A stretch of 10,661 bases of DNA from the IMG/VR virus record IMGVR_UViG_2703718674_000018; one strand, written 5' to 3'. This DNA comes from a virus (lineage: Duplodnaviria; Heunggongvirae; Uroviricota; Caudoviricetes). The notes below the pieces were generated by a model that ran no database searches, was not told the DNA's origin, and saw only the letters and a list, made by a program, of their open reading frames with translations. Positions within the stretch are counted from its first letter, which is position 1; each line of letters starts with the position of its first letter. Positions 1 through 10,661 of the stretch are shown here, piece after piece. The position numbers and the translations under genes are program-made.

Positions 1-1236
1 CTACGATAACCGCGCATTCAACATGGCTATCTGTTCGTCGTTCATGTCATCAATCCACATACCGTAAATTTCATACACCATCTGCGCAGTTTCATGCCCC
101 ATTTGGCTGGCTATAAATGCCGGGTTCGCTCCTGCCGTCAACAGCCAGCAGGCAAAAGTATGCCGCGTATGGTACGGATTACGACGGCGAATACCAGCAC
201 GTTTTACTGCTGCATTCCACCTTGCCCCCAAACTGCTTACCGAGTAATAAGGTTTTTGTTTTCCGTTACACACCCTGGGCATGAAAACAAAATGCAGTTT
301 TTGCTTTTCGGTTCTGCCGTACTCCCGATGGTAAAAGGTGATTTCGCTTTTGCGATGATGCCCGGTCAGTTTGTATTGCTCCTTCAGTGCTTCAAGAGCA
401 GGCTGCAGTAGTGTTACTGTCCGGATCCCGGCATTTGTTTTTGGGGGACCGAACATATCAAGTATCGTCAGGTTTCTTCTGACATTCACTATTCCCTTTT
501 CGAGATCCACATCCTCCCACGCCAGAGCTGCCAGTTCCCCGTGACGAAGTCCTGAGTAAACGGCAAATTTCCACAAGTTCTGGCTCTGTCCTTTTTCACT
601 TTCCATTAATGCATTGAATTCTGTTTTAGATAACGGATCAGGCTTTATTCTGTTTCGCTGTAATTTTTTTACTCCTTCAAATGGTTTGGTTGATATAAAT
701 CCCGACTGATACGCAAAACGCAACAGCGAACAGAGCAGGGCGATATAGTTATCAACTGTGCGCACGGTTCTTCCTTTTTTGTTGGATCTTGGATTATCCA
801 GGTAAAGCGTTTCTCCATGCAGCAGTTCATTCCGGTAGTTTAAGATATCGCTATAACGAATATGTGATATCGGGGTACTTTCACAAATTATTATTCTGAG
901 TGTTTTTAATTGTGATTTTGTTTTCTTCATTGTGTTTGTTGTTAACTCTGTCTCTTTAATTTTTGTCCAGATATCACAAAGCTCTCCGAACGTTTTTATG
1001 ACTCTCGTTGTCACCATTTTTGCCCCAGTGCTGGACTGGGGAAAACGTCTTAAATACTCAAATTCACCGGAGTTTATTTCATGAACTATCAGCGCTCTTA
1101 AATTTCCGGCCTTTTTAATATTACTGTTTGTAATCTCCCAGCCTTTTAATGTTTCCCGACATCGTTTTCCTCGAAACATGAACCAGATGCGAATGTATCT
1201 ACCTCTAATCTCGACACCTGTTGGTAATTTAGACAT
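1..1236 (-). CDS. intR: Tyrosine-type site-specific integrase, 411 aa, complete (Rac prophage IntR-like)
   Basis: ORF-track 411-aa ORF; ATG at 1236..1234 and TAG stop at 3..1 on the minus strand. C-terminal tyrosine-recombinase signature visible in the translation (YHTRHTFACWLL...MGHETAQMVYEIY: His-x-x-Arg box and catalytic Tyr). Start lies 1 nt downstream of the excisionase stop, the usual xis-int arrangement. Symbol from recollection of Rac IntR (411 aa). Confidence 0.9.
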   Translation of the reverse strand: MSKLPTGVEIRGRYIRIWFMFRGKRCRETLKGWEITNSNIKKAGNLRALIVHEINSGEFEYLRRFPQSSTGAKMVTTRVIKTFGELCDIWTKIKETELTTNTMKKTKSQLKTLRIIICESTPISHIRYSDILNYRNELLHGETLYLDNPRSNKKGRTVRTVDNYIALLCSLLRFAYQSGFISTKPFEGVKKLQRNRIKPDPLSKTEFNALMESEKGQSQNLWKFAVYSGLRHGELAALAWEDVDLEKGIVNVRRNLTILDMFGPPKTNAGIRTVTLLQPALEALKEQYKLTGHHRKSEITFYHREYGRTEKQKLHFVFMPRVCNGKQKPYYSVSSLGARWNAAVKRAGIRRRNPYHTRHTFACWLLTAGANPAFIASQMGHETAQMVYEIYGMWIDDMNDEQIAMLNARLS

Positions 1237-1237
1237 A

Positions 1238-1453
1238 TCATGAGTCTTTGATAAACTGATTTATCTTTGGATAGTTGTACCAGATAATCCCTCGTTTGCT
1301 GTCTGGCTTACCTAAAGGAGATACTCGTTTGAAGTGGAAGCCCTCCACCCAACAGTTCTGGCGGTATGCTTCAATTTGTCTGGCCCCCAGACCAGTGCGA
1401 AGCATCAGGCCGTATTCAACCATCCACTCTTCATTAAAGATTACTTGTGCCAT
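1238..1453 (-). CDS. xisR: Excisionase-like small protein, 71 aa (XisR/YdaQ-like)
   Basis: ORF-track ORF 1238..1477 begins with TTG (rc of caa at 1475-1477). Internal ATG at 1453..1451 is preceded by GAGGTGA at about 7 nt, giving [10 protein letters not shown]... (71 aa). Position immediately upstream of int, nearly abutting it. Function inferred from position, size and recollection of Rac ydaQ. Confidence 0.7.
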
Positions 1454-1531
1454 CGCATCACCTCTGGCAGGCGCCAATGTTAGACTGAAATTGACGCCCG
1501 ATGTTGATTATTAATAATCAGCTATGAAGTT

Positions 1532-1741
1532 TTAATTTGAATACAATGCAATTCTCGAGGACTGAAGTTTCTCGCAATTAAAATTTATCAGTTTTACTTT
1601 CTGCTCTCTGGAAACGCCTGCTTCTTTTTTACCTGAGAGCATTTTTTCGCATTCTGATTTCGTTAGTTTAGATTTTGAATATCTTGTCCAGTTAGTAGGA
1701 GTGCCACCTTCCTTTTCAATAGTGGCGGTAATTTTATACAT
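1532..1741 (-). CDS. rcbA: Small Rac-prophage protein YdaC/RcbA-like, 69 aa
   Basis: ATG at 1741..1739 preceded by strong SD (GGAGGTG, 5-nt spacer) gives MYKITATIEKEGG... (69 aa); stop at 1532. Upstream ATGs at 1753 and 1813 lack an SD. Start overlaps the ralR stop by 8 nt (translational coupling). Confidence 0.65.
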   Translation of the reverse strand: MYKITATIEKEGGTPTNWTRYSKSKLTKSECEKMLSGKKEAGVSREQKVKLINFNCEKLQSSRIALYSN

Positions 1742-1928
1742 GAACACCTCCATTATTATTTCCAGTGGTTCGTTTATTCCATCTTTCGAGTGCTTCTTTT
1801 TCACTTCCACCATAACCGGTTCGGGATTCGCATCCGTTACACTTCGCTCGGTAATATCCTGAAATGGCTTTCACCGTTACTGATGGACAACCACAAAATG
1901 GACATGGTTTAACATTGTCATATCTCAT
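1734..1928 (-). CDS. ralR: Restriction-alleviation protein Lar/RalR, 64 aa; Cys4 zinc-ribbon (CPFCG...CNGC)
   Basis: Translation MRYDNVKPCPFCGCPSVTVKAISGYYRAKCNGCESRTGYGGSEKEALERWNKRTTGNNNGGVHV has two CxxC pairs typical of the Lar family. ATG at 1928; alternative in-frame ATGs at 1940 and 1967, so the start is uncertain. TAA stop at 1736..1734. Confidence 0.75.
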   Translation of the reverse strand: MRYDNVKPCPFCGCPSVTVKAISGYYRAKCNGCESRTGYGGSEKEALERWNKRTTGNNNGGVHV

Positions 1929-1984
1929 AATTTTTCTCATAAAAAATATTTCAAGTTGGCGGTGCATTACACCGCCAGGCTGAA

Positions 1985-2794
1985 TTATTCCTCTGAATTA
2001 TCGATTACACTGTATTCCCCGGTTAATACAGAGGAATCTGCAGGATCGATTGTCAGTGGTTCCTTTTCATCCATTGATACTGCACGCTGGATCTCAATTG
2101 ATACGGGCAGATATTTGAACAGGCGACGAATAGCCGTTTTCTTTGCCATTTCTTCCCAGTGAGTTACCCACGGCCCGTTATTACCAGCTTTACTCAGGCT
2201 GCGCACCAGCTCAATCTGTTTGCGCGTCATAACTTCAAACTGAGTACCTCCGTCTTTCAGTCTTGCGACAGCATAGACGTGGGTAACCGGGGCATCTTCG
2301 TTTTCTCCCGGGCGGTGTATTAACTTTTCATCAAGGCCAAATTCGAAGCTAAACTCGTCACCTTCACGGACAACACGGGCTGACAGGCTGGCGATTTGAC
2401 CAGAACGGCGAGCCAGATCAATCATGCCGCGATAGCCAATGATTAGCTGAACGTTCTTTTTACCGCTCTTTTCGTTTTTATTACCAAAAGGCAGTAAATA
2501 TGCATGACCGAGGGCGCTACCTGGCTCAAGTCCGAGCTGTGAACACTGTACGATGGCACCGATAAAACTCGTCGAGTCACAGTTTCTTAGTTCCGGTACT
2601 TTACGGATTTCTGTTGTAGCAATGCGGATCATGCGTTCCGCTGTCATGTGACGTGGCAGAGCTGCTGCCAGTTGCGCTTTCATTGCCGGGCTGTTAATCA
2701 CGCACAGCACATCCTTATCGTTAACTGCTGCTGGTGCACGGTTTCCCTGAGTTTTTTGCAGATCGGCTTTTGCGATAGGTGGTTGCTTAATCAT
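1985..2794 (-). CDS. recT: RecT single-strand annealing recombinase, 269 aa
   Basis: Translation [24 protein letters not shown]...SVIDNSEE matches my recollection of E. coli RecT almost residue for residue. ATG at 2794 preceded by AAGGAGT; alternative ATGs at 2800 and 2851 lack suitable SD spacing. Start overlaps the recE stop (2787-2789) by 8 nt. Confidence 0.9.
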
Positions 2795-5462
2795 TTGCAT
2801 ACTCCTTAGCCCAGCGGGGCAGTGATAACGTCTTAATAGCTGGCCATTCATCGGTATTTAGGCAGTCAGCCAGGGTCCGCAGATTGCGGTGATATTCCTG
2901 CTGGCCTGCCAGTTTTGCTTCTTCGCCCATCATGAAAATCTCAACCGGATAACGTCCGCATTCAACAGTTGTGCTGGCAACCAGAAAAACGAAAGTTGGC
3001 TGCACGCCAAACTGTGCTTCATAACCGTCACTGTAGAATGCATCCTGAACGTGATAGCGGTAGTCGTAATAAGCCGTTTTGAATCGTTGAATATCCGCCG
3101 TAGTTTTCACGTCCATGATCCAGTGAAATTCAGGAATAATTTTGTCCGGACGGCACCGACACAAAATTCCTGTTTCCGGATCTTCCCAGTAAATTGATGA
3201 TTCAGCGTGTCCGGCGCTTTCAACAAGCCATTGCCCCAGCGGCAAAGCCATAACGCTTTGATACATGAGTTCAATTTTCCGACCTTCTTCCGCAGTGATA
3301 ACCGTTTTTCCTGTGCTTGCGCATTCCATCAGAAACGCTTTCTCTTCTTCTTTTCCGGCGTTTGTACGGCGGTTAAATTCAGGTGCTACGATAAAGCGGT
3401 TACTGAATTCTTCCGGTTCAAGTACCCGGAAGTGGAAAGCGGTTCCTAAATCGAGCGTTTTTGTCTTTGTAGTGTCCACGGGAGCATCTTTACGCCACAA
3501 ATACAGTGCCGGAGTATCAGCAATGTCATCGAGCTGAGACTTACTGACACCGGGACCTGCGTGGTAATTCTCATTCGAAATTCCGTAATAAATACCTGGC
3601 TCTATGTCTTCTACGATTACGGGATCTGCGACTTCGCCAGTTTCATCACTGCAATCGCGATGCGGATCGCTGCCAGCATTCTCATTGTGCGGATGTTCAG
3701 CGCCTTCCATTTCCTCCAGACCTTTTTCCTGATATTCATTCTGATTTTCTTCATTAAAGGTTTTCTGATACGTTGCGTCGCCCATTACCGCGCCACAGTC
3801 AGGACAGTTGCCGCCGCCAGCCTTACCGCAGGCGGTGCAAACTTTCTCCGTTTCCTGTTGTTGCACTACTGGCTCAGGCTGTTTCGTTTCTGGCTCGTTT
3901 TGTTGCGTATTTGGGTCGTTCTGTTCCGTTTCTGGCTGATTCTGGTATATAGAGTCGCGGGTCTGGATCCCCTTAACCCATTTCGGATCATTCGGGTCGC
4001 TAATCCCTTCAACAAATTCTCCGCGAGAGGCAGCCAGTAATTTGTCTGCATCGACAGGATTTTTGGGCGGAATGTTTTTCCGGGCTTCATGGAGTTCTGC
4101 CCGCAGTTTCTGATATTTCGCATCAACAGAATTTACCTGTGACTGAGCATCCAGCGGCTGCGTGTCCTGATGATGTTCAGTTGCATCCGGTTCCACTGTT
4201 TCAGCCGTTGCCTGTTCATCTGCCATTGCGCAAGATGGTTGCGGTTTTTCTTCATCATCCTGTTTTTCTTCTTCTGTTACACGCTGCGGCATCGGGGCAG
4301 AGGAACGACCGCAGGCAATATCCACGATTTCTGGATCAGGGTTGGCATGATCAGTTTCAGTCAGTACTTTGTTCAGATATTCAGTGACGTGTGCGGGGAT
4401 AACCTCGATCCCAATTGGTGCTTCTTTTACGGACGCAACCACGATGGCGCGGGAATAATCCAGCCCGCCAGGCATGGTGATGAATTTGTCGCGGAAAACA
4501 GAAAAGGGTGGTTTATTTTCAGCGATAATTTCCTCGACACGTTTAGCGTGTGCCGGATGAAGGTTATAAATGTCCACGTCCATTGAACGAGCCAGTACGC
4601 CAGTGGCTACGTCGCGCGCCAGTGACGTCAGATCGTGAACGAAACCTTCGCCGCGATCGGTGAGGTTCCCGCCGCCAGCATTAGCGCCGGAAGCCGTACG
4701 CGTGATGCGTGAAACACGATTTCCTTTTCGCCATTCTTTTGTCAGAAGACCGCGATCAATGTGTTCGGTATCCAGCCAGGCTGAAATGAAATTCTTAAAT
4801 TCATAGGGCTGATGTTTTTTCGTGATAGAGAACACTGCCTTAATTGCATCAGTCAGGCGGAGCAGGGCGGCATTATCCAGAGTTGTCGGTTCTGCCATGC
4901 TGCGTATGGCCAACAGCAGATTCTGGACATAGCTGTTTTCCTGATCCATCTCAAGAGCAGTAATGTGTTTGCGTTGTTCACGGGTGGCATGATGCAGGTA
5001 TTTCCGATCCCCGGCTGCATACGTAAAAATGTGCAGAAGACGCTGTGTGAACCGCAAAGTGGCTACAGAGACTTCGCAATCCTGGCAATCCTCGTGGGCG
5101 TCTGCCTGCGCGTTTTCTTCCTGGCCTCCCGCCAGTTCTTTGGTTTCTTGAGCATTATCCTGGTGGTGAACGTCGTCTGGCGCTGCTCCCGGTTTTAGTT
5201 CCCAGGTCATGGAGTCTTTGCTGAGTTGATAGCGTTCACTCCAGGTAAAATCGATCTCACCTTCAGGGGGAAGGTCATTAACGACAGGAAAATTCGTGGC
5301 AACAGGTTTAAAATAGCTGCTCAGTTTTTTACCTGACTTAACGAGCAGGTAGTCCAGAGTGGCACAGGTCGATTCAAAATCGTCGCTTGCCCACAGGACG
5401 ACGTCAGGTTCACCGGATGATTTTTTCGCTTTCCGTAACAGGAAGAGTGGTTTTGTGCTCAT
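2787..5462 (-). CDS. recE: RecE exonuclease VIII, 891 aa; C-terminal nuclease domain, long N-terminal region with acidic low complexity and a Cys4 motif
   Basis: Single 891-aa ORF starting [39 protein letters not shown]..., which I recognise as the RecE N-terminus. Immediately upstream of, and translationally coupled to, recT (the RecET pair). ATG at 5462..5460. Confidence 0.9.
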
Positions 5463-5570
5463 TGTTTTTTAACCTCAACTCAGATTAAAATTCGTTTTGT
5501 TCAGTGAATGATCTTGCCGGATACACACTGTTCATAGCCTGCGTATGGCGCAGGCTATTTCTTTCAGATT

Positions 5571-5840
5571 TCACCGCCTAATTTCATTGCAATCAGAGTT
5601 GCCAGAAATTCGGCTTTTTTTTCTGCGGGCAGATTCTTTCCTATGTGCACCAGACACATTTTTTTTAACACCATCGTTAAGTGTTTTAACGTTGCCTGAT
5701 GGACCGTCGATATCAACCACAGTGAATGGGGTTTCTTTATTTTCTGTCTTAATCACGTAGCCAATACGCTTTCCTTCCAGGGTAACTTCGTGAACAATGT
5801 CATCAGTAGTAACAACAGTGGCTTCATAACTGGTAATCAT
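5571..5840 (-). CDS. racC: RacC-like small protein; frame as sequenced gives 89 aa with an Arg/Ser-rich tail (possible frameshift at A8 run)
   Basis: ATG at 5840 preceded by TAAGGAG (5-nt spacer). N-terminal 60 aa (MITSYEATVVTTDDIVHEV...GPSGNVKTLNDGVKK) look like RacC as I remember it. After the A8 run (plus-strand T8 at 5659-5666) the frame encodes NVSGAHRKESARRKKSRISGNSDCNEIRR; see findings. Confidence 0.6.
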   Translation of the reverse strand: MITSYEATVVTTDDIVHEVTLEGKRIGYVIKTENKETPFTVVDIDGPSGNVKTLNDGVKKNVSGAHRKESARRKKSRISGNSDCNEIRR

Positions 5841-5914
5841 GTTTTTCTCCTTAATTAAGGTTGAGCGAATCCCTGCCATTGCTGGCATAAATTCAGTTTC
5901 GGATAGTCAGTTAA

Positions 5915-6085
5915 TTAAAGTTCGTGTGCCATCTGGTCTTTTTCGGCACAGATTTCACTACAATATTTTTTCATTTCCGTCGTTGGTATAACTCCACGCA
6001 TGAAATGAAGTGGTCTTGTAATGATTTTGCTTTCTTCAATTTCTTTATTGCAAAGGTGATAAGCACATTTTATTTTCTTAGTCAT
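5915..6085 (-). CDS. ydaE: YdaE-like Cys/His-rich small protein, 56 aa (putative metal-binding)
   Basis: Not in the ORF track (below its length cutoff). Manual translation of the minus strand from ATG 6085..6083 gives [56 protein letters not shown], stop TAA at 5917..5915. Start overlaps the kilR stop by 1 nt (TAATG). Length matches the 56 aa I recall for Rac ydaE. Confidence 0.65.
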   Translation of the reverse strand: MTKKIKCAYHLCNKEIEESKIITRPLHFMRGVIPTTEMKKYCSEICAEKDQMAHEL

Positions 6086-6306
6086 TACCATGACTCCGCC
6101 TTTACAGGTAAACCATCACGACCGAGGAAGACTCTAATCATGCAGTCAGAAATGCATGTTTTTGTAGTCAGGCTACGAATATAAAGTTTTCGCTTTTTAA
6201 TATTGTTTGCCGAGGCGATATATGTCCGACCTTCATGAAGAACATAATCGCCAGGAGTCACACACTGACGTGGTATTTCATCAGTTCCGAAGTGATGAGC
6301 AATCAT
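6085..6306 (-). CDS. kilR: KilR-like cell-division inhibitor, 73 aa
   Basis: ATG at 6306 preceded by GGAG (6-nt spacer); the ORF-track start at 6318 (MEIIM...) lacks an SD. Translation [73 protein letters not shown], 73 aa. Function by recollection of Rac KilR as an FtsZ inhibitor. Confidence 0.75.
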
Positions 6307-6471
6307 AATTATCTCCATTTTTACAAATGAATTTTGTCGATGCGGTGCCTGGTGCCTCCAGGTGACGTTAACCAGTTAACAATTAACGCCGGATAATCCA
6401 CCCATAACACTGATGCTTTTAACTGTGCCGCGTGCGCTTAGCCGCATTCACCGCATCACAAAATTCACTTT

Positions 6472-6515
6472 AAAAAGGGGCGGCAGGGCAGCCACGGAGT
6501 AGAACTGATGCCGCC
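6472..6515 (-). terminator. Candidate intrinsic terminator inside the leftward operon (tL-like), minus strand
   Basis: Minus-strand RNA would form a 7-bp GC stem (plus-strand GGCGGCA 6479-6485 pairing with TGCCGCC 6509-6515), followed by CC and then UUUUUAAA (plus-strand A5 at 6472-6476). The loop is long (23 nt), so this is weak. Confidence 0.3.
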
Positions 6516-6714
6516 AAAGACTACACATAGCAATGTCGTTATTTACAACCGGAGGCGCACTCCCACCATTTAAATTTAACAGACAAGACCGACTCTTTAT
6601 GGATACCGGAAATGCGCCTTCGTGTTGTGCCCGGTTTTATTTCACCACCTCCGGGCTTTGGTGGCCTCGGCTATACCCCTACAGCAAGAATATTGAATTA
6701 ATCCAATAAATGGT

Positions 6715-6867
6715 TTAGCTGGTATTTTTGGCAAGCCAGCGACGTGCGCCAGCTTCGGTTTTAAACGATTTGCTTTTGGTATACGTCATGGCGGTGAATG
6801 TGCCGTCCTGATTGGGAAACACGCCACATACCAGAGATTCGTTGTTGCCAAGATCGATAGTATCCAT
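6715..6867 (-). CDS. Small protein, 50 aa, YdaF-like (first gene of the leftward operon)
   Basis: ATG at 6867 preceded by GAGG (about 6 nt) gives MDTIDLGNNESLVCGVFPNQDGTFTAMTYTKSKSFKTEAGARRWLAKNTS (50 aa); the ORF-track version starts with TTG at 6930. Assignment to ydaF is by position and vague recollection only. Confidence 0.5.
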   Translation of the reverse strand: MDTIDLGNNESLVCGVFPNQDGTFTAMTYTKSKSFKTEAGARRWLAKNTS

Positions 6868-7047
6868 GTTGACCTCATTTCCCCTTAACGCCGGGTGGCG
6901 GAACGTTTTATCTACTGCGCTTTGTATCAATCAACAACTGCCGTCATGTTCGTATGCCTCAGGCTGGCTACTTAGCCCTGTTCAGTGGCTGGATAACTCG
7001 AGGTATTGTCCTGCCGTTCTCTGGTGGGGCGTTGTTTGGATATGCTT

Positions 7048-7089
7048 ATTAAACACAATGCGTTTTCTTGTATCAACACGAAATGTGTT
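7048..7089 (-). promoter_or_regulatory. Candidate leftward early promoter (PL-like) with overlapping operator-like palindromes
   Basis: Minus strand reads TTGATA (plus 7071-7076), a 17-nt spacer, then TTTAAT (plus 7048-7053), close to the sigma70 consensus TTGACA-N17-TATAAT. Palindrome AACAC-GAAAT-GTGTT (7075-7089) overlaps the -35; imperfect AACAC-AATGC-GTTTT (7052-7066) overlaps the -10. Confidence 0.4.
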
Positions 7090-7118
7090 TTGTGGTGGGT
7101 GTCATATGATGATGGTAC

Positions 7119-7143
7119 AAAAAAAGCCCGCTGATAGCGGGCT
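7119..7143 (-). terminator. Rho-independent terminator downstream of the repressor gene
   Basis: Plus strand AAAAAAA-GCCCGC-TGATA-GCGGGC-T; on the minus strand this is a 7-bp GC-rich stem (AGCCCGC/GCGGGCU) with 5-nt loop followed by UUUUUUU, about 30 nt after the repressor stop (7174). Confidence 0.65.
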
Positions 7144-7173
7144 GATTGGCATATTACTGTGATAGCAAGATCA

Positions 7174-7593
7174 TTACTCCGGTGGGGGATTATCTTTAAG
7201 CCTGCCTCTCAAATATTTTTCTACATACTCATCGATTTCTTTTAGCCGGACTTCAAATAGCTCAATCATTCGTTGTTGTTCTGAGCCCGGTAGCTGGTTA
7301 AACAACTCAAGAAGTTTTCGTTGGGATTCATTTAACCACAATTCAGAAGATTCCTGTTCTCCAAAGAGGAGCTCAGGAGGAGATATGCCAAGTGCCTTTC
7401 CCAATACGACAGCGTCATGCACTCCAACATTTCTGCTACCCGCCTCATAGTTACCTATACGCGATTGCGTCCATCCGCAGATTTCAGCAAGTTTTCCTTG
7501 AGATAAACCAAGCTTCTGCCTGCGCTCTTTAAGACGCATTGCAATTTTGTCATTGAGCCTACTAGCGGCAATTTTTTCGTTTTCTTTTTCCAT
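7174..7593 (-). CDS. Prophage repressor, XRE-family HTH, 139 aa (cI/RacR analogue; no LexA-type cleavage motif recognised)
   Basis: ATG at 7593 preceded by AAGGA. HTH region LKERRQKLGLSQGKLAEICGWTQSRIGNYEAGSRNVGVHDAVVLGKALGISPPELL. Divergent from the Cro-like gene across a 96-bp operator region and followed by a terminator. Confidence 0.8.
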   Translation of the reverse strand: MEKENEKIAASRLNDKIAMRLKERRQKLGLSQGKLAEICGWTQSRIGNYEAGSRNVGVHDAVVLGKALGISPPELLFGEQESSELWLNESQRKLLELFNQLPGSEQQRMIELFEVRLKEIDEYVEKYLRGRLKDNPPPE

Positions 7594-7689
7594 TGCATCC
7601 TTGTATCACGAATCGTGATTTACACAAAACACAAAACATCTTGACCGTATAACACAAGATGTGTTTAAAATTGTCATCGGAGGTTTTCA
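7594..7689. promoter_or_regulatory. Divergent promoter/operator region (OR/PR-PRM analogue) between repressor and cro-like gene
   Basis: Two 15-bp palindromes of the same family: ATCAC-GAATC-GTGAT (7605-7619) and AACAC-AAGAT-GTGTT (7651-7665), plus ACAAAAC direct repeats (7623-7637). Plus-strand -35 TTGACC (7641-7646) with -10 TTTAAA/TAAAAT (7664-7671). GGAGG SD at 7679-7683 ahead of ATG 7690. Confidence 0.6.
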
Positions 7690-7932
7690 ATGAACAAAAT
7701 TTCAACATATCGAAAACAGCTTGGGCTGTCTCAAAGACAACTTGCTGTTCAGTTAGGGTGGATACAAAGCCGACTGGCAAATTACGAAGCAAATTTTCGT
7801 ACCCCTGGACTAGAGGAGTGCAGAAAAATTGTTTCTACCCTTAATCGGCTTGGCGCTCATTGTGGACTTGACGATGTATTCCCCCCAGACGGTAAGCATA
7901 GCGAAAACAGCATAGGAGCGGTTGATTCATGA
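7690..7932 (+). CDS. Cro-like HTH transcriptional regulator, 80 aa (first gene of the rightward operon)
   Basis: ATG 7690 with GGAGG SD; HTH segment YRKQLGLSQRQLAVQLGWIQSRLANYE. Divergent from the repressor; stop overlaps the next start (ATGA at 7929-7932). Confidence 0.8.
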   Translation: MNKISTYRKQLGLSQRQLAVQLGWIQSRLANYEANFRTPGLEECRKIVSTLNRLGAHCGLDDVFPPDGKHSENSIGAVDS

Positions 7933-8351
7933 AAATCAGGCATGAGCACATCGAATCAGTGTTGTTAGCCCTGGCAGCCGAAAAAGGGCAGGCGTGGGTC
8001 GCTAACGCAATTACTGAAGAATATCTGCGCCAGGGGGGCGGCGAATTGCCCCTTGTACCAGGCAAGGACTGGAACAATCAGCAGAATATCTATCACCGTT
8101 GGTTAAAAGGTGAAACGAAAGCGCAAAGGGAAAAAATTCAGAAACTGATCCCTGCGGTTCTGGCAATTCTTCCGCGCGAGCTGCGTCACCGACTCTGCAT
8201 CTTCGATACCCTGGAACGCCGTGCATTACTGGCGGCGCAGGAAGCGTTGAGTACGGCAATTGATGCGCATGATGATGCAGTCCAGGCCGTTTACCGGAAA
8301 GCACATTTCAGCGGTGGTGGGTCGCCCGGCGATTCTGTCGTAGTGCATTGA
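7929..8351 (+). CDS. ydaT: YdaT-like protein, 140 aa (position and coupling of lambda CII)
   Basis: ATG 7929 preceded by AGGAG and overlapping the upstream stop. The 140-aa length matches what I recall for Rac YdaT. Function (CII analogue versus toxin) is by recollection of the literature, not visible in the sequence. Confidence 0.7.
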   Translation: MKIRHEHIESVLLALAAEKGQAWVANAITEEYLRQGGGELPLVPGKDWNNQQNIYHRWLKGETKAQREKIQKLIPAVLAILPRELRHRLCIFDTLERRALLAAQEALSTAIDAHDDAVQAVYRKAHFSGGGSPGDSVVVH

Positions 8352-8396
8352 TTGAAATTAATCGTGCCGGATTGTTTTGTTCGGTATCAGTTAAAT

Positions 8397-8857
8397 GTAA
8401 CGCTGCGAGCGTTACAAGGTGAAAACAAATGGCTTCAAACTGGATAAAGCTCGAGGTTATTACGCCGGATAAGCCGGAAATATTCAGGCTTGCTGAGATT
8501 CTGAATATTGATCCAGATGCCGCATTAGGGAAGGTTATTCGCTTCTGGGCATGGGCGGATCAACAAATGATAGACGGTAATGCAGATTGTAACGCTCGCG
8601 GCGTTACAAAAAGTGCAATAGATCGCATCACTTTTATGGCTGGTTTTGCTGATGCGTTAATTCAGGTTGGATGGCTGGTCGAAAATGACGGTGGGCTTTC
8701 TCTACCTAACTTTGAACGTCATAACGGGAAAAGCTCTAAAAAACGGGCGGTTACAAACGAGCGAGTTACAAAAATACGCGAACTGAAACGAAAAGGTAAC
8801 GCTGGCAGCGTTACACAAACGGATCAAAAAGCGTTACCAGAGGAAGAGGAAGAGGAA
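8397..8857. repeat. Iteron-like array: GTAACGC-N5-GCGTTAC inverted repeats and GTTACAAA direct repeats (candidate origin)
   Basis: Full 19-bp inverted repeats at 8397-8415, 8589-8607 and 8796-8814. GTTACAAA half-sites at 8750-8757 and 8765-8772; GCGTTAC at 8831-8837. Followed by (GAGGAA)x3 at 8840-8857 and an AT-rich stretch at 8858-8875. Confidence 0.5.
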
Positions 8858-9217
8858 GATATAAATACTGATCTCCCCCTAAATCCCCCTCGCCAAAAAC
8901 GAGCGTCTAAAAAATTCGAGCCGGAGGCTATCGAGCTGCCTGACTGGTTGCCGGAAACACTCTGGCATGAGTGGGTTCAGTTCAGGCAGGCATTGCGAAA
9001 ACCGATTCGAACGGAGCAGGGCGCTAACGGGGCGATACGGGAACTGGAAAAATTCCGTCAGCAGGGTTTTACACCTGAGCAGGTGATTCGACACAGCATT
9101 GCCAATGAATACCAGGGCTTGTTCGCACCGAAAGGTGTTCGGCCTGAGACGTTGCTCCGACAGGTTAACACCGTCTCGTTGCCGGACAGTGCGATCCCGC
9201 CAGGCTTCAGGGGGTAA
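8429..9217 (+). CDS. ydaU: Phage replication initiator (lambda O-like / YdaU-like), 262 aa, with acidic linker
   Basis: ATG 8429 with AAGGTGA SD. The gene contains an iteron-like array and a (GAGGAA)x3 tract encoding EEEEEE. Sits immediately upstream of the DnaC-like loader, as O precedes P in lambda. Confidence 0.75.
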   Translation: MASNWIKLEVITPDKPEIFRLAEILNIDPDAALGKVIRFWAWADQQMIDGNADCNARGVTKSAIDRITFMAGFADALIQVGWLVENDGGLSLPNFERHNGKSSKKRAVTNERVTKIRELKRKGNAGSVTQTDQKALPEEEEEEDINTDLPLNPPRQKRASKKFEPEAIELPDWLPETLWHEWVQFRQALRKPIRTEQGANGAIRELEKFRQQGFTPEQVIRHSIANEYQGLFAPKGVRPETLLRQVNTVSLPDSAIPPGFRG

Positions 9218-9223
9218 CAGGCC

Positions 9224-9964
9224 ATGAAAAATATTGCGACAGGAGGCGTTCTGGAGCGTATCCGCAGACTGACCCCACCACATGTAACCGCCCCATTCAG
9301 AACGGTTGCGGAGTGGCGCGAGTGGCAACTTACTGAAGGCCAGAAACGTAGCGAGGAGATCAACCGCCTGAATCGTCAGTTGCGGGTGGAAAAAATTCTG
9401 AATCGCTCAGGCATCCAGCCGTTGCACCGTAAATGCTCGTTTGCGAATTACCAGGTGCAGAACGACGGCCAGCGATACGCGTTAAGCCAGGCGAAATCCA
9501 TCGCTGATGAACTGATGACCGGGTATACAAATTTTGCGTTCAGCGGAAAACCTGGTACCGGGAAGAATCACTTAGCGGCAGCTATCGGGAATCGCCTGTT
9601 GAAAGACGGTCAGACAGTGATTGTGGTTACCGTGGCTGATGTTATGAGCGCCCTGCACGCCAGCTATGACGACGGGCAGTCAGGCGAAAAATTTTTGCGT
9701 GAACTGTGCGAAGTGGACCTCCTGGTTCTTGACGAAATTGGCATCCAGCGTGAGACGAAAAACGAGCAGGTGGTACTGCACCAGATTGTTGACCGCCGGA
9801 CGGCATCACTGCGCAGTGTCGGGATGCTGACAAACCTGAATCATGCCGCAATGAGCACGCTTCTTGGTGAGAGGATTATGGACCGGATGACCATGAACGG
9901 TGGTCGTTGGGTGAATTTTAACTGGGAGAGCTGGCGGTCAAACGTTGGACGTCAGGGTATGTGA
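9224..9964 (+). CDS. ydaV: DnaC-like replicative helicase loader (IstB-type AAA+ ATPase), 246 aa
   Basis: Walker A FSGKPGTGKNHLAAAIG and Walker B DLLVLDEIG visible in the translation; follows the initiator gene by 6 nt. The 246-aa length matches my recollection of Rac YdaV. Confidence 0.9.
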   Translation: MKNIATGGVLERIRRLTPPHVTAPFRTVAEWREWQLTEGQKRSEEINRLNRQLRVEKILNRSGIQPLHRKCSFANYQVQNDGQRYALSQAKSIADELMTGYTNFAFSGKPGTGKNHLAAAIGNRLLKDGQTVIVVTVADVMSALHASYDDGQSGEKFLRELCEVDLLVLDEIGIQRETKNEQVVLHQIVDRRTASLRSVGMLTNLNHAAMSTLLGERIMDRMTMNGGRWVNFNWESWRSNVGRQGM

Positions 9965-9989
9965 GAATTTTTAACGAGGTGAATTTTCG

Positions 9990-10661
9990 ATGGAAACCGT
10001 ATTACATGCACTGAAAGCGATGGGAAAAGCCAATTCTGTTGAACTGGCGGCACGAATTGATATCAGCCGTGAAGAAGTTCTCAACGAACTGTGGGAGCTC
10101 AAAAAAAATGGCGTTGTTGATAAAACGGGTCACACCTGGTTTCTGGCTGTCGAAGGTGAATCCCGGGTAACCGAAGAGCGGCCAGTAAAATCTGAAACAC
10201 AGGATATGCTGACCGAAGAGGTCGCTCCAAAAGTTAGCGCTAACATGATGATTGAGTTTATCGCTCAGGAGGGGGCTAAAACCTGTGAAAGATTTCGTTA
10301 CTGCATGCCGGGCGATAATTTACCAGCAGAGCCGAAAGCCGCGCTGGTAACGGAAAGTGATGGTAAGGCCTTTCCTCAGCCAGCAGGTGCTGCGTTACCA
10401 GTCCGGGAAGCCGCAACACAGGAAGAAATTAAAACAGAAACTGTGGCGGACATTGTGCAGCCGTTGCCATCGTTTACCGAAACGCAAGCAGATGAGCTGA
10501 TTTTTCCGTCCCTTCGCAGGGCAAACCTGGCGCTGCGCAGGGCGAAAAGTGATGTTCAGAAGTGGGAGCGAGTCTGCGCCGCGCTGCGGGAGCTGAACAA
10601 GCACCGGGATATTGTTCGACAGATTACTGATTCTTCCCGCCGTGTTGTATCGGAAAAGTGA
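9990..10661 (+). CDS. Hypothetical phage protein, 223 aa, N-terminal winged-helix-like segment (YdaW-like position)
   Basis: ATG 9990 preceded by GAGGTGA; TGA stop at 10659-10661, so complete in the window. N-terminus LHALKAMGKANSVELAARIDISREEVLNELWELKKNGVV resembles a winged-helix DNA-binding fold; the remainder is acidic with no motif I recognise. Confidence 0.6.
   Translation: METVLHALKAMGKANSVELAARIDISREEVLNELWELKKNGVVDKTGHTWFLAVEGESRVTEERPVKSETQDMLTEEVAPKVSANMMIEFIAQEGAKTCERFRYCMPGDNLPAEPKAALVTESDGKAFPQPAGAALPVREAATQEEIKTETVADIVQPLPSFTETQADELIFPSLRRANLALRRAKSDVQKWERVCAALRELNKHRDIVRQITDSSRRVVSEK

Follow-up and report, generated by a model that had tools for sequence, protein, structure and literature searches.

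RalR and RalA of the Rac prophage in Escherichia coli K-12 make up a toxin-antitoxin pair of type I, for which the toxicity of RalR, the antitoxin activity of the small RNA RalA and the dependence on Hfq have all been reported (Guo et al. 2014, PMC4041452; RF02694). The 5' end of RalA was mapped by primer extension, and its 3' end was assigned from a predicted weak terminator only. The same study observed that wild-type cells contain ralR RNA and deduced that the gene has a native promoter; it also concluded that the neighboring ydaC (rcbA) is not translated and encodes no protein (PMC4041452). With respect to operon organization, protective RNA structures reshape operon stoichiometry in E. 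coli by differential decay (Dar and Sorek 2018, PMC5927463).

Here we analysed a stretch of viral DNA of 10,661 nucleotides (the window), whose left 5.5 kb corresponds to a Rac-type prophage's left arm, where every gene lies on the minus strand (Table 1). The region 1450-2100 is 100% identical to E. coli K-12 MG1655 and was found in 1924 of 5426 complete E. coli genomes, and the best whole-length match of the window is a prophage in O157:H7 strain 493/89. K-12 Rac has the same order recT-ralR-rcbA-xisR-intR, RalA at the same coordinates and the same 16-nt complementary sites, and the toxin-antitoxin locus shows no difference at all; the prophage as a whole, Rac-like and from an O157:H7-type strain, differs from K-12 Rac in a variant recT N-terminus and a longer recE. 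The first-pass annotation had named Lar/RalR as a published type I toxin that acts with the small RNA RalA, which is correct. The interval 1734-1984 is very probably the published RalR/RalA type I toxin-antitoxin locus of Rac, with the hairpin between recT and ralR standing apart from it as post-recT operon punctuation. The toxin-antitoxin locus is already known and needs no new explanation; the identity and position of ralR, RalA and their pairing sites are established in the present analysis, as is the presence of the hairpin, with its stability and conserved position.

Table 1. Features of the left arm of the prophage, in window coordinates
Feature	Position	Strand	Basis or remark
intR	1-1236	-	ORF list and RefSeq annotation of matching genomes
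xisR	1238-1453	-	ORF list and RefSeq annotation of matching genomes
rcbA (ydaC), DUF1187 protein gene	1532-1741	-	ORF list, RefSeq, Pfam
TACAAT, candidate -10 box for the RalA 5' end at 1557	1542-1547	+	inferred, read from the sequence
RalA small RNA, 179 nt	1557-1735	+	Rfam RF02694
RalA pairing segment UGCUUCUUUUUUACCU, RalA nt 63-78	1619-1634	+	direct repeat of 1791-1806; PMC4041452
Predicted weak RalA terminator	1702-1735	+	fold; 6-bp stem 1702-1707/1722-1727, 14-nt loop, then GUAAUUUU
ralR (lar), toxin, 64 aa, Lar_restr_allev PF14354	1734-1928	-	ORF list, RefSeq, Pfam on homologs
ralR target of RalA, codons 41-46	1791-1806	-	repeat search, run count; compensatory M1/M1 mutations (PMC4041452)
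Extended imperfect stem around the core hairpin	1943-1993	-	MFE structure, inverted repeat; last recT codons pair with U-run
Core post-recT hairpin UGGCGGUG(U)-AAU-(G)CACCGCCA	1957-1977	-	begins 7 nt past the recT stop
recT	1985-2794 (stop codon 1985-1987)	-	ORF list, RefSeq; followed by the hairpin
recE	2787-5462	-	ORF list and RefSeq annotation of matching genomes

Organization of the locus

The flagged interval 1734-1984 holds the toxin gene as proposed, but RalA lies largely outside of it and touches only positions 1734-1735. The ralR gene is a small ORF of 64 residues that is identical to RefSeq RalR and whose homologs carry PF14354; it encodes the published Lar-family DNase toxin. The three in-frame ATGs noted earlier at 1967, 1940 and 1928 are all present, in a 77-aa ORF that begins with MHRQLEIFFMRKIMRYDNV. 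The ATG at 1928 is the RefSeq start and is common to the homologs of E. coli, Salmonella and Citrobacter, being the only one of the three shared with the Citrobacter-type genes, which have GGAG upstream. The ATG at 1940 is in frame in the hairpin-bearing, ralR-linked loci, and that at 1967, located in the loop of the hairpin, has disappeared from Salmonella by loop inversion and from two E. coli variants. Downstream, ralR and rcbA overlap by 8 nt, and no terminator lies between them. A promoter-like site at 1954..1927 in the ralR start region was rejected, as it would initiate downstream of the ATG and is not conserved.

Elsewhere in the window, an Rfam match to DicF (RF00039, 60.9 bits against a gathering threshold of 48) marks a DicF-like small RNA at 6478-6529 on the minus strand, in an intergenic position upstream of kil, and a sub-threshold STnc100 match at 6299-6488 overlaps it. 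Between a DUF1391 gene and a repressor-like gene, the minus strand at 7125-7143 has the textbook shape of an intrinsic terminator (AGCCCGCT-AUC-AGCGGGCU, followed by UUUUUUG), which underlies a weak Trp_leader match.

The antitoxin RNA and its pairing with ralR

The main outcome for the toxin-antitoxin system is one of bookkeeping: the antitoxin RNA, expected beside the toxin gene and left unplaced in the first-pass annotation, is now located at 1557-1735 on the plus strand. Scanning the window against Rfam gave a full-length match to RF02694 with 225.1 bits (gathering threshold 170, E 1.8e-54). The RalA gene adjoins ralR on the opposite strand and is convergent with it, with a 2-nt overlap at the ralR stop codon, and it is wholly antisense to rcbA. 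The numbering of Guo et al. fits this placement, in which the first base, a G, is 1557 and T63, G64, G81, G83 and C161 correspond to t1619, g1620, g1637, g1639 and c1717, respectively.

The candidate -10 box of RalA reads TACAAT in Salmonella as well and TATAAT in the E. coli group of 94% identity. The promoter scan made no call at 1542-1547 and gave TTGACG-16-AATAAT at 1491-1518 instead. Between xisR and rcbA, a perfect 16-bp AT-rich palindrome, TGATTATTAATAATCA, lies at 1505-1520. Loci of E. coli and Salmonella retain it even with a different xis/int module, and it overlaps promoter-like sites on both strands, including that at 1491-1518, about 30 nt upstream of the mapped RalA 5' end.

RalA has no conserved fold. 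The energy of its MFE structure is indistinguishable from that of shuffled sequences (z = -0.26), and the consensus fold of nine homologs reaches -8.2 kcal/mol with little covariation, keeping neither the 5' stem-loop nor the stem of the terminator at 1702-1735, on which the terminator scan also made no call. The RalA model scores 139-144 bits in Salmonella, which is below threshold, and 29-36 bits in Citrobacter-type loci.

An independent repeat search recovered the published pairing site as a 16-nt direct repeat on the plus strand, TGCTTCTTTTTTACCT at 1619-1634 and TGCTTCTTTTTCACTT at 1791-1806. Nucleotides 63-78 of RalA are thereby complementary to nucleotides 123-138 of the ralR coding sequence in 14 Watson-Crick pairs and one G-U pair, with one mismatch. 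Ungapped run counts found 11 contiguous pairs between RalA nt 63-73 and ralR nt 128-138, a run length that about 2 in 100 shuffled RalA sequences attain; in the ralR region -72..+20 RalA has no Watson-Crick run of at least 8 nt, the only long run being at +128..+138. As published for this exact sequence, the two segments pair and, with Hfq, lower RalR synthesis.

In the Salmonella loci, where RalR is 81% identical, no Watson-Crick run reaches 8 nt, and in Citrobacter-type loci there are 8-mers at chance level only. The complementarity is thus confined to E. coli-type loci and is lacking in the Salmonella and Citrobacter-type loci examined (L091-L094, L096, L008 and L009), where ralR, rcbA and their arrangement are nevertheless conserved; neither the pairing site nor the RNA structure is conserved across the homologs, as would be expected of a selected RNA antitoxin, though not formally required of one. 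Calculated over 24-nt windows, the duplex energy of -19.8 kcal/mol at the published site does not surpass what shuffled RalA gives (mean -17.9, best -21.2), and RNAduplex on the full-length ralR mRNA and RalA returned unrealistic duplexes of 200 nt and no signal over shuffles. Given an unconserved site, an unexceptional duplex energy and an unsupported RalA fold, the 16-nt mechanism rests on the published mutational data, without comparative support. The non-conservation of this pairing outside the E. coli-type locus could interest those who work on RalR/RalA.

rcbA and a possible cis-antisense mode

The gene opposite RalA behaves as a coding sequence. In its own frame rcbA has a dN/dS of 0.03-0.2 among E. 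coli, Salmonella and Citrobacter-type loci, with changes mostly at third codon positions, and by this substitution pattern it evolves as a true protein gene under strong purifying selection. For a gene reported as untranslated, such protein-like evolution could also interest workers on this system.

Given the 8-nt overlap of ralR with rcbA, the latter is probably part of the native ralR message, and such a message would be perfectly complementary to RalA over 179 nt. Natively, RalA might then act mainly as a cis-antisense RNA on the bicistronic ralR-rcbA mRNA, the 16-nt site being an E. coli-specific extra. The overlap without an intervening terminator, the almost complete coverage of rcbA by RalA, the conservation of the gene arrangement but not of the 16-nt site, and the ordinary energy of the 16-nt duplex are all consistent with such a mode, and a review notes that an interaction through overlapping 3' ends is possible, the ends being unmapped (PMC4147584). 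However, RalA supplied from a second plasmid neutralises RalR when ralR is expressed without rcbA, and mutation of the 16 nt abolishes antitoxin activity, which matched mutations restore in an Hfq-requiring system (PMC4041452). We consider a mainly cis-antisense RalA possible, though on balance somewhat unlikely; the present side results leave the published experiments standing but leave room for this mode.

A stable hairpin between recT and ralR

The 7-bp hairpin that had been pointed out in the recT-ralR spacer is present: the plus strand at 1958-1976 reads GGCGGTG-CATTA-CACCGCC, and the mRNA from the minus strand reads GGCGGUG-UAAUG-CACCGCC, extended by a U-A pair between 1977 and 1957. Including this basal pair and a loop-side U-G pair, the core stem has 9 bp, with a ΔG of -14.9 kcal/mol. 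The 76-nt spacer RNA (1995..1920) folds at -24.1 kcal/mol, compared to -10.3 ± 2.4 kcal/mol in 200 dinucleotide shuffles, none of which was as stable (z -5.67); mononucleotide shuffles were used in the later comparisons. The minus strand of the whole 10.6-kb window has four uninterrupted hairpins of at most -11 kcal/mol, against about two per strand in shuffles. This count alone is not striking, and the non-randomness of the hairpin follows from its placement in a spacer of 56 nt and its conservation across lineages. Since genomes as a rule have a single copy of the region, an origin from REP or other dispersed repeats was rejected.

Another GC-rich hairpin, of 10-11 bp (ATAGCCTGCG..CGCAGGCTAT, -16 to -17 kcal/mol), lies at 5534-5558, about 72 nt upstream of the recE start, and is followed by TTCTTT on the plus strand. 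Together with the post-recT hairpin, it brackets the recE-recT segment between strong hairpins.

Structured 5' regions are common in the mRNAs of type I toxins. On this background, and with the hairpin located 29 nt before the start of ralR and the in-frame ATG 1967 in its loop, the hairpin could be taken as a structured leader 5' of ralR, gating translation of the toxin and serving as the site of antitoxin action, much as the first-pass annotation suggested. The published pairing site, confirmed in the sequence, however lies in codons 41-46, well inside the coding sequence, and RalA finds no complement of at least 8 nt from -72 to the start. In the predicted fold, no pairs form at the start of ralR or in the purine-rich stretch that precedes it, and the ATG 1967 is not conserved. 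Moreover, in many prophages the hairpin tracks the recT stop whatever gene follows, and it is missing before ralR in Citrobacter-type loci. A role as a ralR 5' control element is already largely refuted and appears exceedingly improbable.

The A/U-rich stretch described on the minus strand past the hairpin is there as well (AACUUGAAAUAUUUUUUAUGAGAAAAAUUAUG) and raises the question of termination. The core hairpin has a GC-rich stem of at least 5 bp and a loop of 3-8 nt, as in intrinsic terminators, and its tail is ACUUGAAAUAUU, with no U-tract 0-2 nt past the stem and no call in the terminator scan; a U-tract at that distance appears only if the non-conserved lower stem is counted. In phage lambda, a leftward terminator past the recombination genes has the same placement. 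The hairpin of Rac, its lower stem and the downstream AUAUUUUUU could likewise form an intrinsic terminator or attenuator at which most recET transcription would stop, leaving the toxin gene silent: the interrupted 5+9-bp stem of the MFE structure ends directly before AUAUUUUUU, and every ralR-linked lineage retains a T-run of 4-6. Nevertheless, the U-run begins 10-17 nt past the conserved core stem, and the bridging lower stem (1943-1993) is degraded in Salmonella and in the E. coli group of 94% identity and absent in L095-type loci. The terminator scan was silent not only here but also in L091 and L095, and in vitro run-off arrays score recT, lar, ydaC and ydaQ as one operon (PMC3141248). 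Since most post-recT hairpins of other lineages lack a U-tract, a classic intrinsic terminator is disfavoured, and we regard termination of most recET transcripts at this site as unlikely.

Alternatively, ralR could have its own promoter within the recT 3' end, so that the hairpin would be a 5'-terminal stem-loop protecting the transcript from 5'-end-dependent decay. A promoter-like TTAACC-18-GATAAT at 2026..1997 on the minus strand would start transcription near 1990, and the ralR RNA of wild-type cells, with its inferred native promoter (Guo 2014, PMC4041452), agrees with this. The match is only 9/12, however, in a scan that yields 7 sites against 2.8 expected; the -35 element is changed in Salmonella, and L091 and L095 have no promoter-like site before the hairpin. 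A dedicated ralR promoter also leaves unexplained the hairpins of other lineages that are followed by the ribosome-binding site of the next gene 5-15 nt on. We therefore judge it very unlikely.

Conservation of the hairpin across recT loci

Within the ralR-linked lineages, namely E. coli, Salmonella and E. coli loci with a different recT of 350 aa, the core stem is unchanged and the loop varies. It reads UAAUG in E. coli including the window, CAUUA in Salmonella, which is its exact inversion, and UAGCCU in the loci with the 350-aa recT, where the recT 3' end is unrelated and similarity to the window starts at the hairpin. Between window 1958-1976 and 2452-2470 of the Salmonella locus L091, the stem is the same and the loop is reverse-complemented, an inversion of the type that flipping of a hairpin or cruciform generates. 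In several E. coli singletons, a base that breaks the stem is present. As the stem is otherwise invariant within the ralR-linked lineages, covariation comes only from other RecT lineages.

In Citrobacter-type loci, ralR is preceded by an overlapping DUF7740 ORF and no hairpin is found there; a hairpin, TGGCGGCT-GCAACA-AGCCGCCA, stands right past the recT stop and differs from that of the window by two compensatory pair changes. The hairpin therefore goes with recT and not with ralR.

To cover a broader range, two scans of viral contigs were pooled into a sample of 134 distinct full-length loci with long-type RecT, which differs from that of the window. An uninterrupted hairpin of at most -11 kcal/mol that starts no more than 15 nt past the recT stop is present in 129 of them, against a background of 0.42 such hairpins per kb on the same strand, or about 0.008 expected per site. 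The 76 unique post-stop sequences comprise 26 distinct stems of 7-10 bp, with energies of -11 to -17 kcal/mol compared to -2 to -5 kcal/mol when shuffled; for nearly all of them, none of 50 shuffles was as stable. A MAFFT alignment of the post-recT sequences, whose loops and stems differ, was out of structural register, and the hairpins were judged by the energy of each sequence against its shuffles and by the positional background. In the long-type loci, UUCG and GNRA loops are frequent; eight or more different genes lie downstream, usually with no U-tract in between and with the next ribosome-binding site within 5-15 nt. Among five more distant phages with the RecT type of the window, three have a hairpin past recT (epsilon15, ST512-KPC3phi13.3 and Edno5), and Proteus Pm34 and Pseudomonas D14P have none. 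Defined as a stable hairpin on the coding strand no more than 15 nt past the recT stop, this positional class includes the hairpin of the window, at +7. The hairpins of other RecT lineages may be of independent origin.

A second conserved hairpin was observed within the long-type recT itself, about 145-165 nt into the coding sequence (loci L097-L233). Two stems of unrelated sequence share this position, CTGCATGG..CCATGCAG in 45 loci and TGGCGGG-GAAA-CCCGCCG in 15, and the hairpin is absent from the recT type of the window.

The start of homology at the hairpin between loci with different recT, and the loop of Salmonella as the exact inversion expected from cruciform- or hairpin-mediated flipping, would both suit a palindrome that acts as DNA, either as a protein-binding site or as a recombination junction between phage modules. 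But the loop length ranges from 3 to 8 nt and the half-site spacing is not kept; the stems are wholly different between lineages with pairing retained, and among the loops there is an enrichment of UUCG and GNRA tetraloops, whose significance is limited to RNA. A DNA-level function is accordingly highly improbable, and the varying loop length, the full turnover of the stem sequence with pairing kept and the RNA-type tetraloops point to an element that works at the RNA level.

Judged from its position and conservation, the post-recT hairpin is most likely an operon-punctuating RNA hairpin, and it is not part of the RalR/RalA circuit. We propose that in the recE-recT-ralR-rcbA mRNA it would form a stable 3' structure, followed by the A/U-rich single-stranded spacer, that pauses or weakly attenuates transcription, blocks 3'-to-5' exonucleases, or both, and would thereby uncouple what happens to the recET segment from what happens to the accessory genes downstream. 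Post-recT hairpins may in this manner control the share of the recET transcript that continues into accessory genes such as the toxin gene. A literature search on the recT-ralR hairpin found nothing, and for RNA ends at the locus the supplements of PMC7815308 (Term-seq) and PMC7213987 (Hfq CLASH) contained no entry for ralR, ralA, recT or rcbA.

A more far-reaching combination may be put forward as speculation. It would take the post-recT hairpin as an undescribed, widespread punctuation of RecET modules that sets the ratio of recombinase to accessory gene, here a DNase toxin, and at the same time would regard the toxin-antitoxin picture as incomplete: rcbA would encode a genuine protein under selection, its translation coupled to that of ralR, the ralR-rcbA message would be the native target of RalA as a long cis-antisense RNA, and the 16-nt pairing in trans would be recent and E. 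coli-specific. That all of these hold together seems rather unlikely.

Comparison with known systems

Among annotated elements, the hairpin of the window resembles the stem-loop past the RecT gene of phage epsilon15 (GenBank AY150271.2), which is annotated as "stem-loop; transcriptional pausing", a function that is apparently a prediction. Both have a 7-bp GC-rich stem 7 nt past the recT stop and are followed by the next gene without a U-tract. They differ in the stem, which is GTGGCGC/GCGCCAC in epsilon15, as well as in the RecT subfamily and the downstream gene. Similar to the elements of Dar and Sorek (PMC5927463), the hairpin of the window is stable and conserved and sits at the 3' edge of an operon segment, upstream of an A/U-rich single strand; those elements were mapped by Term-seq and lie mostly inside coding regions, whereas that of the window was recognised in the sequence. 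With Rho-independent terminators it shares a GC-rich stem, a short loop and a downstream T-run on the coding strand. However, its T-run stands 10 nt off the conserved stem, it drew no call in the terminator scan, and related hairpins have no T-run.

The RalR/RalA pair itself can be compared to TisB/IstR-1, ShoB/OhsC and ZorO/OrzO (PMC4041452, PMC4147584). In all of them the antitoxin RNA is encoded beside the toxin gene and the pairing is short (16-21 nt). RalR/RalA differs in that the pairing lies inside the coding region rather than in the 5' UTR and depends on Hfq, and in that the two genes are convergent, compared to the divergent arrangement of the other pairs. The toxins differ as well, RalR being a soluble DNase and the toxins of the TisB/ShoB/ZorO type being membrane peptides.

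Follow-up and report, generated by a model that had tools for sequence, protein, structure and literature searches.

[quoted passage not shown] It encodes a protein of 91 aa (WP_000632297.1). K-12 RacC was found to be the strongest blocker of RcaT, the toxin of retron-Sen2, and it also blocks the RcaT of retron-Eco9 (bioRxiv 10.1101/2020.06.22.160242). In the same work, RecE was reported to trigger the retron by degrading msDNA, and racC-recE was termed a linked blocker-trigger pair (Bobonis et al., bioRxiv 10.1101/2020.06.22.160242).

The window is a stretch of 10,661 nucleotides from a virus of the Caudoviricetes (IMG/VR record IMGVR_UViG_2703718674_000018). It possesses a putative racC pseudogene on the minus strand (5564..5840), which spans 277 nt, start codon and authentic stop included, compared with 276 nt in intact racC. 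This span aligns with K-12 racC and is 100% identical to locus E3172_RS13600 of NZ_CP038412.1. The start codon, ATG, is at 5840-5838. A Shine-Dalgarno sequence, AAGGAG (5852-5847, minus strand), is located 6 nt upstream of it and is the same in K-12. Translation of 5571-5840 on the minus strand gives MITSYEATVVTTDDIVHEVTLEGKRIGYVIKTENKETPFTVVDIDGPSGNVKTLNDGVKK followed by NVSGAHRKESARRKKSRISGNSDCNEIRR, for a total of 89 aa. The first 60 codons (5661..5840, minus strand; MITSYEATVV...NDGVKK) are in frame and equal the N-terminus of the intact protein P0025. The remaining 29 codons (5571..5660, minus strand) form an Arg/Ser-rich tail that intact homologues do not have, and they end at a TGA stop (5571-5573), 7 nt ahead of the normal stop. 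Thus, the single uninterrupted ORF of about 91 codons that is expected of racC is not found in the window.

The frame changes at the first of two poly-A runs. This run is an A8 (5659..5666, minus strand; T8 on the plus strand), and it is the site of a one-base insertion into an ancestral A7. The authentic C-terminal frame, identified from the list of ORFs, consists of 31 codons, MCLVHIGKNLPAEKKAEFLATLIAMKLGGEI, and a stop at 5564-5566 (5564..5659, minus strand). It can be reached from the ATG solely by a +1 shift. The alternative frame containing it is an ORF at 5564..5716 (minus strand) that terminates in ...KKMCLVHIGKNLPAEKKAEFLATLIAMKLGGEI at that same stop. An earlier note on this DNA had proposed that one A fewer in the first run would give a 91-aa RacC, and this was reproduced. 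The repaired protein matches the intact allele P0025 exactly, an allele that is present on at least 1000 contigs. The 91 aa that the note had given as the length of RacC agrees with the K-12 protein, and its reading of the start site, the 60 RacC-like residues and the out-of-frame tail also held. The second poly-A run, which it had placed 44 nt downstream, is an A8 (5615..5622, minus strand) that encodes E-K-K in the RacC frame. This is the wild-type length, and K-12 likewise has A8 there. Two other ORFs were considered and rejected. An upstream start at 5888 would give an ORF of 105 aa, but its product is absent from the recorded genes and the Shine-Dalgarno sequence favours the ATG at 5840. 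An antisense ORF of 71 aa (5545..5760, plus strand) was taken as spurious.

The racC DNA of the window is 92.5% identical to that of K-12, and in both the gene lies between ydaE and recE. The N-terminal 60 aa of K-12 RacC are homologous to the window in frame, whereas the C-terminal 31 aa are homologous in the +1 frame. Pairwise alignment places the difference in the first run. K-12 reads GGTGTC-AAAAAAA-TG and the window reads GGTGTT-AAAAAAAA-TG, with one extra A. The C-terminal 31 aa are therefore not translated from the start codon of the window. A closer comparison is provided by two genomes, O55:H7 CB9615 and strain SJ7, both of which possess an A7 and a single ORF of 91 aa (WP_001452559.1). 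Save for the extra A, they are identical to the window from position -80 to about nt 262 of racC. They differ at residue 88, which is AAA (Lys) in CB9615 and SJ7 and GGC (Gly) in the window, and in the sequence 3' of the gene. Alignment to K-12 and other Rac-like prophages, which the earlier note had suggested as a check, thus gave A7 in the first run for all three of these genomes.

A 401-nt query around racC matched 1868 of 5426 complete E. coli genomes. The sole 100% match was to E. coli O157:H7/H- strain 493/89 (NZ_CP038412.1). Its Rac-like prophage has the gene order kil-ydaE-[racC]-recE-recT-ralR-rcbA-xisR-intR, and the portion from kil to recT, which includes racC in its early-left operon position between ydaE and recE, has the same order in K-12. 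Judged by sequence, the window agrees with the E. coli O157:H- lineage that ferments sorbitol (493/89, H 2687). PGAP labels racC of 493/89 as a pseudogene ('hypothetical protein, frameshifted'), so the frameshift is already flagged in RefSeq. The sequencing chemistry of CP038412 was not found in the literature; PMC7175801 mentions 493/89 but not this accession.

Directly downstream of racC, the window contains recE, which encodes exodeoxyribonuclease VIII (2787..5462, minus strand). This ORF is intact at 891 aa (PGAP WP_000105108.1), and recT is also intact. A perfect 10-bp hairpin, ATAGCCTGCG-CCATA-CGCAGGCTAT, is present just 3' of the racC stop (5534-5558, minus strand). Its 5-nt loop, CCATA, is the reverse complement of the loop found in K-12, SJ7, and Z869 (TATGG), so that the loop is flipped on an unchanged stem. 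CB9615, 2013C-4974, and OkiPb01713 have a different sequence at this site. The hairpin is not a canonical intrinsic terminator, because no T-run follows it. BLAST alignments to the prophages of CB9615, 2013C-4974, and OkiPb01713 break at about 4257-5454 (minus strand), in the 5' third of recE, and their flanks are 91-99% identical. Between these prophages, the N-terminal 400 or so codons of recE are thus highly divergent or mosaic. The immunity region (about 6950-7900; 3469-4227 in L001) encodes an HTH repressor/cro-like pair, WP_000410105.1 and WP_001033914.1, where K-12 and CB9615 have racR/ydaS. This looks like a mosaic immunity swap, because the flanking genes are common to both.

The ancestral state of the first run was explored through exact-match counts in complete genomes for four versions of one 95-nt haplotype spanning both runs. 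The intact version, with A7 in the first run and A8 in the second, was found in 45 genomes, including O55:H7 CB9615 and DEC5A. The version with A8 in both runs was found in three, 493/89, 2013C-4974, and OkiPb01713. Two genomes have A7 followed by A9, and two have A7 followed by A7. In IMG/VR, the first run is A8 on 6 contigs and A7 on at least 120. Overall, a single racC ORF with A7 accounts for roughly 87-95% of copies; apart from K-12 and CB9615, about 90% of copies have A7. These counts identify A7 as the ancestral state of the first run and A8 as a minority state.

Other shifted alleles show much the same picture. An abundant or detectable intact counterpart was identified for four of the five. 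Intact P0026 is on 999 contigs and its shifted form, P0002, is on 30. The corresponding counts are 872 and 17 for P0027 and P0003, 139 and 6 for P0028 and P0005, and 5 and 1 for P0029 and P0009. The repaired form of the shifted allele P0006 was absent from the assembly collection. A8 is present on at least three backgrounds, namely the 3' end found in the window, the CB9615-type 3' end of 2013C-4974 and OkiPb01713, and a different allele in O157:H7 Z869. The change from A7 to A8 therefore arose more than once or was moved by recombination. In the OkiPb01713 prophage (L014, 1-753 and 2597-2766; racC A8), ydaE is also frameshifted and ydaT is truncated beside an insertion of the IS3 family. These lesions are further decay of the same operon.

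Additional frameshifts in racC were sampled among complete genomes with a match length unequal to 400 nt. The second run is A9 in JNEC-KY180 and F1 E4, A7 in RM11911, and A10 in strain 361, and PGAP labels each of these genes (loci L007, L008, L010, and L011) as 'frameshifted'. Variants with A7, A9, and A10 in the second run are also present in IMG/VR contigs. Neighbouring genes were scored as a control on the same 126 IMG/VR contigs, among the matches listed. RacC is broken in 22 of 124 copies, or in 16 of 118 without the contigs that had been selected for A8. Kil is broken in 1 of 112, YdaE in 1 of 116, RecT in 3 of 72, and DUF1391 in 3 of 94. Among the IMG/VR contigs listed, breakage is thus about 13% in racC versus about 1% in the adjacent small genes, a roughly tenfold difference, in frequencies that mix real mutations with technical errors, because some protein variants (such as P0061 and P0073) resemble homopolymer compression in noisy assemblies. 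Across E. coli, the A7 and A8 tracts of racC are hot spots at which indels recur. A high frequency of breakage would be expected from two long mononucleotide runs under weak selection. Three proteins of 91 aa, P0008, P0068, and P0072, appear to result from compensated double shifts, with one base gained in the first run and one lost in the second. In these, the last 16 or so RacC residues are restored and about 15 residues in between are scrambled. They come mostly from Logan assemblies.

P0034, a protein with 96% identity to the repaired RacC, was modelled with AlphaFold2 on an alignment of 20 sequences. The model (mean pLDDT 80.5, pTM 0.67) has five beta-strands between residues 5 and 51, followed by two helices (54-68 and 72-88). 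The 60 codons that remain in frame would encode the predicted five-stranded beta-sheet and the beginning of helix 1. From residue 61 onward, the shift is predicted to scramble helix 2 completely and helix 1 for the most part. A Pfam search returned DUF2969 alone, below threshold (15.7 bits against a cut-off of 25), and no family was assigned. A fold search of the PDB with the model gave no match at E <= 0.001, the best being beta-sheet fragments of OspA (E of about 0.3). Matches in BFVD were weak (E >= 0.006) and were to uncharacterised small phage proteins. Both fold searches were functionally uninformative. With the predicted C-terminal helices disrupted and the last 31 residues, which are conserved, gone, RacC activity has most likely been lost as well. 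The RacC of the window is thus probably inactive, as both the model and the conservation of the C-terminal frame suggest. The N-terminal beta-sheet domain might retain some activity.

The earlier note had left three causes open for the broken frame, a sequencing error, a genuine inactivating indel, and slippage-dependent expression. Data from 454, PacBio, and Nanopore often contain miscalled homopolymers, and an error in sequencing or assembly would mean that the real racC is intact. Some of the assemblies that support A8 came from chemistries prone to homopolymer errors, and many odd Logan variants of racC, such as the 90-aa P0061 and P0073, resemble homopolymer compression. The older draft of 493-89 and the closed genome also differ at the second run. 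The draft product is 82 aa (P0004, EFX11754.1; cf. P0007), which implies an A9 in place of the A8 found in the closed genome and in the window, and this disagreement is most likely a homopolymer error in the draft. At the first run, however, the draft has the shifted tail as well. In the assembly collection, the exact 89-aa product is indexed in 102 blocks, and 44 contigs carry it (NCBI, ENA, and Logan data); O157:H- str. H 2687 and DEC3F are among the E. coli sources named. The racC DNA of three independent NCBI assemblies equals that of the window, with the same A8. When 6.27 kb is compared, one of the three shows 100% identity to the window and the other two share nine true SNPs along the prophage. 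The IMG/VR contigs L017 and L020 have 7 and 12 mismatches to the window and, like L003 and L004, retain A8 despite 7-12 real SNPs elsewhere in the prophage. No A7 version of the window's exact 401-nt allele was found among the 5426 complete genomes. Because A8 is common to copies that differ by SNPs, it is inherited and predates the divergence of these prophage copies. On the concordance between assemblies, the extra A is an inherited mutation. A sequencing error is effectively excluded for the O157:H- lineage on the same agreement, and of the explanations weighed here it is given the least credence. The genuine inactivating indel is the cause that these data favour.

An inherited A8 could still be compatible with a working gene if expression depended on slippage. 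RNA polymerase omitting one A or adding two, or a +1 shift of the ribosome on AAA-AAA-A, would restore a biologically meaningful share of full-length RacC from a gene that is tuned down. A8 is at the lower edge of the lengths prone to slippage, and some bacterial IS elements use A8 (PMC1088944). Judging from the codons, the Lys-tRNA on AAA-AAA could re-pair perfectly in the +1 frame. Transcriptional rescue of racC in the window would need the polymerase to delete one A. For the E. coli enzyme, however, no rescue of the deletion type could be detected on the poly(A) tracts tested, and A-runs shorter than eight gave no slippage (PMC6260861). A programmed +1 ribosomal frameshift was considered and rejected for three reasons: AAT, the codon in the A site, is not a stop, rare, or slow; the arrangement lacks conservation; and no Shine-Dalgarno-like sequence was seen that would make a convincing stimulator. 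Frame restoration at a low level, by slippage of the polymerase or the ribosome, may still occur. The RacC-frame C-terminus is retained in homologues down to 63% identity, and the Arg/Ser tail is confined to shifted alleles. The runs themselves are interrupted in divergent homologues, where GVKK is replaced by GVKA, GVRA, or GVTK and EKK by EER. Because the RacC-frame C-terminus persists in divergent homologues whose A-runs are interrupted, nothing suggests programmed slippage. Slippage-dependent expression is thus unsupported and appears improbable, although slightly less so than the other alternatives weighed here. The earlier note had also named a pattern that would speak against a break, orthologues with A8 throughout and a conserved tail; it was looked for and was not found. 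A different alternative is that racC is a phase-variable contingency locus, with tracts that switch the anti-retron blocker ON and OFF and with the window caught in a reversible OFF phase. One-base indels do recur at both tracts in several allelic backgrounds, the excess of broken racC (16 of 118 IMG/VR copies against about one in 110 for kil and ydaE) would fit, and apparent compensated double shifts (P0008, P0068, and P0072) exist. Nevertheless, the A8 is stable across diverged prophage copies and no A7 revertant was seen in that allele, every copy seen being A8. Classical contingency tracts are longer than the two in racC, and distant homologues do not preserve the racC tracts. A cryptic-prophage gene with two mutable runs would also show a high frequency of breakage under relaxed selection. 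A reversible phase is therefore considered very unlikely. Equally unlikely is the broader proposal of a mutational ON/OFF switch, formed by the two tracts, for the blocker upstream of recE, with breakage arising from selection and not from neutral decay. If such a switch were real, its driver could possibly be host-level selection that disarms the counter-defence of the prophage while keeping recET.

A genuine, vertically inherited +1 insertion in a Rac-like prophage, with a product that is most likely non-functional, is very probably the explanation for the racC frameshift of the window. The earlier note's proposal, that a single additional A in the first poly-A run breaks racC, is thus supported. 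Several features point to a pseudogene. The indel lies in a mononucleotide run, intact relatives are otherwise identical, and independent assemblies agree. In addition, a conserved and structurally integral part of the protein is predicted to be lost. The frameshift is, in short, ordinary gene decay at a slippery run. Replication slippage most likely lengthened the A7 to A8. Ribosomes starting at the ATG (5840) would then make 60 residues of RacC and 29 unrelated basic residues before an early stop. The conserved 31-residue C-terminus would be lost, which would leave the product most likely non-functional and racC a pseudogene. Expression of recE-recT would be little affected. Little polarity on these genes is expected, given that translation in the shifted frame would run nearly to the normal stop. 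The trigger would thus be kept and the blocker lost.

It appears that the prophage probably keeps the retron trigger, RecE, without the blocker, RacC. Losing the blocker would have consequences only in hosts with a retron of the RcaT type, and only while the early operon of the prophage is expressed. The 'frameshifted' flag on racC in RefSeq is borne out as a true feature of the sorbitol-fermenting O157:H- lineage and not an assembly error. Because the A7 and A8 runs are mutational hot spots, the intactness of racC should be checked in each strain before RacC function is assumed.

The racC of the window can be placed beside two kinds of described genes. The other racC copies that PGAP labels as 'frameshifted' (JNEC-KY180, F1 E4, Z869, RM11911, 361, 2013C-4974, and OkiPb01713) belong to the same class, as each has an indel of one or two bases in a poly-A run. 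They differ from the window in the tract affected or in the allelic background, and Z869 has its A8 on a distinct allele. Genes with programmed slippage, such as dnaX of T. thermophilus (A9), mxiE of Shigella, and IS elements (A8/A9), resemble the window in that a homopolymeric A run parts two frames. Those genes keep the run and the two-frame layout among their orthologues (PMC1088944), whereas the layout found in racC is a minority arrangement that is specific to its lineage.

Follow-up and report, generated by a model that had tools for sequence, protein, structure and literature searches.

A mosaic DicF/KilS-family small RNA gene and a conserved kilR leader in the kilR-DUF1391 spacer of a Rac-like Escherichia coli prophage

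The non-coding spacer that separates kilR from a DUF1391 gene in a Rac-like prophage is a DicF/KilS-family small RNA (sRNA) gene with its terminator, followed by a conserved kilR leader, in a new mosaic allele that lacks sieB. The segment is thus already accounted for by known elements: the allele is new, whereas its kind is known. It is highly probable that this spacer works as a regulatory RNA unit of the leftward early operon, composed of an sRNA gene, a terminator/attenuator and a read-through leader. All positions given here refer to the window, the stretch of 10,661 nucleotides that was analysed (IMG/VR record IMGVR_UViG_2703718674_000018), and the coordinates of the features are collected in Table 1.

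The window derives from a Rac-like lambdoid prophage located beside ttcA. Its region 6100-6950 is 100% identical to E. coli O157 493/89 and to two other strains, and 99.9% identical to O55:H7 CB9615. In window coordinates, the RefSeq genes intR, xisR, rcbA, ralR, recT, recE and a frameshifted ORF precede ydaE and kilR, and rightward ydaS/ydaT-type genes come after the HTH repressor gene. RefSeq places no feature between kilR and the DUF1391 gene at the identical O157 493/89 locus. The initial annotation had recognized this gap and set its left edge at 6319; because kilR begins at 6306, not 6318, the true gap is 6307-6714. The segment had been called GC-rich, a description that its composition does not bear out (47.2% GC, against 46.9% for the whole window); it exceeds only the kilR/ydaE side (39.6%). 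Three inverted repeats that had been reported were found exactly where they had been placed, namely GCCCGG-N16-CCGGGC at 6629-6656, GGCGGCA-N23-TGCCGCC at 6479-6515 with a minus-strand U-run at 6472-6476, and GGAG-GCGCA-CTCC at 6551-6563, whereas CCTGG-N5-CCAGG is present and starts at 6348 (6348-6362) instead of 6349. Folding of both strands, which had been suggested as a check, revealed stable structure, better than that of shuffled sequences on each strand. The minus strand of 6290-6720 folds at -148.9 kcal/mol, compared with -124.2 +/- 5.7 kcal/mol for dinucleotide shuffles (z -4.3), none of the 100 shuffles folding as well, and the plus strand of the same interval gives z -3.5.

Table 1. 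Features of the kilR-DUF1391 region in window coordinates
Feature	Position	Strand	Basis or remark
ydaE	5915-6085		RefSeq annotation
kil/kilR	6085-6306	minus	RefSeq; start codon 6304-6306
Non-coding spacer of the leftward early operon, kilR to DUF1391 gene	6307-6714	minus	RefSeq of the identical O157 493/89 locus and ORF list
Structured kilR 5' leader, common to dicB leaders, STnc100-like	6307-6471	minus	Alignment with K-12 Rac and Qin
kilR Shine-Dalgarno (SD), GGAG	6313-6316	minus	
Closing helix, 3' arm, CACCGCAUCGACAAAAUUCAUUUGUAAAAA	6318-6347	minus	Stops one base 5' of the kilR SD
Inner leader hairpins	6430-6445, 6364-6390, 6348-6362	minus	
Closing helix, 5' arm, terminator U-run and AAAGUGAAUUUUGUGAUGCGGUG	6449-6476	minus	Leader MFE fold
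Predicted primary sRNA, about 95 nt, KilS-type start G to U-run	6472-6566	minus	Collinear with K-12 kilS (b4833)
DicF-family sRNA core, equivalent of the 53-nt DicF	6478-6529	minus	Rfam RF00039
Intrinsic terminator hairpin of the sRNA, DicF-type	6479-6515	minus	Core fold and terminator scan match
5' seed, single-stranded, KilS-type, RprA-like, AAAUAACGACAUUGCUAUGUGUAGUCUUUG	6515-6544	minus	
5' stem-loop of the KilS-type transcript, GGGAGUGCGCCUCC	6551-6564	minus	Identical to the 5' end of K-12 KilS
Putative extended -10 element, TGTTAAATT	6573-6581	minus	Read from the sequence; identical in K-12 Rac
Candidate H-type pseudoknot, S1 GCCACC/GGUGGU, S2 GCCCGG/CCGGGC	6629-6664	minus	5' edge of the block 6567-6672
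Junction in place of the 554-bp sieB-containing stretch of K-12 Rac	6690-6735		blastn against K-12 Rac
DUF1391 gene	6715-6867	minus	RefSeq; Pfam DUF1391, E 3.5e-29
HTH repressor gene	7174-7593	minus	RefSeq

A covariance-model search, also suggested at the outset, identified the central element. At gathering thresholds, Rfam returned two matches in the window, RalA at 1557-1735 on the plus strand and DicF (RF00039) at 6478-6529 on the minus strand. The DicF match scores 60.9 bits for a gathering score of 48 (E 1e-11) and covers the full length of the model (1-52). Among the possibilities that the initial annotation had listed, a processed non-coding RNA and a terminator were therefore essentially right, the element being a DicF-family sRNA with an intrinsic terminator. 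The architecture is that of DicF: a single-stranded 5' region precedes a GC-rich 3' hairpin (-17.0 kcal/mol in the fold of the sRNA core), after which comes CCCC-UUUUU (tail CCCCUUUUU). The U-run contains 5 U only, as in K-12 DicF. What had been described as a tL-like hairpin corresponds to the body and intrinsic terminator of this sRNA. The genomic context is also that of DicF, with the order DUF1391 gene, sRNA, leader and kilR in the early operon of a lambdoid prophage.

Two K-12 MG1655 loci are directly comparable. In the annotation of this strain, kilS (b4833) is a non-coding RNA gene of Rac located between kilR and sieB, in agreement with the position that had been given for sieB, and dicF is located in Qin between ydfC and dicB. 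KilS was discovered by RIL-seq (Bar et al. 2021; PMC8175672). Northern blotting showed an Hfq-dependent RNA of 98 nt within the kilR 5'UTR that accumulates in stationary phase, and transcription start site data support an independent promoter (PMC8175672). The upstream part and the start of the sRNA in the window are identical to K-12 Rac. By homology with K-12 KilS, the 5' end of the primary sRNA would lie at 6566, and its first structure would be the 5' stem-loop. This stem-loop is the GGAG-GCGCA-CTCC repeat mentioned above. The extended -10 element lies 7 nt upstream of the KilS-type start and is a putative promoter of the sRNA; it is not among the promoters listed by a strict promoter scan.

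The allele combines sequences of both K-12 types. The minus strand of the window was aligned to K-12 Rac and Qin and identity was computed block-wise. From 6680 down to about 6521 the sequence is Rac-type, with 95-100% identity to Rac and about 30-55% to Qin. It is Qin-type in the terminator hairpin (6481-6500; identity 0.29 to Rac and 0.92 to Qin) and in the central leader (6401-6420; 0.50 and 0.80). The last 20 nt and kilR are again Rac-type (1.00 to Rac in the 6301-6320 block, 0.37 to Qin). Overall, the spacer is collinear with K-12 Rac sieB-kilS-kilR at 95-100% identity except in the hairpin and the central leader, and collinearity with Qin dicF-dicB extends from the hairpin as far as the start codon. 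Judged by these block-wise identities, the allele is a recombinant in which a Qin-type patch, made of the hairpin and the central leader, is set in a Rac-type backbone.

Accordingly, the window resembles each K-12 locus in different parts. It shares with K-12 KilS the Rac-type prophage, the position in the kilR 5'UTR, an identical -10 promoter region, 5' hairpin and upstream block, and a nearly identical seed (95.9% over the first 73 nt of the query, at 6503-6575). Unlike KilS, it has a DicF-type hairpin in place of the KilS-type GGCGGCAUCAGUUUUUUUCUUGAAGUUCGGCUGAUGUCCGCC, a Qin-like central leader, one G-to-A change in the seed and no sieB upstream. With Qin DicF it shares a score above the Rfam gathering threshold, the same terminator-hairpin architecture with U-run, the same leader, a position after a DUF1391 gene and before a cell-division inhibitor gene, and a 3' half complementary to the ftsZ ribosome-binding region. 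In contrast, the first 12 nt of the 53-nt core (UAUGUGUAGUCU in the window, UUUCUGGUGACG in Qin DicF) and all upstream sequence are unrelated, and the window has neither ydfB, ydfC nor the 340-nt ydfC-dicF spacer. The downstream gene is kilR in the window and dicB in Qin. Finally, the hairpin of the window carries 4 substitutions relative to Qin DicF, one of which converts a G-U pair with ftsZ into G-C, as read from the sequences by eye.

Experiments have shown that DicF represses ftsZ through its 3' region, which pairs at the ftsZ ribosome-binding site; the 5' end of DicF acts on xylR (PMC5069750). In the window allele, complementarity to the ftsZ ribosome-binding region resides in the hairpin loop and in the 3' half of the sRNA. 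The duplex of the 3' half with ftsZ -35..+6 reaches -29.0 kcal/mol (shuffles -18.8 +/- 3.5 kcal/mol, p 0.006), as compared to -27.9 kcal/mol for K-12 DicF (p 0.008) and -25.9 kcal/mol for K-12 KilS (p 0.09). These values refer to the 3' halves alone, since duplexes of the whole-length sRNAs with ftsZ were not discriminating (p 0.14-0.9). As its 3'-half duplex is comparable to that of K-12 DicF, the mosaic allele should retain ftsZ activity. The xylR-pairing 5' seed is not conserved in the window, and DicF targets such as xylR that use the 5' end are probably not shared by the mosaic allele, because the first 12 nt of the core differ.

The KilS-type seed resembles a core-genome sRNA. In the window, 27 of its 30 nt are identical to nt 50-79 of K-12 RprA, an alignment score reached by none of 3000 shuffles. 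K-12 KilS matches RprA at 24 of 26 positions, including an exact 16-mer. The shared stretch is the conserved single-stranded part of RprA just before its terminator, and it includes the RprA complement of csgD -98..-86, just upstream of SL1, a position at which a review places one of the RprA sites on csgD (PMC4152358). In KilS variants of the L057/L131 type, the perfect complement of csgD is lengthened to 16 nt. The seed position that carries the central G-to-A change of the window is G, A or U among mosaic alleles, and the window allele has a central mismatch to csgD. Compared with RprA itself, the window sRNA has a different terminator, resembles neither the 5' hairpins of RprA nor most of its rpoS-pairing region, and scores only 30.5 bits on the Rfam RprA model (RF00034; gathering score 70, E 0.28). 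In the literature searched, we found no work linking KilS to DicF or RprA, and the KilS paper mentions neither (PMC8175672). One may tentatively view DicF-family sRNAs as two-seed modular regulators whose halves are swapped between resident prophages, with KilS-type seeds copying that of RprA, a possibility that we regard as rather doubtful. Through the RprA-like 5' seed, a prophage would then repress curli and biofilm genes targeted by RprA, for example csgD and dgcM; ftsZ would be repressed through the DicF-type 3' half, and the mosaic allele would join both activities upstream of the FtsZ inhibitor KilR.

Downstream of the sRNA, the leader of kilR folds at -64.3 kcal/mol (MFE), with a closing helix of 28 bp and 2 bulges that pairs 6449-6476 with 6318-6347. 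This helix was also recovered as an inverted repeat. We aligned 68 distinct leaders, in which the 5' and 3' parts are nearly invariant and the centre is hypervariable; the consensus obtained with RNAalifold contains the long closing helix and three inner hairpins. The comparison across prophages, proposed initially as a search for compensatory base changes, gave a divided result: such changes were found in the sRNA hairpin (see below) and in one inner leader hairpin, while the closing helix displays mostly wobble changes. In the hairpin at 6364-6390, double changes (G-C to U-A and U-A to G-C) occur in five sequences. Variation in the closing helix is almost wholly wobble-compatible in the 68 leaders, with G-C to G-U changes in 24, 21 and 2 sequences, C-G to U-G in 9, and only one or two breaks. 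The word used to collect the 68 leaders specifies the 5' arm of the closing helix, so that this arm is invariant by selection in the sample and double changes in the helix could not be sampled.

Members of the family are produced through termination plus RNase E/RNase III processing (PMC9438474). Hfq dependence, 5' processing by RNase E and 3' processing by RNase III have been described for K-12 DicF/KilS (PMC9438474, PMC8175672), and a 72-nt DicF species arises by RNase III from the full-length transcript (PMC9438474). The end of this species, 19 nt beyond the 53-nt end, maps at about 6458, in the middle of the core 18-bp helix. From the location of this end inside the closing helix, we infer that the helix would be an RNase III site that parts the sRNA from the dicB or kilR mRNA. 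Cleavage would probably also alter kilR translation or stability, as the 3' arm of the helix abuts the SD.

The following model is inferred for this allele as regards its transcript ends, the use of its promoter, processing by RNase E and RNase III, and the effect on kilR. The sRNA could be made by two routes: transcription in the lysogen could start at the extended -10 promoter of the sRNA, a route reported for K-12 KilS, or the long operon transcript could terminate at the sRNA hairpin and be trimmed at its 5' end by RNase E. The sRNA terminator would double as an attenuator ahead of toxic kilR. Transcripts that read through would form the leader of about 165 nt, whose roughly 28-bp helix links the terminator tail with the pre-SD sequence; a cut by RNase III in the helix would release the sRNA from the kilR mRNA and remodel the region where kilR translation begins. 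In K-12, kilR is silenced by NusG/Rho and expressed by read-through (PMC5793797). The obvious intrinsic barrier before kilR in the window is the sRNA terminator. How efficiently the long transcript terminates there is uncertain for this allele, since in the MFE fold of the whole 431-nt transcript the terminator 5' arm pairs with 6656-6679 instead. A Rho loading site within the segment was considered and rejected, as its minus-strand transcript contains no rut-like C-rich, G-poor (C>G) stretch.

Upstream of the sRNA, a conserved block of about 100 nt (6567-6672) is kept in loci with different flanks, sieB-less and sieB-bearing versions alike. The pseudoknot drawn at its 5' edge contains the GCCCGG-N16-CCGGGC repeat. 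A second sequence type keeps both candidate stems with other bases; the stems were sought in each sequence separately, MAFFT having set this second type out of register. The upstream block may thus form an H-type pseudoknot, for which this comparison offers a thin basis.

Several other explanations of the segment were weighed. It had been suggested that the segment could be a deletion scar, with a sieB remnant to be sought; a functionless relic of this kind is scarcely credible. In K-12 Rac, sieB does lie between kilS and ydaF, and the window lacks it. However, tblastn with K-12 SieB (E <= 10) gave no match in 6307-6714, its sole matches (E >= 5) being elsewhere in the window. Homology to K-12 Rac by blastn extends over 5801-6689 and resumes at 6736, so that a clean block of 554 bp is missing, comprising sieB and, as judged by eye, a plausible sieB promoter; what remains is intact, conserved and 95-100% identical to K-12 Rac. 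Furthermore, the conserved block 6567-6672 is flanked by versions with and without sieB. By these alignments, sieB is cleanly absent rather than degraded. A hidden small protein gene is very improbable. The longest ATG-initiated frames had been put at 21-36 codons, an underestimate, as a 58-codon ATG ORF is present at 6533-6709 on the plus strand and is open in several near-identical relatives. The earlier view that the spacer holds no credible ORF nevertheless stands, because this ORF lacks a Shine-Dalgarno sequence and matches nothing in Pfam, and in three relatives (L038, L116 and L118) indels or truncation disrupt the reading frame; in another (L026), the ATG is changed to GTG and a further change is present. 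Its C-terminus varies with whichever flank is present, and it overlaps the sRNA in antisense.

An antitermination module had also been among the early proposals. We judge it improbable that the segment is such a module, be it nut- or put-like or an antiterminator/terminator switch, gating a pL-type transcript into kilR, recE and recT, despite the real intrinsic terminator inside the operon, the control of K-12 kilR by read-through and Rho/NusG cited above, and the pairing of 6656-6679 with the terminator 5' arm in the full-length MFE fold (-25.3 kcal/mol, z -3.9). Relatives that carry the same hairpin (L118, L137 and L165; z about 0.1-0.6) do not have this pairing, nor does K-12 (z 0.17), and it was rejected as a conserved antiterminator; in this particular allele it might raise read-through. 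Nut-like antitermination was rejected as well: the minus strand of 6307-6714, which is the transcribed strand, has no boxA-like site, and across the window boxA-like matches occur at chance frequency (9, with 8.2 expected). The Rfam search returned no nut- or put-like match, and the transcript is devoid of the rut-like stretch discussed above. More room, while still unlikely, is left for the leader (about 6299-6488) being a stable base-pairing sRNA of the STnc100/PasD type, excised by RNase III on both helix arms, and not merely a cis-acting leader. At a permissive threshold, Rfam STnc100 (RF02076) matches 6299-6488 on the minus strand with 44.3 bits (E 5e-8); the leader aligns across the whole 206-position model and has the closing helix GGUG...CACC and the CCNGGAGGCACCNGG hairpin in common with it. 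STnc100 and PasD are described as prophage-encoded sRNAs that possess seed regions (bioRxiv 10.64898/2026.05.13.724894), and leader ends that are nearly invariant around a hypervariable centre would suit such an RNA. On the other hand, every copy tested falls below the gathering score of 47 (34.4-46.2 bits for K-12 Qin and two IMG/VR loci), and no stable RNA from the leader interval is reported in the literature searched. Whereas one STnc100 copy is found downstream of the stx2 operon (PMC12370729), the leader directly precedes kilR or dicB, a division-inhibitor gene lying immediately downstream in nearly all sampled loci; together with the 3' arm abutting the SD, this indicates a cis role. 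The STnc100-type reading is compatible with the main explanation, that of an sRNA gene, terminator and read-through leader.

The same unit of sRNA gene, terminator and leader was found in other loci. We scanned IMG/VR for the leader word AAAGTGAATTTTGTGATG and obtained at least 120 loci. Upstream of the invariant leader start, these loci carry seeds of the DicF type, KilS type, CCAUGUUGAUUACC type and CCAUGUGUAGUC type, and further ones. Three loci with other seed types were scanned by Rfam E-value, and none proved to imitate another core sRNA. Several hairpin types also occur, and all of the 28 distinct variants among the matches listed keep a GC-rich stem based on GGCGG/CCGCC and a T-run. 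Double compensatory changes appear in their stems, GGUGGCA/UGCCACC and GGCGGAA/UUCCGCC being two examples. The gene after the leader encodes DicB or KilR in nearly all matches listed, and otherwise a third small ORF is present. All combinations of seed, hairpin and flank were seen, such as a DicF-type sRNA before kilR and a KilS-type one before dicB, in loci with or without sieB, ydfB or ydfC. On the DicF model K-12 KilS scores 39.1 bits, and on this score it can be classed as a diverged member of the DicF family.

Among 5426 complete E. coli genomes, the full mosaic sRNA (coverage of at least 80%) is present in 86, and about 1,650 further genomes, including typical O157:H7 strains and K-12 derivatives, have the KilS-type 5' part alone. 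The wider kilR-leader-DUF1391 region is represented by at least some of its parts in 4648 genomes, at a median of two places and at up to twelve per genome. EHEC reportedly carries four dicF copies, a count attributed to Melson and Kendall in 2019. Phage genome records with the cassette include Rac-SA53, vB_EcoS phages, mEp460, Evi and Stx phages.

These results have a consequence for annotation, since the RefSeq records examined leave blank an sRNA gene of the DicF family whose score exceeds the Rfam gathering threshold; among the matches listed for complete E. coli genomes, no RefSeq feature is annotated under the sRNA. Should the RprA-like seed prove functional, imitation of a core sRNA could give prophages an influence on the curli/biofilm circuit of their host. 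Hitherto described separately, Qin DicF, Rac KilS and the dicB/kilR leader are one mobile cassette, made of an sRNA, an RNase III-type leader and a cell-division inhibitor, with seed, hairpin and effector recombined from one lambdoid prophage to the next.

The seed of the KilS-type sRNAs resembles RprA. RprA nucleotides 50-79 and the seed of the window allele are identical at 27 of 30 positions, and the score of this alignment was reached by none of 3000 shuffles. The RprA stretch common to the seed is complementary to positions -98 to -86 of the csgD 5'UTR. The perfect complement to csgD reaches 16 nt in some KilS variants (those of the L057/L131 type), and a central mismatch to csgD is present in the seed of the window allele. 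No link between KilS and RprA was found in the literature searched.

Upstream of KilS-type sRNAs, the block corresponding to window positions 6567-6672 is kept irrespective of the flank. A candidate H-type pseudoknot is located at its 5' edge, with stems GCCACC/GGUGGU and GCCCGG/CCGGGC and an A-rich third loop; both stems are retained, with other bases, in a second sequence type. Rfam gave no match for this candidate. The upstream block also provides one partner of a 24-nt long-range complementarity; the other is the terminator hairpin of the sRNA, in its 5' arm, and in the full-length minimum-energy fold this pairing takes the place of the terminator. It is peculiar to the mosaic allele of the window and is not conserved among its relatives.

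Features located in the window and in two reference sequences (L002, carrying K-12 KilS; L124, carrying RprA)
Feature	Position	Strand	Remark
RalA antitoxin sRNA	window 1557-1735	+	Rfam, 225 bits vs gathering score of 170
ORF at racC position	window 5564-5840	-	frameshifted hypothetical protein (pseudogene) in identical RefSeq record
KilS-type seed	window 6515-6544	-	RprA-like by sequence match
Candidate H-type pseudoknot	window 6629-6664	-	inside conserved block
Long-range complementarity, 24 nt	window 6656-6679 with 6496-6519	-	-25.3 kcal/mol, z -3.9
Putative pL-type promoter, TTGATA-17-TTTAAT	window 7048-7076	-	by eye
K-12 KilS	L002 4406-4503	-	
RprA	L124 373-478		

A third gene class was found behind the common leader in IMG/VR loci: among the matches listed, L006, L034, L054, L064, L074, L092 and others carry a small ORF starting with MLNVAIEN..., before which the leader ends in TTCACTTCGGTGATGAAAGG. 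In L006, matches to isrK and to C4 antisense RNA also lie in the adjoining downstream region.

The putative pL-type promoter sits downstream of the terminator of the repressor gene (7125-7143). It was missed by a strict promoter scan because position 2 of its -10 element is a T. The palindrome AACACatttcGTGTT, which overlaps its -35 element, is likely an operator.

The RalA match, antitoxin of the type I RalR/RalA toxin-antitoxin pair, overlaps the annotated rcbA and ralR genes (1532-1928, minus strand), a stretch where the RefSeq record has CDS features alone. Between recE and ydaE, the pseudogene occupies the place held by racC in K-12 Rac. Taken together with the sequence upstream of it (6715-6908), the DUF1391 gene has 90.4% identity with Qin ydfA vs 83.1% with Rac ydaF, a further sign of Rac/Qin mosaicism beyond the sRNA-leader segment.

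Follow-up and report, generated by a model that had tools for sequence, protein, structure and literature searches.

Conserved CAC-N5-GTG repeats on both sides of the repressor gene are probable operators of the immunity switch in a Rac-site lambdoid prophage

Do the short inverted repeats that flank the repressor gene of this E. coli O157 prophage serve as the operators of its immunity switch, and which proteins would read them? The window, i.e., the whole stretch of 10,661 nt that was analysed, holds three occurrences of A-N-CAC-N5-GTG-N-T (at 7075, 7605, and 7651), all of them in about 230 bp of non-coding DNA beside the gene for a 139-aa HTH repressor of a prophage located at the Rac site. 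The evidence as a whole is best explained if the CAC-N5-GTG repeats are the operators of the immunity switch of this lambdoid prophage, a reading that the comparative sequence analysis makes highly likely. The features that enter the argument are, from left to right:

7046-7076, minus strand: putative PL-like promoter, with the -35 hexamer TTGATA (7076->7071) and as -10 either TTTAAT (7053->7048, 17-bp spacer) or TAATAA (7051->7046, 19-bp spacer).
7052-7066: predicted weaker left operator, AACACAATGCGTTTT, within the PL-like promoter, over its spacer and -10 (matrix rank 4, 9.4 bits).
7075-7089: predicted left operator, AACACGAAATGTGTT, adjoining the PL-like -35 and in the position of OL2 of mEp213 (19.7 bits).
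7125-7143, minus strand: intrinsic terminator of the repressor transcript, made up of an 8-bp stem (6 GC pairs) and a T-run after it.
7174-7593, minus strand: repressor gene (protein WP_000410105.1), 139 aa, N-terminal HTH_XRE domain and DicA/Gifsy-type C-terminal helical hairpin.
7594-7608, minus strand: predicted PRM-like extended -10, TGaTACAAG (7608->7600), drawn from the right arm of 7605-7619, with the repressor ATG after a further 6 nt.
7605-7619: predicted OR3-like, repressor-proximal operator, ATCACGAATCGTGAT (matrix rank 1, 20.1 bits).
7628-7642: predicted OR2-like, degenerate middle operator, AACACAAAACATCTT, proposed from position and recurrence.
7641-7671, plus strand: inferred PR-like promoter, with the -35 hexamer TTGACC (7641-7646) and as -10 either TTTAAA (7664-7669, 17-bp spacer) or TAAAAT (7666-7671, 19-bp spacer).
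7651-7665: predicted OR1-like operator, AACACAAGATGTGTT, in the spacer of the PR-like promoter (19.4 bits).
7680-7684, plus strand: GGAGG Shine-Dalgarno sequence after the PR-like promoter, read from the sequence.
7690-7932, plus strand: Cro-like gene (protein WP_001033914.1), 80 aa, with HTH helix LGWIQSRLANYEA (Pfam HTH_3).

Four of the five sites had been listed in a first-pass annotation, and the sequence of each was found where it had been placed. Its description of three of them as perfect 15-bp palindromes was an overstatement, as only 7605-7619 is a perfect palindrome (7+1+7); in 7651-7665 six of the seven arm pairs are complementary (6+3+6), and in 7075-7089 five of the seven (5+5+5). 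What the three have in common without mismatch is the 5+5 arm pattern A-(A/T)-CAC ... GTG-(T/A)-T. The fourth site, 7052-7066, has four complementary pairs of seven and GTT in place of GTG. Two sites had been recognised in the divergent region (7594-7689, 96 bp); both are present, and the addition of the degenerate 7628-7642 turns the right operator into a set of three at 23-bp spacing, with centres at -19 (7605-7619), -42, and -65 when numbering starts with +1 at the A of the repressor ATG (7593). This middle site is 23 bp from each of the strong sites, overlaps the PR-like -35 by 2 bp and has one good half-site, AACAC on the plus strand and GTGTT on the minus strand. A second set, 7075-7089 and 7052-7066, is located beyond the repressor terminator and beside TTGATA, and is kept in relatives; the distance between its two members is exactly 23 bp. 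The placement of 7075-7089 over the PL-like -35 holds as a 2-bp overlap with TTGATA on the minus strand, and 7052-7066, said to overlap the -10, occupies the spacer and touches the -10 region. Inspection of the window by eye for a third left-hand site, another 23 bp along, found none; Citrobacter has a half-site at that step.

A generic sigma-70 scan called the terminator of the repressor gene and left the PR-, PL-, and PRM-like promoters uncalled, and the promoter assignments therefore rely on conservation across loci. The TTGAC of the -35, on which the scan was silent, has a fixed offset to the operator in all loci compared. The -10 is ambiguous, as the 17-bp-spaced hexamers TTTAAA and TTTAAT lack the usual A at position 2 and make the promoter register uncertain. 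The PL-like -35 is TTGATA here and TTGACA in other E. coli. On the repressor side the geometry TGn plus TAnnnN, 6 nt (7 in one locus) and the homologous ATG is kept in 12 of 12 loci, and no conserved Shine-Dalgarno sequence precedes the repressor ATG among the loci compared; the repressor mRNA is probably leaderless and made from an extended -10 promoter. The terminator at 7125-7143 separates the repressor gene from the PL-like promoter, and a sub-threshold match of its hairpin to Trp_leader, the only hit in an Rfam scan of 6650-7750, was taken as chance. For the conserved leader downstream of PL, RNAalifold returned a weak structure and no covariation signal.

The two proteins encoded on either side of the divergent region are the predicted readers of the sites. 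The repressor matches Pfam HTH_3 (E=4.7e-13), and a Pfam search returned HTH families only, with no match to Peptidase_S24. It aligns over its full length with the NCBIfam DicA model NF007257 (residues 15-133 against 4-131 of 135, E=1.4e-15) with a score of 57.2 bits, which is below the cut-off of 101, i.e., it is not DicA itself; by BLASTP it is 29% identical to K-12 DicA (E=2e-15). The AlphaFold model (pLDDT 88) has a C-terminal helical hairpin, for which Foldseek gave no informative match, and a SinR/SinI-like hit was too poor to use (rank 6, rmsd 8.5 A). In the predicted model the HTH superposes at about 1 A on P22 c2, 434 repressor/Cro, and C.AhdI. These proteins are all dimeric readers of inverted repeats. 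The Cro-like protein shares 45% identity with the HTH of the repressor in an alignment of 42 aa (E=2e-10), and its recognition helix, LGWIQSRLANYEA, is nearly the same as CGWTQSRIGNYEA of the repressor (about residues 43-51, WTQSRIGNYE). A homologous Cro with GW.QSR[IL].NYE was found in all motif-bearing loci from which a Cro ORF was recovered, i.e., apart from L006 and L008, as well as in mEp213, VT1-Sakai, and Chris1. From the likeness of the helices the Cro-like protein is very probably a second reader of the same sites. It is conceivable, if improbable, that only one of the two HTH proteins reads them and that the other uses different, unrecognised sequences: repressor type and Cro type occur together in every locus, so that the comparison itself cannot separate the readers, and in Qin DicA bound in vivo only one, Oc, of three operators predicted from sequence (PMC3441716). 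This is countered by the near identity of the two helices (GW.QSR[IL].NYE), by the lack of any further visible family of palindromes in the 96 bp between the divergent genes, and by the footprinted relative CP-933P, in which PaaR2 and YdaS protect overlapping sequences (PMC8630535).

The sites recur in other genera. Loci in Citrobacter, Dryocola, Pectobacterium, Kosakonia, Enterobacter, Salmonella, Serratia, and Klebsiella, with repressors 57-84% identical to that of the window, have exact-core sites on both sides of the homologous repressor gene and in the same register to TTGAC and the repressor ATG; in Pectobacterium the downstream-side sites are farther from the repressor gene than in the other seven. 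Every locus compared has a site homologous to 7605-7619 at 11 bp ahead of the repressor ATG. All loci also have an equivalent of 7651-7665 between TTGAC and the -10, as does VT1-Sakai, whose GenBank entry AP000400 marks this site as a putative operator inside a putative PR. The junction of 7075-7089 with the -35, GTGTTGAC, is the same in Salmonella, Citrobacter, Dryocola, Serratia, and mEp213. The Yersinia homologue has half-sites only. Among E. coli and Salmonella variation was seen in none of 40 arm columns, against 9 of 20 columns of the N5 spacers (Fisher 1e-5) and 29 of the 82 remaining intergenic columns (Fisher 2e-6). Site by site, 7605-7619 is invariant in five E. coli lineages and differs solely in N5 in Salmonella; 7651-7665 has invariant arms and a variable N5 in the same comparison; 7628-7642 keeps its AACAC half in E. 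coli and Salmonella while the other half varies; and among E. coli the arms are invariant in 7075-7089, with a variable N5, and in 7052-7066, with variable positions 9-10. At OR, 11 of 11 loci have a weak site offset by +22 to +25 bp, which always ranks in the top 2% or so of positions of the locus concerned, and at OL, seven of seven loci have a second site offset by +23 to +25 bp; as the loci are related, P values combined over them overstate independence.

The sites appear to track the N-terminal HTH domain and not the C-terminal domain of the repressor. In L009-L017, where the C-terminal domain is kept and the HTH is another, no CAC-N5-GTG was found near the repressor gene, and in some of them palindromes of other kinds occur, namely TAAACA-N3-TGTTTA (L009/L010) and GTAAAC-N5-GTTTAC (L012, L014). 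Within the class the outer operator bases change together with the repressor and Cro helices, giving AACAC, GACAC, and TTCAC subtypes. The reverse combination is found in the cI proteins of mEp213 and VT1-Sakai, which are 58 and 49% identical, respectively, to the repressor over residues 12-83 or so (tblastn). Both resemble the window in the helix GW..SR.GNYE, the CAC-N5-GTG core with A/T-rich outer flanks, a spacing of about 23-24 bp, a site between TTGAC and the -10, and a homologous Cro. They differ from it in a LexA/S24-type C-terminal domain (about 213 aa, presumably RecA-cleavable), where the window repressor has a DicA/Gifsy-type helical C-terminus, and in a lambda-type cII, where the window has a YdaT-like CII analogue. 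mEp213 has three exact-core sites at OR and three at OL, spaced by 22-24 bp, i.e., more than the window; in VT1-Sakai three GenBank 'putative operators' are 24 bp apart, the outer two having the exact core and the middle one differing from it at a single base. The window sites may be assigned to the CAC-N5-GTG class that goes with the GW..SR.GNYE HTH module (mEp213, VT1-Sakai, Citrobacter phage Chris1), and the window repressor would be joined to the LexA/S24-type lambdoid CI proteins by its DNA-binding module only.

Binding of the palindromes by some other factor, whether the YdaT-like analogue of CII or a transcription factor of the host, is highly improbable. The point in its favour is indirect: ATCACG...CGTGAT holds TCAC and GTGA and has a superficial likeness to CRP half-sites. 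CRP sites have the half-site order TGTGA-N6-TCACA, and as the order here is reversed a CRP reading was rejected. The sites follow the phage HTH type over eight host genera and vanish when the HTH is swapped, and mEp213 and VT1-Sakai carry them in spite of a lambda-type cII and the absence of YdaT. Moreover, YdaT of CP-933P recognises TTGATT-N6-AATCAA (PMC9986795), a near-copy of which is located elsewhere in the window, at 7922-7939.

A further question is how far the repeats exceed what AT-rich promoter DNA would offer by chance. The first-pass annotation had expected the motif to be enriched over background, and in the window scan this depended on the form of the motif. The bare core CAC-N5-GTG occurs three times against 2.0 expected, a count reached by 69 of 200 shuffles, and simple over-representation was therefore dropped as an argument. 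The flanked pattern ANCACN5GTGNT, whose definition was drawn in part from its own matches, occurs three times against 0.15 expected (0 of 200 shuffles reach three). The three core matches are confined to about 2% of the window, for which an arithmetic estimate of chance is about 1e-5. With a weight matrix trained only on sites of other genera and phages, 7605, 7075, and 7651 were ranks 1-3 among about 10,600 positions (19.4-20.1 bits); in null simulations the mean best score was 10.1, and one of 500 reached the level of these sites. By score alone neither 7052-7066 (rank 4, 0.81 expected per window) nor 7628-7642 (rank 10) is significant; 7052-7066 is supported by its 23-bp position, the recurrence of this offset in seven of seven loci and the invariance of its arms in E. 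coli. That the palindromes are chance or compositional features without a specific protein is hardly credible, as the chance-level count of the bare core and the two of five proposed sites with non-significant scores are set against the clustering of the core matches, their top ranks under a foreign-trained matrix, invariant arms beside variable spacers, and a layout that recurs in other genera and phages with otherwise diverged intergenic sequence.

With the repeats taken as operators of the repressor and Cro-like protein, the locus can be compared with known switches. The first-pass annotation had read operators at both promoters flanking the repressor as the OL/OR logic of lambda, and this is supported by the cross-genus layout, the tracking of the HTH, the invariant arms, and the Cro helix, all of which are sequence comparisons. 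Lambda-like are the divergence of the repressor and cro genes, the predicted right operator of three sites with 23 and 23 bp between centres (24 and 23 in lambda), predicted operators also at the putative leftward early promoter past the repressor gene, and a repressor-proximal site that overlaps the putative promoter of the repressor itself, together with a probably leaderless repressor mRNA. Unlike lambda, the sites are 15 bp (5-bp arms, N5) instead of 17 bp and unrelated in sequence; the repressor is 139 aa without an S24 autocleavage domain and is accompanied by a YdaT-like CII analogue; the best palindrome occupies the OR3-like position and the weakest site the middle one; and OL has two recognisable sites instead of three.

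In protein architecture and size the repressor is of the same two-domain kind as DicA (of DicA-DicC, Qin) and the Gifsy repressors GfoR/GfhR/GtgR, and the gene order is also DicA-like, with the cro-like gene divergent from the repressor gene, which is followed by the leftward promoter and a DUF1391 gene. Unlike the window repressor, DicA has the recognition helix HVSVSQWE, and its operator Oc, TTGTTAG-N6-CTAACAA, is unrelated to CAC-N5-GTG (PMC3441716). Members of the DicA/Gifsy family are not cleaved; antirepressors inactivate them, and one antirepressor can serve heteroimmune members whose operators differ (PMC3121763); Rem is an example of an antirepressor in Qin (PMC10448788). Antirepressors of this kind are small and usually under LexA control. 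With Rac the prophage shares the family and the integration site, ttcA. RacR/YdaS (Rac, K-12) and PaaR2/YdaS/YdaT (CP-933P) have the same divergent layout of repressor, YdaS-type Cro and YdaT-type CII, as well as OR-type intergenic operators, and CP-933P also has a PL-side operator set; leaderless repressor transcripts are reported for paaR2 (PMC8630535) and racR (PMC9638921). Their repressors are of another protein type than that of the window, and unlike CP-933P the window has no paaA2-parE2 toxin-antitoxin pair downstream of the repressor. Relatives with the same gene layout that have been studied by experiment use OR/OL-type operators of other sequence, i.e., (T/A)TAGGC-n3-GCCTA(T/A) for RacR (PMC9638921), 18-bp repeats with the consensus GTTTAGTAA for PaaR2/YdaS (PMC8630535), and Oc for DicA (PMC3441716). 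None of the RacR, PaaR2/YdaS (GTTTAGTAA-type) or DicA consensus operators was seen by eye in the two intergenic regions.

The switch might work as follows. Dimers of the 139-aa repressor, and very probably also of the Cro-like protein, would bind the 15-bp sites, presumably each with its own preference among them; the centres of the 5-bp arms, A-(A/T)-C-A-C, are separated by 10 bp, which puts both arms on one face of the helix. At the right operator 7651-7665 would be occupied in the PR-like spacer, 7628-7642 over the PR -35, and 7605-7619 in the extended -10. Bound repressor would then turn off the early rightward genes (cro-like, ydaT-like, and replication). At the left operator, with 7075-7089 adjoining the PL-like -35 and 7052-7066 in the spacer and -10, it would silence the leftward early set, i.e., DUF1391, kil, recE, recT, xis, and int, which are likely to be driven from the PL-like promoter. 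Binding of 7605-7619 by excess repressor or by Cro would stop further production of the repressor, in parallel to OR3 of lambda. In lambda the centre of OR2 is at -42 of PRM, and repressor on the middle site here may likewise activate its own promoter. As the repressor has no S24 domain, we infer that it is inactivated by an antirepressor rather than by RecA cleavage; none was found in the 19 kb examined, and no convincing LexA box, a possible marker of an antirepressor, was seen in the 19-kb locus L001.

A literature search with six exact site strings in both orientations returned no match. The VT1-Sakai operators are already labelled in GenBank, and the switch of the window is, to judge from these parallels, almost certainly an ordinary prophage switch of known type; as the lambda logic is expected, it will not surprise a specialist. 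What the sites would add is a definition of the immunity specificity of this prophage type as the 15-bp code A-(A/T)-CAC-N5-GTG-(T/A)-T, and a DNA-binding module common to RecA-cleavable cI proteins and antirepressor-type short repressors, which makes hetero- and cross-immunity of co-resident prophages, Stx1 phage included, directly testable. The same HTH/operator module would be carried on two scaffolds, the S24 cI of the Stx1 prophage VT1-Sakai (Sp15) and the DicA/Gifsy-type Rac-site repressor. It is tempting to speculate, although we consider it rather unlikely, that the Rac-site repressor or Cro could bind the operators of the Stx1 prophage, and the reverse. VT1-Sakai OR3, ATCACGTTGCGTGTT, is an exact fit to A-N-CAC-N5-GTG-N-T, the Cro helices of VT1-Sakai and the window are almost identical (WIQSRLANYE and WGQSRIANYE), and both immunity regions occur together in at least one complete genome, NZ_CP027766.1, which in sum is why such cross-binding could occur. 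If true, it may provide partial immunity that is insensitive to SOS, or alter the induction of Stx1 phage in some other way. The natural specificity variants, i.e., AACAC, GACAC, and TTCAC arms with matching helix changes, are possible orthogonal repressor/operator pairs. The prophage type is present in 153 of 5,426 complete E. coli genomes (about 3%), including O157:H7, O145, O103, and O111 STEC.

The CAC-N5-GTG sites around the repressor gene are well-supported predicted operators of this prophage switch. A first-pass annotation had placed four such sites on the two sides of the gene, and all four sequences were found there:

7605-7619, right side, ATCACGAATCGTGAT, perfect 7+1+7 palindrome
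7651-7665, right side, 6+3+6 palindrome
7075-7089, left side, 5+5+5 palindrome
7052-7066, left side, imperfect copy with GTT where GTG is expected

The first three had been described as perfect palindromes, which holds for 7605-7619 but not for the other two; the fourth is an imperfect copy, as proposed. The annotation had also suggested a genome-wide motif scan. In the window the bare core occurs at chance level (3 in 10.7 kb versus 2.0 expected), whereas the flanked pattern is enriched, all three core copies carrying the A-N...N-T flanks (3 versus 0.15 expected, reached in 0 of 200 shuffles). These copies are all confined to about 230 bp of non-coding DNA, in the two stretches that flank the 139-aa repressor gene (7174-7593, minus strand). 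A weight matrix trained on 30 foreign sites, with the E. coli Rac-site sequence left out, ranked 7605, 7075, and 7651 as the top three of all window positions (19.4-20.1 bits, against a mean best score of 10.1 in null simulations) and 7052 as the fourth. The flanks, the clustering by the repressor gene and the foreign-matrix ranking together argue that the three sites are beyond chance, despite the bare-core count. A literature search for the window's site sequences found no paper containing them.

The 139-aa repressor carries an HTH_3/XRE domain but lacks an S24 peptidase domain. Its alignment to the NCBIfam DicA model is end-to-end yet scores 57 bits, short of the cut-off of 101, and it shares 29% identity with K-12 DicA; this indicates the DicA architecture in a protein that is not DicA. 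In the AlphaFold model (pLDDT 88) a five-helix HTH domain, whose recognition helix spans residues 43-51, is joined by a linker to a C-terminal helical hairpin. Superposition of the HTH domain on P22 c2, 434 repressor/Cro, and C.AhdI, which all read inverted repeats as dimers, gives about 1 A. The divergent 80-aa Cro-like protein is also an HTH_3 protein; it shares 45% identity with the repressor over the helix-turn-helix, and the recognition helices are near-identical (LGWIQSRLANYEA in the Cro-like protein, CGWTQSRIGNYEA in the repressor). A protein search found repressor homologues at 55-87% identity across Enterobacterales, among which the recognition helix is almost invariant and unlike that of DicA.

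Genomic loci of homologues were fetched from Citrobacter (two species), Dryocola, Pectobacterium, Kosakonia, Enterobacter, Salmonella, Serratia, Klebsiella, and Yersinia. Exact CAC-N5-GTG sites in a common layout were present in all of these other than Yersinia, where no full sites are left, only half-sites. The first site lies 11 bp before the repressor ATG. The second is 46-49 bp beyond the first, flanked by a TTGAC -35 and the cro-like gene, and at least one more is found downstream of the repressor gene. In most loci the downstream site is just past the repressor terminator, fused to or beside another TTGAC; in Pectobacterium it is about 1.1 kb from the repressor gene. In two Citrobacter loci (L003, L004) and phage Chris1 (L025; ~1396-1410) the exact core occurs a fourth time, as CTCACATATAGTGTT, 26 bp past the site in the PR spacer and a few bp before the cro-like start codon; the window lacks this site.

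The site class follows the DNA-binding domain. In eight loci (L009-L017 apart from L016; from Serratia, Sodalis, Kluyvera, Pluralibacter, Dryocola, Phytobacter, and Franconibacter) the repressor has the same C-terminal domain as in the window (...LFRQLP..EQ.RMIDLF..RLKEIDEYVEKYLRGR) but has an unrelated HTH (GISKADMARIAGVTPQAVNGWF) and a different Cro as partner, and in all eight CAC-N5-GTG is absent beside the repressor gene. L009 and L010 instead have TAAACA-N3-TGTTTA palindromes, in L009 both upstream and downstream of the repressor gene, and L012 and L014 have GTAAAC-N5-GTTTAC upstream of it. These loci are a clear case of shuffling between DNA-binding and C-terminal modules, which fits the finding of antirepressors common to heteroimmune Gifsy repressors (Lemire et al., 2011). 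Conversely, when only the HTH domain is compared, the window repressor shares 58% identity with the S24-type cI of phage mEp213 and 49% with cI of VT1-Sakai, which is the Stx1 prophage of O157 Sakai. At OR of mEp213 there are three exact-core sites, 23 and 24 bp apart, and OL has three more; the VT1-Sakai GenBank record lists three "putative operators" 24 bp apart (ACACACAATTTGTGATT, AACCTCAATTCGTGTAC, AATCACGTTGCGTGTTA), two with the exact core and the middle one off by one base. As the sites are lost when the HTH is swapped and kept with the same HTH on an S24 cI, the class belongs to the HTH module, whichever C-terminal domain is attached. Within this module the outer bases of the arms covary with the helices of both repressor and Cro.

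Arm bases and the recognition helices that accompany them
AACAC arms: repressor helix W[AT]QSRIGNYE
GACAC or GCCAC arms: repressor helix WATASRVGNYE
TTCAC arms: repressor helix WSGA[PS]RVANYE, partner Cro helix WNQPRLANYE

The window was aligned with four other E. coli lineages and, at the right operator, also with Salmonella. Across the four better sites no arm column varied (0 of 40), against 9 of 20 in the central N5 and 29 of 82 elsewhere in the intergenic DNA (Fisher P = 1e-5 and 2e-6). Invariant arms around a variable centre would be expected for sites that a dimer reads through the arms rather than the centre.

The following elements complete the proposed operator and promoter anatomy:

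7628-7642, AACACAAAACATCTT, weak middle site of the window, AACAC half invariant
7641-7646, -35 TTGACC of the PR-like promoter, the 7651-7665 site filling the spacer; -10 TTTAAA (17-bp spacer) or TAAAAT (19-bp spacer)
7076->7071, leftward, -35 TTGATA of the PL-like promoter

A weak site midway between the two strong right-hand sites was found in 11 of 11 loci, each time in the top ~2% of its own locus, which argues that the right operator consists of three sites. Their centres (7612, 7635, and 7658) are 23 bp apart, compared with 23 and 24 bp in lambda. On the left, 7 of 7 loci have a second site at 23-25 bp from the first. The left sites had been placed over the PL-like promoter, and indeed 7075-7089 shares 2 bp with the -35, and 7052-7066 falls within the spacer and -10. 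On the repressor strand the right arm of 7605-7619 reads TGaTACAAG, and in 12 of 12 loci TGn and TAnnnN occur at this place, 6 nt (7 in one locus) before the ATG with which the conserved N-terminus begins; no Shine-Dalgarno is conserved. This suggests an extended -10 promoter giving a leaderless repressor mRNA. The lambda cI mRNA is leaderless, and leaderless mRNA is reported for paaR2 and racR (PMC8630535, PMC9638921). With such a start the three right sites are centred at -19, -42, and -65. The PR-like, PL-like, and repressor promoters are what we infer from sequence; a generic promoter scan of the window called none of them.

By the rule of TGn-hexamer, 6 nt and ATG, the likely cI start in mEp213 (L023, PV340538, 1498-1506) is the second ATG (MNRTETIAARIK...), and in VT1-Sakai (L024, AP000400, 1489-1503) an ATG further upstream, from which the protein would begin MKTMHEIIGERIK..., in agreement with the Pectobacterium/Enterobacter homologues; the annotated starts in both records look mis-set. 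At window position 7072, A replaces G, so that the PL-like -35 is TTGATA in 493/89 and the consensus TTGACA in four other E. coli lineages; in the 493/89 lineage the early-left promoter may be a promoter-down variant. Just downstream of this promoter (window ~6900-6990, minus strand) a block is kept across genera, AGTAGCyGCCrGCGGCATACGAA ... GCGCAGyAG ... AACGTTCCGCC and then a small hairpin, also present in L003 (~2050-2150), L007, L008, L018, L021, and L022. No N-like gene lies between the PL-like promoter and the first ORF. The block had no Rfam match, and RNAalifold gave weak structure and no covariation signal; it is a possible nut- or put-like leader element.

In the proposed mechanism, dimers of the repressor would occupy both operators and silence the prophage by blocking the PR-like and PL-like promoters. 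The site that covers the -10 of the repressor promoter would provide negative autoregulation and, after induction, shut-off by the Cro-like protein, and repressor bound at the middle site would be placed to activate its own promoter. Lambda CI activates its own promoter from the middle site, and self-activation of this kind is reported for DicA and PaaR2 (PMC3441716, PMC8630535). Repressors of the DicA/Gifsy class are displaced by antirepressors and not cleaved (PMC3121763, PMC10448788). Since the window repressor has no S24 domain and is of this architectural class, induction is probably by an antirepressor; this is the least supported step, as no candidate antirepressor or LexA box was found in 19 kb.

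RacR, PaaR2/YdaS, and DicA share the gene layout but have operators of other sequence, (T/A)TAGGC-n3-GCCTA(T/A), GTTTAGTAA-type 18-mers and, for DicA Oc, TTGTTAGTCATAACTAACAA, respectively. The nearest precedent for the site class is the "putative operator" annotation in the VT1-Sakai record, which has unpublished status. An identical stretch is present in the chromosome of E. coli O157:H7 strain 493/89 (NZ_CP038412.1), where the window forms the left half of a lambdoid prophage adjoining ttcA, the Rac site, in the order intR, xisR, rcbA, ralR, recT, recE, ydaE-family, kil, DUF1391, 139-aa HTH, divergent 80-aa HTH, YdaT-family, and replication genes. Immunity regions of the window type occur in 153 of 5,426 complete E. 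coli genomes and of the VT1 type in 105 genomes. E. coli 2013C-3342 (NZ_CP027766.1) carries both a window-type region (98.9% identity, 1807794-1808454) and a VT1-Sakai-type cI/OR region (100%, 5358464-5359223), which use the same operator core. It is tempting to speculate that cross-talk with Stx1 prophages of this operator class is possible; if true, this is the one reading with more reach.

The sequence TTGATT-N6-AATCAG occurs exactly twice in the window (7922-7939 and 1504-1521; 0.01 expected). The copy at 1504-1521 is 27 bp upstream of the xisR start, which is where lambda has its CII-dependent PI promoter. The copy at 7922-7939 agrees in place, and nearly in sequence, with the footprinted high-affinity YdaT site of CP-933P, TTGATTN6AATCAA (PMC9986795), and is on this likeness PRE-like. 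Finally, the record of "Actinobacillus phage vB_Apl-pPE4" (PP818812.1) is 100% identical to the window's flanks, and a "Sphingomonas sp." contig end (L016, NZ_JBNNOB010000016.1, 1-300) holds the C-terminus of the window repressor's enterobacterial family with the exact OL site, AACACATTTCGTGTT; both look like E. coli-derived sequence by contamination or mis-assignment.

Follow-up and report, generated by a model that had tools for sequence, protein, structure and literature searches.

A candidate replication origin inside the initiator gene of a Rac-like prophage, with repeats that track the initiator's N-terminal domain

The closest described systems to the locus analysed here are the origin of phage lambda and oriJ of the Rac prophage of Escherichia coli K-12. 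In lambda, the origin lies inside the initiator gene O, where the gene encodes the linker that connects the DNA-binding N-terminal domain with a C-terminal domain that recruits the loader (P). Four iterons in tandem, spaced 20-24 bp, begin at +348 of O (NC_001416) and are followed directly by a purine-only run of 18 nt on the coding strand. The stretch of DNA analysed here (10,661 bp; the window) is a Rac-like lambdoid prophage of E. coli, and we found that it holds a candidate origin of comparable design. The candidate sits at the corresponding linker of the initiator gene, with one group of sites (cluster B) at +321 to +410. As in lambda, the sites are repeated and dyad-symmetric (18-19 bp), a strand-asymmetric purine run (21 nt) follows the last of them on the coding strand, the gene is a mosaic whose ori-specific N-terminal half is exchangeable, and the operon places it after cro- and cII-like genes. 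Unlike lambda, the window has a DnaC-like loader, an initiator with a putative DnaT-like C-terminal domain, a purine tract that is GA-rich and not AT-rich, and sites arranged as two clusters ~200 bp apart plus an upstream copy, built from half-sites of 5-7 bp phased 11-14 bp. We detected no homology between the initiator and lambda O (BLASTP E = 1.5, hhalign probability 0.1%, no Pfam Phage_rep_O match), and the protein appears from sequence to be a functional analogue of O, not a homologue. The likeness to lambda drawn in a first-pass annotation of this DNA holds for the intragenic sites and the run that follows them; it is weak for an AT-rich region and does not extend to kinship with O.

The K-12 Rac prophage is of the same type as that in the window, with integration next to ttcA and the gene order racR-ydaS-ydaT-initiator-ydaV in both. 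The C-terminal 124 aa of the window's initiator are 81% identical to K-12 YdaU, and both genes lie beside the YdaV loader. The N-terminal domains, in contrast, are unrelated: K-12 YdaU hits DUF1376 (PF07120, 2.7e-26), whereas the window protein has no match to it, and BLASTP and hhalign align the C-terminal part only. K-12 ydaU also carries repeats in a two-cluster layout (~+148 and +390 to +450), together with a C-tract motif found in the window. Its repeats, however, are of the (C)AGATGTTCAA type (AAGCAGATGTTCAA type; TGTTCAA repeats), and neither GTAACGC nor GCGTTAC occurs in the 7-kb K-12 locus examined (L002). Because the N-terminal domain is unrelated and the repeats differ, the window's candidate origin reads as a different origin specificity and not as an allele of oriJ; alignment with oriJ, which had been proposed as a check, was uninformative for the same reason. 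Rac-like prophages would then differ in origin specificity, with two or more non-homologous modules that meet at the purine tract; the tract would also be the joint at which recombination links the gene's N- and C-modules. Such differing modules bear on prophage incompatibility, recombination and induction.

The repeats themselves are three exact 19-bp palindromes of the form GTAACGC-N5-GCGTTAC, located as first annotated. Palindrome 1 (GTAACGCTGCGAGCGTTAC; GTAACGC-TGCGA-GCGTTAC) occupies 8397-8415 in the non-coding region between ydaT and the initiator gene, while palindrome 2 (GTAACGCTCGCGGCGTTAC; GTAACGC-TCGCG-GCGTTAC) at 8589-8607 and palindrome 3 (GTAACGCTGGCAGCGTTAC) at 8796-8814 lie within the gene. 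Even when 2 mismatches were allowed, the window contained only these three, against 0.02 expected, and none of 200 dinucleotide-preserving shuffles reached three, which rules out chance as the source of the repeats. The heptamer GCGTTAC occurs 8 times on both strands of the window against 1.0 expected, with seven of the eight copies within 8397-8837. A scan beyond the locus, which had been suggested as a measure of local enrichment, found no copies in the other 19 kb of prophage copy L001. The additional half-sites that had been listed were also borne out, as GTTAC at 8750 and 8765 and GCGTTACC at 8831-8838, and we found a further, degenerate half-site (GTAATGC, 8577-8583) 12 bp before palindrome 2. 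The sites within the gene form two clusters ~200 bp apart: cluster A (8577-8607; the GTAATGC half-site and palindrome 2) and cluster B (8750-8838; both GTTAC sites, palindrome 3 and the terminal GCGTTACC). Distances from palindrome to palindrome are 192 and 207 bp, so that the full palindromes do not form a tight tandem iteron array as in lambda.

The gene that contains both clusters (8429-9217, + strand) encodes a protein of 262 aa that matches the 'replication initiation protein' family phrog_2509 over its full length (E = 1.2e-89; residues 1-262 vs profile 1-277/277), while the 'O-like' phrog_678 matches aa 77-236 only. Pfam returned no match for the whole protein (E <= 0.01) or for the N-terminal domain (E <= 10). 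In an AF2 model, helices and a beta-hairpin make up the N-terminal domain (aa ~10-92); a basic helix follows at 95-122 and a disordered linker at 125-150, and aa ~170-262 form a putative DnaT-like C-terminal domain. The last assignment draws on a match of aa 170-262 to DnaT (PDB 2ru8, E = 1.4e-4) that includes a shared ...IPPGFRG end; structure 9zbt was also matched. The NCBIfam DnaT model scored far below its cutoff (E = 0.0038) and PF17948 (DnaT-like C-terminal ssDNA-binding domain) found no match in the Pfam search, but the homologs of TL-2011b, VW-6S and epsilon15 pass PF17948. Downstream lies the DnaC-like helicase loader gene ydaV (9224-9964, + strand; NF009043 3.6e-151, DnaC NF005931 1.6e-91, phrog_50), whose product is the presumed partner of the C-terminal domain. 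Cluster A encodes a loop of the N-terminal domain (aa 50-60, GNADCNARGVT) that has low pLDDT and carries an indel, and cluster B encodes the end of the basic helix and, with the purine tract, the disordered linker. The sites coincide with the stretches of the protein that are under least constraint.

Two IMG/VR scans supplied relatives of this locus. The first returned near-identical E. coli loci only, which we used for polymorphism (61 distinct close variants), while a second scan seeded with a distant member was the source of diverse loci; the comparison set came to about 60 distinct homologous loci. Across these ~60 loci, GTAAC/GTTAC half-sites occupy the same two places in the gene, ~+150 and +340 to +400, phased 11-14 bp, and their positions are kept down to ~45% protein identity and across 40 to 64% GC. 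Nine phage homologs (43-66% identity, 47-64% GC) have GTAAC/GTTAC at +148/+162 and at +340 to +405, and position +148/+162 is GTAAC/GTTAC in every GTAAC-type homolog. In 5.4 kb of each phage, the GTWAC copies that lie in or immediately upstream of the gene number 5 of 6 in Xylella Usme, 6 of 6 in PAN70 and 7 of 8 in Ralstonia YL1. Half-site density in 47 distinct non-Rac loci is 32.7/kb inside the two clusters vs 0.91/kb outside, a 36-fold enrichment (binomial p ~1e-306). The terminal GCGTTACC abuts the purine tract in most of 55 aligned sequences, most of which also have 1-3 phased GTAAC before it. Among the 61 close variants, palindrome arms are rarely changed (1-2 variants each) and the 5-bp spacers hold most of the polymorphism; in palindrome 1 the arms vary only at 8403 (2 variants), whereas four of the five spacer positions (8404-8407) vary. 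The degenerate half-site at 8577-8583 is GTAAC in 15 of these 61. In a genome-wide palindrome scan, all three two-palindrome loci (204-228 bp apart) among the matches listed encode a homolog, while the single palindromes among them are mostly unrelated. A plasmid search yielded two records only, both phage-like.

Repeats inside a gene could also be the by-product of a protein motif, here G-N-A-x-x-V-T, that the initiator needs. Palindromes 2 and 3 share a frame and encode CNARGVT and GNAGSVT, in line with the VT peptide motifs first described at the repeats, and residues G50, N51, A52, V59 and T60 are nearly invariant. Codon choice speaks against this origin of the repeats. For conserved residues, pairwise codon identity reaches 0.84 in motif columns vs 0.36 elsewhere (Mann-Whitney p = 8e-6), with identical codons in cluster A (GGT 9/9, GTT 9/9) and cluster B (AAC 7/7, GTT 7/7, TTA 8/8); GGT, GTT and TTA are kept even in 64% GC phages, unlike the codons of other conserved residues. 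Reading frame does so too. The window reads cluster B as GGT AAC ... GTT ACA (GN..VT), whereas TL-2011b and a Klebsiella phage read it as GTA ACG ... GCG TTA (VT..AL; VTPTAL), and within one gene GTTAC is read in all three frames (GGT AAC, GTT ACx, xxG TTA Cxx). Moreover, one copy (8397-8415) is non-coding, and the peptide motifs lie in low-confidence or disordered regions of the AF2 model. A protein repeat as the source of the DNA motif is contradicted by the frame shift and the codon data, and we regard this explanation as extremely improbable. The first-pass view that the DNA repeats impose the peptide motifs instead gains support from the frozen synonymous codons and the differing frames. 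As judged from these alignments, the half-sites are under DNA-level, not protein-level, selection. The gene is an example of overlapping codes, with a single DNA word preserved across all three reading frames and rare codons held fixed even where GC is high, and synonymous-mutation designs could separate protein function from origin function.

Selection on nucleotides might instead act on mRNA, if the palindromes formed hairpins in the operon transcript that affect translation (by occluding the Shine-Dalgarno sequence at site 1), mRNA stability or processing. Predicted folds of palindromes 1-3 reach -12.6, -15.9 and -14.0 kcal/mol (z = -2.2, -3.5 and -4.5), part of the Shine-Dalgarno sequence is paired in the site-1 fold, and a concerted change of both arms in a Vibrio phage would also keep a hairpin. 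Yet the arm sequence itself is conserved, beyond complementarity, across genomes of 40-64% GC, and many half-sites are unpaired, occurring as direct repeats 11-12 bp apart (GTAACGC x2-3) or as the lone terminal GCGTTACC. Several lineages have a broken central palindrome (GTTAG) but keep the next half-site, and spacings of 11, 12 and 14 bp fit helical phasing on duplex DNA. A role as RNA hairpins is thus very unlikely.

If the sites act as DNA, they could be operators or roadblocks that control the initiator-loader operon, bound by the initiator or another regulator, with the true origin elsewhere. Initiators commonly autoregulate, and 13 nt separate palindrome 1 from the start codon downstream of it. 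The first-pass annotation had placed this palindrome over the ribosome-binding site and read it as a sign of autoregulation. We found that it ends at 8415 (8416 with the flanking A) and abuts the Shine-Dalgarno AAGGTGA (8416-8422) without overlapping it, and autoregulation through it is unsupported because there is no promoter-like site there: the 77-bp ydaT-initiator intergenic region contains no promoter-like (sigma-70) sequence, and within 7500-9300 the sole promoter-like match, at 7671-7700, precedes the cro-like gene. All E. coli-type IMG/VR loci have palindrome 1 at -32/-18 and other lineages lack it, which marks it as an addition of the E. coli Rac-like lineage, whereas the family-wide sites lie deep in the coding region (+150, +340 to +400). 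The latter are always coupled to a conserved purine tract, for which an operator would have no need, and the neighbouring regulator genes differ among homologs with the same motif. What does fit operators is that neither a strong AT-rich unwinding element nor a DnaA box (with <=1 mismatch near the sites) accompanies the repeats. As for a regulator encoded nearby, the CII-like YdaT recognises TTGATT-N6-AATCAA (PMC9986795, PMC11879457), a sequence that differs from the repeat and is located at 7922-7939 in the window, ruling out YdaT as the binder. Taken with this evidence, an operator function with an origin elsewhere seems unlikely.

Distant relatives distinguish further which protein the sites belong to. 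They have the same two-cluster layout with other half-sites (GTCAC, GTAGAC, GTCCGC): a Vibrio phage has GTCAC/GTGAC at both clusters, Raharianne has GTAGAC/GTCTAC and epsilon15 has GTCCGC/GCGGAC. Among GTAAC-type homologs, by contrast, upstream genes, loader type and C-terminal domain all vary, and the N-terminal domain is, on the sequences compared, the only constant partner of the GTAAC-type sites. Half-site sequence, as these comparisons show, tracks the lineage of the N-terminal domain and not the C-terminal domain, neighbouring genes or host. The locus thus presents clustered short repeats at an initiator gene that are conserved and co-vary with the initiator, as in iteron-type origins generally. 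The repeats are probably the recognition sites of the prophage's own initiator, which belongs to an undescribed family, and together its replication origin, in and just upstream of the initiator gene. Half-site conservation, frozen codons, frame changes and replaced half-sites all support the lambda-style origin first proposed, and we infer that the initiator binds these sites and that replication starts there.

In the mechanism we propose, the half-site GTAACGC / GCGTTAC would be bound by the N-terminal domain, whose helical bundle and beta-hairpin look winged-helix-like. Initiator dimers would occupy inverted pairs, and further subunits single half-sites about one helical turn apart, so that clusters A and B and the lineage's third site (8397-8415) would nucleate a multi-subunit complex. 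Duplex opening would most likely occur at the purine tract (8839-8859) and the short A+T-rich stretch that follows. Host DnaB would next be recruited by the DnaT-like C-terminal domain via the adjacent DnaC-like YdaV, and transcription of the cro-ydaT-initiator-ydaV operon would pass through the origin, as in lambda.

The (GAGGAA)x3 tract reported downstream of the repeats is present at 8840-8857 and is part of an all-purine tract, A(GAGGAA)x3GA (8839-8859, + strand), that directly follows the last half-site and is longer, at 21 nt, than any other purine or pyrimidine run in the window. The number of GAGGAA copies is 2 to 4 among E. coli variants. A GA-only tract after the last half-site is conserved among relatives, which carry (T/C)AGAGAAGAGAAGAGAAGAGAAGA in this position, unchanged even in those with other half-sites (epsilon15, Raharianne), and its codons GAA and GAG are kept in 8/8. 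These features make the tract a candidate unwinding or loading element. A role in serving the DnaT-like C-terminal domain specifically is weakened because the tract is kept where homolog C-domains do not match DnaT. Next to it, at 8858-8889 (+ strand), is a short A+T-rich GATATAAATACTGATCT followed by CCCCC-TAAAT-CCCCC (8875-8889, encoding PLNPP), and homology to K-12 ydaU starts at about this point; GATAT and C5-N3/4-C5 recur in many relatives and also in K-12. The AT-rich stretch annotated at 8858-8875 is indeed 72% A+T, yet it spans only 18 nt and is not a lambda-like AT-rich block, because 60-nt windows there never fall below 41.7% GC. Beside the repeats, it is the GA-purine tract that is conserved instead.

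The initiators of epsilon15-like, TL-2011b-like, Xanthomonas CP2-like and Pseudomonas PAN70/VW-6S-like phages (phrog_2509 / phrog_9474, often annotated 'primosomal protein I') have N-terminal domains homologous to that of the window, at 32-66% identity, and these phages share its two-cluster intragenic layout and purine tract. The window's lineage differs from them in having a further palindrome upstream, 12 bp inserted in cluster A, a YdaU-type C-domain and a hexamer (GAGGAA)n tract in place of a pentamer (GAGAA)n. The phage records of relatives that we inspected carry no origin annotation (the epsilon15 RefSeq marks IHF and repressor sites only). In the literature on oriJ, ydaU, DUF1376, the repeat motif and the purine tract, our search turned up neither a description of the window's origin nor a binding or initiation experiment for any member of the initiator family. 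It is possible, though we advance this tentatively, that these proteins form a large, undescribed initiator family, with members in Enterobacteria, Vibrio, Pseudomonas, Xanthomonas and Ralstonia phages and prophages as well as Planctomycetota MAG contigs, and that the family has one intragenic origin layout, in which two clusters of helically phased half-sites change in sequence from one initiator lineage to another. The near-invariant (GAGAA)n/(GAGGAA)n tract would then be a new, non-AT-rich element for opening or single-strand loading, with a role like that of DnaA-trios or of the purine run in lambda. Instead of just melting, it would be recognised by a host factor or by some part of the initiator. 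Origins in these phages can be annotated from the motif and layout, which also provide a sequence-level candidate origin for widespread phage and prophage initiators now labelled 'hypothetical' or 'primosomal protein I'. Within E. coli, 804 of the 5,426 complete genomes searched contain the N-terminal/origin segment and 1,629 contain some of the surrounding region.

Three exact copies of the palindrome GTAACGC-N5-GCGTTAC begin at 8397, 8589 and 8796, as the first-pass annotation had reported, with no fourth copy in the window even when 2 mismatches are allowed, and no further copy in the remaining 19 kb of the prophage carried by a near-identical O157:H7 record (L001). Shuffled sequences gave an expectation of 0.02 palindromes, ruling out chance as their cause, and 7 of 8 GCGTTAC heptamers fall within 8397-8837, against 1.0 expected for the entire window. 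Also present, as described, are the (GAGGAA)x3 tract and half-sites at 8750, 8765 and 8831. Two other claims did not hold: the proposed AT-rich stretch is merely 18 nt long (72% A+T), and 60-nt windows there always have at least 41.7% GC; the first palindrome, said to overlap the ribosome-binding site of the initiator gene, abuts the Shine-Dalgarno sequence without overlapping it. At this position, it could conceivably have a secondary role in translation. Palindrome 3 (8796-8814), followed by CTTTTCGTTT, scores as intrinsic-terminator-like on the minus strand, with 2 such structures found and 1.7 expected (i.e., chance level).

The window represents a lambdoid, Rac-like E. coli prophage; over 7600-9300 it matches the O157:H7 strain 493/89 chromosome at 99.8% identity, and there the element adjoins ttcA. 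Gene order runs from intR, xisR, recT and recE through the repressor (7174-7593, minus strand), a cro-like HTH gene (7690-7932), the CII-like ydaT (7929-8351), the initiator gene (8429-9217; 262-aa product) and ydaV, which encodes a DnaC-like loader (9224-9964), to a DUF1627 gene. The racC position between recE and a ydaE-like gene (window 5564-5840; L001 6965-7241) holds a frameshifted pseudogene according to PGAP in the near-identical O157:H7 record. PGAP labels the initiator product 'hypothetical' and a Pfam search of the protein returned zero matches; it matches phrog_2509, 'replication initiation protein', from end to end (E = 1e-89). The gene is mosaic, sharing 81% identity with K-12 YdaU from about aa 139 on and being unrelated before that residue, and the two parts meet at the (GAGGAA)n tract (8839-8859).

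A tblastn search with the initiator's N-terminal domain revealed homologs in 59 phage records, from phages that infect Escherichia, Klebsiella, Salmonella, Xanthomonas/Xylella, Pseudomonas, Ralstonia and Vibrio, among others, and we retrieved 12 of these 59 loci for comparison. In nine homologs of 43-66% identity, GTAAC/GTTAC occupy two shared positions within the gene, one at about +148 to +200 (cluster A; 8577-8607 in the window) and the other at about +340 to +405 (cluster B; 8750-8838). In high-GC phages, the initiator gene and the DNA just before it hold nearly all GTWAC of the 5.4-kb locus (Xylella Usme, 5/6; PAN70, 6/6; Ralstonia YL1, 7/8). Seeding a second IMG/VR scan with a distant family member yielded 51 more distinct loci, which range from 40 to 62% GC and all share this layout. 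Across 47 distinct non-Rac loci, half-site density was 32.7 per kb inside the clusters versus 0.91 per kb outside, a 36-fold enrichment (p about 1e-306). Gaps between successive half-sites are 11, 12, 14, 22 or 25 bp, equal to one or two helical turns. In the aligned sequences, a typical cluster B consists of (GTAACGC-N5)x2-3, then GCGTTAC, N6 and GCGTTACC, with (T/C)AGAGAAGAGAAGAGAAGAGAAGA directly after.

Scanning a genome collection for the palindrome returned at least 120 loci. Isolated single copies made up most of the matches listed, and an N-domain homolog is encoded by 7 of 120 loci among them; the three loci among the matches listed that carry two palindromes 204-228 bp apart (Photobacterium and MAGs of Pirellulaceae and Phycisphaerales) all belong to these seven. 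Also among the matches listed, the Vulcanimicrobiota MAGs ER1, ER2 and CTOTU7676 each carry the palindrome on many separate contigs (L177, L184, L187, L192, L203, L214, L215, L221, L227, L229, L230, L234, L239, L241, L246, L248 and L252), and none of these loci is among the seven with an N-domain homolog, which suggests an unrelated dispersed repeat of that lineage. The initiator family also occurs in NC_015459.1 (L296) of Pusillimonas sp. T7-7, a 41,205-bp circular sequence deposited as a 'plasmid' with lambdoid phage-like gene content (CII, NinB, Ref, Rha, the initiator and an ATP-binding loader); IMG/VR UViG_650716078_000002 is likewise 41,205 bp. NC_015459.1 may be a phage-plasmid, or an excised phage replicating with this initiator module.

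Selection on the protein does not account for the motif. Among residues conserved in at least 7/9 homologs, pairwise codon identity was 0.84 in motif columns versus 0.36 elsewhere (Mann-Whitney p = 8e-6), with codons frozen at Gly50 (GGT, 9/9), Val59 (GTT, 9/9), Asn124 (AAC, 7/7), Val128 (GTT, 7/7) and Leu136 (TTA, 8/8), and four-fold sites outside the motif scrambled among homologs. The cluster B palindrome is read as GGT AAC GCT GGC AGC GTT ACA (GNAGSVT) in the window and in a different frame, GTA ACG CCA ACA GCG TTA (VTPTAL), in TL-2011b and a Klebsiella phage, while the terminal half-site uses the third frame (GCG TTA CC, ALP). Codon identity and alternative frames rule out protein repeats as the cause of the motif; the peptide motifs therefore follow from the DNA sites, as the first-pass annotation had proposed. 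In an AlphaFold2 model (28 input sequences, mean pLDDT 76.6), an N-terminal bundle of four helices and a beta-hairpin (aa 16-91) and a long basic helix (aa 95-122) precede a disordered linker (aa 125-150) and a confident C-terminal helical domain (about aa 170-250). The DNA elements fall in parts of the protein that can accommodate them: cluster A codes for a low-confidence loop with a 4-codon indel, and the linker is encoded by cluster B together with the purine tract.

In 61 distinct, closely related E. coli variants, changes in the palindrome arms are rare (1-2 variants each), and the 5-bp spacers hold most of the polymorphism (8404-8407, 8599-8600 and 8804-8807), a pattern expected of a dimer contacting two half-sites. 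In the same set, 8581 T>C restores GTAAC in full at the half-site lying 12 bp upstream of palindrome 2 (15/61), and 8767 T>A converts GTTAC to GTAAC, flipping the half-site orientation (16/61). Action of the palindromes as RNA hairpins is energetically feasible but improbable: hairpins leave direct-repeat and lone half-sites unexplained, the arms keep sequence identity beyond mere complementarity, and the central palindrome is broken in some homologs.

In more distantly related homologs, the two clusters are retained but the half-sites differ: GTCAC/GTGAC in Vibrio phage 1.211.B (+151/+165 and +358/+372; 7/12 of the locus total), GTAGAC x2 then GTCTAC in Ralstonia phage Raharianne (+141 to +167 and +357 to +383; 7/8), GTCCGC x2 then GCGGAC x2 in a 41-nt unit in epsilon15 (+54 and +333; 8/11), and TGTTCAA-type repeats in K-12 ydaU (+148 and +392 to +451; 4/5). 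K-12 YdaU has an unrelated N-domain and a near-identical C-domain relative to the window initiator, and GTAACGC is absent throughout the 7-kb K-12 locus examined. Among GTAAC-type homologs, the upstream genes (KilAC antirepressor, Roi, hypothetical proteins), loaders (DnaC-like, P-like, DnaB) and C-domains all differ. Because the N-domain is the sole constant partner of a given half-site type, it is the likely binder. In K-12 Rac, the ydaU repeats (L002 4261-4580, +141 to +451), candidate iterons of oriJ, comprise (A)AGCAGATGTTCAA x5, including a TGTTTGAACA palindrome, in two clusters as in the window, with an A-rich stretch of purines after them.

YdaT was ruled out as the binder, since its published box, TTGATT-N6-AATCAA (PMC9986795, PMC11879457), differs. 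A window copy of that box, TTGATTCATGAAAATCAG at 7922-7939 (1 mismatch), spans the ydaT start codon, the position of the box in K-12 Rac (PMC11879457). A weaker copy with 2 mismatches (8348-8365) is located at the ydaT stop, between ydaT and the initiator gene, and the window holds four matches versus 1.0 expected.

The (GAGGAA)x3 tract belongs to a 21-nt all-purine run (8839-8859), the longest in the window, and the purine tract abuts the last half-site in most aligned sequences. The tract is near-identical in nucleotides between phages with only about 32% protein identity and different half-sites (epsilon15, GCGGACCAGAGAAGAGAAGAGAAGAGAAGATAT), and varies as (GAGGAA)n with 2-4 copies among the 61 E. 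coli variants. It encodes arginine with AGA, a codon that high-GC proteobacteria seldom use. In lambda, iteron 4 is immediately followed by a purine run of 18 nt, AAAAGAAAAAAGAAAAGA. We infer that the tract is an opening or loading element, the weakest step of the model. Operator function alone is unlikely for the half-sites because, family-wide, they lie deep in the coding region, are coupled to this tract and lack a local promoter: the one promoter-like site in 7500-9300 is upstream of the cro-like gene.

Together, the half-sites and purine tract form a predicted origin of a known in-gene kind, with features that differ from lambda. Dimers of the N-domain, with further subunits, would sit on the phased half-sites in both clusters and, in the window lineage, on site 1 (palindrome 1) as well; the duplex would open at the purine and A+T stretch (8839-8875), and the DnaT-like C-domain and YdaV would then load DnaB. 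Transcripts initiated at the promoter-like site that precedes the cro-like gene would run across this origin. Origins located inside initiator genes are classical. Unlike lambda, the window initiator family has a bipartite layout of phased half-sites, a GA-rich tract and an iteron conserved unusually widely at the nucleotide level. We found no description of the origin, half-site or purine tract of this family in the searchable literature, and no origin annotation in the phage records inspected.

In Vibrio phage 1.211.B (L010 2886-2915), a tandem 15-bp purine-rich repeat, GA(C/G)TAGATAAGAGTA x2, replaces (GAGAA)n and codes for DKSRV twice. After the purine tract in the window comes CCCCC-TAAAT-CCCCC (8875-8889, encoding PLNPP), which may be constrained either as DNA or as protein sequence. 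Many relatives also have C5-N3/4-C5, in some cases with GGGGG next to give an inverted repeat, and K-12 ydaU carries C7-TAAAT-C7-GGGGG (L002 4633-4656).
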